From Armatimonadota bacterium (lineage in GTDB: Bacteria > Armatimonadota > Fimbriimonadia > Fimbriimonadales > GBS-DC): 64,000 nucleotides of DNA. Shown one piece after another: positions 1-64,000 of the stretch. Position 1 is the stretch's first letter. Each line of letters starts with the position of its first letter. The translations under genes and the position numbers were made by a program. The notes beneath the pieces are model-generated. The model did not search any database, was not told where the DNA came from, and saw only the letters and a program-made list of their open reading frames with translations. Where the stretch lies: assembly GCA_037445735.1 (NCBI GenBank), contig JBBIJY010000015.1, positions 1 through 64,000 on the forward strand, given 5' to 3'.

Positions 1-60
1 TTGCATGTCTAAGGCACGCCGCCAGCGTTCGCCCTGAGCCAGGATCAAACTCTCCATCAG
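1..60 (-). rRNA. rrs: 16S rRNA gene, 5' end (runs off window start)
   Basis: Reverse complement reads AGAGTTTGATCCTGGCTCAG (27F site, 34..53) GGCGAACGCTGGCGGCGTGCCTTAGACATGCAA. Confidence 0.98.
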
Positions 61-114
61 AAAACGCAACCGTTTTCTGATCCTGGACGGCTCGCAAAGC
101 GCCTTACCTGCCCG

Positions 115-127
115 GTTTTCAAGGTGC
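115..127 (-). promoter_or_regulatory. boxA-like rrn antitermination element
   Basis: Minus strand GCACCTTGAAAAC in the rrn leader between promoter and 16S. Confidence 0.5.
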
Positions 128-174
128 ACATCCACAACTGCCGACCCTCTCCGCTGGAGCAATCGGCAGGGGAC

Positions 175-204
175 ATTATACCATGCCCCGAACGCTTTTG
201 TCAA
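175..204 (-). promoter_or_regulatory. rrn promoter P2 (sigma70)
   Basis: Minus strand TTGACA-18 nt-TATAAT with TG extended -10. Confidence 0.9.
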
Positions 205-292
205 GGGGTTCAGGGCTTTTCGCGCCTTTTTGCCCCGCCTTTCGACAGGGCTCCCGCCCGCTGGACTGTCCCCACCCCAGCAGGCGGGCTTT

Positions 293-323
293 AATATACC
301 ATGCGCCCTCCCCCCTTTGTCAA
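293..323 (-). promoter_or_regulatory. rrn promoter P1 (sigma70)
   Basis: Minus strand TTGACA-19 nt-TATATT with TG extended -10, about 118 bp upstream of P2. Confidence 0.75.
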
Positions 324-354
324 GGGGTCAGGGGGCTGCTCCAGAAAGAATACC

Positions 355-951
355 CTATCGGCTGCCACGTCGGGTCAGGGGCACACCTTGCTGGCACAGA
401 GGGCACCCGGACGGGTCAAAGCTTTCAGCGGGCAGGCGCAGGACGGCAGTGAGCGGATAACCAAAGTCGATGGGCTGCTCGGAGCGGTCAATCAGCACGC
501 CTATGCCCACCACCTGCACCTCATAGCGCTGCAAGAGGGTCAGCACCTCGCGGATGGAGGTACCTGTGGTCAGCACATCGTCCACCACCAGCAGGCGCAT
601 GCCTGGATCGGGTGCGCCATCGCGTCGGAAGGCGCGTCCGTCGCCCCCACGCTCGGCATAGAACGCACGCACCGCGAGCTGACGCGCCACCTCATACGCC
701 ACAATCACGCCACCCAGCGTCGGACCCACCACGCCGTCGATGTGCACAGCGCGAAACGGCGCCAGCATCCCGGCAACCGCTTCCATCAGCAGGTCGGGAC
801 GCTCCAGCAGGCGAAACTTCTCAAAGTAGACCGCGCTGTGCCGACCCGATGTGAGCAAAAAATGCCCCTGCAGAACCGCCCCGATACGCTCCAGAGTCTC
901 TATCGTCATCCCTCGAACGAATGCTCTCCCAGGCACGGTCTCTATCGGCAT
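355..951 (-). CDS. pyrE: Orotate phosphoribosyltransferase
   Basis: GHFLLTSGRHSAVY, VVGPTLGG and PRPP motif LLVVDDVLTTGTS; alternative in-frame ATG at 909. Confidence 0.95.
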   Translation of the reverse strand: MPIETVPGRAFVRGMTIETLERIGAVLQGHFLLTSGRHSAVYFEKFRLLERPDLLMEAVAGMLAPFRAVHIDGVVGPTLGGVIVAYEVARQLAVRAFYAERGGDGRAFRRDGAPDPGMRLLVVDDVLTTGTSIREVLTLLQRYEVQVVGIGVLIDRSEQPIDFGYPLTAVLRLPAESFDPSGCPLCQQGVPLTRRGSR

Positions 952-969
952 CACTCAAACGAATGCTCT
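896..969. repeat. Imperfect 32-bp direct repeat (42-bp period) at the panB/pyrE junction
   Basis: 896..927 gtctctatcgtcatccctcgaacgaatgctct vs 938..969 gtctctatcggcatcactcaaacgaatgctct, 29/32 identical. Confidence 0.9.
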
Positions 970-1751
970 GCTGTCGGGAAAAGCCCCTCCTGAACTTCCT
1001 GCGCGTATTGCTCCAGCGCCTGTCGAATCTGTTGCCCGACTTCGGCATAGCGTTTAGCATGCTTATAGGTGTGTTCAGTTAGCCCGATGATGTCGTGCAG
1101 CACCTGGATTTGCCCGTCGCAAAACGGTCCTGCACCGATGCCGATGGTGGGGATGGTGAGGCTTTCGGTGATGCGTCGGGCAAGCGAGGCAGGGATCAGC
1201 TCCAGCACCACGCTGAACGCGCCTGCTTCCTGCACGGCTTGCGCTGCCTGGAGCAACGCTTCGCCCGCCTGCTCTCCCCGCCCCTGAACGCGATAGCCGC
1301 CAAACTTGTGAAGCGATTGCGGCGTCATGCCCAGATGCGCCATCACGGGGATGCCGATATCGACCATCGCGCGAATGCTCTGCAGAACGGGTTCGGTCGC
1401 GCCCTCCAGTTTGACCGCTTCGGCGCCCGCCTGCATGAGCCACCCCGCATTATAGACCGCATCGGCAACCGACACACCGTAGCTCAGGAAGGGCATATCG
1501 ACCACCAGCAGCGCGCGCTGGATACCGCGCCGCACCGCTCGCAGATGATGCTCCATCTCCGCCAGCATTACGGGGAGCGTGGTCGCGTAGCCCAGCACCG
1601 TGTTGCCCACCGAATCGCCCACCAGCACCACATCGATGCCCGCCGCGTCCACCAGCTTCGCTGTGGGGTAGTCATAGGCGGTGATGGCGACAATTCGGCG
1701 TCCCTCCTGCTTCCAGCGGATGAGCGTGCGCGTCGTCACTTTGTCTGGCAT
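951..1751 (-). CDS. panB: 3-methyl-2-oxobutanoate hydroxymethyltransferase
   Basis: TAYDY, LVGDSVG, DMPFLSY, AVKLEG, HLGMTPQS, IGIGAG motifs. Confidence 0.97.
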   Translation of the reverse strand: MPDKVTTRTLIRWKQEGRRIVAITAYDYPTAKLVDAAGIDVVLVGDSVGNTVLGYATTLPVMLAEMEHHLRAVRRGIQRALLVVDMPFLSYGVSVADAVYNAGWLMQAGAEAVKLEGATEPVLQSIRAMVDIGIPVMAHLGMTPQSLHKFGGYRVQGRGEQAGEALLQAAQAVQEAGAFSVVLELIPASLARRITESLTIPTIGIGAGPFCDGQIQVLHDIIGLTEHTYKHAKRYAEVGQQIRQALEQYAQEVQEGLFPTAEHSFE

Positions 1752-1818
1752 GCTTTGATTTTACCCCGTAGACAGGCTCGGATTCGGCGCGAATCGAGTT
1801 ATAATAGGGCAGGCAGGT

Positions 1819-2415
1819 GTGAAGCGGATGGTGTGCTGGGATGGCAGCGATGTGAACGAGCTGGTTGGGCGCGCGCAGGCGGGCGACCAGGAAGCAGCAG
1901 AGTATCTGCTGAAGCTTTACCGACCGCTGGTGCTGGGCGTGGCGCGCAACTTTTTCCTGCCCAACAGTGAACCCGAAGATGTTCAGCAAATCGGCATGAT
2001 TGGCTTGTGGAAGGCAATCCTGCGCTATAATCCGTCGCGTCGGGCGTCGTTTCCGACCTTCGCGCGACTGTGTATTCGGCGCCAGATTCTGTCCGCCATC
2101 AAGCGAGCCGTGCACTCGTCCGTGCCAACAGTGGCGTTCCCTGAACCCTCCGAGCAGTCACGGAACTGGAGTGAGTGGGTGTATGACCCGATGCCCAGCC
2201 TGCTGGAGCAGCTGATGGCGCAGGAGAAGGCGTGCGGTGTGCTGCAGGAGTTGCAGGCGCGTCTCAGCCCGCTGGAAGCGCAGGTGCTGGCGCTCTACGG
2301 CAGAGGGCACAGCTATCGCCAGATTGCCGAGCAGATTGGCTGTTCCTGCAAGGCGGTGGATAACGCGCTGATGCGTATTCGGCGCAAGGCGGCACGCATG
2401 AAAAGCCCGGAGTGA
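1819..2415 (+). CDS. SigH-like sigma-70 family sigma factor
   Basis: AQAGDQEA, EDVQQIGMIGLWKAI, ASFPTFARLCIRRQILSAIK and LSPLE..SYRQIAEQI..KAVDNALMRIRRK typical of Spo0H/SigH; TATAAT just upstream. Confidence 0.85.
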   Translation: MKRMVCWDGSDVNELVGRAQAGDQEAAEYLLKLYRPLVLGVARNFFLPNSEPEDVQQIGMIGLWKAILRYNPSRRASFPTFARLCIRRQILSAIKRAVHSSVPTVAFPEPSEQSRNWSEWVYDPMPSLLEQLMAQEKACGVLQELQARLSPLEAQVLALYGRGHSYRQIAEQIGCSCKAVDNALMRIRRKAARMKSPE

Positions 2416-2416
2416 A

Positions 2417-2491
2417 TGGTGGGCCCGGCAGGATTCGAACCTGCAACCAAGCGGTTATGAGCCGCCCGCTCTGCCGTTGAGCTACGGGCCC
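2417..2491 (-). tRNA. tRNA with CAU anticodon, probably tRNA-Ile2 (lysidine-modified)
   Basis: GGGCCCGTAGCTCAACGGCAGAGCGGGCGGCTCATAACCGCTTGGTTGCAGGTTCGAATCCTGCCGGGCCCACCA; cloverleaf with encoded CCA; resembles ileX-type rather than Met tRNAs. Confidence 0.9.
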
Positions 2492-2619
2492 CCCAGCGCC
2501 ATTAAATATACCTCACAGAGGGGCTTTTTGCACCTGCTTCCACCCTCCCTCATGCTGGGAGAGGGTTCCAATCATCCCCTCTCCCTTCTGGGGGGCAGGC
2601 ACACGGGTCTGCGCCCGCT

Positions 2620-3540
2620 CTAATCTACCACGAACACGACCTTCAGCTGCTTCAGGAAGCCCGTGCGCGCATCTTCTGTCAGCAGCTTGGCAGCGTCGGC
2701 ATCGCTGATGACCACATCGGTGGTGGCAACCGCGCGGCGATAGACCCCTATCGGGCGGATAATCAGCGGGTTAGCACCCGCGCGCGCATCGGCCCGCGCC
2801 GCGTTCATGTCGCGATAGTACGCCGCCAGCCCCTTCTGCACCACCAGATCGGGGTCAACAGCGCCCGTGCCGTAAAGCACCGTGCCGTCCGCTTTCAGGA
2901 TGCGCGGTGCCATCGCTGGCTGAACCTTCAGCCCCCGCGCATCGATAATCAGCCCCGTGTAGGTGCCCTCCGCTGTCAGCTCGGCGGGCGCGGGCGTGTT
3001 GGGCGCCTGCAGCTCGATGCGCGGTAATGCAGGTTCCGTCACGGCAGGCGGTGCAGTGGGCTTCAGCAAGAGACGGCTCAAACCGCGCTGACCATACATC
3101 AGCGTGCCGACCGTCACCTGAACCGCCTCCTGACCCTCGATAAGGATTTTGCGCTCCTCAACGACCTGCGCCCCGCGAATGAAGCCATTAATGGAGGCGC
3201 GGATCTGCTCGTCCTGCGCGATGTAGTCCGCGCCGACGAACTGGGCATCGATCTGCACGCGGTCGATGAGCATCAGCAGGTTCGCCAGCGCGTCGAGTCG
3301 GGCATAGCCGCGCGCCTTAAGATAGGCACGGGCACGGTTCGATTCCTCGCGCGGCATCAAGCCGACACCTGTGGCGGTCAGCATGCCGTCCGTCCAGTTA
3401 ATCGCGCCGACATCATACACCTCGATATAGCCGCTGCCGTTGGGCGGAACCGTCTTACCGCCGCTTTGCGCGTGGCACAGCGGGCTTGCTATTAGAAGCA
3501 GCAGCCACAGATGGTTTCGTACGCCTCTTCGCATCGTCAT
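2620..3540 (-). CDS. Secreted LPP20-like family protein
   Basis: Signal peptide; INW..GMLTATGVG, ARGYARLDALANL, YTGLIIDARGL..PAMAPRI..G.VLYG pattern; AAGGAGG RBS. Confidence 0.6.
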   Translation of the reverse strand: MTMRRGVRNHLWLLLLIASPLCHAQSGGKTVPPNGSGYIEVYDVGAINWTDGMLTATGVGLMPREESNRARAYLKARGYARLDALANLLMLIDRVQIDAQFVGADYIAQDEQIRASINGFIRGAQVVEERKILIEGQEAVQVTVGTLMYGQRGLSRLLLKPTAPPAVTEPALPRIELQAPNTPAPAELTAEGTYTGLIIDARGLKVQPAMAPRILKADGTVLYGTGAVDPDLVVQKGLAAYYRDMNAARADARAGANPLIIRPIGVYRRAVATTDVVISDADAAKLLTEDARTGFLKQLKVVFVVD

Positions 3541-4462
3541 TTGCCTCCTTCACTGTGGGTTTGCTGGAACTCGCTACTCGGTCAAGCAGCTGGTCAATCC
3601 AGAGGGTGGCGAGGTTGGTTCGCCAGTTGCTGTCGGGTTCGGTGACGGCTTTGCGGATGGCGCGGTGGATGGCTTCGCGGTCGCTGGTGAAGCTGATTGC
3701 GCTCGCCTCCCGCTGCGCAAGCAGGGTTGGAGTGCGTTCACCGGGCGCCAGCGCCTGCAGGCGGAGGCGCACCTTCCAGCTGGCGAACAGGTCGCCCAGC
3801 GCGTAGGGCGCGTCCGTGTCGCCCCACCGCTTGAGTGGCTCCACCGACAGATCGGCAATCAGCTGCCAGTGGCCTGGGCGTCCCGCCCAGGCGCGATCCA
3901 GTGCGACACCTCCGCCGTGCAGCATCTGGCTCTGCAGGGGGCGCACGCCCATCGCGTTCAGCTCGCCCGTCAGCATCGCCTGTAATGCGCGGCGGGCGAC
4001 CGCTTCGAAGGCTGGCTCGCCTGCATAGCGAATCTGCACGTTCAACGGCGGATGACCGACGGTCTGCCACACTTCGCGCCAGTCGTCAGCGGTCTGCAGC
4101 TGGCTGACGGGCACGATTTCGGCGCGCACGCGCAGGCGCACGCAGCCGTCCGCCACACGCGGCTCGCTCAGCGGTTGCCAGCGCAGAACGATGCCCTGCA
4201 CGAAGGCGATTTGCGCCGAGCGTTGCAGCACCCCGTCGCGACCCTGTTCGAAGCGTGCCAGCCGCACGCCACAGGCGCTCTCAATCGCCTGCAGGAGCGC
4301 ATCGCGGATCGCCTCCCGAACCGCCTGCTCATACGGCTTACGCCATTCGGCGACGCCCTCCGCCTCCACCGCCACCGGCTGAAGGCGCGTGCCGTCCGTT
4401 GTGAAAGGCGCCATCCCGCTGATGAGTATCACACCGAACAGCAGGCAGAGCGCGATTCTCAT
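3455..4462 (-). CDS. Secreted protein with FlgT N-terminal-like domain
   Basis: Signal peptide then VAVEAEGVA..EQAVREAIRDALLQAIESACGV..VRLRVRAEI; 3' end overlaps next gene. Confidence 0.55.
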   Translation of the reverse strand: MRIALCLLFGVILISGMAPFTTDGTRLQPVAVEAEGVAEWRKPYEQAVREAIRDALLQAIESACGVRLARFEQGRDGVLQRSAQIAFVQGIVLRWQPLSEPRVADGCVRLRVRAEIVPVSQLQTADDWREVWQTVGHPPLNVQIRYAGEPAFEAVARRALQAMLTGELNAMGVRPLQSQMLHGGGVALDRAWAGRPGHWQLIADLSVEPLKRWGDTDAPYALGDLFASWKVRLRLQALAPGERTPTLLAQREASAISFTSDREAIHRAIRKAVTEPDSNWRTNLATLWIDQLLDRVASSSKPTVKEANDDAKRRTKPSVAAASNSKPAVPRAKRR

Positions 4463-5445
4463 GGCGATTCGCCCTCCGTCGGCTGCTCGCGCTTTTCGAG
4501 CGCTTTGAGCAGGTTATAGAGCAGGGCGGCGAGCCGCTCGCGCGTGAGCGGCATGGCGCGTGCGCTCTCCCAGCCCACGATGCCCTGCGCCCAGTCGGGA
4601 ATATCCAGATACGAGGCGCGCTGCGAGGGCAATCGCGCCGCGCACAGCCGCGATAGCAGCAGCACCGCCTGACCCCGACTGACCGTGCTGCCCGGATCGG
4701 ACGGCTGATAGTCGATGTAGGTGCCGAAACGCGCCTGCAATCGCTGGAGCAGCGCGGCGAAGTAGCAGGCGGACACGGGTTCGTCGGGGCGAAAGGTTCC
4801 ATCGGGATAGAGGCGCATCCAGCCCTGCTCCAGGATCGCGTCGATGTGCCAGCGGTAGGGACTATGCTCGTAGTCGCGCAGGTTGCGCGCGGGCGGAACG
4901 CCCTCATCGGGCAGCGGCTCGATGCGGAAGTCGACGGGCAGGGTGCTGCCCGTGAGCCGTCGATGCATCCGTTCGGCGGCGCGTTGCGCCAGAATCGGCC
5001 ACTCGCCCCGCGCCCCACTGACCAGCTCCATCCCACCCGTCAGCACGGCGCCCGTGCGCACATCGAGGCAGCTGAGTTCAATCTGCAGGCGGCTCTCATC
5101 GACGCTGATGCGCCCGACCAGCAGCCAGTTCGCCGACGGCAACGGCGGGACGGACGATTTTTCTGAATCGCCTGCCAGCCCCGTTTCGCGCAGGCGCTGC
5201 TCCTGCAAAAGCGCCCGCGACTGCAACCGATCGGCAATCTGCAGGCGCGAAGATAAACTCAGCGTCTGCACCACCTGCTGGCGCACCTGCTCCACCAGCA
5301 TTGCATCGTTGCCCTCGAACGCGCCAATCGCCAGCGTGAACTTGCCATTTTGCGACCCGCCCAGGCACACAACCCCCGCAAGGCTCATCAGCAAGGCAAT
5401 CCGCCGCACGCGCCCGATAGGGACACGCCGATTCCCAGCGCCCAT
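4459..5445 (-). CDS. CsgG/FlgO-like domain plus SLH-like domain protein
   Basis: TLAIGAFEG..LQIADR..LLQEQRL..ANWLLVGRI..LDVRTG (CsgG/TolB-N fold), then YRWHIDAILEQGWMRLYPDGTFRPDEPVS (SLH motif). Confidence 0.65.
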   Translation of the reverse strand: MGAGNRRVPIGRVRRIALLMSLAGVVCLGGSQNGKFTLAIGAFEGNDAMLVEQVRQQVVQTLSLSSRLQIADRLQSRALLQEQRLRETGLAGDSEKSSVPPLPSANWLLVGRISVDESRLQIELSCLDVRTGAVLTGGMELVSGARGEWPILAQRAAERMHRRLTGSTLPVDFRIEPLPDEGVPPARNLRDYEHSPYRWHIDAILEQGWMRLYPDGTFRPDEPVSACYFAALLQRLQARFGTYIDYQPSDPGSTVSRGQAVLLLSRLCAARLPSQRASYLDIPDWAQGIVGWESARAMPLTRERLAALLYNLLKALEKREQPTEGESP

Positions 5446-5517
5446 CGCGATTCACCCCTGATTTAGACGATTCGCCCGAAGGTTTGATTCTCCTGCTGGT
5501 CGACTCCCGATGCGCCC

Positions 5518-5546
5518 GTAACGCAACTCTGCTCACCCGCGTCTAA
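5518..5546 (+). promoter_or_regulatory. Putative ECF sigma promoter
   Basis: GTAAC-17 nt-CGTCTAA upstream of the VIT/VWA gene; same AAC-n17-CGTCTAA at 56972..57000. Confidence 0.55.
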
Positions 5547-5572
5547 CTCGTGGCAACAGAAGGAGGCATGCT

Positions 5573-7825
5573 ATAGGACGAGTGGCAACAATCGGGCTGA
5601 TGTGGCTGGTCGCGCTCGCGCCGATGGGAGCGCAGGGCATCCTGATCCCCTCTGACGATACCCCGCCCGACCATCGGATTATCGAGCAGCGGCCGTTCCG
5701 CATCAAAGAGCAGATCGTGTGGGTGAGCATTCGCGATAACCTCGCCGAGACGACGATCGAGCAGCTGTTTATCAACGAGTCCGCGGCGCCGCAGGAGGCG
5801 GAATACTGGTTCCCTGTGCCGCGCGATGCGGCTGTCAGCCGTTTCACGATGGTGGTGGGCGATAAGGAGGTTCAGGCGCGGCTGCTGCCGGTGGACGAGG
5901 CGCGACGCATCTATGAGAGTTATGTGCGGCGTCGGCGCGATCCCGCGCTGCTGGAATTCGCCGGGCAGGGTCTGTTGCGGGCGCGGGTGTTCCCCGTTCC
6001 CGCGAAAGGCACATGCCGCATCCGCCTGAGCTACGCCGAGACGCTGCGCCGTGAAGGCGCCGCCACGCGCTACCTGCTGCCCCTGCGGGCGACCCGTGCC
6101 CAGATGCGTCCGATAGAGCGCGTGCACCTGCAGATCGAACTGCGCACCAGCAAGCCACTGGTCAGCCTCTACACGCCGTCGCACCCCGATGCATGGGCGC
6201 AACGCGAGGGCGTGAACCGCGCCCGAATCGAATGGGAAGGACGGAACCTCATCCCCGAACGCGAACTCCGGCTCTACTTCACCACCACCGCCGACCCGTA
6301 CGACCTGCAGGTGTTCACCTATCGCACCAGCGGCGATGGCTACTTCCTGGTCCTGTTTACGCCCAGCCCCGAACGGCGCACCGAGCGGCTGCCCAAGCAT
6401 CTGGTGTTCGTGCTGGATCGCACGGGCAGCATGGCAGGCGCGAAACTGGAGCAGGCGAAAGCAGCCCTCCAGTATTGCCTGAACAATCTCCAGCCCGACG
6501 ATAAGTTCAACCTTATCGTTTTCAACGAGCAGCCGATCGTGCTGTTTGAGACGCTGATGCCCGCCACGCGCGCGAATGTGCAGCAGGCGCTCCGCACGAT
6601 TGAGGGGCTGGATGCGCGCGGCGGCACGAACATTTTAGACGCTTTGCGTGAGGCGTTCCGCTGCCTGCCCATCGAGCGCACGCCCGCCCTGCGAGCCGTT
6701 GTGTTCCTCACCGACGGCTTGCCCACCGTCGGCGAGACGAACCCCGAGCGCATCCTGCAAGCCGTGCGCGAGCTGAACGAGCAGCGCGAGATACGGCTCT
6801 TCACCTTCGGCGTCGGCTACGATGTGAATGTGCAACTGCTCGACAGGCTCTGCGAGCAGAATCGCGGCACGCCCGAATATGTGCGCCCCGAAGAGAACAT
6901 CGAGACCAGACTGGCGCGCTTCTCTGACCGAATCAACCTGCCGCTGCTGACCGATTTGCGCCTCACGCTGGAGGGCGTTCAGGCGTACGACATCTACCCC
7001 GCCGCGCTGCCTGACCTGTTTGAGGGCGACCAGCTGGTGATTATGGGGCGCTATCGGGGCAGCGGACGCGCCGTCATAACGCTGGAGGGGCGCGCCCGCG
7101 AACGCCTGCAACGCCTCAGCCAGACCGTCCAGCTCCCCCACTACGCCGACACGATGGACTTCATCCCGCGCCTGTGGGCTATTCGCAAGGTCGGCTACCT
7201 GATCGACCAGTGGCGCCTGCACCAGAACGAGGAGGTGCGTGCCGAGATCATTCGCCTCGCCCGCGAATACGGTATCGTCACCGAGTTCACCGCGTTCCTC
7301 ATCGACGAGGATATGATCCTGGCGCAGGAGGCGGATATCCGATTCAGGGGCGATCAGGTGCTGGGCGCAGCCCGCGCGTCGTCCGTCATGGGCAAGTCGG
7401 CGGTTGATCAGAGCCAGCGGGCGCAGTCGCTCCAGCGGGCAGGCGCAGGCGGCTTCGGCAGCGCACCCGGCGCTCCTGCCACTCAGACCGGCGAATCGAT
7501 CCAGCTGTACTACGGCAACGCCCATCTGCCGCAAGCAATCGCCCAGCAGGCTGCCCAGCGCGTGCGCCATATCGGCGACCGCACCTTCTATCAGAAGGGC
7601 ACGCAGTGGATCGACAGCCGCTATAAGCCCGACGAGCAGCTGCCCGTACTCCAGATCGCGCCCTACAGCGACGCCTATTTTGAGCTGCTGCGTCGCCAGC
7701 CGAAGCTGCAGCGATACCTCGCGCTGGGCGAGGAGGTCATCCTGCGGCTCGAAAAGGCAGTGGTGCAGATCACGCCTTCGGGCAAAAGCCAGCTCAGCGC
7801 ACGCGAATGGGAGCTGATACGGTAG
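5573..7825 (+). CDS. Secreted VIT + von Willebrand A domain protein
   Basis: VIT region (AETTIEQLFIN..EAEYWFPVP), MIDAS DRTGSM, GGTNI, FLTDG, FTFGVG; start either ATA 5573 (6 nt after AGGAGG) or GTG 5582. Confidence 0.9.
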   Translation: MGRVATIGLMWLVALAPMGAQGILIPSDDTPPDHRIIEQRPFRIKEQIVWVSIRDNLAETTIEQLFINESAAPQEAEYWFPVPRDAAVSRFTMVVGDKEVQARLLPVDEARRIYESYVRRRRDPALLEFAGQGLLRARVFPVPAKGTCRIRLSYAETLRREGAATRYLLPLRATRAQMRPIERVHLQIELRTSKPLVSLYTPSHPDAWAQREGVNRARIEWEGRNLIPERELRLYFTTTADPYDLQVFTYRTSGDGYFLVLFTPSPERRTERLPKHLVFVLDRTGSMAGAKLEQAKAALQYCLNNLQPDDKFNLIVFNEQPIVLFETLMPATRANVQQALRTIEGLDARGGTNILDALREAFRCLPIERTPALRAVVFLTDGLPTVGETNPERILQAVRELNEQREIRLFTFGVGYDVNVQLLDRLCEQNRGTPEYVRPEENIETRLARFSDRINLPLLTDLRLTLEGVQAYDIYPAALPDLFEGDQLVIMGRYRGSGRAVITLEGRARERLQRLSQTVQLPHYADTMDFIPRLWAIRKVGYLIDQWRLHQNEEVRAEIIRLAREYGIVTEFTAFLIDEDMILAQEADIRFRGDQVLGAARASSVMGKSAVDQSQRAQSLQRAGAGGFGSAPGAPATQTGESIQLYYGNAHLPQAIAQQAAQRVRHIGDRTFYQKGTQWIDSRYKPDEQLPVLQIAPYSDAYFELLRRQPKLQRYLALGEEVILRLEKAVVQITPSGKSQLSAREWELIR

Positions 7826-7878
7826 AATCAGTACAGGAGTTGCACCCGTCCCCACAGGCGGGTGAGGATTGAAACCGG

Positions 7879-9069
7879 ATGAAATATGTGCTGATCGTGC
7901 CGGATGGCATGGCGGACTGGCGGTTGCCGGAGCTGGACGGGCGCACACCGCTGATGGCGGCGCGCACGCCCCATCTGGACGCGCTCGCCCGTCAATCGCT
8001 GATTGGCGCCGTGCTGACCGTGCCATCCGGCATGTACCCTGGCAGCGATGTGGCGAACATGGCGCTGTTAGGCTATGACCCGCGCATTTATTACACGGGG
8101 CGGGGTCCCCTTGAAGCCGCCGCGATGGGCGTGCCATTAGAGTCGCGCGATGTCGCCTTCCGCTGCTCGCTCATCAGCACCGACGGCAGCACCCTGCTGG
8201 ACTACAGCGGTGGCGGCATCCCCACCGACGACGCCCGAACCCTTATCGAACTGCTGGAGCAGAAACTCAGCACGCCGCGCATTCACTTCTTCCCCGGCGT
8301 CGGCTACCGCCATGTGATGCGCTGGAGCGACGGTCCCGATGAACTTCACTGCACACCGCCCCACGAAATCGTGGGTCAGCCCCTGAAAGCGCACTACCCG
8401 CGCGGCGATGGCGAGCAGACCCTGCGCCAGCTGATGGAAGACTCGTTCGAACTGCTCGATGCGCACCCCATCAACCAGCGGCGGCGCGACGAGGGCAAAC
8501 TGCCCGCCAATATGGTCTGGTTCTGGGGTCAGGGTCGCGCACCGCGACTGGAGCCGTTCAGCCTGCGGTGGGGCATCACGGGCGCGGTCGTCGCCGCCGT
8601 CGATCTGGTCAAGGGGCTGGGCGTGCTGACAGGGCTGGAGGTGCCCCGCGTGCCCGGCGCAACGGGCTACATCGACACCGACTATCGCGCCAAAGGCGAA
8701 TACACCCTGCGCATGCTGGAAAAGCACGACTTCGTGTACACGCACATCGAAGCGCCCGATGAAGCGGGGCATCACGGCGATATCGAGGCAAAAATCTGGG
8801 CGATTGAGCAGATTGACCGCCATATCGTGGGCACGGTGGTGGAGGGACTGCAGGCGCGGGGCGAACCGTTCCGCCTGATGGTCGTGCCCGACCATTTCAC
8901 ACCCATCGCCAGACGCACGCACGCCGAAGGCGCCGTGCCCTTCCTGCTCTACGATTCACAGAACCCGCGCCCGAACCGCCTGCCCTACGACGAATCGGTG
9001 CTGGAAGAGTCGAGCATCCCCTTCATCGCGGAGGGATACCGCCTGATTGAGCAACTCCTGCGTGCTTAA
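7879..9069 (+). CDS. apgM: Cofactor-independent phosphoglycerate mutase, archaeal/ApgM type
   Basis: MKYVLIVPDGMAD, PGSDVANMALLGY, YTGRGPLEA, HIEAPDEAGH, VPDHFTP. Confidence 0.88.
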   Translation: MKYVLIVPDGMADWRLPELDGRTPLMAARTPHLDALARQSLIGAVLTVPSGMYPGSDVANMALLGYDPRIYYTGRGPLEAAAMGVPLESRDVAFRCSLISTDGSTLLDYSGGGIPTDDARTLIELLEQKLSTPRIHFFPGVGYRHVMRWSDGPDELHCTPPHEIVGQPLKAHYPRGDGEQTLRQLMEDSFELLDAHPINQRRRDEGKLPANMVWFWGQGRAPRLEPFSLRWGITGAVVAAVDLVKGLGVLTGLEVPRVPGATGYIDTDYRAKGEYTLRMLEKHDFVYTHIEAPDEAGHHGDIEAKIWAIEQIDRHIVGTVVEGLQARGEPFRLMVVPDHFTPIARRTHAEGAVPFLLYDSQNPRPNRLPYDESVLEESSIPFIAEGYRLIEQLLRA

Positions 9070-9086
9070 GTTCTCTTCCCTATCCG

Positions 9087-10529
9087 CTACACCGCCGCCG
9101 CGCGGCGACCCGCCATCAGCCGGCGCTTGCTCTCATAGCAATAGCGCGTGTCGGGGAATATCTTTTCGGGGTTGAGCCGATCATGCGGGTTGAAAATCGC
9201 CTTGACGCGCTTCATGGTGTCCAGATCGCTGGCGCTGAACATCTGGTGCATGAGGGTGCATTTTTCGGTGCCGATGCCGTGTTCGCCAGTAAGGCTGCCG
9301 CCCTCGCGCAGGCAGAGCGCCAGGATTGCCTCGCCTGCCTCCACCACGCGCGCCACCTGCTCCGGGTCGGAGTCATCGAACAGCAGCACGGGATGGAGGT
9401 TGCCGTCGCCCGCGTGGAACACATTCGCCAGCTGCAGCTGGTAGCGGGCGGCAATCTGGAACGCCTCGCGCAGCACCTGTGGCAGTCGGGAGCGCGGGAT
9501 AACGCCATCCTGCGTGACGCATGAGGGCGCGAGCCGTCCGAGTGCGCCAATCGCTTTCTTGCGGGCAGCCCACAATCGGGCGCGTTCGAGCGGCGTGCGC
9601 GCCAATCGCACCTCGCGCGCCCGATTGCGCTCGCAGATTGCATGCACCCGCGCCTGCTCACCCTCCAGCTCCGCCTCCAGCCCATCCAGTTCGATCAGCA
9701 GCACCGCCTCCGCGTCCAGCGGGAAGCCATAGCCAAACGCTGCCTCCACCGCCTGGAGCGTCAGCGCGTCCATCAGCTCCAGCGCGGCGGGCACAACCCC
9801 CGCCGCGATAATGTCCGACACCGTTTGCGTGGCGTCTTCCAGCGTCTCGAACACTGTTAGCAGCGTGCGCACGCCCTGCGGGTTGGGCGTCAGGCGAGCT
9901 GTGACCTCCGTTACAATCGCGAGCGTGCCCTCACTGCCCACCATCAAGCCGACCCAATCGTAGCCGAACAGCTCATCGTCCACACCGCCCAGCTCCAGCA
10001 GCTCGCCATCGGGCAACACCACCTGCAGACCCGTCACATGGTTGACCGTCACGCCGTACTTGAGCGTGTGCGGACCGCCAGAGTTCTCGGCGACATTGCC
10101 GCCGATCGTGCATGCGCCCTGCGAGGAGGGATCTGGCGCAAAATGGAGATTCGCGTGCTGGGCGGCTCTGGTGAGCTGGATATTGACCGCGCCCGCCTGC
10201 GCGCGCAGCCGGCGGTTGCGTGTGTCCACCCATAAAATCTGCGTCATGCGCGTGGTGGCAATCACGATCCCGCCGCTCACGGCAAGTGCGCCGCCCGATA
10301 GACCCGTGCCCGCGCCACGCGGCACAATCGGCAGGTTCACCCGATTCGCATAGCGCACAATCGCCACCACCTGCTCCGTCGTCTGGGGCAGCACCACCAC
10401 GGTGGGCAGCGACTTCTCGATGGTGTAGGCGTCGCAGTCGTAGGTGCGCAGTGCGGTCGGGTCGGTAATGACCGCTTCGTCGCCCACAATCGCGCTCAAA
10501 TCGCGTGTCAGCGTCGTCAGGTGGCTCAT
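9087..10529 (-). CDS. glcD: Glycolate oxidase FAD-binding subunit (GlcD-like)
   Basis: PRGAGTGLSGG, FAPDPSS, TIGGNVAENSGG, GSEGTL, VFHAGDGNLHP, TGEHGIG. Confidence 0.9.
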   Translation of the reverse strand: MSHLTTLTRDLSAIVGDEAVITDPTALRTYDCDAYTIEKSLPTVVVLPQTTEQVVAIVRYANRVNLPIVPRGAGTGLSGGALAVSGGIVIATTRMTQILWVDTRNRRLRAQAGAVNIQLTRAAQHANLHFAPDPSSQGACTIGGNVAENSGGPHTLKYGVTVNHVTGLQVVLPDGELLELGGVDDELFGYDWVGLMVGSEGTLAIVTEVTARLTPNPQGVRTLLTVFETLEDATQTVSDIIAAGVVPAALELMDALTLQAVEAAFGYGFPLDAEAVLLIELDGLEAELEGEQARVHAICERNRAREVRLARTPLERARLWAARKKAIGALGRLAPSCVTQDGVIPRSRLPQVLREAFQIAARYQLQLANVFHAGDGNLHPVLLFDDSDPEQVARVVEAGEAILALCLREGGSLTGEHGIGTEKCTLMHQMFSASDLDTMKRVKAIFNPHDRLNPEKIFPDTRYCYESKRRLMAGRRAAAV

Positions 10530-10816
10530 CGTCCACCCCCTGTCAGCAGTCCGATCAGCAGCGCCAGCCCCACCAGCCCTATCGTGAGCAGGCTATAGCG
10601 GGCAGTGGGGCGATCCGCGCCCGCAACCAGCCACGCCAGATGCATCAGTGCCAGCAGCGGGGTCAGCAGCAGCAGCCCGACGCCCACCAGAATCAGCCCG
10701 TTTTGCGCATCGTGTCGCCACAGGTGCCACAGCCAGCCGATGAGCATCACGATTGCGCTGATCAGGCTCAGCCGCCGATAGGTCTGTGCCAGCCTGTTCT
10801 CCACCTCCAGCCGCAC
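10526..10816 (-). CDS. Small membrane protein, DUF1634-like
   Basis: Three hydrophobic segments with GVGLLLLTP motif; stop overlaps glcD start. Confidence 0.55.
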   Translation of the reverse strand: MRLEVENRLAQTYRRLSLISAIVMLIGWLWHLWRHDAQNGLILVGVGLLLLTPLLALMHLAWLVAGADRPTARYSLLTIGLVGLALLIGLLTGGGR

Positions 10817-10862
10817 GGTAAAAAGTGTACCCTGTGAACCTCCTTCTCACGAGGTTCGCTGA

Positions 10863-13460
10863 TTAAAGAGCTGCTCGTTCCGCCGCAAAGAGGGGCAGCG
10901 ATGGGGCAGGCGCGCGCAGGCGATAGATCACAAAGGGTGCCGTCATGCCCTTGAGCTGCACCGTTTCGGGCGGCAGGTCGGGCACAACGCCCGCTTCACG
11001 CGCGGCGCGATAGACCACCTCGCTCATCACGATTTCGCCCGCTGCCGCCAGCGCCTGCAATCGTGCCGCAATCACCACCGTGCCGCCCACCGCTGTGTAG
11101 TTGAACTGGTGCGGGCTGCCCAGCAGACCCAGCACCGCCTCACCAAAATGCAGTCCGATGCCGATGCCCAGCGGCGCGCCCGCCGACGAATCGACAGCGA
11201 CCTGCTGGAGCGCGTGCTGCATCGCTATCGCGGCGCGAACCGAGCGGCAGATCAGCTCGGTGTCCGACTCCGGCTCCGGCAGCAGGTGCGCTGCGAACAG
11301 CGCCATCAGCCCATCGCCCGTGTACTTGTCCAGAATGCCCTGATGGGCGTGGAGCGCGTCCGTGAGCGCGCTCAGATAGCGATTGAGCCGCTCAATCACC
11401 TGTTCCGACGTGTGCGTCTCCGCGAAGCGGGTGAAGTTGCGGATGTCGGCGAACAGCACCCCCACCCGACAGCGCTGACCGCCCGGGCTGAGCCGTTCCG
11501 CGATGTCCTCCAGCAGTTGCTCCGCCACTTCGGGCGCGACCAGCCGCTGCAGCAGCGCACGGTGGCGGGCACGCTCCGCGCTCTCGCTCACAAACGCCAT
11601 CTGCGAGACCAGTAACACGGTCAACGCCACGCTCAATACGGGCAGCAGCGGGTCCAGCCAGATTCGCTCCACCAGAAAGAGCGCCAGGCTGAACAGCCAG
11701 ACAACCAGCGCAATCAGAAGCGCGATCCACCACGCTTCGAGGGGCGTGCGGCGCAGGCACAGCGAGCCGCTGATCAGCCCCAGCGCGAGCAACACCAGCC
11801 CCACCCAGCCCGCTGACAGCCCGCGACCCGTGTGCCCGTCGAGCAATGAGGCGAGCTGATGCGCCATCAGCTGCTGCGCGTCCATGCGCCCTATCGGGGT
11901 CTGATACAGCTCCGGCAGCGGATACGGCAACAGCACGATGCGGTTCTCGAACAGCTGGTGCGTTGGCATCGCCTGCACATCGAAGGTGCGCTCCGTCAAC
12001 AACCCGTCGCGCTCGGTGCGCCGCTGAACCAGCCAGTAGAGCGGCGGTCGGGTCAGCACGCAGGCAAGCGGCACCTGCAGAAACACCTCGCCGGGCTGGT
12101 CGCCATAGAACTCGGTCGGCACGAACCGCACCTGCAGCCGCTCATACGCACGGCGGTCGATGAGCTGAAGCGCGGCGAGCGGCGGTGCTTCGAAGCGGCG
12201 ACTGCGCTCCAGCACGGGCAGTGCAGGCGCGAGGTAGCGCACGCGCTCAAGGCTGCCGACAGCTTTGCCCGTTCGGATCAGCGACCGGGCTTCGGGCGGC
12301 AGCCGCTGGGCACTCGGCACCACCCAGACCACATTGCCCGCCTCACGCGCCGCCGCCATTAACAGGTTCAAATCGCGCCGATTGCGCTGTGCCACGCGCC
12401 GTGCAGGCTCCGAATCAGCGCCGCCAGCGGCGAGCAACGGGATCGGCACCAGCAGCAGCCGCGCCCGCCACACACGCAACTGCCGAATCGCCTGCGCCAG
12501 CACCGCGCACTCCGAACGCTTCTCGATCGCCGCATAGCTCTGCTGGTCATGCTGGAGCAGCACGATACGGCTTGACGCCTGCGTTTGCCCCAGCGCCAGG
12601 CTCATGCCCCTGCGTTCCTGCACCCATGGCTCGTTGCGGAATCGGATGAGCCAGATGAGGCTGTTCGCCTGCAGGGGCATCAGCACGCCCGACTGCCACA
12701 CCAGCCATGTCAGCAGCCCGATAGTGACGCCAATCGCCGCGCCACGCAAATCGAGCGTCCGTCGGCGTGCGCCGGCACCCCGCTGGATGACCAGCAGGCG
12801 TCGGAGCCACTGGCGCGCCCACTGCCAGCTGCTATGCAGCCACCTGCCATGAACCAGCTGGCGCACGGTCAGCACGGTGAGGAGCGGCACGCCCAGCCAC
12901 ACCGTCAGCACCAGCATCGCGGGCACGCCCAGCAGCGCCAGCAACAGCCCCACTGCCTGCCAGCCCCAGCATGCCATCAGTCCCCAGCGCGCCGCTGCAT
13001 GCTCCGCCTCCGCCGCTGCCGCCAGCCCCAGCCCCGCCCCGAACAGACTGACGAAAAAGCCGCAAATCAGCGATAGCCCGAAGCTGATACCCGCCATCAA
13101 CAGCAGGAACGCGCCGCCAAAAGCGACCGACTCCGCCCGCGAAGCCGCATTCGCCATCCAAACAGGCATCAGGATCGCGCTCAAAAACGCGCCGATGAAT
13201 GACCAGCCGAAGGCGATCGAGGCGATGGACGCCCACAGGCGCGGGCGCGTCAGGCTGACCGCCACCGCCTTCAGCCCCATCAGCGCGTTCGCCAGCACCC
13301 AGAAGGCAAACAGCGTCCAGGTAGCAGGAATCAGCCCGCCAGTTAGCCCGGCAATCAGCGCGCTGACCAGCGCCAGCAGGGTCAGCCCACGCCCGAAACA
13401 GCCCAGCGACTCCCACACGCCCAGCAGCCACCGCCCAACCACACGCCCGGCAGAATCCAT
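10863..13460 (-). CDS. Membrane adenylate/guanylate cyclase with CHASE2-like sensor
   Basis: Class III cyclase motifs VLFADIRNFT, LDKYTGDGLMALF, GIGLHFG, YTAVGGTVVIAARL; CHASE2-like region plus 3 TM; about 6 extra N-terminal TM helices. Confidence 0.85.
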   Translation of the reverse strand: MDSAGRVVGRWLLGVWESLGCFGRGLTLLALVSALIAGLTGGLIPATWTLFAFWVLANALMGLKAVAVSLTRPRLWASIASIAFGWSFIGAFLSAILMPVWMANAASRAESVAFGGAFLLLMAGISFGLSLICGFFVSLFGAGLGLAAAAEAEHAAARWGLMACWGWQAVGLLLALLGVPAMLVLTVWLGVPLLTVLTVRQLVHGRWLHSSWQWARQWLRRLLVIQRGAGARRRTLDLRGAAIGVTIGLLTWLVWQSGVLMPLQANSLIWLIRFRNEPWVQERRGMSLALGQTQASSRIVLLQHDQQSYAAIEKRSECAVLAQAIRQLRVWRARLLLVPIPLLAAGGADSEPARRVAQRNRRDLNLLMAAAREAGNVVWVVPSAQRLPPEARSLIRTGKAVGSLERVRYLAPALPVLERSRRFEAPPLAALQLIDRRAYERLQVRFVPTEFYGDQPGEVFLQVPLACVLTRPPLYWLVQRRTERDGLLTERTFDVQAMPTHQLFENRIVLLPYPLPELYQTPIGRMDAQQLMAHQLASLLDGHTGRGLSAGWVGLVLLALGLISGSLCLRRTPLEAWWIALLIALVVWLFSLALFLVERIWLDPLLPVLSVALTVLLVSQMAFVSESAERARHRALLQRLVAPEVAEQLLEDIAERLSPGGQRCRVGVLFADIRNFTRFAETHTSEQVIERLNRYLSALTDALHAHQGILDKYTGDGLMALFAAHLLPEPESDTELICRSVRAAIAMQHALQQVAVDSSAGAPLGIGIGLHFGEAVLGLLGSPHQFNYTAVGGTVVIAARLQALAAAGEIVMSEVVYRAAREAGVVPDLPPETVQLKGMTAPFVIYRLRAPAPSLPLFAAERAAL

Positions 13461-13485
13461 AGCGGCACTATCTTACCTGCACTGT

Positions 13486-13818
13486 TTAAAGAGCCGCTTC
13501 ACCGCGCTCTTCGGTGCGGATACGGATGGCATCTTCATACGGCAGCACGAAAATCTTGCCGTCGTCGGGCTGACCCGTGCGCGCATGGCGCAGAATGGTC
13601 TCAATCACGGGTTCGACCATTTCATCGGGCACGACCATCTCCAGGCGCAGGCGCACGGGCAGCCGAATCAGCACCTCGTCGCCGAAGGGGCTTTCGGGCG
13701 GGGAGCTGCCACAGCCGCGCACCTCGCTGACCGTCAGTCCCGTGATGCCCAGCTCACTGAGGGCGGTTTTGACCTCCTCCAGCTTGTGCGGGCGCAGAAT
13801 GCAGTCCACCTTTTTCAT
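13486..13818 (-). CDS. PII-family signal transduction protein with non-canonical T-loop
   Basis: MKKVDCILRPHKLEEVK, GITGLTVSEVRG, TGQPDDGKIFV, IRIRTEERGEAAL; no RQKG or Tyr51. Confidence 0.93.
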   Translation of the reverse strand: MKKVDCILRPHKLEEVKTALSELGITGLTVSEVRGCGSSPPESPFGDEVLIRLPVRLRLEMVVPDEMVEPVIETILRHARTGQPDDGKIFVLPYEDAIRIRTEERGEAAL

Positions 13819-15394
13819 GGCGCACGATCACCGTCGGATAAGCCAGCTCTGCGCGGGTATCGGGGTAGTCCAGCACCGCGTGCAGCCCGCGGCTCTCATG
13901 TCGGCGCAGGGCACATTCGGTGATTAACCACGCGCAGGTGGCGATATTGCGCGTCTCGCTGGCGGGAACTGTGGGTGTCTGGCGACGGAACGCCTGCTCG
14001 ATGCGGCGCATGATGGTTTCAAGTTCGGCGCGCGCCTCCTGCAGTCGCGCCACCGAGCGCACAATGCCCACCTTCGACTGCATCAGCTGGCGAACGCGCA
14101 GGCGCGTGTCGTTCCAGTCAAGCGGGGTCGCCAGATCGGTTTCATCAGGTGCCTGAGCGGGGTCGGACAGGGTGGCTGGTGCGGGGTGGGGGCTGGGGGG
14201 CGGCTCGTCCAGGCGCGTTATGGCGTGCCGGGCTGCTCGCTCGGCGAACACCAGCGCCTCCAGCAGCGAGTTGCTTGCCAGCCGATTCGCGCCATGCACC
14301 CCTGTGCAGGCGACCTCGCCACAGGCATAGAGCCGCCGCACCGTCGTGCGACCCCATAAATCCGTCCACACGCCGCCACACACATAGTGCGCCGCTGGCA
14401 CCACGGGGATCGGCTCGCGCGTGATGTCGATGCCAGCCTGCAGGCACCGCTGATAGATGGTGGGGAACCGCTGACGGATGAAATCGGCGTCGAGATGGGT
14501 GATGTCCAGATAGACGAACGGGTCGCCCGTCTTTTTCAGCTCGGCGTCGATGGCGCGGGCGACAATATCGCGTGGGGCTAACTCGGCGCGGGGGTCATAA
14601 TCGGGCATGAATCGGTAGCCGTCGCGCCGCTTGAGGATACCGCCCTCGCCCCGCACCGCCTCCGAAATCAGGAACGCCTGCGCCTCCGGCTCAGGCACAT
14701 AGAGCGTGGTGGGATGGAACTGGATGAACTCCATATTGGCGATGGCGGCGCCCGCGCGCCAGCCCATCGCGATGCCGTCGCCAGTGGCAATCGCGGGGTT
14801 GCTCGTGTGCAGATAGACCGTCCCGCAGCCGCCCGTCGCCAGCAGCACCGCTTTCGCCCGAATCTCAAACAGATCGCCAGTCAGGGTATCCAGCACCTGC
14901 ACCCCGACGCAGGCGTCGCCTTCGATGATCAAATCCAGCACGAAATAATGCTCCAGCAGGGTGACGGAGGGCAGGGGTCGCACGGCACGCAGCAGTGTGC
15001 GCTCGATCTCGGCGCCGGTGTGGTCGGCGGCATGCACGATTCGGTTGCGCGAGTGTCCGCCTTCGCGTCCCAGCGCGAGCGTGCCGTCCGGATTGGTATC
15101 GAACTCTGCGCCCAGCTCGATGAGCCACTGTACCATGCGGGGGGCGTTGCGGGTCAGCACCTCCACCGCTTCCGGGTCGCACAGTCCCGCACCCGCCGCG
15201 AGGGTGTCCTGCATGTGCAGTTCCCACGAGTCGTCGGCGCCGAGCGCGGCGGCGATACCGCCCTGTGCATAGTTGGTGTTCGATTCGGAGCGCTGTTTTT
15301 TGGTGATGATAGCGACGGAGCCGCCTGGGGCGACATTCAGGGCGAAGGTCAGTCCTGCGATGCCGCTGCCCAGCACGAGGTAGTCGTACTCCAT
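13754..15394 (-). CDS. nadB: L-aspartate oxidase
   Basis: LGSGIAGL, SNTNYAQGGIA, REGGHS, EFIQFHPT, ELAPRDIVAR, AAHY, GVHGANRLASNSLLE. Confidence 0.96.
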   Translation of the reverse strand: MEYDYLVLGSGIAGLTFALNVAPGGSVAIITKKQRSESNTNYAQGGIAAALGADDSWELHMQDTLAAGAGLCDPEAVEVLTRNAPRMVQWLIELGAEFDTNPDGTLALGREGGHSRNRIVHAADHTGAEIERTLLRAVRPLPSVTLLEHYFVLDLIIEGDACVGVQVLDTLTGDLFEIRAKAVLLATGGCGTVYLHTSNPAIATGDGIAMGWRAGAAIANMEFIQFHPTTLYVPEPEAQAFLISEAVRGEGGILKRRDGYRFMPDYDPRAELAPRDIVARAIDAELKKTGDPFVYLDITHLDADFIRQRFPTIYQRCLQAGIDITREPIPVVPAAHYVCGGVWTDLWGRTTVRRLYACGEVACTGVHGANRLASNSLLEALVFAERAARHAITRLDEPPPSPHPAPATLSDPAQAPDETDLATPLDWNDTRLRVRQLMQSKVGIVRSVARLQEARAELETIMRRIEQAFRRQTPTVPASETRNIATCAWLITECALRRHESRGLHAVLDYPDTRAELAYPTVIVRHEKGGLHSAPAQAGGGQNRPQ

Positions 15395-15405
15395 GCTCTG
15401 GCTCC

Positions 15406-16152
15406 CTACGGGCGTGCGCTCGCCCGTTTACGGGCGGTGCGCGTGCGCCTGCCGTTTGCTGCCCGCTGATTACTCACGCGCCCGTCAGCCAGCGCGTGTT
15501 CGGTGTCCCGTTCCCACGGGGACGGTTCCTGCGCCAGATGGTACGACAGCACTGCCAGCTCCTGCAGGAACGAGACATTGCGCACATGCACATGGGGCGG
15601 TACTTTGAGGCTGGTGGGCGCGAAGTTCAAAATCGCGCGGATGCCTGCCTCCACCAGCTGGTCGGCGACCTCCTGCGCTGCGCTGGCGGGCACAGCGATA
15701 ATCGCGATCTGCGCCCCTATCTGCGCGTTCACCTCTTTGAGTCGGGCGATGTCCTCAATGATCAGCTCGCCGAACGGTCGTCCAATCTTGACGAAGTTGT
15801 TATCGAACACGGCGGCGATACGGAATCGGTGGGCGCGGAAGTTGGGGTAGCCGACCAGCGCCGCGCCCAGATTGCCCGCGCCCACCAGCAGCATCGGTTG
15901 CTCCCGATCCAGGCGCAGGATGCGCTCGATGCACTCAATGAGTTGCTGCGTGGAATAGCCGACGCCGGGCTTACCGAACTCGCCGAAGTAGGAGAGGTCT
16001 TTGCGGAACTGGGCGGCGCTGATACCGCAGAGGCGCTCGATGTCGCGTGACGAAAGCGTTTCCAGCCCCGCCTCGCGCGCATCGAGCAGCACTCGCAGGT
16101 AGGTGGCGAGTCGTTCCAGCGTCGGTATTGGCACGCGCGTCTCGGTCATCAT
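15406..16152 (-). CDS. rex: Redox-sensing transcriptional repressor Rex
   Basis: PTLERLATYLRVL, SS..I, QFRKDLSYFGEFGKPGVGY, VGAGNLG, GIRAILNFAP. Confidence 0.96.
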   Translation of the reverse strand: MMTETRVPIPTLERLATYLRVLLDAREAGLETLSSRDIERLCGISAAQFRKDLSYFGEFGKPGVGYSTQQLIECIERILRLDREQPMLLVGAGNLGAALVGYPNFRAHRFRIAAVFDNNFVKIGRPFGELIIEDIARLKEVNAQIGAQIAIIAVPASAAQEVADQLVEAGIRAILNFAPTSLKVPPHVHVRNVSFLQELAVLSYHLAQEPSPWERDTEHALADGRVSNQRAANGRRTRTARKRASARP

Positions 16153-16154
16153 CG

Positions 16155-17498
16155 CTACTGGATTTCACCGATTTCGGCGAGCGCTTCTTCGAGTTCCAGC
16201 CCTTTGCTGCGGCGCAGGTCTTCGATGCGTTCCCCGATCTGGCGCAGTTTGCGCATGGCACGCAGTTCGAGCTGGCGCACGCGCTCGCGCGTGATGCCCA
16301 GCGCGGCGCCGACCTCTTCGAGCGTGCGCTGATGCCCGTCGTCCAGCCCGAAGCGCAGGCGCACCACCTCGCGCTCCTTCGGCTGCAGCTTCTGCAGGAT
16401 CATTTCGATCTGCTCGCGCAGGATGAGCCGTTCCAGCGCGTCGGCGGGCGTGGGTATATCCTGCGATGGGATGAACTCGCCGAGCGTGGCGTTCTCCCGC
16501 TCGCCGACGGGGCTTTCGATGGAGATTGGCTCAATCGACGCGCGCCGCATCTCGCGCACGCGCTCGGGCGTGATGTGCCGCTTCACTTTGGGCATGTGGC
16601 GCCGTATCTCCTCTTCGGTCGGCATGCGCCCCAGCATCTGCAGCAGCTCCTGCGCCGCCCGCTCACGCGCAATCTCTTCGGCAATCTCCTCGTCGGTCGG
16701 CTCCCGCTGCAGAATCTGTTGCAGTCGCTGCTCCGTCTTGATGACGCGGTTGATCAGCTCCGCCACATAGACGGGGATTCGGATGGTGCGCCCGTGATTG
16801 ATGATGGCGCGGGCAATCGCGCGGCGAATCCACCAGGTGGCGTAGGTGCTGAAGCGGAAGCCGCGGCTCGGATCGAACTTCTCGACGGCGCGAATCAAGC
16901 CCAGATTACCCTCCTGAATCAGGTCCGCAATCGACACCCCCCGTGCGCCATATCGCTTGGCGACGCTGACCACCAGCCGCAGGTTGGACTCGATGAGCTT
17001 GCGTTTGGCTTCGTCCGCCTCTTCCATGCGGAAGGCGAGTTCATAGGGTGGCAGCCCCGCTGCCTGCGCCCACTCCTCCTCACTGATCTGGTCGGGTGAA
17101 ACTTTGCGCTTTTCAGCGAGTTCGCGTCGGATGCGCAGCAGCCGCTCACCCTCCTGCACCTGCTGGGCGTAATGAATCTCCTCCTCCGGGGTCAGCAGCT
17201 GCGAGCGGCGGCTCTGCAGCATCCAGAGCTCCACATCGACGCTATCGTCCTCATGCGGGGTCTCCTCGTCCACGCCACCCCAGAAATCGGGTTCCTCGTC
17301 CAGCTCTTCGTCGACTTCGATGCCAGCCAGCCCGATGGAGGTCAGCTCCTCATCAATCGGCTCGACCTCCTCCAGGCTCAGGCTCTCATCTTCCAGCTCG
17401 AGCGGGTCGGGATAGGGCATGTCGTGCCCTGTCCGCCCCGCGCGAACAACCGCCTGCGATTCTACGAGCATTTCAGTTTCCTCATCCAAGATCGGCAA
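16155..17498 (-). CDS. RpoD/SigA-like sigma-70 factor, probably non-primary (group 2-like)
   Basis: SNLRLVVSVAK, DLIQEGNLGLIRAVEKFD, FSTYATWWIR, RTLEEVG..TRERVRQLE; TTG start after AGGAGGTG; degenerate region 1.2. Confidence 0.92.
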   Translation of the reverse strand: MPILDEETEMLVESQAVVRAGRTGHDMPYPDPLELEDESLSLEEVEPIDEELTSIGLAGIEVDEELDEEPDFWGGVDEETPHEDDSVDVELWMLQSRRSQLLTPEEEIHYAQQVQEGERLLRIRRELAEKRKVSPDQISEEEWAQAAGLPPYELAFRMEEADEAKRKLIESNLRLVVSVAKRYGARGVSIADLIQEGNLGLIRAVEKFDPSRGFRFSTYATWWIRRAIARAIINHGRTIRIPVYVAELINRVIKTEQRLQQILQREPTDEEIAEEIARERAAQELLQMLGRMPTEEEIRRHMPKVKRHITPERVREMRRASIEPISIESPVGERENATLGEFIPSQDIPTPADALERLILREQIEMILQKLQPKEREVVRLRFGLDDGHQRTLEEVGAALGITRERVRQLELRAMRKLRQIGERIEDLRRSKGLELEEALAEIGEIQ

Positions 17499-17529
17499 TT
17501 GACATCACCTCCTGACCCGCGGCACCACT

Positions 17530-17547
17530 TTGTGAACGATTTCACAA
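17530..17547. promoter_or_regulatory. Rex operator (ROP)
   Basis: Perfect TTGTGAA-cgat-TTCACAA, 31 nt upstream of the sigma start of the rex-containing operon. Confidence 0.93.
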
Positions 17548-17895
17548 GCGATGCCGTGCCTGTCCGTCGCCTGCGTCCCAATTAAGACGCTCCTTCGATA
17601 GATACGGCACGCGCTGGCAGCAAGTTCCTGCCGTCGCCCTATCTATTATAACACAGTTCGACGCGGATGGGTTCACCGCCGTGCCGTTAAAATTTTCACG
17701 AACAGCACGCCTGTTCCTGCCGTTTATAACATACGACGCTCCCTGCAAGAATCCTGCTTTTTCCTCTGCGCTAGCGAAAGAGCTTGCATAAGCAATGATG
17801 CCTCTTGTAATGGGGGTATGGTCAAGGGATTAGTATGTAACGAGTCCGCAACGATATAGGTTCATGGATGGGATATGCTTTACTTGAGGTGGTAA

Positions 17896-19665
17896 GTGAT
17901 GCAAAAACGACTCATCGCGGTTGGATTGATTTTAGCAATAGGATGTTGCAGCTGGGCGCAGAGGCTCAGTGGTTCCGATACCTTCGCTGATGTTGGCTTT
18001 GGCTTTGGATGCTTATCAGGCGGCAGTGGAATTGCCTCATGCCAGTTTATCACTGTGCGTGGGGAGCGCGATCTGCCGCCGCGTACAGGCGCTGACGGTA
18101 TCATCCGAAATATCACGGTTATCAATAGTACTGATCCATTTGGGCGTGTGGCGTTGCTTTGGAGCGGTTGGCGAAGCCATGGCGATCCCGACGCTGAGTA
18201 CTGGTTGCGCGGTATTAAAAATCCCTCTCCCATTTATGAGGCGGCACAGGTCGGTGATACCTTCAACTTTGGTGATAATACGCTGCACGGGTACATGTGG
18301 AACGGGAGCTATTGGCATGGAGCTTATCGCGCTGTACAGGCTGGTGTTTATGCGCAATCGGCGCCACGACCATCTATCCAGGTATTGAATGCTCCCTGGT
18401 GGAATATCGGAGACTATCGCGCACGCGATCTGCTCCCGAATCGTCCCGGTGTTCAGATAGACCCATGCTTGAACCTGCCTAACTGTGATCGGACAGGTCT
18501 GCGATGCCGCAACATATCGTTTCTTAATTTGCGCTTCTCGACAGGACTATATGCCGTCGCTCGTTCTTCAATCACTCTGTTTCAGATAGTAGGGTTGGAT
18601 CAGCAACAAGCAGTTCAATTGTCGTCGCCGTTCCGTGATGATGTCCAGATGGAAGCGGCACTCCTTGTTCAAGGTCAACAGCGGCAGCAGGCCTCCGCAA
18701 ATATCGTCTTTTATCCTGGCAATTCTGGCACTGGCACCATTGCCAATCAGGATAGGAACTGGGCACAATACGGCTTGCCTCCACGGGGTCTCTATCATCT
18801 TGAATATCGGGTTCAATTACGCCATATCCCTTATGACAAAAACGGCTTCCCCATTCAGATTAATCCAACTTTGGACCCTGTGGAGTATTTCCGCCAGGCG
18901 GATCGAGTCTACTTCGATCTGCGCCATCTTTACTATCGCGCAACAGGTGCCTATAATCAGGAAGGCACCTATAATGACAGCGATCTGCCTCCTGTCTGCA
19001 TCCCGAAGCAACCGGGTTCGTTAGATATCACCTTGAACTTGAGTGATTTCGGATTACCCTACGATTACACCGTTACCTTAGGTGGGCGCCGAATCGACGC
19101 CAACACAATCGAATGGGCACTCGATGAACAACCCAACCGCTGTGTGAATGTACAAGGAGTTAATGTGCTGATTTATCGGGTATGGGGACGGCTGCGCGCG
19201 AACCTGCAGCTTGTGCCAGCAGAGTGGAATGGCTCCTGCGCTCGATCTTTTAACCTGTTGATTAGTCCTGTCGACGGCGACGCGGGCAACCAACTCAATG
19301 GCGAATTGTATGCGCTTTGCTGGCATAACGATCAGGCACGGATTGATGTAGAAGTCCGCCAAATTGATTACACTGCACGCGGCGGTCAGCCCGATGCATT
19401 GCCACCGGACAATCCCCATATCCTGTACACCTTCACCGATTCAGAAGATGTCGAGTTTATGCTGTACGGTGACGCGAATGGTGATGGAGCGGTCGATGAT
19501 GCGGACCTGTTGACAGTTCTTTTCGAGTTTGGACGCGCTGGTAGGGATTTGGCGGGTGATGTGAATGGTGACAGCGTCGTCGATGATACCGATATCCTTA
19601 TCGTGCTGTTCCAATTTGGGCGTACCTATGGCGACTGCTGTCGTAACTGCCCGCCACCGGAATAA
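17896..19665 (+). CDS. Secreted protein with unnamed 4-Cys domain and C-terminal dockerin-like tandem repeat
   Basis: Signal peptide; tail GDANGDGAVDDADLLTVLFEFG..GDVNGDSVVDDTDILIVLFQFG; AT-richer than flanks. Confidence 0.8.
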   Translation: MMQKRLIAVGLILAIGCCSWAQRLSGSDTFADVGFGFGCLSGGSGIASCQFITVRGERDLPPRTGADGIIRNITVINSTDPFGRVALLWSGWRSHGDPDAEYWLRGIKNPSPIYEAAQVGDTFNFGDNTLHGYMWNGSYWHGAYRAVQAGVYAQSAPRPSIQVLNAPWWNIGDYRARDLLPNRPGVQIDPCLNLPNCDRTGLRCRNISFLNLRFSTGLYAVARSSITLFQIVGLDQQQAVQLSSPFRDDVQMEAALLVQGQQRQQASANIVFYPGNSGTGTIANQDRNWAQYGLPPRGLYHLEYRVQLRHIPYDKNGFPIQINPTLDPVEYFRQADRVYFDLRHLYYRATGAYNQEGTYNDSDLPPVCIPKQPGSLDITLNLSDFGLPYDYTVTLGGRRIDANTIEWALDEQPNRCVNVQGVNVLIYRVWGRLRANLQLVPAEWNGSCARSFNLLISPVDGDAGNQLNGELYALCWHNDQARIDVEVRQIDYTARGGQPDALPPDNPHILYTFTDSEDVEFMLYGDANGDGAVDDADLLTVLFEFGRAGRDLAGDVNGDSVVDDTDILIVLFQFGRTYGDCCRNCPPPE

Positions 19666-19800
19666 ACAATAATCTCGCTTGCAAGGCGTTTAGCATCAAA
19701 CCACTGCTTCTCCAGCCTTGCAATGAACAGGATGGCACAAAAGTTGCTGCAGAACCTGACAGCAACGCTGAAACACTGGGTCAGAAGGAGGATAACAGCG

Positions 19801-20508
19801 ATGCGACTGAAACGGAGATGGCTTATTGGGCTGGCAAGTGTTGCCATCGCATGTGCGGCCTACGCCCAGCCGCCCGGGGCGTCCGGGTTGGTGTGGCTGG
19901 ACAACGAGTACGAGTTCGACCTGAATAGCGCTCTGCTGGTTGCTTCTGGTGCGATCAGCACAACCATTGCAATCCCTGACCAACCTCCGCGATGCCTATC
20001 GAAGGACCCGAACACGCTCAACATCCGACTCGATCTGTCCGCTTTAACAGGCTTACCGGGTTTGCCAACAATTACTTTGACGGGTGCCGATATCGGCCCG
20101 GGCGCGGGAGTGGGCGGTCGCACCATCAACTGGTCCACAGGTCCAGTGGAGATCAACCTTTGCTTGAGACGGAGCGACTATCCGGACCTACCAGCTGACA
20201 TTCTTATTAAACGGCTCCTGGGCGCTAACCTGCGTGTAAATGCCGAGATTATTCCTGCTTATTACTCTTCAGCATGCAATCGAAACTTTTTTGTGAAAAT
20301 GACCCCCGTAGGGGGTAACCAGTTCAACTATGTAGAGGTAGAAGCTTATGCGTTCTGCGTGGAATCTTCGTTTACGCGCATCGTTGGTAGGGTCCAGGAT
20401 GCCAATTATATTGCTTATAGTGGACCTGTACCAGAACCTGCCAGCTGGCTTGTGTTAGCTGCGGGAGTAGCTGGGCTTTGTGGCAAACACCGCCGACGCT
20501 TTAGATAA
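19801..20508 (+). CDS. PEP-CTERM sorting domain protein
   Basis: AGGAGG RBS, signal peptide MRLKRRWLIGLASVAIACAAYA, C-terminus PVPEPASWLVLAAGVAGLCGKHRRRFR. Confidence 0.9.
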   Translation: MRLKRRWLIGLASVAIACAAYAQPPGASGLVWLDNEYEFDLNSALLVASGAISTTIAIPDQPPRCLSKDPNTLNIRLDLSALTGLPGLPTITLTGADIGPGAGVGGRTINWSTGPVEINLCLRRSDYPDLPADILIKRLLGANLRVNAEIIPAYYSSACNRNFFVKMTPVGGNQFNYVEVEAYAFCVESSFTRIVGRVQDANYIAYSGPVPEPASWLVLAAGVAGLCGKHRRRFR

Positions 20509-20538
20509 GCTTAGCCACGTCGGGTCGGCTACCTTCCC

Positions 20539-20568
20539 AACTCCCCCCAACCTTGGTTGGGGGGAGTT
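20539..20568. terminator. Perfect hairpin, probable terminator of the secreted-protein pair
   Basis: aactccccccaacc-tt-ggttggggggagtt followed by ccattttc. Confidence 0.6.
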
Positions 20569-20610
20569 CCATTTTCTGAACCTCTCCCAGTTGAACTGTT
20601 GCTCTGCCCC

Positions 20611-20640
20611 TTGACACGGCTGTCCGGGATGGAGTATAAT
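20611..20640 (+). promoter_or_regulatory. sigma70 promoter of the Fur/PerR-ATPase operon
   Basis: TTGACA-18 nt-TATAAT. Confidence 0.9.
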
Positions 20641-20646
20641 TCGCTG

Positions 20647-20663
20647 TGGAAAATGGTTATCCA
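20647..20663. promoter_or_regulatory. Putative Fur/PerR-family operator
   Basis: Imperfect palindrome TGGAAAAT-G-GTTATCCA over the predicted TSS, resembling a Fur 7-1-7 box. Confidence 0.5.
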
Positions 20664-20679
20664 GACGGAGGTGATGCTT

Positions 20680-21135
20680 ATGAATCCCCTCATAGAGGGG
20701 CTGAAGCGGGCGGGGCTGCGCCTGACACCCCAGCGCGTGGCTATCTGCCGCCTGCTGACCGAGAGCAAAGACCATCCGACAGCCTCGATGATCTATCACG
20801 CGCTGCTGCCCCAGTTCCCCACCCTCAGCCTGGCAACAGTCTACAAGACGCTCGATGTGCTGAAACAGCTGGGGCTGGTGCATACGCTGGGCGATGCGGG
20901 CGACGGCTGTGAGCATTTCGACGCCGATCTCACCCCGCATATCAATCTGGTCTGCATGCGCTGCCACCGTGTGAGCGATTATGAGGATGAGGCTATCGAA
21001 CAGGTGGGTCAGCGCGTGGCGGCGCGATCGGGCTATGAGATTCAGGGCGCGCGAATCGTCTACTACGGGCTGTGCCCTCACTGCCGCAACGGTGAGCGTG
21101 CAGCTATGGAACAATCGAATGGAGGTCCGCAGTGA
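20680..21135 (+). CDS. Fur-family regulator, PerR-like
   Basis: LRLTPQR, DHPTA..IY, SLATVYKTL, HINLVCMRC, YGLCPHC; GGAGG RBS. Confidence 0.9.
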   Translation: MNPLIEGLKRAGLRLTPQRVAICRLLTESKDHPTASMIYHALLPQFPTLSLATVYKTLDVLKQLGLVHTLGDAGDGCEHFDADLTPHINLVCMRCHRVSDYEDEAIEQVGQRVAARSGYEIQGARIVYYGLCPHCRNGERAAMEQSNGGPQ

Positions 21136-23438
21136 ACCCGATTCGATGGTGGCTGAAACGCCGGGCGGAGTCGGACTCCTGCTCCGACGAGATGGCGCGG
21201 ACACTGGCGCATCAGCCCGCCCTGCAGCGTATCCGCTACGACTATCAGCAGGATAAGGTGGAGGTCGAATATGACGGCGACCGCCTGCGCGCGGACGAGG
21301 TGCAGCGGAGCGTGGAGCCGCTGATACAGGCGCTGGGCGAGCGCGTGCCGACCTGCGCCCTGCGCGACCCGCAGGGAGGCGTCTGCGAGGAGTGCCCCAG
21401 CGTGCAACAGCACGGCAAGCAGTGGCGCCTGAACGGTTCCCTCTATCGCGCCGCGTTCGACGGGCGCGTGCTGACCGTCGAGCGCACGGATACAGGTCCC
21501 GCTGCGGGACGACTCGTGCGCCGTGTGAAGCCCGCTGAACCGCCCGTCCCGCGCTGGCGCACGCGCGCCTTCTGGGAGCCAGCACTGACCGCCACCAACC
21601 TGCTGATGCTCGTTCTGGGCGGGCTGGCAGATCGAGCGGGCGCATCGACGCTTGCCACGCTTGCCTATGGGATTGCTTATCTTGCTGGCGGCTACTTTGG
21701 CGCGCTGGACGGCTGGAAAACCCTGCGCGAGCGGCGCCTGGATGTGAACCTGCTGATGTTGCTGGCGGCAATCGGCGCTGCGCTGGTGGGCGAAGCCGCC
21801 GAAGGTGCCACCCTGCTGTTCCTCTTCTCGCTCTCGAACACTCTGCAAAGCTACGCGCTGACGCGCAGTCGGCGGGCAGTGCGGGCGCTGATGGCGCTCC
21901 AGCCCGATTTAGCCACACGGCTCACCGATGAGGGCGAGCAGGTCGTGCCCGCCGAAGAGCTGCAACCAGGCGAGCGCGTGCTGGTGCGACCCGGCGAGCG
22001 AATCCCAACCGACGGCGTCGTGTTGCGCGGCGAATCGCATGTGGATCAGTCGCCCATCACGGGCGAATCGGTGCCTGTTGCCAAAACCGCTGGCTCCCAG
22101 GTGTTCGCAGGCACGATTAACACCAGCGGCATCCTGGAGATTGAGGTTCAGCATCCGGTGAGCGAGACCCTGCTCCAGCGCATTTTGCGATTGGTGGAGG
22201 AGGCGCAGGAGCAGAAGGCGCGCTCGCAGCGGTGGCTGGAGCGGTTCGAGCAGCGTTACGCGCTGATCGTGCTGGGCGGTGCTGCGGTCGTTGCGCTGGG
22301 GCTGCCCCTGCTCGGCTGGGCGTTCGCCGACGCCTTCTATCGCGCCATGACGCTGCTCGTGGTCGCCTCGCCCTGCGCACTGGTCATCAGCACACCTGCC
22401 ACCCTGCTCTCCGCCATCGCTAACGCTGCCCGACGCGGCATCTTATTCAAAGGCGGCGAACCCATCGAACGGCTGGCAAGCGTGCAGGCGATAGCCATCG
22501 ACAAAACAGGCACGCTCACCGAGGGCAAACTGGTGTTCACCGACCTGATACCGATAGGCGAAACGCCCGAATCGGAGCTGTGGCAGTGCATCGCCGCTGT
22601 GGAATCGCTCTCGGAGCATCCGATTGCGCAGGCGCTGGTGCAGGCGGCGCAGGCGCGCGGCTATCAGCCCCAGCCGGTGGAGGCGTTTGAAGCGTTGCCT
22701 GGCAGGGGTGTGCGGGCGATTCGAGGCGGAACGGTGATCCTGATTGGCAATCTGCGCCTGTTTGAGGAAGTGCCTTCTGAAGCGCGTCGGCTCATCCAGA
22801 CCCTGCACGACGCGGGCAAGACGGCGGTGCTGATTGCCTGCACGCCTGCTGACCAGCCCGACGCGCCCATTCGCCCGCTGGGGGTAGCAGCGGTCGCCGA
22901 TCAGGTACGCCCCGATGCGGCGTCCGCTGTGCAACAACTGAAAGCGCTCGGAATACCCTGCATCGCGATGCTCACGGGCGATGCGGAGCCGATTGCGCGC
23001 GCTATCGCCCGGCAGACAGGCGTCGAGCGGGTCTACGCCGACCTTCTGCCCGATGAGAAACTGCAGGTGCTGAAACGCCTGACGCAGGAGTGCGGCGCGG
23101 TGGCGATGGTCGGCGACGGCGTGAACGATGCGCCTGCCTTAGCCGCTGCCGAGGTGGGCATCGCGATGGGCGCGGGCACCGATGTCGCCCTCGAAACCGC
23201 TGATGTCGCCCTCGTGGGCAACGATCTGAAGAACCTCCCCTACGCCGTCGCGCTCAGTCGCCGCGCGATGCGAATCCTGCAGCAAAACATCGCCTTCGCG
23301 ACGGCAGTGATCGTGCTGCTAATCGTGCTGACCTTCACAGCGGGGCTGCGCCTGCCGCTCGGCGTGATCGGGCACGAGGGCAGCACGCTGCTGGTGGTGC
23401 TGAACGGCTTGCGCCTGCTCGCCTTCCGCTATCGCTAA
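21132..23438 (+). CDS. Heavy-metal P1B-4 type ATPase (PfeT/ZosA/CoaT-like)
   Basis: ITGES, VASPCALV (SPC), DKTGTLT, SEHP, GDGVNDAP, HEGST. Confidence 0.93.
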   Translation: MNPIRWWLKRRAESDSCSDEMARTLAHQPALQRIRYDYQQDKVEVEYDGDRLRADEVQRSVEPLIQALGERVPTCALRDPQGGVCEECPSVQQHGKQWRLNGSLYRAAFDGRVLTVERTDTGPAAGRLVRRVKPAEPPVPRWRTRAFWEPALTATNLLMLVLGGLADRAGASTLATLAYGIAYLAGGYFGALDGWKTLRERRLDVNLLMLLAAIGAALVGEAAEGATLLFLFSLSNTLQSYALTRSRRAVRALMALQPDLATRLTDEGEQVVPAEELQPGERVLVRPGERIPTDGVVLRGESHVDQSPITGESVPVAKTAGSQVFAGTINTSGILEIEVQHPVSETLLQRILRLVEEAQEQKARSQRWLERFEQRYALIVLGGAAVVALGLPLLGWAFADAFYRAMTLLVVASPCALVISTPATLLSAIANAARRGILFKGGEPIERLASVQAIAIDKTGTLTEGKLVFTDLIPIGETPESELWQCIAAVESLSEHPIAQALVQAAQARGYQPQPVEAFEALPGRGVRAIRGGTVILIGNLRLFEEVPSEARRLIQTLHDAGKTAVLIACTPADQPDAPIRPLGVAAVADQVRPDAASAVQQLKALGIPCIAMLTGDAEPIARAIARQTGVERVYADLLPDEKLQVLKRLTQECGAVAMVGDGVNDAPALAAAEVGIAMGAGTDVALETADVALVGNDLKNLPYAVALSRRAMRILQQNIAFATAVIVLLIVLTFTAGLRLPLGVIGHEGSTLLVVLNGLRLLAFRYR

Positions 23439-23462
23439 CAACGAGATTTTCGAGGGAGTACC

Positions 23463-24104
23463 ATGAAAGTCATGATGCCGATGGAGACGCTTTTGCCAGA
23501 GGTGCTGGGCGTGCGGGCGACCTATGCGCTCTTAATCAGTTGTGTGGCGCCGCGCCCGATTGCATGGGTCAGCACGCTTTCACCCGAGGGGGTACCCAAC
23601 CTCGCGCCGTTCAGCTTCTTCAACGCGGGCGGCTCGAACCCGCCTTCAGTGGTGTTCTCACCCACCAACTTTCGCGACGGGCGCCCCAAAGACACTCTGC
23701 GCAATGTGGAAGCGACAGGTGAGTTCGTCATCAATATCGCACCCTACGAGCTGGCGCAACAGATGAACGAGACCTCCGCCGATTTTGAGTACGGCATCAG
23801 CGAGTTTGAGCAGGTGGGTTTAACACCGCTACCCGGTCAGCGCGTGAAGCCCTATCGCGTGGCGGAAAGCCCCATCCAGATGGAGTGCCGCCTCTTTCAA
23901 ATTGTTCGGCACGGCACGGGACCGCTCGCCGCCAACTATGTGATTGGCGAGGTGCTGTGCTTCCATATCGCCACGCATCTGCTGAAGGAGGGTCCTGTCG
24001 TGGACAATCGGGTCTCGGACCTGATTGGGCGCATGGGCGAGTCGTGGTACTGTCGCACCACGCCCGAATCGCTGTTCTGGCTGCCGCGTCCGCAACGCGG
24101 GTAA
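23463..24104 (+). CDS. Flavin reductase family protein (DIM6/NTAB type)
   Basis: VAPRPIAWVST, NLAPFSFFN, KDTLRNVEATGEFVIN. Confidence 0.9.
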   Translation: MKVMMPMETLLPEVLGVRATYALLISCVAPRPIAWVSTLSPEGVPNLAPFSFFNAGGSNPPSVVFSPTNFRDGRPKDTLRNVEATGEFVINIAPYELAQQMNETSADFEYGISEFEQVGLTPLPGQRVKPYRVAESPIQMECRLFQIVRHGTGPLAANYVIGEVLCFHIATHLLKEGPVVDNRVSDLIGRMGESWYCRTTPESLFWLPRPQRG

Positions 24105-24105
24105 A

Positions 24106-26505
24106 ATGTTCAGCGTGAGCTGGCGGATGGTGCGATGGTGGAGTCGGGTGGGCGGGGTTGCCCTGCTTACATGGCTGGCGGGTACGCTCCTGACATGGGC
24201 TGATGGGTCAACGCCGGCGCAGCGGGCGCTTATCGTCGCCATCGATTATCAGCCGGAGGCGATGGCTGACCAGCTCGCCCAGCTCAAGGCGCTCGGTGTC
24301 ATGCGGGTGGCGGTGCGCCTGACGGGGCTGCCCACGCGCCAGCGGTGGGATGCGCTGCTCGATACGCTGGAAAAGAGCGGGCTGGAGTGGTGGCTGTGGC
24401 TGACAGGATTGCCCCGTGCGCGCGGCTGGATATGCCTGCCCGAACGCTATCGGCTGCGCGGCGCCGAATCGGGAACCTACTCCGTTCAGATTCCCCAGGC
24501 GGATCAGGCGTTGCTCGCGCTCGCCCCGCGCGACCAGCCGAGCCTGCAAACCCTCTCGCTGCTTGCCCTGACCGATGGGCGTGCGGTGCTGGCTATCGGC
24601 AACAGCGCAGAGAGTGTGCTGCTCCTGTACCCGCGCCTCAACAACGCGCTGCCCGACCTGTGGGAAGGCTGGGACCACTATCGGGACGCGCTCCTTGCGT
24701 TGCTTCTGTCCCGCAAGCCCGTTAGTAACTTTCGCGGCTGGCTGATCGAAAGCGCGTGGGATGCGCAGGCGACCTGCGCCTTCCCCGAATCGGAGCGGTT
24801 CCGCGCCGAATGGCAGGGCTTCCTGAAGCTGCGCTATGGCGATCTGATCGAGCTGGAGCGGGCGTGGGACACCAGCGCGTCCATGAACCGATTCGAGCAG
24901 GCGGCGGCGCTCATCCCGCTCTGGCATGGTGAACGCGGCTTGCCCTACCTGACCACGCCCGACGGCAAGCAGAAGCCCATCGAGACCGACCCACGCGAGT
25001 GCCGATTCTGGAGCGATTATCACGCCTTTTTAGGTGAGAGATGGCGCACGCTGCTGGAGGGCTTGCGCCATGCGCTGCTCGGTTTCACGCCCGATGCCGC
25101 CTTCGAGGTGGTTCAGCCGATGCCCGACCCGACCGACCTGCCCCTGCCCGATGCGCTGAACCTGCCCGCCACCACAACAGGCTATTTTCTGCCAGCGTCT
25201 CTGCGAAGCGAATGGCGAACCTATCTGGTGCGGACCAGCTACACGGCACGCCAGGCGACCCCCCGTACGCCCCTGCGCGTGCTGGTGATGGAGTGGCAGG
25301 GCGAATCGGCGGAGCGGGCGGGGCTGATGCAGAGCCTCGCGCGGGAGATGGGCATCCCCACCCTCATCTGGCTGCTGCGCGAGCCAGCCACCCTCACACG
25401 CGACACATGGAACACCCTGCAGGCAACCGATAGCGACCCTGCTGAACCCACCTTTGTGCTGTTCCCCATAAGCCTGTGGGCGACCACGCGCCTGCAAAAG
25501 TGGCGCATCGGCTGGTGGCTGCCCGCCGACCCGCCGGGCGACCTCCAGCCCCTGTTCTGGGGCTACGAGCTGTTCGCCTTCTGGCGACCCGTCGAAATGC
25601 AGGTGCAGGACAAGCAGGGCAATCGCCTTGTGGTGAATCGGCTGGAGCTGTATCTGTGGACAGAGAGCGGCGAGCGCGAGGTGGTGCTGCGCCGTTTCGA
25701 TCAGGCGACGCTGGATGCGGTCAATCTCAACGGCGAGCCAGTGCCGCTCAGCGTTCGGGGCGACACCGTGCGCCTGAAGGTCGGCACCGTCCCTGTGCGC
25801 CTGCGCGGGTTCGAACTGCTCCCGCTGTGCGAAAGCGTGGTGAACGACTGGACTCAGCGTGTCGAATCGCTGCTGAAGCGCACGGCGCCTGCAGGTCAGG
25901 ATGCGCGCGTGCTGCAGTTTCTGTTCAACGGTGCGCTGGAGACCTATCGGCGCGATCGGGTTCAGGGCTTCCCGCTCGTGCGCGACGCCTGGCTCGATAT
26001 CGAGCGGGCGTTCCAGCCCTATCGCCTGCTGGAGGCGGAAAGCGCGCGCGAGCATACCTTCGGCACGGTTCGGCGCGACCTGTCAGCGAGCAGCGGCGCG
26101 ACGCTGTGGCTCCATACGCCGCTCAGGTCGGCACCCAGCGGCTACTATGCCCGCTATACGCTCAGTATCCGCACAGAAGGCGCCTATAATCTCTATCTGG
26201 CGTGCCGCCTCCCGCCCAACGGCACGCCCGACTCGGTGGAGTGGCAGCTTTTTGCCAGCACCGACGAAAAGGCGCCCATCGCGCGGGGGAGCGCCGTTTT
26301 AGACCCCGACAAAGCGGTCAGCCCCTACGCCGAGCGGTTCCTCTGGTTCCCGCTGGGCAGCGCGATGCTCAAAGCGGGCGATTATCAGCTGGAGCTGCGC
26401 CTGCTGCCCGCCACCGAGCGTGCCAACTTCTTTGCCGAATGGGACGCCCTGCTGATTGCCCCACCCGGCATCGCGCCCAGGGGCATCCTGCCGCCCGCGT
26501 ACTGA
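24106..26505 (+). CDS. Hypothetical secreted protein with GH42-like segment
   Basis: Long ORF with host-like codon use; FRAEWQGFLKLRYGDLIELERAW resembles the beta-galactosidase GH42 helix motif. Confidence 0.6.
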   Translation: MFSVSWRMVRWWSRVGGVALLTWLAGTLLTWADGSTPAQRALIVAIDYQPEAMADQLAQLKALGVMRVAVRLTGLPTRQRWDALLDTLEKSGLEWWLWLTGLPRARGWICLPERYRLRGAESGTYSVQIPQADQALLALAPRDQPSLQTLSLLALTDGRAVLAIGNSAESVLLLYPRLNNALPDLWEGWDHYRDALLALLLSRKPVSNFRGWLIESAWDAQATCAFPESERFRAEWQGFLKLRYGDLIELERAWDTSASMNRFEQAAALIPLWHGERGLPYLTTPDGKQKPIETDPRECRFWSDYHAFLGERWRTLLEGLRHALLGFTPDAAFEVVQPMPDPTDLPLPDALNLPATTTGYFLPASLRSEWRTYLVRTSYTARQATPRTPLRVLVMEWQGESAERAGLMQSLAREMGIPTLIWLLREPATLTRDTWNTLQATDSDPAEPTFVLFPISLWATTRLQKWRIGWWLPADPPGDLQPLFWGYELFAFWRPVEMQVQDKQGNRLVVNRLELYLWTESGEREVVLRRFDQATLDAVNLNGEPVPLSVRGDTVRLKVGTVPVRLRGFELLPLCESVVNDWTQRVESLLKRTAPAGQDARVLQFLFNGALETYRRDRVQGFPLVRDAWLDIERAFQPYRLLEAESAREHTFGTVRRDLSASSGATLWLHTPLRSAPSGYYARYTLSIRTEGAYNLYLACRLPPNGTPDSVEWQLFASTDEKAPIARGSAVLDPDKAVSPYAERFLWFPLGSAMLKAGDYQLELRLLPATERANFFAEWDALLIAPPGIAPRGILPPAY

Positions 26506-26506
26506 C

Positions 26507-27673
26507 CTACGAGCGTGGCACCTCCACCCAGCGCCGCTCGTTCACCGAAATCTCGACCGCTTCCAGCACTGCCTGACAGCGCAGCCCGTCGTAGAAGCTG
26601 GGCGAGGGCAGCTCACCCTTGCTGATTGCTTCCAGCGCGTCGCGCACCAGATGCGTGAAAGTATGCTCGTAGCCGATGATGTGCCCTGGTGGCCACCACG
26701 CGCTGATGTAGGGATGCACGCTTTCCGTGACCTGAATGGTGCGGAAGCCGCGTGTGCCCGCTGGATCGCTCTCCAGATAGAGTTCCAGCTCGTTCATCCG
26801 CTCCAGATTGAACACGATGCTACCTCTGGAGCCGTTGATTTCGAAGCGGTTGTAGTTCTTGCGTCCGAGCGCGAAGCGCGTGGCTTCGAAGGTGCCGATC
26901 GCGCCGTTTTCGAAGCGAGCTAGGAACGCGGCAGCGTCGTCGACGGTGACCTCGCCCATCTCGGCGCTGGCTTGCCCACCCAGGCGGTCATCCGCCTCGC
27001 GCAGGAGCGGACGCTGCTTGATGAAGGTGGTCATCATGCCGCACACCTCGCTGATCTCGCCCACGAGCCAGCGCGCCAGATCGATAATGTGCGCGTTCAG
27101 GTCGCCATGCACGCCGGAGCCGGCAATCTCCTTGCGCAGGCGCCACACCAGCGGGAAGTTCGGGTCCACAATCCAGTCCTGCAGGTAGGTGCCGCGGAAG
27201 TGGTAGATTTGCCCGATAACGCCGTCGTCGATGAGCTTTTTGGCGAAGCTGACGGCGGGCGCCTTGCGGTAGTTGAAGAAGATGCCGTGCTTCACGCCGC
27301 TCTGCTCCACCGCCTGCACCATCTCGCGGGCTTCCTGCAGGCTGTTGGCAAGCGGCTTCTCGCACAGCACTATCTTACCGTTTCTGGCTGCCGCGATGGA
27401 AATGGGCGCGTGCAGGTTGCCCGGTGTGGACACATCGACGAGGTCGATATCGTCGCGGGCGACCACGCGCTGCCAGTCGGTGTCGTACTCCTCGAAGCCG
27501 TACTTTTCGGCGGCGGCGCGCACGCGCTCCTCGTTGCGCCCGCAGATGACCTTCAACACGGGTTCAATCTCCAGCTCCGGGAAGAAACGGGCGACCTGTC
27601 GATAGGCGTTGCTATGCGCCTTGCCCATGAACTGGTAGCCAATCAGCGCGACATTCAGCTTCCGTTTCGCCAT
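26507..27673 (-). CDS. Gfo/Idh/MocA oxidoreductase
   Basis: [29 protein letters not shown]. Confidence 0.93.
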
Positions 27674-27675
27674 CG

Positions 27676-28902
27676 TTATTCACCTCCTGTCGGCTTCTTT
27701 TCGGGTTGGGGCTGTTGAGGTTGCTGATCAGGCTTCGGTTGCTGTTCAGGTCTGGGTTGCCCTTCGGGTCGAGGTTGCGGTTCAGGTCTTGGCTGCTGGG
27801 GCGGGCGCGGTGCGGGCGGACGCGCAGCTGGGACACGCGGCGCCGGGCGACGCGGCGCACCGCCCATCATCTGCTCGGGCGTGAGCGGCTTCACGATGGT
27901 GTTCGTGATCTTCGCCCGACTCCGCAGCTGAGCAACGAGGTCGTTCAGCTCCAGCTGAACCGCCTGCTGCCGAATCTGCCTCAGCTCATCGCCCTTCGCC
28001 TGCGAGCCAGTACGCTCCAGCCGCACGATCATGTAGGCGCCCAGCGTGCGGAACGGCTGCGACACCTGACCCGGCTTCAGCTTCTCCAGCTGTTGCAACA
28101 CATCGGGCACGATAAATCGCTTGTATTGCCACTCCAGCTGACCGCCCCGATCCCTGGTGAAGGGGTCCTCGGAATATTGCTTGGCTGCTTCTCCAAAGTC
28201 CAGCCCCTCGCTGATCTTCTGGTAGGCTTCTTTCGCTTTGGCTTCCGCAGCAGCGGCATTCTTTTCCTGCTCCTCAGGGGTACTGCCCTGAATGCGAATC
28301 AGAATCTGGCTATACTTGATGAAGTTATCCAGATTGATGCGCTTTTCAGCCAGCTTTTCCGCCAGCACGCGCGCGCGTGCCAGTGGGTAAAGGCGGCTGG
28401 GCGGATAGGTGTTGCGGCGCAGGAAGTCGTTGAGGCTCATGCCGGGTGGCAGGTTCGCCTCCGCGTTCTGCAGCTGCTGCTTGTAGCTGGCTTCCACCTC
28501 TTCGGGTTTGACCGTAATCTTTTGCTTACGGGCTTCCTGCTCGATAACGCGCACGAAGATCAGCTCTTCCAGTGCCTGTGCACCGTACCAATCGTAGGTT
28601 GCCCGCACCAGTTCACCAGCCCGAATCGGCTCGCCGTTCACCGTCGCAACCACCTTGTTCGGGTCTGGCAGAGGTGGCAGCGTCGGCGGCACGAATCTGG
28701 AAGCGGGCTTCGCCGATTGAGTTGTCGTGCGCTTCTGCTGGGGCGACGCGGCAGGCTTCTGCGTCGTTCTGGACACGGGCTTCTGCTGTACCGTCCCGCC
28801 CGATTTCGGCTGAGTCGTTCTGGACGACGGATTACTCGTCTGTACCGCTATCAAACTGCCTATCAGTGAAATCGCTATCAGACTACCGAACCATCTGTTC
28901 AT
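27676..28902 (-). CDS. PpiC-type peptidyl-prolyl isomerase (PrsA/SurA-like)
   Basis: Signal peptide at MNRWFGS (ATGA overlap), [37 protein letters not shown]; Pro/Gln-rich tail. Confidence 0.88.
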
Positions 28903-30866
28903 CGTCGTTCTCCTCCTGTGGCATGGGTTCGATTCGGCATGGGGCGCGGCATCTCCTGCAAGCTCTGGGTGAACAGCAGCGCCCAGTAGTGGAACGCGAT
29001 TATCGCTGCCATCAGCGTGCCCAGATCGTTCAGCAGGAAGCAGAGTACGCCCGCCGTGAGCCACGCCGTCTGCAGCGGGCGCGGAATCGGAGACACAACC
29101 TGCGTCCGTCGCAGCCATCGCACCGCCAGCAGGCTCGTTAGCAGCAGAACCGCCCACGGCGACAGAAGCGACTCGCCCAGATTCATGGCGAGTTTGCGGG
29201 CAATCAGCTGTGCGGCGTCGGAGCCATGCGCAGGGCTTGCGGGTTCGGTCAGGCTCGCCCAGAAGGCGTGCAGATGCGGCGTATTGAACCACAGCAGCGC
29301 CAGGCTCACCATCGCGATGACCCCCAGTCCCAGCACTGTGAGAACGCGCTTCTTGCGTGGCTGGGATGTCCCTGCCCCTGCAGTAAGGGCTATCCTGAAC
29401 GCCAGCAGGGTGCCGATGGTCGCCAGCGTCGCGCCCACATTCGCCGATTGCCAGCTCATCCAGAGCGTGAACAGCGCCAGCAAAATGAGCGCACCGAGCG
29501 GCAGCCCCTCGATGCGCAGCCATGCCGCGCACAGCGTCAGCACCCAGCTGAGCGCGAGCGCCGCGTACGGATTACCAACGCCATAGAACCGATAGCCGCC
29601 AGTCAGTGTGTAGCCGAACAGCCCATCGCGGTTCCAGTCGCCGCCGCTGAGCGTATCCAGCACGAGCGCGATCAGCCCCAGCCCCGCTATCGTTCCCAGC
29701 CCGACCAGCGGCGTGTCGAGCGCGCGTGCCAGCCAGCCGAGCATCGCCGTTCCGAGCAGCACGATCAGGGGCGCGCTCCAGAGGATAGAGGTGGGCAGCG
29801 CGGCGGGCAGCAGGCTGACAACGCCGAGCGCCACCCCCCACACGCCCCATGTGGCAGGTTCCACCAGCGCCCGCCACGCCGGTGAGGCATCGGCAGAGGC
29901 GGGGCGCGGCGCAGGCGACGGCTGACCCACCACACGCAGGCGAACTGCCGCCTGCTGGCGCATCGCGCGCCCTGCCTGATACGCCCACCAGCAGCCCAGC
30001 AGCGCCAGTCCAATCCACACCGCCCGGATCCATAACGCGCCCTGCCACAGCGGTTGACGCTTCAGCCACGCATCGCGCACCGTCAGCAACGCCTCCACCT
30101 TCACGGATGTGCCATCCCCACGCAACGGCGCGCCCAGCCCCGGTCGGGTACGCCACCCCAGCGCGACAAAGATGGTCGGGTTCAGTGAAAGCGTCTGACC
30201 CGCGCCCCGCACGCGCACCGAATCGTCCCACAGCCAGCCTCTGCCGACCTGCCTGCCGCGCAGCCACACCGCCCACAGCGCCTTCGCCTTGAGCGAACTA
30301 CCCACCACAATCATCAGATCGTCGGGCTGATTGAAAAATCGGGCAAGAAGCGCCAGCCAGCGATCAATCTGCTGCCAGGCGCGTTGCAGCAGCTGTTCCG
30401 CCTGCGCGGGTGTGCAGTACTCGGCGTAGCGCAGGGCACGCTCCACCTCGCTGAGATGCACATAGAGCCACTTCGATTGCCCTATATCGCGCTGCCATGC
30501 GCGGGGTAGCGCCTCTGGCGCGGTGCGTATGCCGAACGCCATTCCCGAATCAGGCAACAGGGGCAACAGGCGCGCTGCGGGCGGCGGCGTGCGACGGAGA
30601 GGGGTATCGCCATAAGAGCGCGCTGGGGCGGGTTCGCCCGTCTCATCATCCACCAGCCACAGGGCGGCGTCCCACTCGCGGGAGGGCACAGCGTGATTGG
30701 CGGTCGGCACCAGCCAGCCGGCCGCACCGATGCTCAGCGCGCGCTGGAGCCACACACTGCGGGCGAACATCGCGTCGCCTCCCGCCACAATCACCACCAG
30801 CACCCGCGCCTGCCCAACTGTTAGCAGGCTCGCCACCAGAAGGCTGGTTATTAACCCTCGCGCCAT
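28899..30866 (-). CDS. Polytopic membrane protein of unknown function
   Basis: Exported N-terminal region then about 10 TM segments; GYRFYGVGN and GANVG-like motifs. Confidence 0.7.
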   Translation of the reverse strand: MARGLITSLLVASLLTVGQARVLVVIVAGGDAMFARSVWLQRALSIGAAGWLVPTANHAVPSREWDAALWLVDDETGEPAPARSYGDTPLRRTPPPAARLLPLLPDSGMAFGIRTAPEALPRAWQRDIGQSKWLYVHLSEVERALRYAEYCTPAQAEQLLQRAWQQIDRWLALLARFFNQPDDLMIVVGSSLKAKALWAVWLRGRQVGRGWLWDDSVRVRGAGQTLSLNPTIFVALGWRTRPGLGAPLRGDGTSVKVEALLTVRDAWLKRQPLWQGALWIRAVWIGLALLGCWWAYQAGRAMRQQAAVRLRVVGQPSPAPRPASADASPAWRALVEPATWGVWGVALGVVSLLPAALPTSILWSAPLIVLLGTAMLGWLARALDTPLVGLGTIAGLGLIALVLDTLSGGDWNRDGLFGYTLTGGYRFYGVGNPYAALALSWVLTLCAAWLRIEGLPLGALILLALFTLWMSWQSANVGATLATIGTLLAFRIALTAGAGTSQPRKKRVLTVLGLGVIAMVSLALLWFNTPHLHAFWASLTEPASPAHGSDAAQLIARKLAMNLGESLLSPWAVLLLTSLLAVRWLRRTQVVSPIPRPLQTAWLTAGVLCFLLNDLGTLMAAIIAFHYWALLFTQSLQEMPRPMPNRTHATGGERR

Positions 30867-30890
30867 CGGCTTCTATCTTACCTGCCACCT

Positions 30891-31325
30891 TCAGGGTACG
30901 CATTTCACTTCTGGATAGCGGTTGAAATCAGCGGGATTGAAAGTGCATAAGTGCTTAATCTCATAGCTTGCCATCCACGCTACCAGGCGCGCATCATGCG
31001 CCTCACGCCCCAGAACCAAATATTGGCGACAAATCTCCATCCAGCGCAACCACAGGTCGTGTTGATCTGGCAAAAGTAGAAAATCGGCAGCGACCTGTTG
31101 AAGCAGCTCATAAGCTTCTTCAGCTGTCATGCCAAAGCCATTCTGCGCTTTTGGGCGAGTCACTACCACCCACATCTCATACAGTACCTGCGGCGCGACG
31201 CAGAGGATATAGCCTTGCTGCTCAAGCCACTGAAGGGACGCCACCGCCTGAATATGAAGAGGGTCATCCCTGGCGTAATACCGCAGAATTACCGAGGTAT
31301 CTACCAGAGCCTTCTGTTCACTCAT
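30891..31325 (-). CDS. PIN-domain (VapC-like) toxin
   Basis: ALVDTSVILR, PQVLYEMW, HDARLVA, TFNPADF. Confidence 0.88.
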   Translation of the reverse strand: MSEQKALVDTSVILRYYARDDPLHIQAVASLQWLEQQGYILCVAPQVLYEMWVVVTRPKAQNGFGMTAEEAYELLQQVAADFLLLPDQHDLWLRWMEICRQYLVLGREAHDARLVAWMASYEIKHLCTFNPADFNRYPEVKCVP

Positions 31326-32190
31326 CGTAGAATCCAGAGGCGCGAGAGCTGTGGACAGGATCCGGCAAAGAAACCCCTTCCAGGATTCCTGCGTGTGCGG
31401 GAAGCAAACCGTTGTAAACCAGACCGTAGTTCTTCTCGTCAATCAAACCCCATACCCGATCGAACTGCCCCCACAGCTCACGCCCCCATGGCACATTTGC
31501 GCTGGGATTCTGATAGATTTCAAGCACAGGGATTTTCTCTTCCACATCAATCCCCCTGCGACAATATTTTTCATATATTTTTTTGATATTTTTTATAAAA
31601 TCACTGAAATTTTCGTATTTGATTTGCCTGATTTCTCGTTCAAATCCTGAAAGGTAAGCTTTTACTTCTTCAATGCGTAGTGCTGCAATTGCGCTGAGAT
31701 GCGCGTTTCTCGCTGCATACGCAAGAAGAGAGCCTTTTTTTGTAAGCACAGCTCCAATTGGATGAGCTTTGCCCTGAATCGGATTGAAGCTAATAGCTGA
31801 AGACAACCCGAGCAGCTTTTGCATAATAGTCACTTGATGTGTCTGCGCTCCACACGGATCAAACAGTACCACCATTACCGGCAGGTTTTGGAATGGGAAT
31901 CTGACCCTCACTGTATCCAAGACTTTACGCAACTGATTGGCTTTCTTGCGCACCTTTAGGAGCAATCGCGAGGTTTTCACGGGTATAAGCTCTTCTTCTG
32001 AATCGATCTCAAACTCACTCACCTCAACCAGGGCCCTGGGTGCGCCAGAGGCATCCAGAATGGTGAAGTCGGGTGCAGCGTCGCCTTTGTTCAGCCCCAG
32101 CTGGCGACGGAACTCTGCTTCTGTCCAGTATTGCCAGCCCTGCCGTTCCAGATACTCGCGGAACAGGTTCTCTGCTTGCTTATAGTGCAT
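31318..32190 (-). CDS. Hypothetical protein, PD-(D/E)xK nuclease-like N-terminus
   Basis: AENLFREYL..APDF..LVEVSE pattern; AT-rich segment; stop overlaps PIN start. Confidence 0.55.
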   Translation of the reverse strand: MHYKQAENLFREYLERQGWQYWTEAEFRRQLGLNKGDAAPDFTILDASGAPRALVEVSEFEIDSEEELIPVKTSRLLLKVRKKANQLRKVLDTVRVRFPFQNLPVMVVLFDPCGAQTHQVTIMQKLLGLSSAISFNPIQGKAHPIGAVLTKKGSLLAYAARNAHLSAIAALRIEEVKAYLSGFEREIRQIKYENFSDFIKNIKKIYEKYCRRGIDVEEKIPVLEIYQNPSANVPWGRELWGQFDRVWGLIDEKNYGLVYNGLLPAHAGILEGVSLPDPVHSSRASGFYDE

Positions 32191-32208
32191 GCTTCTATTT
32201 TACCATGT

Positions 32209-33582
32209 CTACCCCACTGCCTCCACGATGTAGCGCACGATGAACACCAGCGCGAACACCAGCACCAGCCAGTGCACCTCGCGCAGCCGCCCCGTGACCA
32301 GCTTCAGCACCGTGTAGCTGATGAAGCCGATTGCGATTCCTTCGGTGATGCTGACGGTGAACGCCATCAGCGCGATGGTCAGGAAGGCGGGCAGCGATTC
32401 GGTGAGGTCGTCCCAGGGGATATGGCGCACGCCTGTCAGCATGAACGCGCCCACCAGGATCAGCGCGGGCGCGATAATCGGGTACTGCTTGAACGGGAAC
32501 TCGACGCCCGGCGCCACTGTCCAGGTGACGGTGGTCTCCGCTGTGAGCACGGCGACCAGCGGATAGACGAACAGCCCTGCCAGCATCAGGATGCCAGCAG
32601 TGATGGCGGTCAGCCCGGTGCGTCCGCCTGCCGAGACGCCCGCCGCGCTCTCGATGTAGGCGGTGATGGTGGAGGTGCCCAGCAGCCCGCCCAGCGTGGT
32701 GGCAATCGCGTCGCTCAGCAGTGCCCGCCCTGCGCGGGGCAGCCGACCGTTCTGGAGCAGCCCTGCCTGCGCACTCACGCCAATCAGCGTGCCCACCGTG
32801 TCGAACACCGACGCCAGAAAGAAGATGAACACGATGGCGATCAGCTCGGTTCCATGCGCGAACAAGCCCCTTAAATCCAGCTTCAGAAAGGTCGGCTCGA
32901 TGGAGGGTGGCAGCCAGCTCTGCGTGCGGAGCGGCTCCGTGCTGGTCAGCCCCATCAGCAAGGCGACCATCAGGCTCGCCATCAGCCCGATCAGGATCGC
33001 GCCACGGATGCGCAGCACGGTCAGCACCGCCATTACGATGAAGCCCACACCCGCCACCAGCACCGACGGGCTGCCCAGGTCGCCAATCTGCACCAGCGTG
33101 CCCGCACTCGCCTTCACAAAGCCGCCCCATTCCAGCCCGATCAGCGTGATAAGCAGTCCGATGCCCACCGCGATGCCATGCTTGAGCGATTGGGGCACAC
33201 TGTCCACAATCGCCTCGCGGAAGCGCACGGCGGACAGCAGGATGAACAGCACGCCCGACAGAAAGACCGCCGCCAGCGCCTGCTGCCAGCTGTAGCCCAT
33301 CAGCAGGCAGACCGTGTAGGCGAAAAAGGCGTTATGCCCCATGCCGGGCGCGCCCGCAATCGGGTAGTTCGCCAGCAAGCCTATCAGAATGCTCACCGTC
33401 GCGGCGCACAGGCAGGTCGCCACCATCACCGCGCCCTTGTCCATGCCCGCCACGCTCAAAATGGCAGGATTGACAAAGATGATGTAGCTCATCGTGAGGA
33501 AGGTCGTAAGCCCCGCCAGCAGCTCCTGACGAACCGTTGTGCTCGACTCCCTTAACCGAAAAAGGCGCTCCAGCCAGCCCAT
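32209..33582 (-). CDS. NCS2/AzgA family purine permease
   Basis: AGLTTFLTMSYIIFVNP, APGMGHNAFF, FDTVGT, YIESAAGV..GGRTGLTA; GGAGG RBS. Confidence 0.93.
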   Translation of the reverse strand: MGWLERLFRLRESSTTVRQELLAGLTTFLTMSYIIFVNPAILSVAGMDKGAVMVATCLCAATVSILIGLLANYPIAGAPGMGHNAFFAYTVCLLMGYSWQQALAAVFLSGVLFILLSAVRFREAIVDSVPQSLKHGIAVGIGLLITLIGLEWGGFVKASAGTLVQIGDLGSPSVLVAGVGFIVMAVLTVLRIRGAILIGLMASLMVALLMGLTSTEPLRTQSWLPPSIEPTFLKLDLRGLFAHGTELIAIVFIFFLASVFDTVGTLIGVSAQAGLLQNGRLPRAGRALLSDAIATTLGGLLGTSTITAYIESAAGVSAGGRTGLTAITAGILMLAGLFVYPLVAVLTAETTVTWTVAPGVEFPFKQYPIIAPALILVGAFMLTGVRHIPWDDLTESLPAFLTIALMAFTVSITEGIAIGFISYTVLKLVTGRLREVHWLVLVFALVFIVRYIVEAVG

Positions 33583-33672
33583 CGCTCTCCTCCGTGAACC
33601 TCTATAAGAGTACCCGCCCTGCAAAGTAGTTCCATGCAGGAATCGAGCCATCGGGCGTGTATAATCCCGATT

Positions 33673-34653
33673 ATGAATGCGATTGTTGGCTGGAGCGTTT
33701 CGTGTGCGCTGTTGATCGGGCTGGTGAGCATGGCAGCACGCCAGCCACAGGAGAAACCGTCAGCGCAGGCTGCCCCGCCCAAAATGCGCGGGCAGTGTGA
33801 AGTGTGCCACCGCCAGGAAGCGCTGGACTGGAGCCAGTCGCGCCATGCGCAGGCATGGGTCAGCGAAACTTTCGCCATGTCCACCAGCAACCGCTCCATC
33901 AAGATGTGCCTGCCCTGCCACGCGCCCGAGCCGATTCTGGTTAAGGGCTTCGGCGAGCATCCCGACCTGCGCAGCGGCGAGCGCGAACATGGCATCGACT
34001 GCATCAGCTGCCACCGCGATGCGAACGGCGCCTATCACGGCAGGCTCGGCACCCAGCCCGAAGACCACCCCGGTCCCGTCGTCAAAAACGAGAAGTTCGG
34101 CACGCACGAGATGTGCGGCACCTGCCACGAGGTGTTCGGCACCTACGACGCCTTCAAGCAGACGCAGTGGGCGAAGGACCCCAACGGCTGCATCAACTGC
34201 CACATGCCCGTCGTGGAGCGACCGATTGCCGTCGCGCCATCGGGACTGCCCGCCCGCAAAGCGCGCGTGCATAAGTTCGAAGGCGCGACCCCCGAAATGT
34301 TCCAGAAGGGCGTCAAAGTCGCCGCCGAACGCAAGAACGACGCCCTGCAGGTGAGCATGGAAAGCGTGTGGGTCGGACACACCGTGCCCACAGGACCCGA
34401 GCAGGTGGTGATGATTGTCGATGTGCGCTTGCTGAAGGCAGGCAGCGAGGTCGGCAAGAAGCAGGAACTGCTCGCCGATAATGTCGCCATCGACGGCTCC
34501 GACACCCGCCTGCAACCGGGCGAACGGCGCGTGTTCCGCATCCCGCTGATCGGCGAACCCGACGAAGCGCTCGTGCGAATCCTGCACAAGCGCAACCGCG
34601 ACCTCCCCGACGAAAAGGCGACCGTCCTGTACGAAACGAAGGTGAAACTATGA
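33673..34653 (+). CDS. Exported pentaheme c-type cytochrome
   Basis: Signal peptide and five CXXCH motifs: CEVCH, CLPCH, CISCH, CGTCH, CINCH. Confidence 0.9.
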   Translation: MNAIVGWSVSCALLIGLVSMAARQPQEKPSAQAAPPKMRGQCEVCHRQEALDWSQSRHAQAWVSETFAMSTSNRSIKMCLPCHAPEPILVKGFGEHPDLRSGEREHGIDCISCHRDANGAYHGRLGTQPEDHPGPVVKNEKFGTHEMCGTCHEVFGTYDAFKQTQWAKDPNGCINCHMPVVERPIAVAPSGLPARKARVHKFEGATPEMFQKGVKVAAERKNDALQVSMESVWVGHTVPTGPEQVVMIVDVRLLKAGSEVGKKQELLADNVAIDGSDTRLQPGERRVFRIPLIGEPDEALVRILHKRNRDLPDEKATVLYETKVKL

Positions 34654-36065
34654 GGCGATTCGCTGGCTTGCTGACGCTCTGGCTCGCGCTGGGGTTCACT
34701 CAACCCGCGCAGAACCCCATGGTGGCAATTGCCGGCAAAATCGTGGAGATCGATGCGCCCATTCAGATCACCGCCGAAACCAATGTGGTCGGCTTCGACT
34801 GGCTGGAAAATGGGCGATACCTCGTGTACCAGATTGTGCCGCCAGAGAGCAGAGAGCGCTATATCGCGCCCTCCAGCGATTCCACCCTCTGGCGACGGCA
34901 ATTCTCGACCGCCCTCTATCTCTATGACACCCGAACCCGACGCACCACGCTCATCCATCGCGACAATATTGACGACTGGCGCGTGGTGCTGAACGGCAGG
35001 GCGGTGCTGTATGTCGTGCGTGACGCCCAGCTGGAACGGGCAGCGAATGGCGCGCATGAAAAGTCGCTCTCCACGCTCTACCTGCGCTCGTCCAGCCAGA
35101 GCCAGCCGAAGGTGATTCTGCAAATGGATACGCACATCGGGCTGAGCTGTTCACCGAATGGGCGCTATGTGCTGGTCAGCGCGCCCGGCGCATCGGGAGG
35201 CAACCCGCTGATCGATCTGCAAACAGGTCGCACGGTTCGCTCCTTCGACAACGCTCTATGGGTTTCGTCCATCTGGAGCGACGATAGCACCCTCTATCTG
35301 TCCCGCCGCCACCATCGGCAAAGGGACTATTTGGTCTATAATGTGCGCACCGACGAGATAAAGCCGATCACGGAGAGTGTGTACCGTCAGGTAGTCCAGC
35401 AGAAGCCCTCGCCAGTATATCGTCTGCTACGCTATGCGACGCGCCGTCTGCGCCTGCAAACCCAGCTTGACACCCTGCCTGCGGAAGGGGTCGGCATAGC
35501 CCCCCTTATGCTGGAGCCGAAGTATAGCGCGACTCAGCTCTATCTCGAATCGCTGGAGGCGAAGACCGAGCGCTATCGTCGGGCGACAGTGGCACACGAT
35601 AGCGATTCGCAGCTCTGCTCGCTGGCGCCTGATGAGAGCGGCGTCGCCTACTGCAACTGGCGCGGACAGCTATTCTATGTGCCCCTGCGCTCGCGCGACC
35701 CCAGCACCCTGCCCGAATCGCTCGCCTGCGGACTGGAACCCACCCGTGAACAAATCCGTGACTACTATCTCAGCAACGGCAAGCAGATTGCGCTGGCGAC
35801 GCTGATGTACTGTGCGGACTATGACGAGACCTTCCCACCCAGCCAGAGCATCACCGACCTGCTGTTCCCCTATATCAAGAACTCCGATGTGTTTCGCGAC
35901 GCCTTCACAGGGCAACTGATCTTCACCTACCTGATGGATGGTCAAACCCTGTCCAGCATCACGGAACCTGCCACGACTCCCATCGGTCGCCTCGACTGGG
36001 GCGATCCCGAATGGGTGGTGGTTCTCTACGCGGACGGTCATGTGAAAGCTGAGCGCCGGCAATAG
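34650..36065 (+). CDS. Secreted protein, propeller-like region plus C-terminal DUF1559/H-X9-DG-like domain
   Basis: SPNGRYVL/APDESGVAY TolB-like repeats; SNGKQIALATLMYCADYDETFP..VLYADGHVK; ATGA overlap with cytochrome. Confidence 0.65.
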   Translation: MRRFAGLLTLWLALGFTQPAQNPMVAIAGKIVEIDAPIQITAETNVVGFDWLENGRYLVYQIVPPESRERYIAPSSDSTLWRRQFSTALYLYDTRTRRTTLIHRDNIDDWRVVLNGRAVLYVVRDAQLERAANGAHEKSLSTLYLRSSSQSQPKVILQMDTHIGLSCSPNGRYVLVSAPGASGGNPLIDLQTGRTVRSFDNALWVSSIWSDDSTLYLSRRHHRQRDYLVYNVRTDEIKPITESVYRQVVQQKPSPVYRLLRYATRRLRLQTQLDTLPAEGVGIAPLMLEPKYSATQLYLESLEAKTERYRRATVAHDSDSQLCSLAPDESGVAYCNWRGQLFYVPLRSRDPSTLPESLACGLEPTREQIRDYYLSNGKQIALATLMYCADYDETFPPSQSITDLLFPYIKNSDVFRDAFTGQLIFTYLMDGQTLSSITEPATTPIGRLDWGDPEWVVVLYADGHVKAERRQ

Positions 36066-36103
36066 CGGTCTGAAACCGCTCGGGGCCCCCTCGCCAGCCA
36101 CGC

Positions 36104-37090
36104 TTATCCTGGCTCGACAGGGAGCGGACACTGGCGCGCCAGCTCCGGGGAGCAACTTGCCAGACGCCCTATCTGCAGAGGAAACGCTATTTCCGGATAA
36201 TGCTCGACCAATTCCAGAAAATCGTACCAGTGGCTATGGTTGCCCCGACGCCAGCGCGTCCCATACACCCGATCGCACGCCGCGTAAATCCGACTCCAGC
36301 GCCGACGCACCGCATGGTGCAGCGCCCCTCCGCGATAGTGGTTCCCTCTAAAACGGTCCATCCTCGACAGCCAGTCGGCTATCTGCTCGTTGCTCAATCG
36401 CAGATGGTACGCCAGCTGCACCAGCAGCAACCGATCGCTCCGCAGATGCAGGCGGGGCGCCTCACGCTCAAACAGCTGAAACAGCAGCGTTGCCCAGCGC
36501 GGGCGCTGCTTAACCTGCGCGCGATCCAGCCCGACCAGCGCCGGTTTCCAGCCTCGCAGGCGAAGTGGATACTCATTCGGAGCGCGATAGACCTGACAGC
36601 CCATATCCACATAGCCGCTCAGCTCTTCCTCACCGAACACCTCTTTGGTGAACGACTTCAGATGCAGTCCCCGATGCAGGTGAAGGAAACTGCGCAGAAG
36701 CAGCCATCGCGCCTGATCCAGCAGGGATGGCTCCCCATCCTCGCGCCAGCCGTAGAAGCCGATGAGGTTGATCCCCTCGCCCCGATGTGCCTTCACCAGG
36801 TCAGGACCCCACACCACGCTGGCATAATGCACGCTGTTGAGTGCCAGACTGGTGTTGCTGGTGCGCACACTGGCGACAAAGTTGTCGCTGACAGCCACGG
36901 TCAGCCCGAAGGCATAAAGGGTGTCATCTTCATCCACCACCACGGCGGAGGTGGCACCGCCGCGGCGCAGCCATTCGCACCACTGATTAACGCGCTGGCG
37001 CATCAGGGAGTCGGTCAGCAGGCATGCGTCGCGACTGAGCGCCACACACCGCTCCACATCCTCCAGCGTTGTCAATCTCACTTTTAGCAT
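36104..37090 (-). CDS. Hypothetical regulator, GNAT-like N-terminus with degenerate HTH
   Basis: VRLTTLEDVERCVAL start; LSNEQIADWL..AVRRRWSRIY; divergent from the M23 gene. Confidence 0.45.
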   Translation of the reverse strand: MLKVRLTTLEDVERCVALSRDACLLTDSLMRQRVNQWCEWLRRGGATSAVVVDEDDTLYAFGLTVAVSDNFVASVRTSNTSLALNSVHYASVVWGPDLVKAHRGEGINLIGFYGWREDGEPSLLDQARWLLLRSFLHLHRGLHLKSFTKEVFGEEELSGYVDMGCQVYRAPNEYPLRLRGWKPALVGLDRAQVKQRPRWATLLFQLFEREAPRLHLRSDRLLLVQLAYHLRLSNEQIADWLSRMDRFRGNHYRGGALHHAVRRRWSRIYAACDRVYGTRWRRGNHSHWYDFLELVEHYPEIAFPLQIGRLASCSPELARQCPLPVEPG

Positions 37091-37268
37091 AATCCTCACC
37101 TGCTTATAGATTCGCGCGGTGGTGGGTCATCTCCTGCTTCTGGAGGGCGAGAGGGGCGATTTGCTGGGGGGTGTTGTGCAAAATCGTCCCATGTATTCGC
37201 ATTTTCTGGTCTCAAGAGCAGCAGGAAGGACTTGCAGAGTGGTGTATACTACAGATCAGGTGATGGCG

Positions 37269-40034
37269 ATGGCACAGCGCATACTCAAACTGAACGATCT
37301 GATAGCGGTGCTGATGGTTATCAGCTGCACCTCTGTATGTGTATGGGGTCAGACGATAGCGTGTGGCTATCGCGTCGGGATTACTGCGGCAGGAGATTAT
37401 GTGAATGTGCGCTCCGCGCCTTGCGGCTCCATTTTGGGTCAGATACGGGCTGGTAATGAAGGTCAGGTTGCCTCCTCTTCCTGCTCGGGCACAGGCTCCT
37501 GTTCATCGTATACATTCTGGAATGTTCTGCCTCACGGTTGGATCGCCGCTGGACCAAGTAGTGCGCCCTGGCTGGTGGCTATGCCGGGAGAGGGCTACTA
37601 CCCTAATGTAAGAAACACCAATGGAGCCTATCCAGTGCGTGTTTACAATGACTCTGGCAACTTGTTGCGTTGGCGACTTGGTCCTGGTACCAACTATCCC
37701 GAACTCGGTTCACCTAAAAGTGTGGGGACTACAGGAACAGCATACGCTGTCCGCGTCCGAACGGATGAACAACTGGTCTGGTGGCGGATTCGCTGGTCCG
37801 ATGGTACCATCGGCTGGTCTGCCGATTCTCAAGTACCCTATGGAGTCTATCTGGTTCGAACGGGTTCGCCTTCATCCTTTAGCGTTGTATCCTTGCGCAT
37901 AGAATCGATGGGGGCATCTTCCGTAGGGATAGAGGTGCGTGTTCCTGATCTGGACGCGGTGGTTCCTCCGAACTATACTGTGTACACAACCACAACGCTC
38001 CGCTATGTGTATGGGGATACGGTGCGCCTGATTGCGCCTGCCTCTGCAGGGGGCTACAGTTTCCGAGAATGGCGGCGGAATGGCTCGTCCTACTCTACGA
38101 ATAGAGACATAACTTTTAGCATATACTCCAACGATACTTTCACAGCCGTCTATGCACCTCCCTCTTACACCATCAGCATTCAATCTTCTAATCCGAGCAG
38201 TGGTGTCTCGATCGTGGTTTCGCCCCCTGATAACAACGGGCAGTCAAATGGCACAACGCCCTTCTCACGCACTTATAATCAGGGGGCGAGCGTCACTCTG
38301 ACAGCACCTGATACCGCGCCAAACGGTAATCGGTTCCAAGAGTGGCGGCGCAATAACTCGTTTTACTCCAGCAGTCGTACTACTTCCTTCACGGTGAATG
38401 CCAACGATACCTTCACAGCCGTTTACGCTTCACCACAGATACAAATCCAGCTCAGCGGGGAAAGCATCGATTTTTGCGACATCTGGAATCTCACAACGGC
38501 AGAACGATCGCTTACAATCACTAACTCCAGTTCAAGCACAGCCAATCTAAACATCACCGTGGGATCGCTTTCGGCACCCTTTAGCGTGGTCAGTGGACAG
38601 GGAAGCTATACATTGAGCCCGGGTCAGAGCCACACAGTGCGAGTTCGATTCGCCCCCCAGAACCTGGGCAGCTACTCTGCCAACCTTACCATTACCCACA
38701 ACGCTACCAACAGGGCATCTCCGATTAACATTCCAGTTAGTGGGCATTCCTGCAGCGGTGAAATCGAGATTCGCAATTCTTCGGGTCAGCGCATTACGAG
38801 TCTGTCCTTCAAAGCAAATGTTGGTTCATCTCGTGAACAGACCGTCTACGCGATTAACACCGCTGCTTCGGGAAGCAGATGCACACTCAATGTCTCTGCA
38901 TCGATTGTGAATAATGATGGATCGTTCTCGGTCTCTCCGACTTCATTTACCCTAACCAGTAGCGGGCAGCAGCTGGTGATTCGTTTCCAGCCCACCAGCA
39001 GTGGTACTCGCCAAGCGCAACTACGCCTTCGATATTCGCTCTGTGGCGATCCCTCTGCACAACGAGAGGTTAGCATCACTTTGACGGGTTCGGCGTTAGG
39101 AGGTGGTAGCTCACAATCCACAGAGGCAGAATTTCTGCGCAATCTGGTAGCGCCGTGGCGGCAGGGGCAATACTGGAGACCATCGACATACAGTGGTCAT
39201 CCGCCTGGAGGTACCCTCTTTGCTGTGGACTTCAATAAAGTTGTGGATCGAACCCAAAGCTGTCCATACGCAAGCGGTGTCCTGAATGACTGCGACGAGG
39301 TGGTGGTCGCCTCCCACGCAGGAACCGCTTACCACCGCACCCAGAGTGGTTGCTCCGGCTACGGCAACTATGTGGTCGTGGTGAGCAATGTGCGAGTCCC
39401 AGCAACCTCCAGCACCTATCTGGCGACCCTCTATGCACATCTGAACTATTTCCTGAAAGACAACGGCGCGCCAGTGTCAGTAGGTCAGCCGATTGCTCGG
39501 GTGGGTGCCACAGGCACTGCTACATGTTCCCACCTGCACTATGAGATTCTGGAGGTGACGGTGTCGGGCAGCACGCTGACGCTGGGGACACGGCGTCAGG
39601 TGCTGAACAACGACACCATTCGGCTCAGCGGTCAGCCCCTGCAGGTGGATTTGAACTGCAGGGTTTACCTTAACGAAAGGGATTATATCTATGTGGGTCC
39701 GCCGATTCTGGGCACAGCAAGTGTGGACAGTATTCCGGGGAATATAGTGGGAACTTGCTCACCGACATGCGGCAACCAATGTGGTAACTTCCTTTGGTCG
39801 TCCGAAGAGGTGCCGGGACGTTGTATTCCGCACGAGTTACCTTCGGTCATCTACTTGACAGATGTGAACGGCGACGGCTGTGTGGATGATGCGGATCTGC
39901 TGGAGGTGCTGCAGGTAAGGGGTGCAGATGTATCTGAGCTCCCCAGTAGGGCAGCCGATGTGAACTGGGATGGCGTGGTAGACGAGACCGACCTGCTGAT
40001 GGTGTTGATGGACATGGGTAATTGTTCCTACTGA
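37269..40034 (+). CDS. Secreted multidomain M23 peptidase with SH3-like, Ig-like repeats and dockerin-like tail
   Basis: VNVRSAP and LRWRLGPGTNY..WWRI..GW (SH3b); two V.L.AP..F.EW..DTFTAVY repeats; ASH-like Ig domains; GYGNYVVV, TLYAHL, VGATG..SHLHYE; DVNGDGCVDDADLL. Confidence 0.82.
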   Translation: MAQRILKLNDLIAVLMVISCTSVCVWGQTIACGYRVGITAAGDYVNVRSAPCGSILGQIRAGNEGQVASSSCSGTGSCSSYTFWNVLPHGWIAAGPSSAPWLVAMPGEGYYPNVRNTNGAYPVRVYNDSGNLLRWRLGPGTNYPELGSPKSVGTTGTAYAVRVRTDEQLVWWRIRWSDGTIGWSADSQVPYGVYLVRTGSPSSFSVVSLRIESMGASSVGIEVRVPDLDAVVPPNYTVYTTTTLRYVYGDTVRLIAPASAGGYSFREWRRNGSSYSTNRDITFSIYSNDTFTAVYAPPSYTISIQSSNPSSGVSIVVSPPDNNGQSNGTTPFSRTYNQGASVTLTAPDTAPNGNRFQEWRRNNSFYSSSRTTSFTVNANDTFTAVYASPQIQIQLSGESIDFCDIWNLTTAERSLTITNSSSSTANLNITVGSLSAPFSVVSGQGSYTLSPGQSHTVRVRFAPQNLGSYSANLTITHNATNRASPINIPVSGHSCSGEIEIRNSSGQRITSLSFKANVGSSREQTVYAINTAASGSRCTLNVSASIVNNDGSFSVSPTSFTLTSSGQQLVIRFQPTSSGTRQAQLRLRYSLCGDPSAQREVSITLTGSALGGGSSQSTEAEFLRNLVAPWRQGQYWRPSTYSGHPPGGTLFAVDFNKVVDRTQSCPYASGVLNDCDEVVVASHAGTAYHRTQSGCSGYGNYVVVVSNVRVPATSSTYLATLYAHLNYFLKDNGAPVSVGQPIARVGATGTATCSHLHYEILEVTVSGSTLTLGTRRQVLNNDTIRLSGQPLQVDLNCRVYLNERDYIYVGPPILGTASVDSIPGNIVGTCSPTCGNQCGNFLWSSEEVPGRCIPHELPSVIYLTDVNGDGCVDDADLLEVLQVRGADVSELPSRAADVNWDGVVDETDLLMVLMDMGNCSY

Positions 40035-40157
40035 GTTAATCTCAGGGGCTACCAACCGGGTTGCATCAGGAGACAGAGTCGGGAGTCTGTTGCGTTCGGT
40101 TCTCTCCGAATGGTCGCTACCTCGTCTCAGGGATGTGAATGAGCGCGGGCAGCTGGG

Positions 40158-40964
40158 TCAGGGAGAAGAGCGGCTTACTTCGGCGGTGGCAATCTCGGTC
40201 GGGCGGACGCCAAAGTGCGCGGCAGCTGAACCCTGATTGAGCGCAATCTCCAGATGACCGCTGCTGCCAAAGTATGCCACCGGCTCGCCCACCGCCACCT
40301 CGCCAAAGGTGCGCCGCAAAGGAATCGGCACACCCCTGAACCGAATCGTCACCTCGCCATCGCCCGATAACCACGCGCGGAACTGACGCTCCGACAAATC
40401 GAAAATCAGGTTGCCGAAGCCGTCGATGTGCAGCAGGTGCGTGCGGATGCCATCGGGCGATATTTCGGGGTCGATCGAGTCCAGTTGATGCAACGAGGCG
40501 GGGTCTATTGGCGTGCCGAGCTGCTCCAGCGGCGTGCCGTTGCACAGGTGCGCGGCGACGGGCGCGAACAGGTCGCGCCCGTGAAAGGTGGCGCTCAGTT
40601 CGGGCAGGAAGTAGCGCGGGTTGTCCAGCACGACCGCTCGCTGGAACGGGTCGATGCGCATCGCCAGCGACAGCAGCCCGTTATCGGGCGCGATATAGCG
40701 ATGGCGCGACGCCTGCACCGCGACCGCCCGCCGCGCCGTGCCGACGCCCGGATCCACCACCGCGACGATATGCGTGCCGTCAGGCAGGTGCGGGATGGCG
40801 GTCATCAGCAGGTACGCGCCGCTGCGCCGATTGCCCGCGGGGATGCCATGCGTCAAATCGAGCAGGCGCGCCTGCGGCGCCCGCTGCATCAGCACCGCCT
40901 TCAGCTGACCCACATAGGTGTCGGTGTAGCCGTAGTCGGTCAGCAGCGCGATAATCCCGCTCAC
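40158..40964 (-). CDS. SAM hydroxide adenosyltransferase / chlorinase-fluorinase family (DUF62)
   Basis: LLTDYG..D.YVG, VAVVDPGVGTARR, APDNGLL, SATFHGRDLFAP, IDGFGN. Confidence 0.93.
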   Translation of the reverse strand: MSGIIALLTDYGYTDTYVGQLKAVLMQRAPQARLLDLTHGIPAGNRRSGAYLLMTAIPHLPDGTHIVAVVDPGVGTARRAVAVQASRHRYIAPDNGLLSLAMRIDPFQRAVVLDNPRYFLPELSATFHGRDLFAPVAAHLCNGTPLEQLGTPIDPASLHQLDSIDPEISPDGIRTHLLHIDGFGNLIFDLSERQFRAWLSGDGEVTIRFRGVPIPLRRTFGEVAVGEPVAYFGSSGHLEIALNQGSAAAHFGVRPTEIATAEVSRSSP

Positions 40965-41407
40965 AGGTTCGCCTCCTCCAGCAGCGCGTGGCAGCAGTCG
41001 ACCAGCCGGATTGTGCCCACGAACCGCCCTTCGCCCGTCACGGGCAGGGTGTCCAGCCCGTGCGTGTGCATCAGCGCGACCGCCTGCTCAATCGGCGCGC
41101 GCTCGTCGATTGCAGGTGGGTTCGCCAGCATCCAGTCGGTGATGGGCGTCCGGGCGTAAGCCCGTGCTTCAGGACGCAGGGCGTTCAGCGTCGGCAGCGG
41201 CTGACCGCTCCCGTACGCGCTCAAAAAGCGTTCGAACAGCCGCTCGAACAGCTGGCGCTCCGTGACGATGCCCTGCAGCACGCCCTCGCCATCCAGCACG
41301 GGCAGCAGCGTGACCTGATAGAGGTCTAACTTGTCCACCGCGTCCTGCAGGGTGGCGTCGGTGCGCAGGGTGGGCGCGTGCGTGTTGATGAACTCCAGCA
41401 CTCTCAT
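40961..41407 (-). CDS. CBS domain protein
   Basis: Two CBS repeats LPVLD..GIVT and LPV..VGTI. Confidence 0.85.
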   Translation of the reverse strand: MRVLEFINTHAPTLRTDATLQDAVDKLDLYQVTLLPVLDGEGVLQGIVTERQLFERLFERFLSAYGSGQPLPTLNALRPEARAYARTPITDWMLANPPAIDERAPIEQAVALMHTHGLDTLPVTGEGRFVGTIRLVDCCHALLEEANL

Positions 41408-42543
41408 GATGGCAGACGGTTCACCTCGCGAATGATTGCCAGCGTGAGATCGACGCTGCGGGAGAGATTGTCGATACGCACGAACTCCTCGTGGGTATGC
41501 ACTTTTTCCATCGCGGTGCCGACCACGCAGCAGGGCAGTCCGCGCGCGATGAAGATGTTCGCGTCGGAGCCGCCGCCCGTGGGTCGCATGGGGGCTTCCA
41601 GCCCGATGGCGTGAGCGGCAGACCGCACGATGCGCACGGGCAGGTCGTTCTCCGTGAGCTGGTAGCCCACATAGTGGCGCTCCACCTGAATCTCGGCGTC
41701 GCCGCCCCGCTCACGCGCCGCCTGCTCGAAGCACTCGATCATATGGGCGATCTGCGCGTCCACTTTGGCGATGGTGCGGCTGCGGGCTTCGGCGCGGATG
41801 CGCACTTCGGGGCAGACGATGTTGGTGGCGTGCCCGCCCTGAATCGCGCCGATGTTGGCGGTGGTCTCCTCGTCGATGCGTCCCAGCCGCATGCGGGCGA
41901 TGGCGTGCGCGGCGATTTCAATCGCGCTGATGCCCTTCTCTGGCTCCACGCCCGCGTGCGCGGGCTTGCCGATGAGGCGCACCTCCATCGTGTCGTGCGT
42001 GGGCGTCTGCGACACAATCGCGCCCACCGGCGGTCCCGAATCGTACACGAAGCCGAAGTCGCTCTCCACCAGGCTCATATCGAGCGCGCGGGCGCCCTTC
42101 AGCCCGATCTCCTCGCACACGGTCAACAGCAGTTGAATCTGCCCGTGCGGGAGGTTGTTCTCCACCACGATTCGGATGGCTTCCAGGATCGCGCTCAGTC
42201 CCGCCTTGTCGTCCGCGCCCAGAATGGTGCTGCCATCGGTGCGGATGATGTCGCCTTCGATAATAATCTTCACATTCGGGTTCGGCTCGACGGTGTCGAG
42301 GTGGGCGCTGAAGAAGATTCGGGGCGCGCTGGAGATATTGGCGGGCAGGGTGGCGATGAGGTTGTTCGCGTTGCCGTTGACGACCTGCGCGGCGTTATCT
42401 TCACGCACTTCCAGCCCCAGCCCGCGCAGGAAGCCCTTCACATACTCAGCCACCTCCCGCTCCTGACGCGAGGGCGAATTGATGCTGCAGAGCGTGGTGA
42501 ACAGCTCCACCAGACGGTCCGATTGCACGCCAAGCGGCTCCAT
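41404..42543 (-). CDS. M20 family peptidase (peptidase T-like)
   Basis: FSAHLDTV, LGADDKAG, CEEIGL, GGSDAN, VHTHEE; start could extend to 42639. Confidence 0.9.
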   Translation of the reverse strand: MEPLGVQSDRLVELFTTLCSINSPSRQEREVAEYVKGFLRGLGLEVREDNAAQVVNGNANNLIATLPANISSAPRIFFSAHLDTVEPNPNVKIIIEGDIIRTDGSTILGADDKAGLSAILEAIRIVVENNLPHGQIQLLLTVCEEIGLKGARALDMSLVESDFGFVYDSGPPVGAIVSQTPTHDTMEVRLIGKPAHAGVEPEKGISAIEIAAHAIARMRLGRIDEETTANIGAIQGGHATNIVCPEVRIRAEARSRTIAKVDAQIAHMIECFEQAARERGGDAEIQVERHYVGYQLTENDLPVRIVRSAAHAIGLEAPMRPTGGGSDANIFIARGLPCCVVGTAMEKVHTHEEFVRIDNLSRSVDLTLAIIREVNRLPS

Positions 42544-42638
42544 AGCGGGGGTTCGATTCGCGCTGGCTGGCTCTCTTCCTGCTGCCCGCAGATTTTTTAT
42601 GATGCCGCTCTCCTTTTGGGGAGCAGGGACGGGGTACA

Positions 42639-43946
42639 TCAGCTCTTGCTGGAGTCTATGCCTGAATGGGATGGATGGGTTTCATAACAGTAGAGGATGA
42701 GCCGCGCGCGCCGATTGCGCGTGAAGTAGTTCCATGCCCACTGGATCAGCACGAGCAGTTTGTTCTCGAAGCCGACCAGATAGAGCAGATGCACAAAGAG
42801 CCACGCCAGCCACGCGATGAAGCCCGTCAGGTGCAGTTTGCCGATTTTGGCGACGGCGGCTTTGCGCCCGATGACCGCCATATCGCCTTTGTCCCGATAG
42901 CGGAAGGGCGGCGGGGTTCGTCCACGCAGGCGGTCACGGATCACTCGCGCCACATAGACACCCTCCTGCATGGCGACGGGCGCCACGCCGGGCAGGGGCG
43001 CGCCCGTCTGATGCGCATAATGGGCGAGGTCGCCTATCACGAACAGGTTCGGATAGCCGGGCACCGACAGGTCGGGATTGACAATGATGCGTCCGCCTTT
43101 ATCGGTGGGCAGGCTGGCGCGGTCGGCAAGCCGTTCAGCGAGCGGCACGGAGCGCACGCCCGCCGCCCACAGCACCGTTCGCGCCCGCACCTGCACCGCT
43201 TCGCCCTGATAGGTGTATTGCACGCCCTCTTCGCCCACATGGGTCACCATTGCGCCCGTCTGTACCTCGACGCCGAGCCGCTGGAGCGACCGTCGCGCGG
43301 TCTTGCTCAGGTTCGGTGGGTAGGCTGGTAGCAGGCGGGGTCCACCTTCAAGCAGCAGGAGTCGCGCGGAGGCGGGGTCAAACTGGCGGTACTCGCCGCG
43401 CACGGTGACGCGCACCAGCTCCGCCAGCGCGCCCGCCAGCTCGACGCCCGTCGGACCGCCACCCACAATCACAAAGGTGAGCCACTCCTGCTGGCGTTGC
43501 GGGTCGGTTTCACGCTCCGCATGCTCCAGCGCCAGCAACACACGCCGCCGGATCTCCTGCGCGTCCTCGATGGTCTTCAGTCCTGGTGCATAGCGACCCC
43601 ACTCCTCGTGCCCGAAGTGGTGATAGGTGGAGCCAGCTGCCAGGATCAGGTAGTCATAGGTGAGGGGTTCGCCCTCGCGCAGATAGACCGTCTGCGTCTG
43701 CGGGTCGATGTCCACCACTTCGGCATTCAGCACGCGCGTGTTGCGCTGGCGTTTGAGCAGGGCGCGGATAGGCGCGGCAATCTCCGCGGGACCCAGCCCG
43801 CCCGTCGCCACCTGATAGAGAAGCGGCTGGAACAGGTGGAAGTTACGCTTATCGATGAGCGTCACATTCACGGACGCGTTGCGCAGCCCCTTCGCTGCCT
43901 GCAAGCCGCCAAAACCGCCACCCACAATCACCACATGGGGTCTCAT
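42639..43946 (-). CDS. ndh: Type II NADH dehydrogenase
   Basis: IVGGGFGGL, FQPLLYQVATG, IVGGGPTGVELAG, WAAG, APVAMQEG, YRDKGDMA. Confidence 0.92.
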   Translation of the reverse strand: MRPHVVIVGGGFGGLQAAKGLRNASVNVTLIDKRNFHLFQPLLYQVATGGLGPAEIAAPIRALLKRQRNTRVLNAEVVDIDPQTQTVYLREGEPLTYDYLILAAGSTYHHFGHEEWGRYAPGLKTIEDAQEIRRRVLLALEHAERETDPQRQQEWLTFVIVGGGPTGVELAGALAELVRVTVRGEYRQFDPASARLLLLEGGPRLLPAYPPNLSKTARRSLQRLGVEVQTGAMVTHVGEEGVQYTYQGEAVQVRARTVLWAAGVRSVPLAERLADRASLPTDKGGRIIVNPDLSVPGYPNLFVIGDLAHYAHQTGAPLPGVAPVAMQEGVYVARVIRDRLRGRTPPPFRYRDKGDMAVIGRKAAVAKIGKLHLTGFIAWLAWLFVHLLYLVGFENKLLVLIQWAWNYFTRNRRARLILYCYETHPSHSGIDSSKS

Positions 43947-46900
43947 GGCTTCTCCGATCGGGTGGGCTTGCCCGCGGGCACTTTCACCTTGAGTTCCTGC
44001 TCGGTGCTCTTGCCTGCCGCGTTGAAGGCTTTGATGGTCAGCGTGTGGTCGCCCGGTTCGAGCGGCTCGGTGCGGATGCGGAACGGCTCGAAGGCGGTGT
44101 CGAACAGCCCGTTGAGGGCTTCCGCGCTGCGCCATTCGCCCTTATCGATGCGATATTGCACGCCCACAATCGGCACGCTGTTGCGCGGCGTGCGTTGTTT
44201 CGCCTGGCTGGAGCCGCCCGATTTGCCCGTCGCGCCCGCTGAACCGGCTCGATCGGCACTGAAGAGCTGTAAGGCGTAGCCGCTGAGTTCCACAGTGCGG
44301 TCATCGTTCACTCTGGGGCTGCTCTGGCGAACGGAGAGCACAGGAGGCGCGTTGCAGATAATAACGGGCACAGGCTCGGTGTAGACTTCGGCGTAGTCGG
44401 TGGGCGAGGCGGGACGGTCGCTCGCTTTGACGCGCAGCAGGTAGATGCCGTCGGGCGTGCGGGTGGTGTCCCACTCCATCTGGCGCGGGGCGGCGGGCGG
44501 TTCAGCAGGCGCGGTGGGCGTCGGTGGCGCGGGCGCAGACGGCAGCTGTTTCATCGCCTCGCGCATCTGCTGAATAAGTTGCGGCGCCTGCTGCTCGATC
44601 TGCTGGCGCACTTCGGGCGGGATGTCAGGCGAACTTTGCAACGCCTGCTGAAGGTCAGCCATCATCTGCGCTTCGTCGGGCAGCTCTGGCGGGACGGCTT
44701 GACGCCCTTCGACAGGCTGGCTCTCTTTGAGCGTCTGCCAGCTTTTGCCGCCATCGCTGGAGAGTTGCACCTCGAACTGCAGGGTGTCGCCGTCGGAGTC
44801 GCGCGCCGACCAGCGAATGGTCTGCTTACCGCTCCATGCGGTGTTCGCTCTGGGCACGAGCAGCTGGATCTCGGGCGGGCGGTTGGCGGGCAGATAGGTG
44901 AGCGTGAGGGCGCGGACGCTGGGTGCGGACTTGCCCGTCAGTTTCACGCGCACCTGCAGGAATCGCGCGGGCGGGCTGAGAATCGGGCTGCCTTCGGGAT
45001 TGGTACCGGGTGCGGACCATGCGCTCCAGCTCTCGTCTGGCTCGCGCGTATTGCCGGAGCGGGTCTGAATCTCCACCTGAGCGCCGTCGGGCACGCTCGC
45101 GCTCCAGCGCAGAACGCCCCAGCGTGCGACCTGACCCGCGTCCAGCACGGGCGAGAGATAGACGCCCTCCGATTGCCCCGCCAGTTGCCACAGCTGTGCC
45201 TGCTCCGCCGAAGCCAGCACGAGCGCGGACGCCGAATCGCTGCCCGTGAGAGCGACCAGCTCGAGCGGCTGACGCATGCAGAGGACAGGTCTGGGCTCGC
45301 TCTCACCTTTGCAGGCTACAGCGAGCAGGCTGTCGTCGCTGAGCGCATAGAGCATGTCGCCCACGACCTGCATCGCACGGATGTTCAGTCGCCCATGCCG
45401 ATGGAGCGGCTGGAGCATGCCCTGGGGCGAGAGCCGATAGAGGTTGCCCGACGGCATCGTGCCAATATAAAGGTTGCCCTGCGCGTCGCAGGCGAGCGCG
45501 CTGACCGTCGGCTCACGCAAATCGGCGACAGTGTTCGGGATGCCGATGGGTGACAGGCGATACACCAGCCCGCGCTCCGAACTGCCCACATAGAGGTTGC
45601 CCGCAGAGTCGCGAGCGAGCGCGGTGAAGTGGGCTTCGTCGGAGCGCATCAGCTCGCGCAGGGTGCGACCATCCCACCTCAGCAGGCGGGCAGGCACGCC
45701 CGTCGCGATATACACGCCCTGCTCGGTGGCAAGCAGCGCATTGATGTAGCGTGCGCCTGTGTGAACCAGCATCTGCAGGTTGCCATCCCTGAGCCGATGG
45801 AGCGTGCCTTCGGGCGAGACGCCAATATAGAGGCTGCCATCGGGCGCCAGCGTGAGCGCGGTCGCCATCAAGCCGGGCAGGTTTAGCGTGCGCTGAATGC
45901 TGCCGTCGGGGTTGACCACCTTCAGCTGGGCGGGCATGCCACCGCCCGCATAGAGATTGCCCCGCGAATCGCGAGCGAGGCACCAGATGTAGTCCAGATC
46001 GAGGCGGGCGAGCGGTTCAGGGCGGCGACTCAACTGCAGTGTGCCATCTGCCCCGACTGCGACGCCCTGCATCTTGCCGCGACTGAGCGTGCGATAGTCG
46101 CTCAGATCCCAGCGTTTGGGCGCACGGCTGACAGGCTTCTCGCGCGGGCGCCGTGCCTCCGACGGCGGCTGACCCGGCGGCGTCGGTGGAACCTCCTCGT
46201 CCAGCACGGCGGTCGCCTCCACATCGGACGGAACAGGCAGCCCATAATCCATCCCTATCTCGTCACCTTCCTCCCCTGATGGCTCAGTGGGTGGCGAAGG
46301 TGGCACGAAGCCGCCTGCAGGAGGCGGCACGGGCAAGCCAAACAGGCGCCCTTCACCCTCTTCCGGCGGCAGAACGGTCAGAAACAGCATCTGACTGCCC
46401 TGCAGAACCCAGTCGGTGGCGCGAATCTGCTTAATCTGATCGGGTTCAGGCTGGATGCCGGAGGCACGAGGTGTGGTGAGGATGTCGCGCAGGATGGGCG
46501 GCAGCTGATAGAGCGGCTCGCCGCGCACGGTGGCGCCCATCGCCTGCATGGTGAGCGTGGTGACGAGCTGATGGTTGCGCTCGCGCCGCTGGAACTCGCG
46601 CAGGAGCTGCTCGGTGCTGGGTGTACCCCCACCACCCCCCATCAGGATACGGAACAGCCCCGCAGGAATGCCACCTGGCACACCGCCACCTTCGCCGCCG
46701 CCCGACACCTGCAGGCTATAGCGCCCGGGCGTCGCATCGTACGGAATGCGGAAGGTGAACTCAATCGGTGCCAGTGCGGAAGACGACGCGGCGGGGCGTA
46801 CCCACACCGTCGCGCGAACCTGATCGCCAGGGCGATACGCGCCTTTATCTGTCGTGACGCGCTCAATAAACGCCGTCTGGCGACCAGGTTGAATAATCAC

Positions 46901-48190
46901 CTCCATCTCCAGCGATTCGAGTTCTGCCCTGCGGTCGGGCGCGCTCTGCAGCAGTCCCAGCACATACTCTAAATCTTGCAGCACAACGGGCTCAATTCCC
47001 GCCTCGCTGAAGACGCGGTTCTCGTAGCGAATCTCGCCGTAGGGACTGGTTTTGAGTGTCCAGCGCACGGTCGCGGTGGCGTCGCTCACCGCGAAGTAGA
47101 CCCGCCCGATGAACTCGAAGGCGGCGATATCGATCAGTATCGGGGTCAGCATCGGGTGGCGGAACAGCTCACAGCGATAGGTGCGCGTGACGCCCGTTTG
47201 CGCGTTCGTGATGCGCATCTGCATGGGCATCATGCGCGCGCTCGCCCCGATTCGACCCGCGATAGCAAACGCGCCATCGTGATAGATGACGCCCAGCGTC
47301 TGTGCCCGATTGCCCAGCTTGAAGGAGGCATAATACGAGGGGAACACATCCACGATCTCGGCGGCGGTCATGGGTATCTGCACCTCGCCCGCGCCCAGAA
47401 ACGGATGCCCGAACGCCAGAATCGAGTCGCCCTTGCGATAGGTGAGGGTGCCAATCGCGGTGAAGTCCAGATCGCCAGTGGCGAGCGCGCCGCCGACCGC
47501 TGCGCCCGGCTCAAACCGCACTTTGATGGGCTTGCCCGCGCCACCCGGCGCCATGACAGGACTCAGCCCGAACGGCTCGATCTTCTGGCGCAGCCGTTCC
47601 AGCCCGCGCGCCGAGACGCCGCTGACCATCAGGGGTGTCATCAGCGGGCGCGCCCACGCCAGATTCGGCGCACCCGGCGGCTGGAAGCCAATATAGATTC
47701 CCGCGTACTGTCGCCCCGCGATGCGAATCGGGCGGTTCACCACACGCGGCGCCGTCGGCTGAACTGCTCGCTGCGCCAGACGCGGGTCAAAAGTGGTGAG
47801 CATATCTTCCAGCGGGGTCACCAGCGCGTGTGGCTCGCGCGGAAAGGCGAACCCATAGGCAATCGCGCCCACAATCCTGCCGTTCACAAACACGGGGCTG
47901 CCGCTCATGCCCGCGATAATGTTCGCCTGACGATTGGTAATCGCGCCGCCCTTCATCTTGATCAGCACCAGCGGTCGCCCGAAGTTCGCGTTCTGCAGCA
48001 CGCCCACAATCTCCACATCGAACCGTTCGATCTGCACGCCCCTGAACACGGTCAGCCCGTAGCCCTTCATGCCGGGCTTCAGCTGGGAGACGGGGAATGC
48101 GTCGCGCAGCATCGAGGCGACATCGGGCGCCTGCGCCCGCAGAGCCATACACAGCAGTCCGATACCCAACCAGCTCATCAGCGTTCTCAT
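43943..48190 (-). CDS. Large secreted SpoIVB (S55) peptidase fused to beta-propeller and Ig-like domains
   Basis: LKPGMKGYGLTVF, AGMSGSPV, AFGHPF; repeated LARDS.GNLY.G units; TRSGNT..PDESWS.W. Confidence 0.85.
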   Translation of the reverse strand: MRTLMSWLGIGLLCMALRAQAPDVASMLRDAFPVSQLKPGMKGYGLTVFRGVQIERFDVEIVGVLQNANFGRPLVLIKMKGGAITNRQANIIAGMSGSPVFVNGRIVGAIAYGFAFPREPHALVTPLEDMLTTFDPRLAQRAVQPTAPRVVNRPIRIAGRQYAGIYIGFQPPGAPNLAWARPLMTPLMVSGVSARGLERLRQKIEPFGLSPVMAPGGAGKPIKVRFEPGAAVGGALATGDLDFTAIGTLTYRKGDSILAFGHPFLGAGEVQIPMTAAEIVDVFPSYYASFKLGNRAQTLGVIYHDGAFAIAGRIGASARMMPMQMRITNAQTGVTRTYRCELFRHPMLTPILIDIAAFEFIGRVYFAVSDATATVRWTLKTSPYGEIRYENRVFSEAGIEPVVLQDLEYVLGLLQSAPDRRAELESLEMEVIIQPGRQTAFIERVTTDKGAYRPGDQVRATVWVRPAASSSALAPIEFTFRIPYDATPGRYSLQVSGGGEGGGVPGGIPAGLFRILMGGGGGTPSTEQLLREFQRRERNHQLVTTLTMQAMGATVRGEPLYQLPPILRDILTTPRASGIQPEPDQIKQIRATDWVLQGSQMLFLTVLPPEEGEGRLFGLPVPPPAGGFVPPSPPTEPSGEEGDEIGMDYGLPVPSDVEATAVLDEEVPPTPPGQPPSEARRPREKPVSRAPKRWDLSDYRTLSRGKMQGVAVGADGTLQLSRRPEPLARLDLDYIWCLARDSRGNLYAGGGMPAQLKVVNPDGSIQRTLNLPGLMATALTLAPDGSLYIGVSPEGTLHRLRDGNLQMLVHTGARYINALLATEQGVYIATGVPARLLRWDGRTLRELMRSDEAHFTALARDSAGNLYVGSSERGLVYRLSPIGIPNTVADLREPTVSALACDAQGNLYIGTMPSGNLYRLSPQGMLQPLHRHGRLNIRAMQVVGDMLYALSDDSLLAVACKGESEPRPVLCMRQPLELVALTGSDSASALVLASAEQAQLWQLAGQSEGVYLSPVLDAGQVARWGVLRWSASVPDGAQVEIQTRSGNTREPDESWSAWSAPGTNPEGSPILSPPARFLQVRVKLTGKSAPSVRALTLTYLPANRPPEIQLLVPRANTAWSGKQTIRWSARDSDGDTLQFEVQLSSDGGKSWQTLKESQPVEGRQAVPPELPDEAQMMADLQQALQSSPDIPPEVRQQIEQQAPQLIQQMREAMKQLPSAPAPPTPTAPAEPPAAPRQMEWDTTRTPDGIYLLRVKASDRPASPTDYAEVYTEPVPVIICNAPPVLSVRQSSPRVNDDRTVELSGYALQLFSADRAGSAGATGKSGGSSQAKQRTPRNSVPIVGVQYRIDKGEWRSAEALNGLFDTAFEPFRIRTEPLEPGDHTLTIKAFNAAGKSTEQELKVKVPAGKPTRSEKP

Positions 48191-48205
48191 GGTTGCGCTC
48201 CTCCC

Positions 48206-48826
48206 TCAAAGCGTGTCGGCGAATAGCTCGCTAACGGCGATTTCTGCGTCGGGCTTCGCCAGCGGGTGAACCACCTCACCGGGACGCACAATCTCGCGCA
48301 CCTTATAGCCGTAGCCAAATGGCATCTCTTCCAGCGGGCTGGGCGTTCGGTACACCTCCAGCAGGCGGTCTTTCAGGTTCACAATCCAGTATTCGGGGAT
48401 GCCCGCACGCGCGCACAGGCTCAACTTCTGCGTGCGGTCATACGCCAGCGTCGCGTCCGACACTTCCACCACCAGCACGGCGGTGCCGGGATGCGTCTGC
48501 TGATAGTCAGCAGGGGCGCCCTCGACCGCCGCGATATCGGGTTCAGGCTCGCTATCGCCCATCGCCAGCGCTCCCTGAAACCGAACCCAGTAGCCCTCGC
48601 GAAAGATTCGGTTGAACAGTCGCTGGATGCGGTCGCCTGAAGCGAAATGCTGGGGGCTTACAGGGGACATCTCTATCACCTCGCCTTCTATCCGCTCCAC
48701 CCGCCTGCCTTCGAAGAAGCCCTGCTCCGCCATGCGGTGGTACATCTCGCGCGTGATTTTGAGCCGCGGCACCGGGAGCCGTTCCTGACTCGCCTGCTGC
48801 GATTCCGACAGAGGTGTTCGTGCCAT
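48206..48826 (-). CDS. Uma2 (DUF820) family endonuclease-like protein
   Basis: VERIEGEVIEMSP, EPEPDI, LVVEVSD.TLAYDR..K, GIPEYWIVNL. Confidence 0.92.
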   Translation of the reverse strand: MARTPLSESQQASQERLPVPRLKITREMYHRMAEQGFFEGRRVERIEGEVIEMSPVSPQHFASGDRIQRLFNRIFREGYWVRFQGALAMGDSEPEPDIAAVEGAPADYQQTHPGTAVLVVEVSDATLAYDRTQKLSLCARAGIPEYWIVNLKDRLLEVYRTPSPLEEMPFGYGYKVREIVRPGEVVHPLAKPDAEIAVSELFADTL

Positions 48827-48877
48827 CCTCTCACCGCCATCGATTGTACCTGATTGCGGTATAATGCAGTCGTTGCG

Positions 48878-50083
48878 ATGGCAAAGACAGCGCTTCTGGT
48901 CTACTCCGGCGGGTTGGACACCACCGTGTGCATCCCGCTGTTGAGAGAGGAGTACGGTTTCGAGCATGTGGTGACCGTCACGGTGGATGTGGGTCAGCCG
49001 CGCGAGGATATTGCGGACGCGGCGGAACGCGCGGCGATTCTGGGCACGGAGCATTACACGGTGGACGCGCGCGCCGAGTTCGCCCGTGACTACTGCATGC
49101 CAGCGGTCAAAGCGAACGCCGACTATCAGGGCTACCCGCTCAGCACAGCGATTGCCCGCCCACTGATTGCCCGCAAGGCAGTGGAGGTGGCGCGGAACCT
49201 GCCGCGAGTCGACGCCTTTGTTCACGGCTGCACGGGCAAAGGCAACGACCAGTTCCGAATCGAGTTCATCCTGCGCACCCTGATGCCCCATGTGCCCATC
49301 GTTGCGCCCATGCGCGAGCGCAACATGACCCGCACGGAGGAGATCGAGTATGCGCGGGCGCGCGGCGTGCCGATTCATCAGAGCGCGGACAAAATCTGGA
49401 GCATCGACGAGAACCTGTGGGGACGCTCCATCGAGGGCGGGCGGCTCGAAGACCCCGCGTATGTGCCTCCAGAGGAGATCTATCGCTGGACTCGCAACCC
49501 GCAGGACGCGCCCGACGAACCCCAGCGGCTCACAATCGAATTCGAAGCGGGTGTGCCCGTTGCACTTGATGGACAGCGCATGGAGCCGCTCGCGCTGATC
49601 CAGAACCTGAACGAGATAGCCGGCTCACACGGCGTCGGACGCATCGATATGATGGAGGACCGCCTGATCGGGCTGAAGGTGCGCGAGAACTACGAGTGCC
49701 CCGCCGCCGTCACGCTCATCACGGCGCATCGCGCGCTGGAGGCGCTGGTGTGCGCCCGCGAGGAACTGCGCTTCAAGGCGCAGGCTGATCGCGCCTGGGC
49801 AGAACTCGCCTACGCGGGGCTGTGGCTCGATCCCTTCAAAGACTCGCTGGAGGCGTTCATCGACAAGGTGCAGGAGCGCGTGTGGGGCACGGTAACGGTG
49901 CGCCTGTTCAAGGGGAGCGCGAGCGTGGTGGCGCGCTCCAGCCCGTGGGCACTCTACGATGAGTCGCTCGCCTCGTTCGACACGCGCGATTTCGACCAGT
50001 CGGAGATGAGCAGCGCGGTCAAAACGCACGGGCTGCCCGCCCGACTCTACTACCAGCTCAAGCAGCGAGGTCAACAGCCATGA
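48878..50083 (+). CDS. argG: Argininosuccinate synthase
   Basis: YSGGLDT, HGCTGKGNDQFR, SIDENLWGRS.EGG, GLKVRENYECP. Confidence 0.97.
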   Translation: MAKTALLVYSGGLDTTVCIPLLREEYGFEHVVTVTVDVGQPREDIADAAERAAILGTEHYTVDARAEFARDYCMPAVKANADYQGYPLSTAIARPLIARKAVEVARNLPRVDAFVHGCTGKGNDQFRIEFILRTLMPHVPIVAPMRERNMTRTEEIEYARARGVPIHQSADKIWSIDENLWGRSIEGGRLEDPAYVPPEEIYRWTRNPQDAPDEPQRLTIEFEAGVPVALDGQRMEPLALIQNLNEIAGSHGVGRIDMMEDRLIGLKVRENYECPAAVTLITAHRALEALVCAREELRFKAQADRAWAELAYAGLWLDPFKDSLEAFIDKVQERVWGTVTVRLFKGSASVVARSSPWALYDESLASFDTRDFDQSEMSSAVKTHGLPARLYYQLKQRGQQP

Positions 50084-50158
50084 GCCTGCTGGGCTGGCGT
50101 TCCGCTGCCGAAGCCCATCAGCTCATCATCGAAGCACAGCGAAGGTTCCTGCAAAAGT

Positions 50159-50190
50159 GAGCAGCCCTCCCCAAAAGGGAAGGGCTGCTC
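50159..50190. terminator. Hairpin between convergent genes
   Basis: gagcagccctccc-caaaa-gggaagggctgctc. Confidence 0.55.
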
Positions 50191-50212
50191 GCCCATAGAG
50201 TGGCAGATGGCT

Positions 50213-51223
50213 TCAGCAGCCGTTGCCGAACTCAAACAGCACATTCAGCAGGTCGGCATCGTCTACAGTGCCATCGCCGTTGGTGTCTTCAGGCATGAAG
50301 GCTCCCGTGTTCCCGAAGGCGAACAGCACTGCCAGCAGGTCGGCATCATCCACGCAGCCGTTCATGTCCACATCGCCGAAGCTGAAGGCGGTGAAGGCAA
50401 CATTGTCCACCGCGAGGATGTTGCCTTCGTTGGTGCCCGTGCCGCCACCCACAAAGAAGCGGAATGCGGTGGGAATGGCTGCCGTGCGGTTGACCAGATA
50501 CCAGTAGGGAAAGTCCGCCGTTGGACCGACAGGCGTGGAGAAGGTATCACCCGTCGCTAAATCGCGGATGCCGACCTTCACCAAATGCCGGGCGTCGGGA
50601 TTGCTATCGTCGAGCCTGAACGCAACGAAGCGACGATACCACTTGTTGATTTGAAGTCCGTGGAAGGGGTTGGGCGGGTCAAAAGACACGATAGATGCAG
50701 AACCACCCGAATCGGACACCACCCAGGTCATTCGCCAGCCATCGTTTGGGGTGACTTGGGGACTAACCCACTGGAACAGGTCGATGAAATACCGGTAGTT
50801 AGCCGTGGCAGGTTGCAACGAGAATGAGGCAATGTTATCGTAGTTGAGACCATCGGCGCTCACGCTCGGATCGAAGTTCACCGCCACATCGTAGCTCACC
50901 AGCCAGATGGTCCGTGCGCCCCAGTTGAAATCCTTCTGGGCGCGTGGGAAGAAGCCGGGTGTATCCTTACGCGCCGCGATAAATTGTTGACCGCCGCCAG
51001 GATTGCTGCCAAGCGAGCCGAGCCAGGCAGGCAGCCCAGAGTAGAGATAGACCGACCAGTCGGTGCTGGACGCGGGCCGGTACCAGGAGTTCTGACCTGT
51101 CAGAATACCGGGTGCGTAAGTGGGCGGCTCGAAGCCGTCAAAGAAGGACTGGGCATTCGCAAATGCCACCAGCATCCCTATCAGCGCCACTATCAGCATG
51201 CCTTTCTGCAAGGGTCGCATCAT
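50213..51223 (-). CDS. Secreted protein with dockerin-like tail ending Gly-Cys
   Basis: Signal peptide; FFDGFEPPTYAPGILTGQ; GDVDMNGCVDDADLLAVLFAFG..DTNGDGTVDDADLLNVLFEFGNGC. Confidence 0.85.
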   Translation of the reverse strand: MMRPLQKGMLIVALIGMLVAFANAQSFFDGFEPPTYAPGILTGQNSWYRPASSTDWSVYLYSGLPAWLGSLGSNPGGGQQFIAARKDTPGFFPRAQKDFNWGARTIWLVSYDVAVNFDPSVSADGLNYDNIASFSLQPATANYRYFIDLFQWVSPQVTPNDGWRMTWVVSDSGGSASIVSFDPPNPFHGLQINKWYRRFVAFRLDDSNPDARHLVKVGIRDLATGDTFSTPVGPTADFPYWYLVNRTAAIPTAFRFFVGGGTGTNEGNILAVDNVAFTAFSFGDVDMNGCVDDADLLAVLFAFGNTGAFMPEDTNGDGTVDDADLLNVLFEFGNGC

Positions 51224-51348
51224 CTCACACCTCCATCAGTCTAACTTGCAGGGGATTGACACCCTGCATCCCTATTATACCCCAATTTTGCGGGGATTCC
51301 TGCATCGATGCAGGGTAATATGGGCGAATCAGGGGGGCGAAAAAAAAA

Positions 51349-51425
<77 letters not shown>

Positions 51426-51440
51426 TCGTTAGCGCTTTAA

Positions 51441-51471
51441 TTAATACCCGATGGGGGTAGGGGTTTGTCAA
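51441..51471 (-). promoter_or_regulatory. tRNA-fMet promoter
   Basis: Minus strand ccccTTGACA followed 19 nt later by TATTAA. Confidence 0.65.
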
Positions 51472-51480
51472 GGGGGTGGG

Positions 51481-51621
51481 GAGGCGGTTCGAAGATTCAG
51501 GGACATAATCCTGAGTGAAGCCCCTCACCCGTACCCTCTCCCCCGCTGGGGGAGAGGGGTTTCGTTTCTCCCTCTCCCCCGCTGGGGAGAGAGTCGGGGT
51601 GAGGGGCAGACTTTCCTCTGG
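51481..51621. mobile_element. Partial copy of the MITE at 59519..59688 (inverted, one TIR retained)
   Basis: gaggcggttcgaagattc (15/18 to TIR), then gtgaagcccctcacccgtaccctctccccc..gtgaggggc nearly identical to reverse complement of 59554..59649. Confidence 0.75.
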
Positions 51622-51680
51622 GCGGGGAATCCTGTCTTCCCTGCGTCGCCCGGGCGCCCTTGCTGCGCTGTAGTGAAGAA

Positions 51681-52538
51681 CTAACAGCCGCCACCGAAGT
51701 TGAATAGCACGGTCAGCACATCGGCGTCGTCCACGATGCCATCGTCGTTGAGGTCGGTGGCAGGGTCGCTGCTGCCAAACGCGAACAGCACCGCGAGCAG
51801 GTCGCTATCGTCCACGCAGCCGTTGCCATCGACATCGCCCTCCTGCTCGGACTGGGCGACCGCCGCGATGGAGAGATTGTCATAGAACGCTGCGTCGTTC
51901 GAATTGCTGCCGAAGTTGAAGTGCCACACATCGGCGTCGCCGAACACCGCATTCGCTCGATTGCTGATGCGTCCATCACCCACCAGCTGACCGTTCACAA
52001 ACGCCTGGAAGTTGCCCGTGTTGTAGTTGATCACGAGGCGGTATCGGTTCCATCTATCGCGCTGAACGAAAACCCCTGTCTGGTAGAGTTGCTCAGTGAC
52101 GCCGTTCACATAGCGGACCAGCACCACTTCGTTGCTGGGATACACAGCGAGGGCGCACACGCGCTCGATATTGCCGGAATAGTTATCGATGCCGTACTGT
52201 CCCTGTCGGGCGCTGGTGGTGAGATACATGTCCCAGCGAATGACGATAATCTTGTTGGGGCTGGCGCTGGTGTCGTGGTTGATCGGTTTCCACCACCAGC
52301 TGTTGGCGCCGCCGCTCACAGGGGTGATTTTGAGCGATTGCACGCCGGAGAACGCGCGTTCGGTGCTGATCTGCCCAAGATTCGGCACGCTGATGTGATA
52401 CTCATTCCAGCCGTCCTGACCCGCGATATTGCCAGGCGCGAAGGGTGGGTTCTCAAAACCCGTCTGATACAGCACCTGCGCCTGCAGGCAGGCGAGGCTC
52501 ATGGTCAGTGCTAGACTCCAGAGTGCCTTTCGTCGCAT
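51681..52538 (-). CDS. Secreted protein with dockerin-like tail ending Gly-Cys
   Basis: Signal peptide; LYQTGFENPPFAPGNIAGQDGW (paralog of 50213..51223); GDVDGNGCVDDSDLLAVLFAFG..DDADVLTVLFNFGGGC. Confidence 0.85.
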   Translation of the reverse strand: MRRKALWSLALTMSLACLQAQVLYQTGFENPPFAPGNIAGQDGWNEYHISVPNLGQISTERAFSGVQSLKITPVSGGANSWWWKPINHDTSASPNKIIVIRWDMYLTTSARQGQYGIDNYSGNIERVCALAVYPSNEVVLVRYVNGVTEQLYQTGVFVQRDRWNRYRLVINYNTGNFQAFVNGQLVGDGRISNRANAVFGDADVWHFNFGSNSNDAAFYDNLSIAAVAQSEQEGDVDGNGCVDDSDLLAVLFAFGSSDPATDLNDDGIVDDADVLTVLFNFGGGC

Positions 52539-52637
52539 ACAGTTCGCCTCCGTTTCCTGTCGATTCGACCGATGGTCGCTCCAGCAGGTTTCGGCTCTAT
52601 TATAGCCGATTTGGTGGGGAAGATGGGGCTTGTGATT

Positions 52638-53234
52638 TTACGGGTTTTTGATGGGGCGCCAGCCGATGAGCGTTTCGAGGCGCTGGATGAGGGTGGGCAG
52701 GGGTAAGCCGACCACATTGAAGTAGTCGCCCTGCACGCGCTCCACCAGCAGAGCGCCATACTCCTGAATGCCGTACGCGCCTGCCTTATCGAACGGCTCG
52801 CCCGTGCCGATGTACCATTCGATCCATTCCGTGGTGAGGGTTCGGAAGGTGACGCGCGTGCGCGGGGCGTCGAGGGTGAGGTGTGTGGTGCGCCCCTGCT
52901 GGCGCAGGAGCAGGCAGAGCGCGGTGATGACGGTGTGGGTGCGCCCAGAGAGCAGGCGCAGCATCTGGCGGGCTTCGTCGGCGGTCTGCGGCTTGCCCAG
53001 CACCTGCTGATCCAGCACCACCAGCGTGTCGGCGGCGATGATGAGCGCGTCGGGGTAGGCGGGGGCGACCGCTTCAGCTTTGGCGCGAGCCAGCCGCTTC
53101 GCCAGCGGCGCGGGGCGCGTTGTAAAAGGGGGCAGCCATTCTTCGATTCGGGCAGGATGGATTGTGAACGGCTGCCCCAGCAAGCGCAACAGAGCCTGCC
53201 GCCGCGGCGACTCAGAAGCCAGCACCCACTGCAC
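52638..53234 (-). CDS. maf: Maf family nucleotide pyrophosphatase
   Basis: LASESPRR, IAADTLV..LGKP, LSGRTH, DKAGAYGIQ, NVVGLP. Confidence 0.95.
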   Translation of the reverse strand: MQWVLASESPRRQALLRLLGQPFTIHPARIEEWLPPFTTRPAPLAKRLARAKAEAVAPAYPDALIIAADTLVVLDQQVLGKPQTADEARQMLRLLSGRTHTVITALCLLLRQQGRTTHLTLDAPRTRVTFRTLTTEWIEWYIGTGEPFDKAGAYGIQEYGALLVERVQGDYFNVVGLPLPTLIQRLETLIGWRPIKNP

Positions 53235-53242
53235 AGCGCCCC

Positions 53243-53833
53243 CTACAGGATTTCCGCTGCCGTGATGATGCTCTGCGCAATCTCCTTCATCGTCTTATTC
53301 TGATTGCGTGCCATAAAATGAATGCGCCGAAACGCCTCCGATTCGCTCAATCCCAGCCGATCCATCAGGATGCCTTTGGCGCGTTCGATCAGCTTGCGCG
53401 TTTCGAGCGCCTCTTTGAGTTCCTGCACCTCCTTATCTTTGCTCTGCATCTCGCGGAATCGGGTGAGCGCGACATTGATGGCGGGTGCCAGCTCCTGCTT
53501 GCGGAACGGTTTGAGCAGATAGGCATAGGCGCCGGCAGCGGTCGCCTGATTGACCAGTTCCTCTTCCGCATAGGCGGTGAGGAACACAATCGCGCACGGG
53601 TGCTGCTGCACGATCTGGCGAGCCGCCTCGATGCCGTCCATAATCGGCATGCGGATGTCCATCACCACCACATCGGGCAGGGTCTGAAGGGCGACCCGTA
53701 CGGCATCCTCACCCGTTTCGGCTTCGCCCACCACTTCATAGCCCAGCTGCTCCAGCTGGGTCTTGACCATCAACCGCGTCAGCTCTTCATCCTCTGCGAT
53801 TAACACTCGGACAGGGGATTTGTATGGTTCCAT
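53243..53833 (-). CDS. Response regulator with ANTAR domain (PdtaR/EutV-like)
   Basis: IAEDE, MDIRMP..DG, LTAY, YLLKP, LETRKLIERAKGILM. Confidence 0.93.
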   Translation of the reverse strand: MEPYKSPVRVLIAEDEELTRLMVKTQLEQLGYEVVGEAETGEDAVRVALQTLPDVVVMDIRMPIMDGIEAARQIVQQHPCAIVFLTAYAEEELVNQATAAGAYAYLLKPFRKQELAPAINVALTRFREMQSKDKEVQELKEALETRKLIERAKGILMDRLGLSESEAFRRIHFMARNQNKTMKEIAQSIITAAEIL

Positions 53834-53849
53834 CGTTCTCCCTCCTGCT

Positions 53850-54944
53850 TCAGGTTCGCTCCGCTCGGCGTGCGATGTAGGCGCGTGCCATCTCCAGTTT
53901 ACCGGCGGTGGTGTAGCACGGGTCGGCAGGCGTGAGGGGCAACCTGACAGGTTCGCCCGTGAACGCCGACTGATAGATGGCACTGATCAGCTCCAGCGAG
54001 AGACGTCCCTCCTCGCCGCTCACGGGTGGCTGGGTGCCTTCTCGCACGCATCGCACGAAGTCATGAATCTGTGCCGCGTGCCCGGGGTAGGCGGGTTCTT
54101 CGATTTCGCGGCACGCTTCCGCTATGGCGGTCAATTGCGCTTCGTCCCGTGAATGGGGACGGAACGGAAACATCTGGATACTGCCCTGCGTGCCCAGAAT
54201 CAGGATACGGCTCACATCCATTTCCAGCTCGGCGGCGGTGGAGGCGCAGAAGCTGGCATAGCGGGCAGGACGCTCCCAGTACAGGCTTGCCATGCACCAG
54301 TCTTCCACTTCGATGTCGTGGGCAACGGTGTCGATGGTCGCCTGCACGCTGTTGGGCAGCCCCAGCAGATGCACCAGCATATCGACATGGTGCGAGGCCT
54401 GGTTGATGACGGCGCCGCCCCCTTCAGTGGACCAGCGTCCGCGCCAGCTCACTTCGTAGTAGACGGGTCGCCGCCACCAGAGACAGCTGACCTCCGCATA
54501 GAACGGGTTGCCGATCAGCCCCCGTTCCAGCACCAGCCTGGCGCGGCGCGTGTCCGCCTCATAACGCAGCTGGAAGATGGCGCTGAGCAGGCGTCGGGTG
54601 CGCCGCGCGGTGGCAATCATTGTGTCGGCTTCATCGAGGCTGACTGCCATCGGCTTCTCCACCAGCACATGCTTGCCCGCCTCCATCGCGGCAATCGCCA
54701 TCGGCGCGTGCAGGTGGTGCGGTGTGCAAATACTCACAATCTGAATCTCGTCGTTGCGCAGCAGGTCCTCCGCTTCGGTTGTCCAGAGCGGCACCTGATA
54801 GCGCATCGCCAGCGCACGCGCCCGATCCTCGTCAATATCGGCGACGCCCACAATCTGCACCTCGGGCGCCAGTTGCGCATAGGCTTTGGCATGAGCGCTG
54901 GCTATACCGCCCGCCCCGATAATCCCGACACCAATCTGTTCCAT
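53850..54944 (-). CDS. Gfo/Idh/MocA oxidoreductase
   Basis: GIIGAGGIA..H, KHVLVEKPMA, GGGAVINQASHHVD. Confidence 0.92.
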   Translation of the reverse strand: MEQIGVGIIGAGGIASAHAKAYAQLAPEVQIVGVADIDEDRARALAMRYQVPLWTTEAEDLLRNDEIQIVSICTPHHLHAPMAIAAMEAGKHVLVEKPMAVSLDEADTMIATARRTRRLLSAIFQLRYEADTRRARLVLERGLIGNPFYAEVSCLWWRRPVYYEVSWRGRWSTEGGGAVINQASHHVDMLVHLLGLPNSVQATIDTVAHDIEVEDWCMASLYWERPARYASFCASTAAELEMDVSRILILGTQGSIQMFPFRPHSRDEAQLTAIAEACREIEEPAYPGHAAQIHDFVRCVREGTQPPVSGEEGRLSLELISAIYQSAFTGEPVRLPLTPADPCYTTAGKLEMARAYIARRAERT

Positions 54945-55093
54945 CCTGCGTGCCTGCGCAGCAAGCCCGCCGGCACAGGCTTGCTACTCCATCCTATTTT
55001 ACCACCCTGCTGACCGCGAATGCAAGAGCAAAGCCATCGTAAAAGGTCAAACGGCGTCGAATAAGGTAGAATCGCTACTGGAGGTGGCTTCCG

Positions 55094-56899
55094 ATGGTGC
55101 GATGGAGCCTGACCATTGCGATATTGGCGGGATTGGTGCTGAATGGCTGGTTGACCGACCGAACCGTTAAACGGGCACCAGCACCACCCATCACAGCGCT
55201 TCAATGGCGGGATATTAACGGCAAGGTGATGCGCTGGAGCGATTGGCGTGGGAGCCGGGTAATCGTGATGCTGACGCTTTCGACGCGCTGTCCAGCGGTG
55301 CCGCGCTATGCGCCGCGCCTGAACCGCCTGTATAGCACCTATCACTCGCGTGGCGTGGCGTTTGTTGGGCTGTACCCCGAAGCGGACGAGACGCCTGAGC
55401 GCGTGCGCGACCATGCCCGACGCATGGGCTTCCAGTTCCCGGTGGTGATCGAGGGCGCGGCGGCGATTGCCCGTGCACTCAAAGCGACCCATGTGCCGCA
55501 GGCGTTCGTGCTGAACTCACAGGGGCAGTTGCTTTACAGCGGCGCCATCGATAGCGTCATCAAGCGCGAGGTCGGTCAACACGCCTACCTGCGCGACGCG
55601 ATTGAAGCCGTGCTGAATCGCAAGCCTGTTAAGATTGCCCGCACCGCCGTCACGGGCTGCTTCCTGACCCTGCCCGCTGACAAGCCCACGCCGCCGCGCG
55701 TGACCTTCGCCGAGCATATCGCGCCCATCCTCTATCAAAACTGCACCACCTGCCACCGCCCCGGCGACATCGGTCCATTCCCCCTGCAAACCTATGAAGA
55801 TGCCCGCCGCTGGGCGAAAGAGATCAAGTTCTACACGCAGAGCCGCCAGATGCCGCCCTGGAAGCCCGTGCCGGGCTGGGGCGAGTTCCGTGAGGAGCGA
55901 CGCCTCACTGACGAGCAGATTCGGCTGATCGCCGAATGGGTCGATTCAGGCGCGCCGGCGGGCGACCTGTCCCGCGCGCCCAGGCCCCCGGAGTTCAATA
56001 AAGGCTGGTACTTCGGTGAACCCGATCTTGTCGCCGAGATGCCCGAAGAGTACACGGTGGAGGGCACAGGGGGCGACGAATATCGCTACTTCGTGATCCC
56101 CGTTGAAGTGCCCGAAGGCGCGGCGATGGAAGCCATCGACATTCAGCCGGGCAACCGCACGGTGGTCCACCACGCGAATGTGTTTATTGACCTTTCCGGC
56201 ACAGCACGCCGACTGGACGCGGAAGACCCTGCGCCGGGCTATGCGCGCTTTGGCGGAGGTGGCTTTATCCCCGCGATGATGCTGGGCGGCTGGGTGCCCG
56301 GCATGCGCCCGATGCGGCTCGAGCCAGGCTACGCCGTGCTGCTGCCCCGCAAGTTCGACCTGGTACTGCAAATCCACTACTTCAAGCGAGGTACCCGCGA
56401 GAAAGACCGCACGCGCGTCGGGCTATACTTCTCGCGAGCGAAGCCCATCAAACCCGTTCAGCTGGTGGTGATTGGCAACACGCGCTTTGTCATCCCGCCC
56501 GGCGCCAGACGCTACGAGATTCGCGCCCGGTGGAAGACGCCTTCCGACCGCCCCGTGTACGCGCTGGCGATTATGGCGCATATGCACCTGATTGCGCGCG
56601 GCTGCGAGGTGATCGCTCGCGCACCCGACGGACGCACCATCCCACTGCTGAAAATCGACGACTACGACTTCAACTGGCAGCAGACCTACTTCTACAAGCA
56701 GCCAATTGAGCTGCCGCCGGGCACGGTGATTGAGGCGGTGGGCTGGTACGACAACTCGTCGGACAACCCGAACAATCCGAGCAATCCGCCGCGCGAGGTG
56801 CGCTATGGCGAACGCACCTACGACGAGATGTTCTACATCTTCCTCGCCATCCACGACCCGCAGGCGAAAGGTTCCTATCTCATCCCCGCCTCACTTTAG
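55094..56899 (+). CDS. Redoxin + c-type heme + copper type II (PHM/DBH-like) monooxygenase fusion
   Basis: RCPAV..YSGAID..TGC redoxin; CTTCH; VVHHAN, LQIHY, AHMHL, DEMF copper ligands. Confidence 0.82.
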   Translation: MVRWSLTIAILAGLVLNGWLTDRTVKRAPAPPITALQWRDINGKVMRWSDWRGSRVIVMLTLSTRCPAVPRYAPRLNRLYSTYHSRGVAFVGLYPEADETPERVRDHARRMGFQFPVVIEGAAAIARALKATHVPQAFVLNSQGQLLYSGAIDSVIKREVGQHAYLRDAIEAVLNRKPVKIARTAVTGCFLTLPADKPTPPRVTFAEHIAPILYQNCTTCHRPGDIGPFPLQTYEDARRWAKEIKFYTQSRQMPPWKPVPGWGEFREERRLTDEQIRLIAEWVDSGAPAGDLSRAPRPPEFNKGWYFGEPDLVAEMPEEYTVEGTGGDEYRYFVIPVEVPEGAAMEAIDIQPGNRTVVHHANVFIDLSGTARRLDAEDPAPGYARFGGGGFIPAMMLGGWVPGMRPMRLEPGYAVLLPRKFDLVLQIHYFKRGTREKDRTRVGLYFSRAKPIKPVQLVVIGNTRFVIPPGARRYEIRARWKTPSDRPVYALAIMAHMHLIARGCEVIARAPDGRTIPLLKIDDYDFNWQQTYFYKQPIELPPGTVIEAVGWYDNSSDNPNNPSNPPREVRYGERTYDEMFYIFLAIHDPQAKGSYLIPASL

Positions 56900-56971
56900 A
56901 ACCATCCATCGCGCTCAGCGGAGAGGGAGAACACCAATCCCTCTCCGCTTTTGGGTAGAGGGAGCTAAGGG

Positions 56972-57000
56972 AAAACCTTCACGCCGTACTTATCGTCTAA
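56972..57000 (+). promoter_or_regulatory. Putative ECF sigma promoter
   Basis: AAAAC-17 nt-CGTCTAA, 14 nt before the ATG at 57015. Confidence 0.55.
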
Positions 57001-57014
57001 TCAGCGGTGAGAGC

Positions 57015-59093
57015 ATGCAAAAGCTGAGAACCGTTTTCGGATTTACAGGCATGCTGATGGTGCTGGCTGCGGTGTTCAGCCAGCCCAGTGACCTGCCCAT
57101 CCGTCGCGTGGTGCTGTATCGGAGCGGAGTCGGCTACCTTGAGCGGTCAGGCGTCGTGACGGGCACAACCAGCATTACCCTCACTCTGCGCGAGGCGCAG
57201 GTGAACGACCTGCTCAAGTCGCTGGTGATGATCGACCTGGATGGTGGGCAGATACTGCCCATTCAATACACGCCGCGCGACCCGCTGAATCGAACGCTGA
57301 GCAGTTTCGTGGTGGACATCAGCGACAATCCCTCCCAGGCGCAGCTCCTCTATCGGCTCAGAGGGTTAGAAGTGGAGTTCCAGCTGCGCCGCCGCAGCCT
57401 GCGCGGTCAGGTGATGAGTGTGGAGCCGGCGAATCGCCCCGACCGCGGGGGCTGGTCCCGATACGACATGCGCATCAATCTCCTGCGTAACGGTCGGCTC
57501 GAAAGCCTCTATCTCAGCGAGGTCCAGAGCTTTCGGGTGCTCGATGCGCGTATCCAGCAGGAGCTGGAATCGGCGCTCCGTGCCATCGCCAGCGGGCTGG
57601 ATGACCGACGCCGCAACATCGAGCTCCGCCTGCAGGGCACGGGTCAGCGGCGCGTTCTGATTGGCTACCTGACGGAGATGCCCCAGTGGAAAATGAGCTA
57701 TCGCCTGGTGATCAGCGAGGGTCAGCCTGCCATCCTGCAGGGCTGGGCGATCGTTGAAAACACCACCGATGAAGATTGGAACAGCGTGCAGTTGCAGCTG
57801 GTATCGGGACGCCCGATCAGCTTCACCCAGAACCTGTACGAGCCGTTTTACCCGGCGCGCCTGCGCTACACGCCGCCCAGCGAAGGTGCGCTCCTTCCGC
57901 CCCTGCCACAGGCAAGCCTTGAGCAGTTCCAGCTGGAGCAGCGCGCGCAGGAACCGCCCCGCCAGATCGGGGAACCGCCCTTCCTGCGCAGGAGTGAATC
58001 AGCGGGCGGGTTTGGTGGTGCCGCTCCCGATGTTGTGTTCGGGGGGATGCCCGCGCCGCGCGAACGCCCACCAGCACCCGGCGAAGCGATGACCCCCGAA
58101 GCCGTGCAGCGCTCCGTGCCAGAGATGGCACGCGGGCAGGAACGCGGCGCCCTCTTCGATTATCGTGTCGAACAGCCTGTCACCATCGCGCGCCAGCAAT
58201 CCGCAATGGTGCCCGTCATCAACCGGAGCGTCGCTGCCGAGACCGTCACCTTCTACAACGCTAAAAATCATCAATATCATCCCTTCTTCGGCATCCGCCT
58301 CAAAAACACCACAGGACTGACGCTTATCAGCGGTCCGCTTACGGTCTATCTGAATGGCGCCTATGGCGGCGACTCCTACATGCAGGTCACCGAGCCTGAT
58401 AACGAACAGTTCCTGCTCTATGCGCTGGATGTCGGTGTCGAGGTGAATCGGCGCGATCCCATCACCATTAAGCGCATGGTTGCCGTGGCTGTAGCAAACG
58501 GCATGTTGAAACGGCACTATCGCGAAAGTCGCACCACCGTCTATGAGATCAAGAATCGGGATGGTCGCCCGCGCCAGCTGGTGCTGGAGCATCCGCGCGA
58601 TAACGAATGGCAGCTGGCCGCACCCACCACCAGTGAGCGTACCGCCGACTTCTACCGCTTCCAGCTGAACCTCCAGCCCCAGCAAGCCACCACCTTCGAA
58701 ATCAGCGAGGAAAAATCGCTGTTTGAAGAACTTTCGCTGCTCGCGGTCGACAACAACCAGCTGGTGCAGCTCCTCGCAAGCGGCGAAATTGAGCCCAGGC
58801 TCCGTGAGGCGTTCCAGCGAATTGTCCAGATGCGCACCGCGATGTCCGAAACGGAGCGCCAGATTCAGGCGCGAAACAGCAGAATTCGAGCCATCACCGA
58901 CGATCAGGCGCGCATCCGCGAAAATATGCGCGCGCTGGATCGAAACTCCGACCTTTACAAAGAGTATGTCGCCACCCTCTCCCGTCAGGAACGCGAACTC
59001 GCCCAACTCCGACAGCAGCTGGAACAGCTCCAGGCGACTTACGATCAGCAGTCGAAGGAGCTTCGCGACTACATTCAGGGGTTGAACCTCTGA
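57015..59093 (+). CDS. DUF4140/DUF4139 family secreted protein with C-terminal coiled coil
   Basis: LPIRRVVLYRSGVGY, VNDLLKSL, WKMSYRL, LQGWAIVENTTDEDW, VSGRPISF. Confidence 0.85.
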   Translation: MQKLRTVFGFTGMLMVLAAVFSQPSDLPIRRVVLYRSGVGYLERSGVVTGTTSITLTLREAQVNDLLKSLVMIDLDGGQILPIQYTPRDPLNRTLSSFVVDISDNPSQAQLLYRLRGLEVEFQLRRRSLRGQVMSVEPANRPDRGGWSRYDMRINLLRNGRLESLYLSEVQSFRVLDARIQQELESALRAIASGLDDRRRNIELRLQGTGQRRVLIGYLTEMPQWKMSYRLVISEGQPAILQGWAIVENTTDEDWNSVQLQLVSGRPISFTQNLYEPFYPARLRYTPPSEGALLPPLPQASLEQFQLEQRAQEPPRQIGEPPFLRRSESAGGFGGAAPDVVFGGMPAPRERPPAPGEAMTPEAVQRSVPEMARGQERGALFDYRVEQPVTIARQQSAMVPVINRSVAAETVTFYNAKNHQYHPFFGIRLKNTTGLTLISGPLTVYLNGAYGGDSYMQVTEPDNEQFLLYALDVGVEVNRRDPITIKRMVAVAVANGMLKRHYRESRTTVYEIKNRDGRPRQLVLEHPRDNEWQLAAPTTSERTADFYRFQLNLQPQQATTFEISEEKSLFEELSLLAVDNNQLVQLLASGEIEPRLREAFQRIVQMRTAMSETERQIQARNSRIRAITDDQARIRENMRALDRNSDLYKEYVATLSRQERELAQLRQQLEQLQATYDQQSKELRDYIQGLNL

Positions 59094-59165
59094 TAAGGCT
59101 CTGCCCCTCTCCCGGCGCTGCGGGGGAGGGGGGTCGCTCTTACGCCAATCGCTATCGACGGTCTC

Positions 59166-59483
59166 TTAGCCGATTCGCTTATCGGCGAGCCAGCCTGTCA
59201 GCACGCCGAGCGTCCACAGAATCAGATACAGCCCGATGCACAGGCGGGTCCAGCGGCGCACAAAGAGCGGATTGCGGCGTCGATACCACTCAGCGAAGCT
59301 AACAGCGAGCATCACGGTTGCGCCTTTCACCCCAAAGAACGCGCTCCACCCGAAGCCCAGCACCCAGTTCATAATCGGGTTGAACTCTGTCGCCAGCCCG
59401 TTCGTAATCAGCCAGTAGGTGCTGAGCGCGTCAGCCGTGCAGATAAGAATCAGTCCCCAGCTCTCTTTCAACATGGCGGTCAT
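59166..59483 (-). CDS. Small membrane protein, DUF5658-like
   Basis: DALSTYWLI..G.ATEFNPIM..F..VK motif, 3 TM. Confidence 0.7.
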   Translation of the reverse strand: MTAMLKESWGLILICTADALSTYWLITNGLATEFNPIMNWVLGFGWSAFFGVKGATVMLAVSFAEWYRRRNPLFVRRWTRLCIGLYLILWTLGVLTGWLADKRIG

Positions 59484-59518
59484 AGAGGCATTCAGCACCT
59501 TTCGTGCCACAGAAGGCT

Positions 59519-59688
59519 GAGGCTGTTCGAAAAATCCAACCAGAGGCAAGGATGCCCCTCACCCCTACCCTCTCCCCAAAGGGGAGAGGGAGAAACGAAG
59601 CCCCTCTCCCCCGCACGCGGGGGAGAGGGTACGGGTGAGGGGGCTTCACACAGGCGGATAGGATGCCCGCGAATTTTCGAACACCCTC
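59519..59688. mobile_element. MITE-like element, 170 bp, with internal REP-like double hairpin
   Basis: 18-bp TIRs gaggctgttcgaaaaatc / gaattttcgaacaccctc (16/18 match); 9-bp direct repeat CAGAAGGCT at 59510..59518 and 59689..59697. Confidence 0.85.
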
Positions 59689-59696
59689 CAGAAGGC

Positions 59697-59724
59697 TTGA
59701 CTTCGGCGTCCGAGCGGGTATAAT
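59697..59724 (+). promoter_or_regulatory. rplJL promoter
   Basis: TTGACT-16 nt-TATAAT. Confidence 0.8.
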
Positions 59725-59730
59725 AGCCTC

Positions 59731-59810
59731 TGCGATAACCGCAGACAGCAGGTGTCCCGCTTCGCGGGCATAATCCGAGCATTCGGTTCGCCTGCCGAGG
59801 GATGCGCAAG
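59731..59810 (+). ncRNA. L10 ribosomal protein leader (autoregulatory RNA)
   Basis: CCGCAGACAGCAGGTG..ATAAT..CCTGCCGAGG core in the long 5' UTR of rplJ. Confidence 0.8.
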
Positions 59811-59932
59811 GGGTCTGGATGTCGGTCGCAAGAGGCGCGTTCGCGCCACGGCGACGGCAACGCTGGGTCATTGTGCGAGCCTGCTGGTCTGCACGGCTCG
59901 CTTTTCGCATTTAATAACAGGAGGTGAAGCGG

Positions 59933-60454
59933 ATGCCATCGCCCAAAAAGGTGGCACAGGTGGAACAGATTCGGCAATGGCTCAATCGGGCGCGCGGGCA
60001 GATTCTGACCGACTATCGCGGGCTGACCGTGCGTGAGATTACCGACCTGCGCCGTCAGCTGCGAGCGGTGGGCGCTGACCTGCATGTGGTCAAAAACACG
60101 CTCTATCGGCGCGCCGCGGATGGCAACCTGCCGCCCGCACTGGAACCGTACCTGTTCGGACCGACGGCGGTCGCCTTCATTCAGGGCGACGAAGCAGCCG
60201 CCGCGAAGGTGCTGGTCGAGTTCATCAAGCAGGTGCGCAAATCGGAGGTGAAGGCGCTCGTGCTGGGTCAGCGGGTCTACCCTGCCAGCGCGGTGGAGGA
60301 GCTGGCGAAACTGCCCCCGCGCGAGGTGATGCTGGCACAGCTGCTCGGCGCGATGCAATCGCCCATCAGCGGGCTGGTCGGCACCCTCTCCGAGCTGATC
60401 GGGCAGTTCGTGCGCACGCTGCAAGCCGTTGCCGATAAGAAGGCGCAAGCCTGA
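59933..60454 (+). CDS. rplJ: 50S ribosomal protein L10
   Basis: DYRGLTV.EITDLRRQL, VVKNTL, GPTAVAF, LAKLPPRE; AGGAGGTG RBS. Confidence 0.97.
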   Translation: MPSPKKVAQVEQIRQWLNRARGQILTDYRGLTVREITDLRRQLRAVGADLHVVKNTLYRRAADGNLPPALEPYLFGPTAVAFIQGDEAAAAKVLVEFIKQVRKSEVKALVLGQRVYPASAVEELAKLPPREVMLAQLLGAMQSPISGLVGTLSELIGQFVRTLQAVADKKAQA

Positions 60455-60478
60455 ACCCAAACGAAGGAGGCGAGAACC

Positions 60479-60877
60479 ATGGCAAAACTGACCGCTGAAG
60501 AGATTATTCAGGCGATCGATGAGATGACCGTGCTGGAGCTGAACGAGCTGGTCAAAGCGCTGCAGGAGAAGTACGGTGTGTCGGCTGCCGCGCCCGTCGC
60601 GGTCGCCGCGATGCCCGGCATGATGGCGCCCGGCGCACCCGCCGAAGCTGCCCCCGCCGAAGAGAAAACCGCCTTCGATGTCATCCTCACCAGTGCGGGT
60701 GACCAGAAGCTGCAGGTGGTGCGCGTCGTGCGCGAGGTCACCCAGCTCGGTCTCAAGGAAGCCAAAGACCTCGTGGATGGCGCTCCCCAGCCTGTCAAAC
60801 AGGGCGTCAGCAAAGAGGAAGCCGAAGAGATCAAGCGCAAACTGGAAGAGGTCGGTGCGAAGGTCGAAATCAAGTAA
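60479..60877 (+). CDS. rplL: 50S ribosomal protein L7/L12
   Basis: [39 protein letters not shown]. Confidence 0.98.
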
Positions 60878-60894
60878 ACTCCATCCACCTTCCA

Positions 60895-60932
60895 GCGAGC
60901 ATGGGGCAGCACGACCCTGCTCCCATGCTCGC
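60895..60932 (+). terminator. Hairpin after rplL
   Basis: gcgagcatggggcag-cacgacc-ctgctcccatgctcgc; no U-tract. Confidence 0.5.
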
Positions 60933-60970
60933 TGCCGCGCCCGCACTTCCGAAAGAGGTACCATTAACTT

Positions 60971-61708
60971 ATGCAGAAAGCTTATCAGGTGGCGACGCTG
61001 CCTGCTACGGAATGGGCACGCTTACCGCAGCACATTGCGGAAGAGTTTCTTGCCAGCATCGAAAACCCGCGCGTGCTGGATGCAGGCTGTGGCGACCGTT
61101 GCAGTGTAACAATGCCGCCCCATGTGTTCATCGTCGGACTTGATAATTCACCGGAAGCCCTCGAACGCAATGACCGGGTTCATCAGAAAATTCTTGGCGA
61201 TATACAGACTTATCCGCTGGAAGCGAGCCAGTATGATCTGATTGTGTGCGTAGATGTTCTCGAACACCTGCCCCATCCGCAACAGGCTCTGCAAAACATG
61301 TGGCAGGCATTGAAACCTGGAGGTTTAATGATTTTGCGAGCGCCAAATCTCTACTCACTCAAAGGATTAATCACAAAATTTACACCTCACTGGGTGCATG
61401 TGGCGTTTCGACGGTATGTGCTGGGGAATAAAAACGCGGGCAAACCTGGCTATCCACCTTTCAAAACCTATCTGCGCACCTCGATGACGCCCGGGGCTGT
61501 CGCTCGCTGGACATCCCAGCATGGAGGAGTGATCCGCGCGCTTTACTTCTGTGATGGTTCTAATCCATACAATCTGAAGCGGTACTCGAAGGCGCTCTGG
61601 ATGGTATGGAACGCTCTTCTTTTTCTGGCGCGTGTGCTGTCGTTCGGGCGCTATTGCGAGCGCACGGATTACACCCTCGTGATCGAGAAGCGATCCCGGA
61701 GCGACTAA
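60971..61708 (+). CDS. Class I SAM-dependent methyltransferase
   Basis: RVLDAGCG, YDLIVCVDVLEHL, LKPGG..PN. Confidence 0.9.
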   Translation: MQKAYQVATLPATEWARLPQHIAEEFLASIENPRVLDAGCGDRCSVTMPPHVFIVGLDNSPEALERNDRVHQKILGDIQTYPLEASQYDLIVCVDVLEHLPHPQQALQNMWQALKPGGLMILRAPNLYSLKGLITKFTPHWVHVAFRRYVLGNKNAGKPGYPPFKTYLRTSMTPGAVARWTSQHGGVIRALYFCDGSNPYNLKRYSKALWMVWNALLFLARVLSFGRYCERTDYTLVIEKRSRSD

Positions 61709-63636
61709 TGTCGGCGTGTTTCAAATCTCCAGATAGCCCGTGGCTTATGAGGCGCGGCGGCTTCCATGAGGCAACAGATGCGCAAAGTGGTGCAGGGCAC
61801 GCGATGCCCAAAACGGGGTGAATACCAGCCCACACCCGGCAAATCGCCCTCCCCGCGAATAACGGCAACCTCAGCGTTAGCAGGTAGCCCTTCCACCGTG
61901 AGCTGGCACTCCGTCTCGCCGTCTGAAATCAGCCAGCCACTTTCTGCAGGCTGAACCGTCCAGCGCGGATGGAAGTGCCAGTGCCAGGTGAGCCAGGCAC
62001 CCATGCCCAGCATGAAGGTATCAAGCACTGCCAGTACCTCCCCCTGAAGGCTTACCGCGCGCGTGTGAAAGTTGGGGGCATAGCCTTCATGAGTTCCCTC
62101 GACAGCACCCGCTTCCAGATCAAGGCGTTCGAAGTAAGCGTCTGCCTTGCGCCCCCACAGAAACGGACCCAGAATCTCGGACTGGTTGCGACTGTCCATC
62201 TGCACGGTGTTATGCGCCGCTGTGCCACGAAAGTAGTCGCGCCACGCGGGTTCCTCGTGATAGGCGCAGGTGCCCGTGTCGATGAGCAGCGGCTTGCCAT
62301 CCAGCGATGCCCATACCGACAGCGCGTCGGCGTGCCCGTGCGCCGCCAGACTGCCCAGCCCCAGCGGACCCGCGTCGAACAGCACCTGCCAGCGCGCGCT
62401 GTGCAACACCACATAGCCGCCGTCAGGATAGGCGCGCGATTCGGTCAGGCGCGAACCTGCGGGCGCAGGCGAGCCAAACAGCCAGCATGCCAGCGAATCG
62501 TCGGCTTCGCTATAAGCGGGCGGCGGCTCGCAACCAAGCAAAACTGCCAGTGCCCGCCCCACCACACAGTAGCGATTCGCCCCACTGCTCCAGAGGGGCA
62601 CAACCGCGCCGTCGTCCTCGTCGCCCACCTGCGGCACATAACCCGATGCATCCATCACATTCCGCACGAACTCGATACTGCGCGTCAGTCGCTGCCGCAC
62701 CGACTCAGGCGCTGGACGCAGCCGATAGGCATGCAGATAAAACTCCCACACAAATGGCAAATAGCCGAACGCCTGCTCGGCATTAACCCCGTCGGGATAG
62801 AACTGGCGCAACGCCTCGCGCTCCAGCACGCGATAGCCGAGCGATTGCCAGCGCTGTGCGAGCTGGCTCTCTGGCAGCAGGCTCCCCAGCACCGCCAGCG
62901 CTGCGACCTCGCCAATCAAGTGGTTATTCGCCGACGAACCGGGCGACAGATGGCGCTCTATAAACTCGCCGTGCTGAATCAGTGCACCACCCAGCGTCGG
63001 CAGGGCAGATTTTAAGGGGGGATAGTCACCCAACAGGCGCAGGCAGTGGAGCCACGCCAGCACTCGTATCGCATGCTCCAGCGCGCTTGTCCAGTGGATG
63101 CCCCAGCCGCGTGGGTTGCGCTCGATCCAGTTCAGCCACCACGCAAGGCACTTTTCGGCGTAGCGTGGGTCGCCTGTGAGGGCATACGCCTGCGCCAGCC
63201 GCAGCAGAGGTTGATGGCGCGACAGCTCCCACACATACTTCACACCGCCGGCGATATCGATTCGGCGGTAGTCTATCTGCTTCGCGGGGGCTTCTATCCA
63301 GTCCTTGCCCAGCAGATAGTTGCGGTTCCAGTGCGGTGGGTCGTCTAACTGCACGGGGTAGCCGAAGAGCGTCCATCTGCCCTGCAGGAGCGCGTCGGCT
63401 TCGGCAATCAGGCGCTCACACTCGTGATGAGAGACGGCGTTGGGGTGCAGGGGTAGCTTTTGGGCCAGCATCTCCAGCCACGGACGCGCGTCGAAGTCGT
63501 AGCGCTGCCAGGTCGCTTCGGGCGGCTCTTTCGGTAGAGGGCGCACGCGCTCCAGAATTGCTCGCGCCAGACGCACCGCCATTTCGCGTGGCGGCATCGC
63601 CAGCAACCGCCTCACCTTCCACCGCCAGTTGCTCAT
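61705..63636 (-). CDS. Heparinase II/III family protein
   Basis: KYVWELSRHQ, W...NP..GIHWTSALE, SSANNHL, GD.DDG, AHGHADALS, FRGTAAHNTV. Confidence 0.88.
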   Translation of the reverse strand: MSNWRWKVRRLLAMPPREMAVRLARAILERVRPLPKEPPEATWQRYDFDARPWLEMLAQKLPLHPNAVSHHECERLIAEADALLQGRWTLFGYPVQLDDPPHWNRNYLLGKDWIEAPAKQIDYRRIDIAGGVKYVWELSRHQPLLRLAQAYALTGDPRYAEKCLAWWLNWIERNPRGWGIHWTSALEHAIRVLAWLHCLRLLGDYPPLKSALPTLGGALIQHGEFIERHLSPGSSANNHLIGEVAALAVLGSLLPESQLAQRWQSLGYRVLEREALRQFYPDGVNAEQAFGYLPFVWEFYLHAYRLRPAPESVRQRLTRSIEFVRNVMDASGYVPQVGDEDDGAVVPLWSSGANRYCVVGRALAVLLGCEPPPAYSEADDSLACWLFGSPAPAGSRLTESRAYPDGGYVVLHSARWQVLFDAGPLGLGSLAAHGHADALSVWASLDGKPLLIDTGTCAYHEEPAWRDYFRGTAAHNTVQMDSRNQSEILGPFLWGRKADAYFERLDLEAGAVEGTHEGYAPNFHTRAVSLQGEVLAVLDTFMLGMGAWLTWHWHFHPRWTVQPAESGWLISDGETECQLTVEGLPANAEVAVIRGEGDLPGVGWYSPRFGHRVPCTTLRICCLMEAAAPHKPRAIWRFETRRH

Positions 63637-63739
63637 CGGAAAGGGATTGTACCTGAGACAAATCTGGTAAAGAGATGCAGGAAATCCGCTCAGCCGAGCG
63701 AAATAAAAAAGCGGTCTCAAAACTCTGGAGGATAAAGCG

Positions 63740-64000
63740 ATGCGCGCACCTTTCAAAGAAGTGCAATCACGCCTACAGGCGATCTATGCGGAGGCTCTCA
63801 ACGAACGCAATCGCGGGCGGTACGATGCGGAGCTGTGGCGGTATTATGGTCATCTGCGGACGCCCGCGGGCAGCGCGACCCGAACCCGCTTCGTGTATGA
63901 TCTATGCCGCCTGGCGCGGTTCGATCCCGCCGATAAAGTGGTTCTGGACGCTGGTTGCGGCTTCGGGGCGCTCACCATCATCCTGCATCTGATGGGCGCG
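63740..64000 (+). CDS. Class I SAM-dependent methyltransferase, 5' part (runs off window)
   Basis: GGAGG RBS, MRAPFKEVQ..KVVLDAGCGFG; frame not listed in the ORF track because it is open-ended. Confidence 0.8.
   Translation, partial: MRAPFKEVQSRLQAIYAEALNERNRGRYDAELWRYYGHLRTPAGSATRTRFVYDLCRLARFDPADKVVLDAGCGFGALTIILHLMGA

Follow-up and report, generated by a model that had tools for sequence, protein, structure and literature searches.

The 64,000-nt window analysed here (contig JBBIJY010000015.1, assembly GCA_037445735.1, from an Armatimonadota genome of 2.78 Mb, hereafter G000) raises the question of what a redox repressor governs when its operator stands in front of a sigma factor gene. 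A perfect Rex operator, the palindrome TTGTGAACGATTTCACAA (17530–17547, no strand assigned; 0 mismatches to the consensus), lies in the 5′ leader of sigX, 31 nt from the TTG start of this gene (16155–17498, minus strand). SigX is a 447-aa sigma-70 paralog, and its Shine-Dalgarno sequence AGGAGGTGA is at 17505–17513 (minus strand). On the same strand follow the single-copy rex (15406–16152) after a 2-nt gap, nadB for L-aspartate oxidase (13754–15394) after 11 nt, and an atypical PII gene (13486–13818) overlapping nadB by 65 nt. A sequence-only reading had claimed this box, the four genes and all the gaps, and the ORFs of the window and a motif scan bore out each of them.

No other perfect Rex match occurs in the window, and the whole genome holds two, including the sigX box. 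With up to three mismatches allowed, the window has five matches against 0.82 expected; 0 of 100 shuffles reached five. The genome encodes an intact Rex (winged helix and NAD(H) fold) that passes several NCBIfam cut-offs and retains the recognition helix (RKDLS) and the GxGxxG NAD(H) loop, with a non-conserved C-terminal tail. Such a protein, and a TTGTGAA-N4-TTCACAA operator in a promoter or leader that is kept in relatives, are what a Rex-regulated operon should have. NadB scored 602.8 bits against TIGR00551 (cut-off 452.75). Respiratory operons are the textbook Rex regulon, and the other Rex boxes of G000 were found before heme o synthase (ctaB)/cox, nuoG, the atp operon (atpB) and an alternative-complex-III-like operon; the list consists of consensus-mismatch matches and may miss weak sites. 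Both nadA and nadE are located elsewhere in the genome, with no Rex box among those listed.

The same reading had called for a check of conservation, and both operator and gene order proved to be kept in the family. A Rex box with at most two mismatches stands 44–59 nt 5′ of the sigX start in 23 of the 25 family genomes and is missing in the other two; its arms are conserved and its centre is variable. In the sister family (f5), the box precedes sigX in 6/7 genomes that keep the dnaG-linked RpoD, though rex lies elsewhere, and in 0/5 that lack RpoD. This association was not phylogenetically significant, with one independent pair on well-supported branches. The box was found before sigX in none of four rex-bearing genomes of families f2 and f4, and in none of six f3 genomes, which also yielded no rex. 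As far as sequence comparison can tell, the link from Rex to a sigma gene appears to be real, and the distribution supports an operator that would stay with sigX also in genomes where rex is not linked to it.

Sigma, rex and nadB are adjacent in 24/24 family relatives. The tight junctions of the window are not family traits: the sigma–rex spacing is ∼50–70 nt in most relatives, and the nadB/PII overlap is absent in genus g3. An adenylate-cyclase gene lies 3′ of PII in G000 and G002. A longer conserved operon including this gene was rejected, as the cyclase follows PII in 1/24 relatives.

Two sigX promoters were predicted from the family comparison; a generic promoter scan gave no sigma-70 site in the region. 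P1 (17645–17655, minus strand) is a sigma-70-type extended −10 element (TGTG-T-TATAAT), with TGnTATAAT in 20/25 family loci; its −35 is TTGACA at 17 bp in most other genera and is degenerate in G000. P2 (17601–17628, minus strand) is an ECF-type promoter-like sequence, GGAACT-N16-CGTATC. The corresponding G[GA]AAC-N16-18-CGTA occurs at −117 to −136 in 25/25 family loci, and the motif showed neither enrichment nor a clear spacer peak genome-wide. The operator would be at ∼+91 to +108 from the predicted P1 start and at ∼+47 to +65 from that of P2. A weak, unverified Rex-like site with four mismatches (17686–17701, minus strand) is located upstream of P1, and three same-genus relatives have a similar sequence.

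What kind of sigma factor is SigX? Pfam regions 1.2, 2, 3 and 4 are present and region 1.1 is absent, as in group 2 and not group 1 sigma factors. It scored 301 bits against TIGR02393 (RpoD; cut-off 354) and passed no RpoD model; no sigma exceeded that cut-off in any of 41 relatives, and 20 of 56 outgroup genomes likewise fell below it. By linkage SigX is not the group 1 ortholog, as dnaG adjoins another sigma gene, on contig C2 (RpoD). As in group 1, SigX keeps the W-dyad, E458 and a canonical region 4.2 (−35 recognition helix); it carries the equivalents of Q437R, T440A and H455Y. The W-dyad is universal in housekeeping sigmas (PMC4593229) and was absent from a third sigma paralog in 8/8 examined. 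In a quick sigma tree (four rows omitted: the G037b fragment, G041, G069 and G089), SigX formed one clade (SH-aLRT 100) with short branches, separate from RpoD.

SigX was present in every examined genome of the order and is under the strongest constraint among the order's sigmas. Its order-wide pairwise identity was 80.3% versus 49.8% for RpoD (higher in 276/276 pairs), and its median dN/dS was 0.065 versus 0.204 (lower in 101/101 kept pairs). Synonymous divergence of SigX was below that of NadB in 135/136 pairs, and RpoD changed faster than NadB in 122/136. In the outgroup classes the identities were 80.2% for SigX and 83.0% for RpoD, with SigX higher in 4/15 pairs, and SigX stands beside a canonical RpoD at 11/18 second-sigma loci read in other classes of the phylum. 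Since it is equally conserved where RpoD is canonical, its conservation alone does not prove a primary role.

RpoD itself has been cleanly deleted, mid-contig, in 5/15 genomes of the sister family (four genera). A region-1.1 match was found in none of these five, and SigX is the sole W-dyad sigma among those examined there, which by elimination implies that SigX would be the essential, housekeeping sigma of these genomes. The losses map as two to three changes on the dnaG tree, and a single origin was not rejected (AU p 0.245). Deletion was seen in 0/7 family genomes with the dnaG region read. The RpoD of G000 is functional, judging by an intact sequence with region 1.1 and the W-dyad in place and by a dN/dS of 0.14–0.17 against same-genus relatives. 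It is still under purifying selection, so that for this genome a takeover by SigX is a matter of inference.

Housekeeping promoters were compared as well. GGTAnnnT was found at 24/43 tRNA promoters of G000 and at 14/30 and 16/29 in two RpoD-less genomes, against 6/30 in one control genome with a canonical RpoD; outgroups, too, have GG before the −10 (median 0.15, maximum 0.29). An 18-bp spacer is family-specific (25/25). The relaxed −12 base that Q437R would predict found no support (T at −12 in 51/62 G000 promoters of spacer 18), and CAnAAT was scarce (3/30, 0/29 and 1/43).

As SigX is far better conserved than RpoD, and RpoD has been deleted in relatives, SigX is likely to be a stand-in main sigma; the Rex target is probably a group 2 paralog now doing housekeeping. 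We lean towards a reading in which SigX took most housekeeping over from a decaying RpoD, and Rex, through the box in the leader of the conserved sigX-rex-nadB-PII run, throttles it and releases it at high NADH/NAD+. A wider proposal seems to us evenly balanced, namely that throughout the order a former group 2 sigma has taken housekeeping over from the dnaG-linked RpoD, which decayed or was deleted while promoters shifted (GG-TATAAT, with the 18-bp spacer in the family), and that in the family this new main sigma was placed, along with rex and nadB, under Rex control, so that NADH/NAD+ would directly set global transcription capacity.

It is possible, though rather doubtful, that the fast-evolving RpoD is still primary in the family and that SigX, a group 2 sigma induced through Rex and ECF control, serves under low oxygen or stress and became primary only where rpoD was deleted. 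Region 1.1 is present in the dnaG-linked copy and absent from SigX, RpoD remains under purifying selection, the changes at Q437, T440 and H455 suggest a distinct specificity for SigX, and the ECF-like promoter precedes sigX in all 25 loci. The family-specific spacer could have co-evolved with a changed RpoD. Moreover, the sister-family genomes in which SigX has to be primary are just those that lack the box (0/5, versus 6/7 where RpoD is kept), so box-bearing sigX genes such as that of G000 could still be secondary. However, a primary sigma that evolves faster than a metabolic enzyme (NadB), has lost the lysine of its VEKF/VDKF motif in 17/17 family copies, carries Q437H in G000 and was deleted in four genera of the sister family does not fit easily with this account; nor does the GG-TAnnnT form common to G000 housekeeping promoters and the RpoD-less genomes.

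The sequences themselves show the operator, the order of the genes, their conservation and constraint, and the deletion of RpoD in relatives. If SigX is indeed the acting main sigma under Rex, we infer the following steps. SigX would be an old group 2-type paralog whose counterparts in other classes of the phylum stand beside a canonical RpoD; in this order RpoD would have lost constraint and sometimes been deleted as SigX took over. The sigma-70-type promoter may provide a basal supply of sigX transcript and the ECF-type promoter a stress boost, and Rex bound downstream of both would form a partial roadblock rather than switch the gene off. In the family, an older rex-nadB pair and the atypical PII gene would have moved behind sigX and become dependent on read-through, which would close a negative loop and bring de novo NAD synthesis under that signal as well.

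The claims of the sequence-only reading fared unequally here. Its dedicated alternative sigma agrees with a group 2-like origin, but is doubtful for the order's best-conserved RpoD-like sigma, with RpoD deleted in 5/15 genomes of the sister family. The autoregulation that it proposed is plausible, because a GG-TAnnnT promoter was found within 150 nt before rex in 0/25 family loci. Joint induction of the sigma factor and NAD supply would be a family-specific rearrangement, since outside the family rex-nadB is an older, box-free pair with its own promoter-like element.

The box might instead control sigX alone, with rex, nadB and PII as passengers of the rearrangement that are weakly or separately expressed, and no autoregulatory or NAD module. 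We regard this as unlikely. It would suit the rex-nadB adjacency without a box in 9/10 rex-bearing genomes of other families, the GC-rich hairpin between sigma and rex in most family members and the position of nadA and nadE elsewhere, without a listed box. Yet the gene order is kept in 24/24 relatives, in G000 gaps of 2 nt and 11 nt separate the first three genes while the last two overlap, and the GG-TAnnnT element missing before rex in the family is found upstream of most f2 and f5 rex genes.

Very improbable is a palindrome that functions chiefly at the tip of a possible RNA hairpin (17517–17557, minus strand) immediately 5′ to the ribosome-binding site, acting on stability or translation, or as a CRP-type site, with little effect of Rex: the leader folds with a z of −3.1, the operator flanks pair better than shuffled ones in 22/23 and 11/15 core deviations are G-U compatible, but compensatory changes were found in 0/7 core pairs, the basal stem is out of register, and respiratory operons carry this motif upstream with no such flanks. 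The Rex box does contain TGTGA-N6-TCACA, the core of CRP sites, and G000 and G002 have the cyclase gene after PII. Against CRP, that cyclase arrangement occurs in only one of the 24 relatives, no full-length match to the CRP helix-turn-helix was found in G000 (the best was partial and MarR-like) and none in G040, both of which have the box, and the box precedes sigX in 0/6 f3 genomes, in none of which rex was found.

The PII protein has the PII fold, passing Pfam but no NCBIfam cut-offs. RGCG replaces RGFG/RGYG, the B-loop is DDGK, and the T-loop is variable, acidic and proline-containing, with no equivalents of Q39, Y51 and K58 in 14/14 aligned copies; a canonical PII on contig C4 has all three. 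In canonical GlnB/GlnK proteins these T-loop residues serve in 2-oxoglutarate sensing and modification. Most probably the operon PII senses adenine nucleotides and has been uncoupled from nitrogen signalling. The relay from PII to NadE suggested earlier is unsupported, as NadE is a 301-aa, synthetase-only protein without a glutaminase domain, encoded on another contig (C13), and the canonical T-loop residues are missing from the PII.

The usual view makes RpoD an essential, universally conserved factor and group 2 sigmas dispensable ones. In this order a natural gradient runs from near-canonical through degenerate to deleted RpoD while the paralog stays constant, so that replacement of a primary sigma and the response of its promoters become testable. 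With an operator on a sigma gene, the reach of Rex would go beyond metabolic genes and take in the transcription machinery, tuning the SigX level to the NADH/NAD+ balance of the cell. In this order it may be a mistake to label the sigma gene beside dnaG as primary; three 'rpoD' genes have been listed without comment for Fimbriimonadia (PMC4072686). As cultured Fimbriimonadia exist, essentiality and ChIP tests are feasible.

The literature searched contained neither a Rex-to-sigma link nor a group 2-type sigma replacing RpoD in housekeeping; a sigma gene or nadB might still be among the targets given in the supplements of Ravcheev 2012 or in RegPrecise, which were outside its scope. Compared with group 1 RpoD/SigA, SigX shares the W-dyad, E458 and region 4.2 residues and differs in its missing region 1.1, absent dnaG linkage, score below TIGR02393, Q437R/T440A/H455Y changes and separate clade. 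It resembles group 2 sigmas (RpoS, cyanobacterial SigB-E, Streptomyces HrdA/C/D), as PMC4598750 describes them, in being close to group 1, without region 1.1 and with stress-type inputs. Group 2 sigmas are by definition non-essential, whereas SigX is the sole examined W-dyad sigma in five RpoD-less genomes and occurs throughout the order's examined genomes. With the PII-NadE(Gln) module, in which a glutamine-dependent NadE is often clustered with PII, the locus shares a PII gene adjoining an NAD synthesis gene; here the adjoining gene is nadB in place of nadE, NadE is without a glutaminase domain and the canonical effector residues are missing from the PII. PMC7196632 reports tests on dimeric Gln-dependent NadE, and other types are only suggested there. 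Genes of NAD biosynthesis controlled by a Rex operator form a regulon class described before (Ravcheev 2012, as cited in PMC6391272); here control would come through read-through from a sigma leader, in one family, rex-nadB being box-free elsewhere in the order. A close parallel is the Streptomyces Rex regulon with its autoregulated rex-hemA (PMC5355995), alike in operator consensus, in having rex within a Rex-boxed operon, in its atp, nuo and terminal-oxidase targets, and in a leader operator on a regulator gene: the S. avermitilis wblE, apparently an essential gene, is bound by Rex at +108 to +135 of its leader. The partners of rex are hem genes there; here they are nadB and PII, and the first gene encodes a sigma factor.

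The sequence-only reading placed a perfect Rex palindrome (the box) at 17530-17547, 31 nt before a sigma gene succeeded by rex, nadB and PII. We observed the same: the box has zero mismatches to the consensus and is the sole perfect site in the window, the four genes are successive on the minus strand, and the gaps of 2 and 11 nt and the 65-nt overlap agree. The whole genome (G000) contains 2 perfect sites and 12 sites with ≤2 mismatches. In family searches, Rex and NadB scored above their cut-offs, the PII fold was recognised in the operon PII, and the sigma (SigX; sigX, 16155-17498) had regions 1.2-4 and no region 1.1. Sigma-rex-nadB adjacency was found in 24/24 relatives of the family, with a same-strand PII next in 22 of them (it is inverted in G004; G021 reaches a contig end). 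Of 25 family genomes, 23 carry the box (≤2 mismatches) 44-59 nt upstream of the sigma start, its arms fixed and its centre variable; no such box was found before the sigma in G014 and G004. We hold with high confidence that a Rex operator sits on a conserved sigma-led operon.

In most relatives the sigma-rex interval contains an inverted repeat that is GC-rich and has no T-run (L032-L047, L060-L064); it is deleted in G000 and G002 and may favour sigma mRNA over rex-nadB-PII. The gene 25 nt after PII (10863-13460) encodes a membrane protein of 865 aa that carries an adenylate/guanylate cyclase domain; only G000 and G002 share this position. In G019 (L064) nadB matched as two pieces, and in G015 (L035) an assembly gap falls within the sigma gene.

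Among ten rex-bearing genomes outside the family, rex and nadB are adjacent in nine (the other is at a contig end), and neither sigma nor box was found near them; a GG-TA element directly precedes most of these rex genes. Because the pair occurs in this form elsewhere, rex-nadB is the older unit and its position behind the sigma is family-specific. With the query used, rex was found in 0/6 genomes of family f3; two of these, G030 and G033, nevertheless show 4 and 9 sites close to the operator pattern, which may be CRP sites, G033 having CRP-type regulators.

In the sister family f5, where rex is unlinked, sigX nevertheless carries the box in 6 of 7 genomes with a recognisable RpoD (a count that includes the unpublished G101), so the Rex-to-sigma link predates the operon. 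In f5 leaders (L200, L202, L204, L096) the box closely follows a CGTCT element and is itself closely followed by TTGACA-17-TAnnnT, hence between ECF-type and sigma-70-type promoters; GAACTT stands 16 bp upstream of CGTCT in G103 and G104. The box was not found at sigX in the two g12 genomes read, four f2/f4 genomes and six f3 genomes.

Elsewhere in G000, boxes are found ahead of nuoG, the atp operon, heme o synthase (accompanied by cox subunit III and SCO), and an operon of multiheme-cytochrome/molybdopterin-FeS type that resembles alternative complex III, with matches below cut-off. The last has its box in the leader (L443:278-295; G000:C11:71777) and a second, weaker one just before its -35. 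The recognition helix and NAD loop are present in G000 Rex. A CRP site is a weak reading of the box. Upstream of the box lie a TGnTATAAT promoter-like element (20/25 family loci) and an ECF-type GGAAC...CGTA (25/25). Since the box is downstream of both, Rex bound there would work by roadblock, the mode reported for wblE (PMC5355995). The leader can also fold as a hairpin with the box as apex (17517-17557); its flanks vary in sequence and still pair in 22/23 family loci, hairpins occur at this position in the two family genomes without the box, and no compensatory changes were seen in the hairpin. An 11-nt direct repeat upstream of sigX (17624-17634 and 17713-17723) includes GCAGGAA, which recurs in family leaders, often ahead of a second GGG-Y-TATAAT.

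G000 encodes three RpoD-like proteins: SigX, one right behind dnaG with region 1.1 (RpoD; L223:1787-2890, G000:C2:111283-112389; 44% identity to canonical phylum RpoDs), and a third paralog (L227:945-1847, G000:C25:15444-16349) whose W-dyad is replaced by His-Trp and whose region 4.2 is damaged; this third paralog occurs throughout the order. The RpoD of G000 has Q437H, T440G and E458K equivalents and has lost the VEKF lysine. No sigma exceeded the RpoD cut-off in 41 relatives, whereas one did so in 36 of 56 genomes of other orders; in the phylum sample, f8, f13 and f20 likewise had none. In a quick tree (4 rows left out), SigX formed a single short-branched clade of 43 rows, and dnaG-linked copies were long-branched. 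Over 223 columns, mean identity within the order was 80.3% for SigX and 49.8% for RpoD (24 genomes; 276/276 pairs), and 80.2% and 83.0% in six outgroup genomes; of 18 outgroup loci read, 11 have a SigX ortholog next to the other sigmas. From these identities and neighbourhoods, SigX appears to be an old paralog under steady constraint, whereas the constraint on RpoD has collapsed. Family dN/dS was 0.065 for SigX versus 0.204 for RpoD (101/101 pairs, 35 of 136 having been dropped for saturation), and RpoD changed faster than NadB in 122/136 family pairs; as its dN/dS is still below 1, RpoD is functional in the family. In genus g12 (G031, G034; L089-L092) sigX is duplicated, both copies have diverged, and the dnaG-linked copy is only 36% identical to canonical RpoD.

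RpoD is missing after dnaG in 5 of 15 f5 genomes (G028, G036, G097, G098, G099; 97-99% complete, four genera), where an unrelated gene follows dnaG mid-contig. A sigma profile search gave no match at these five loci and matched 10 of 11 other dnaG loci, the one miss being at a contig end. Each of the five has two strong RpoD-like matches, with 4-6 region-3 matches overall and no region 1.1. The second strong match is the third paralog, with His-Trp replacing the W-dyad in 8/8 examined; the dyad is universal in housekeeping sigmas (PMC4593229). RpoD may instead have relocated and become very divergent in these genomes, which are known as assemblies. By elimination, with RpoD gone and the third paralog lacking the W-dyad, SigX is very probably their main or co-main housekeeping sigma. 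On the dnaG tree, rpoD loss needs 2-3 changes, and a single loss is not rejected. All five retain rex and none has the box at sigX. This association of box absence with RpoD loss comprises one independent pair and is suggestive only; it is consistent with a Rex-gated paralog that can substitute for RpoD, and it cautions that where sigX carries the box, SigX may still fall short of being the only primary sigma. For G000 itself we lean towards SigX as main or co-main housekeeping sigma. The earlier proposal of a dedicated alternative sigma is doubtful, SigX being better conserved than RpoD.

Housekeeping promoters of G000 read TTGACA-N18-TATAAT with GG ahead of the -10 (e.g. window 20611, 59697), and 54 spacers are 18 bp, 10 are 17 bp. 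The 18-bp spacers outnumber the 17-bp ones in 25/25 family genomes and in 0/4 f2/f4 genomes, the group in which RpoD has changed least. The GG fraction before the -10 was 0.47 versus 0.15 in 36 canonical-RpoD genomes; GGTAnnnT occurred in 24/43 tRNA leaders of G000 and in 14/30 and 16/29 of two RpoD-less genomes, versus 6/30 in a canonical control. SigX and RpoD differ at the Q437, T440 and H455 equivalents, which read or flank -12 to -14 (PMC2613000; H455 is positioned differently in PMC4593229). These patterns fit, without proving, that SigX reads GG-type housekeeping promoters.

In canonical PII, the T-loop residues Q39, Y51 and K58 serve 2-oxoglutarate sensing and modification, and their equivalents were found in 0/14 copies of the operon PII. 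G028 and G040 have similar PIIs away from nadB, and contig C4 of G000 carries a canonical one; nadA and nadE are elsewhere in this genome. Regulation by PII has been demonstrated on dimeric Gln-dependent NadE; for other types it is no more than a suggestion (PMC7196632). The NadE of G000 is synthetase-only and the operon PII lacks the canonical residues, so a nitrogen-to-NAD relay is unsupported, and the proposed PII-NadE relay is very improbable.

A literature search of titles and abstract openings, with most subscription papers outside its scope, found neither a Rex-controlled sigma gene nor RpoD replacement by a group-2 paralog. Group 2 sigmas are defined as non-essential (PMC4598750), three rpoD genes were reported without comment (PMC4072686), and the portion consulted of PMC8716302 does not mention the phylum. 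NAD synthesis genes are already known in Rex regulons (PMC6391272), and the box targets of G000 match the Rex regulon of S. avermitilis (PMC5355995). The component parts are of known kinds; the Rex-sigma wiring and the apparent RpoD-to-SigX handover are new variations on them.
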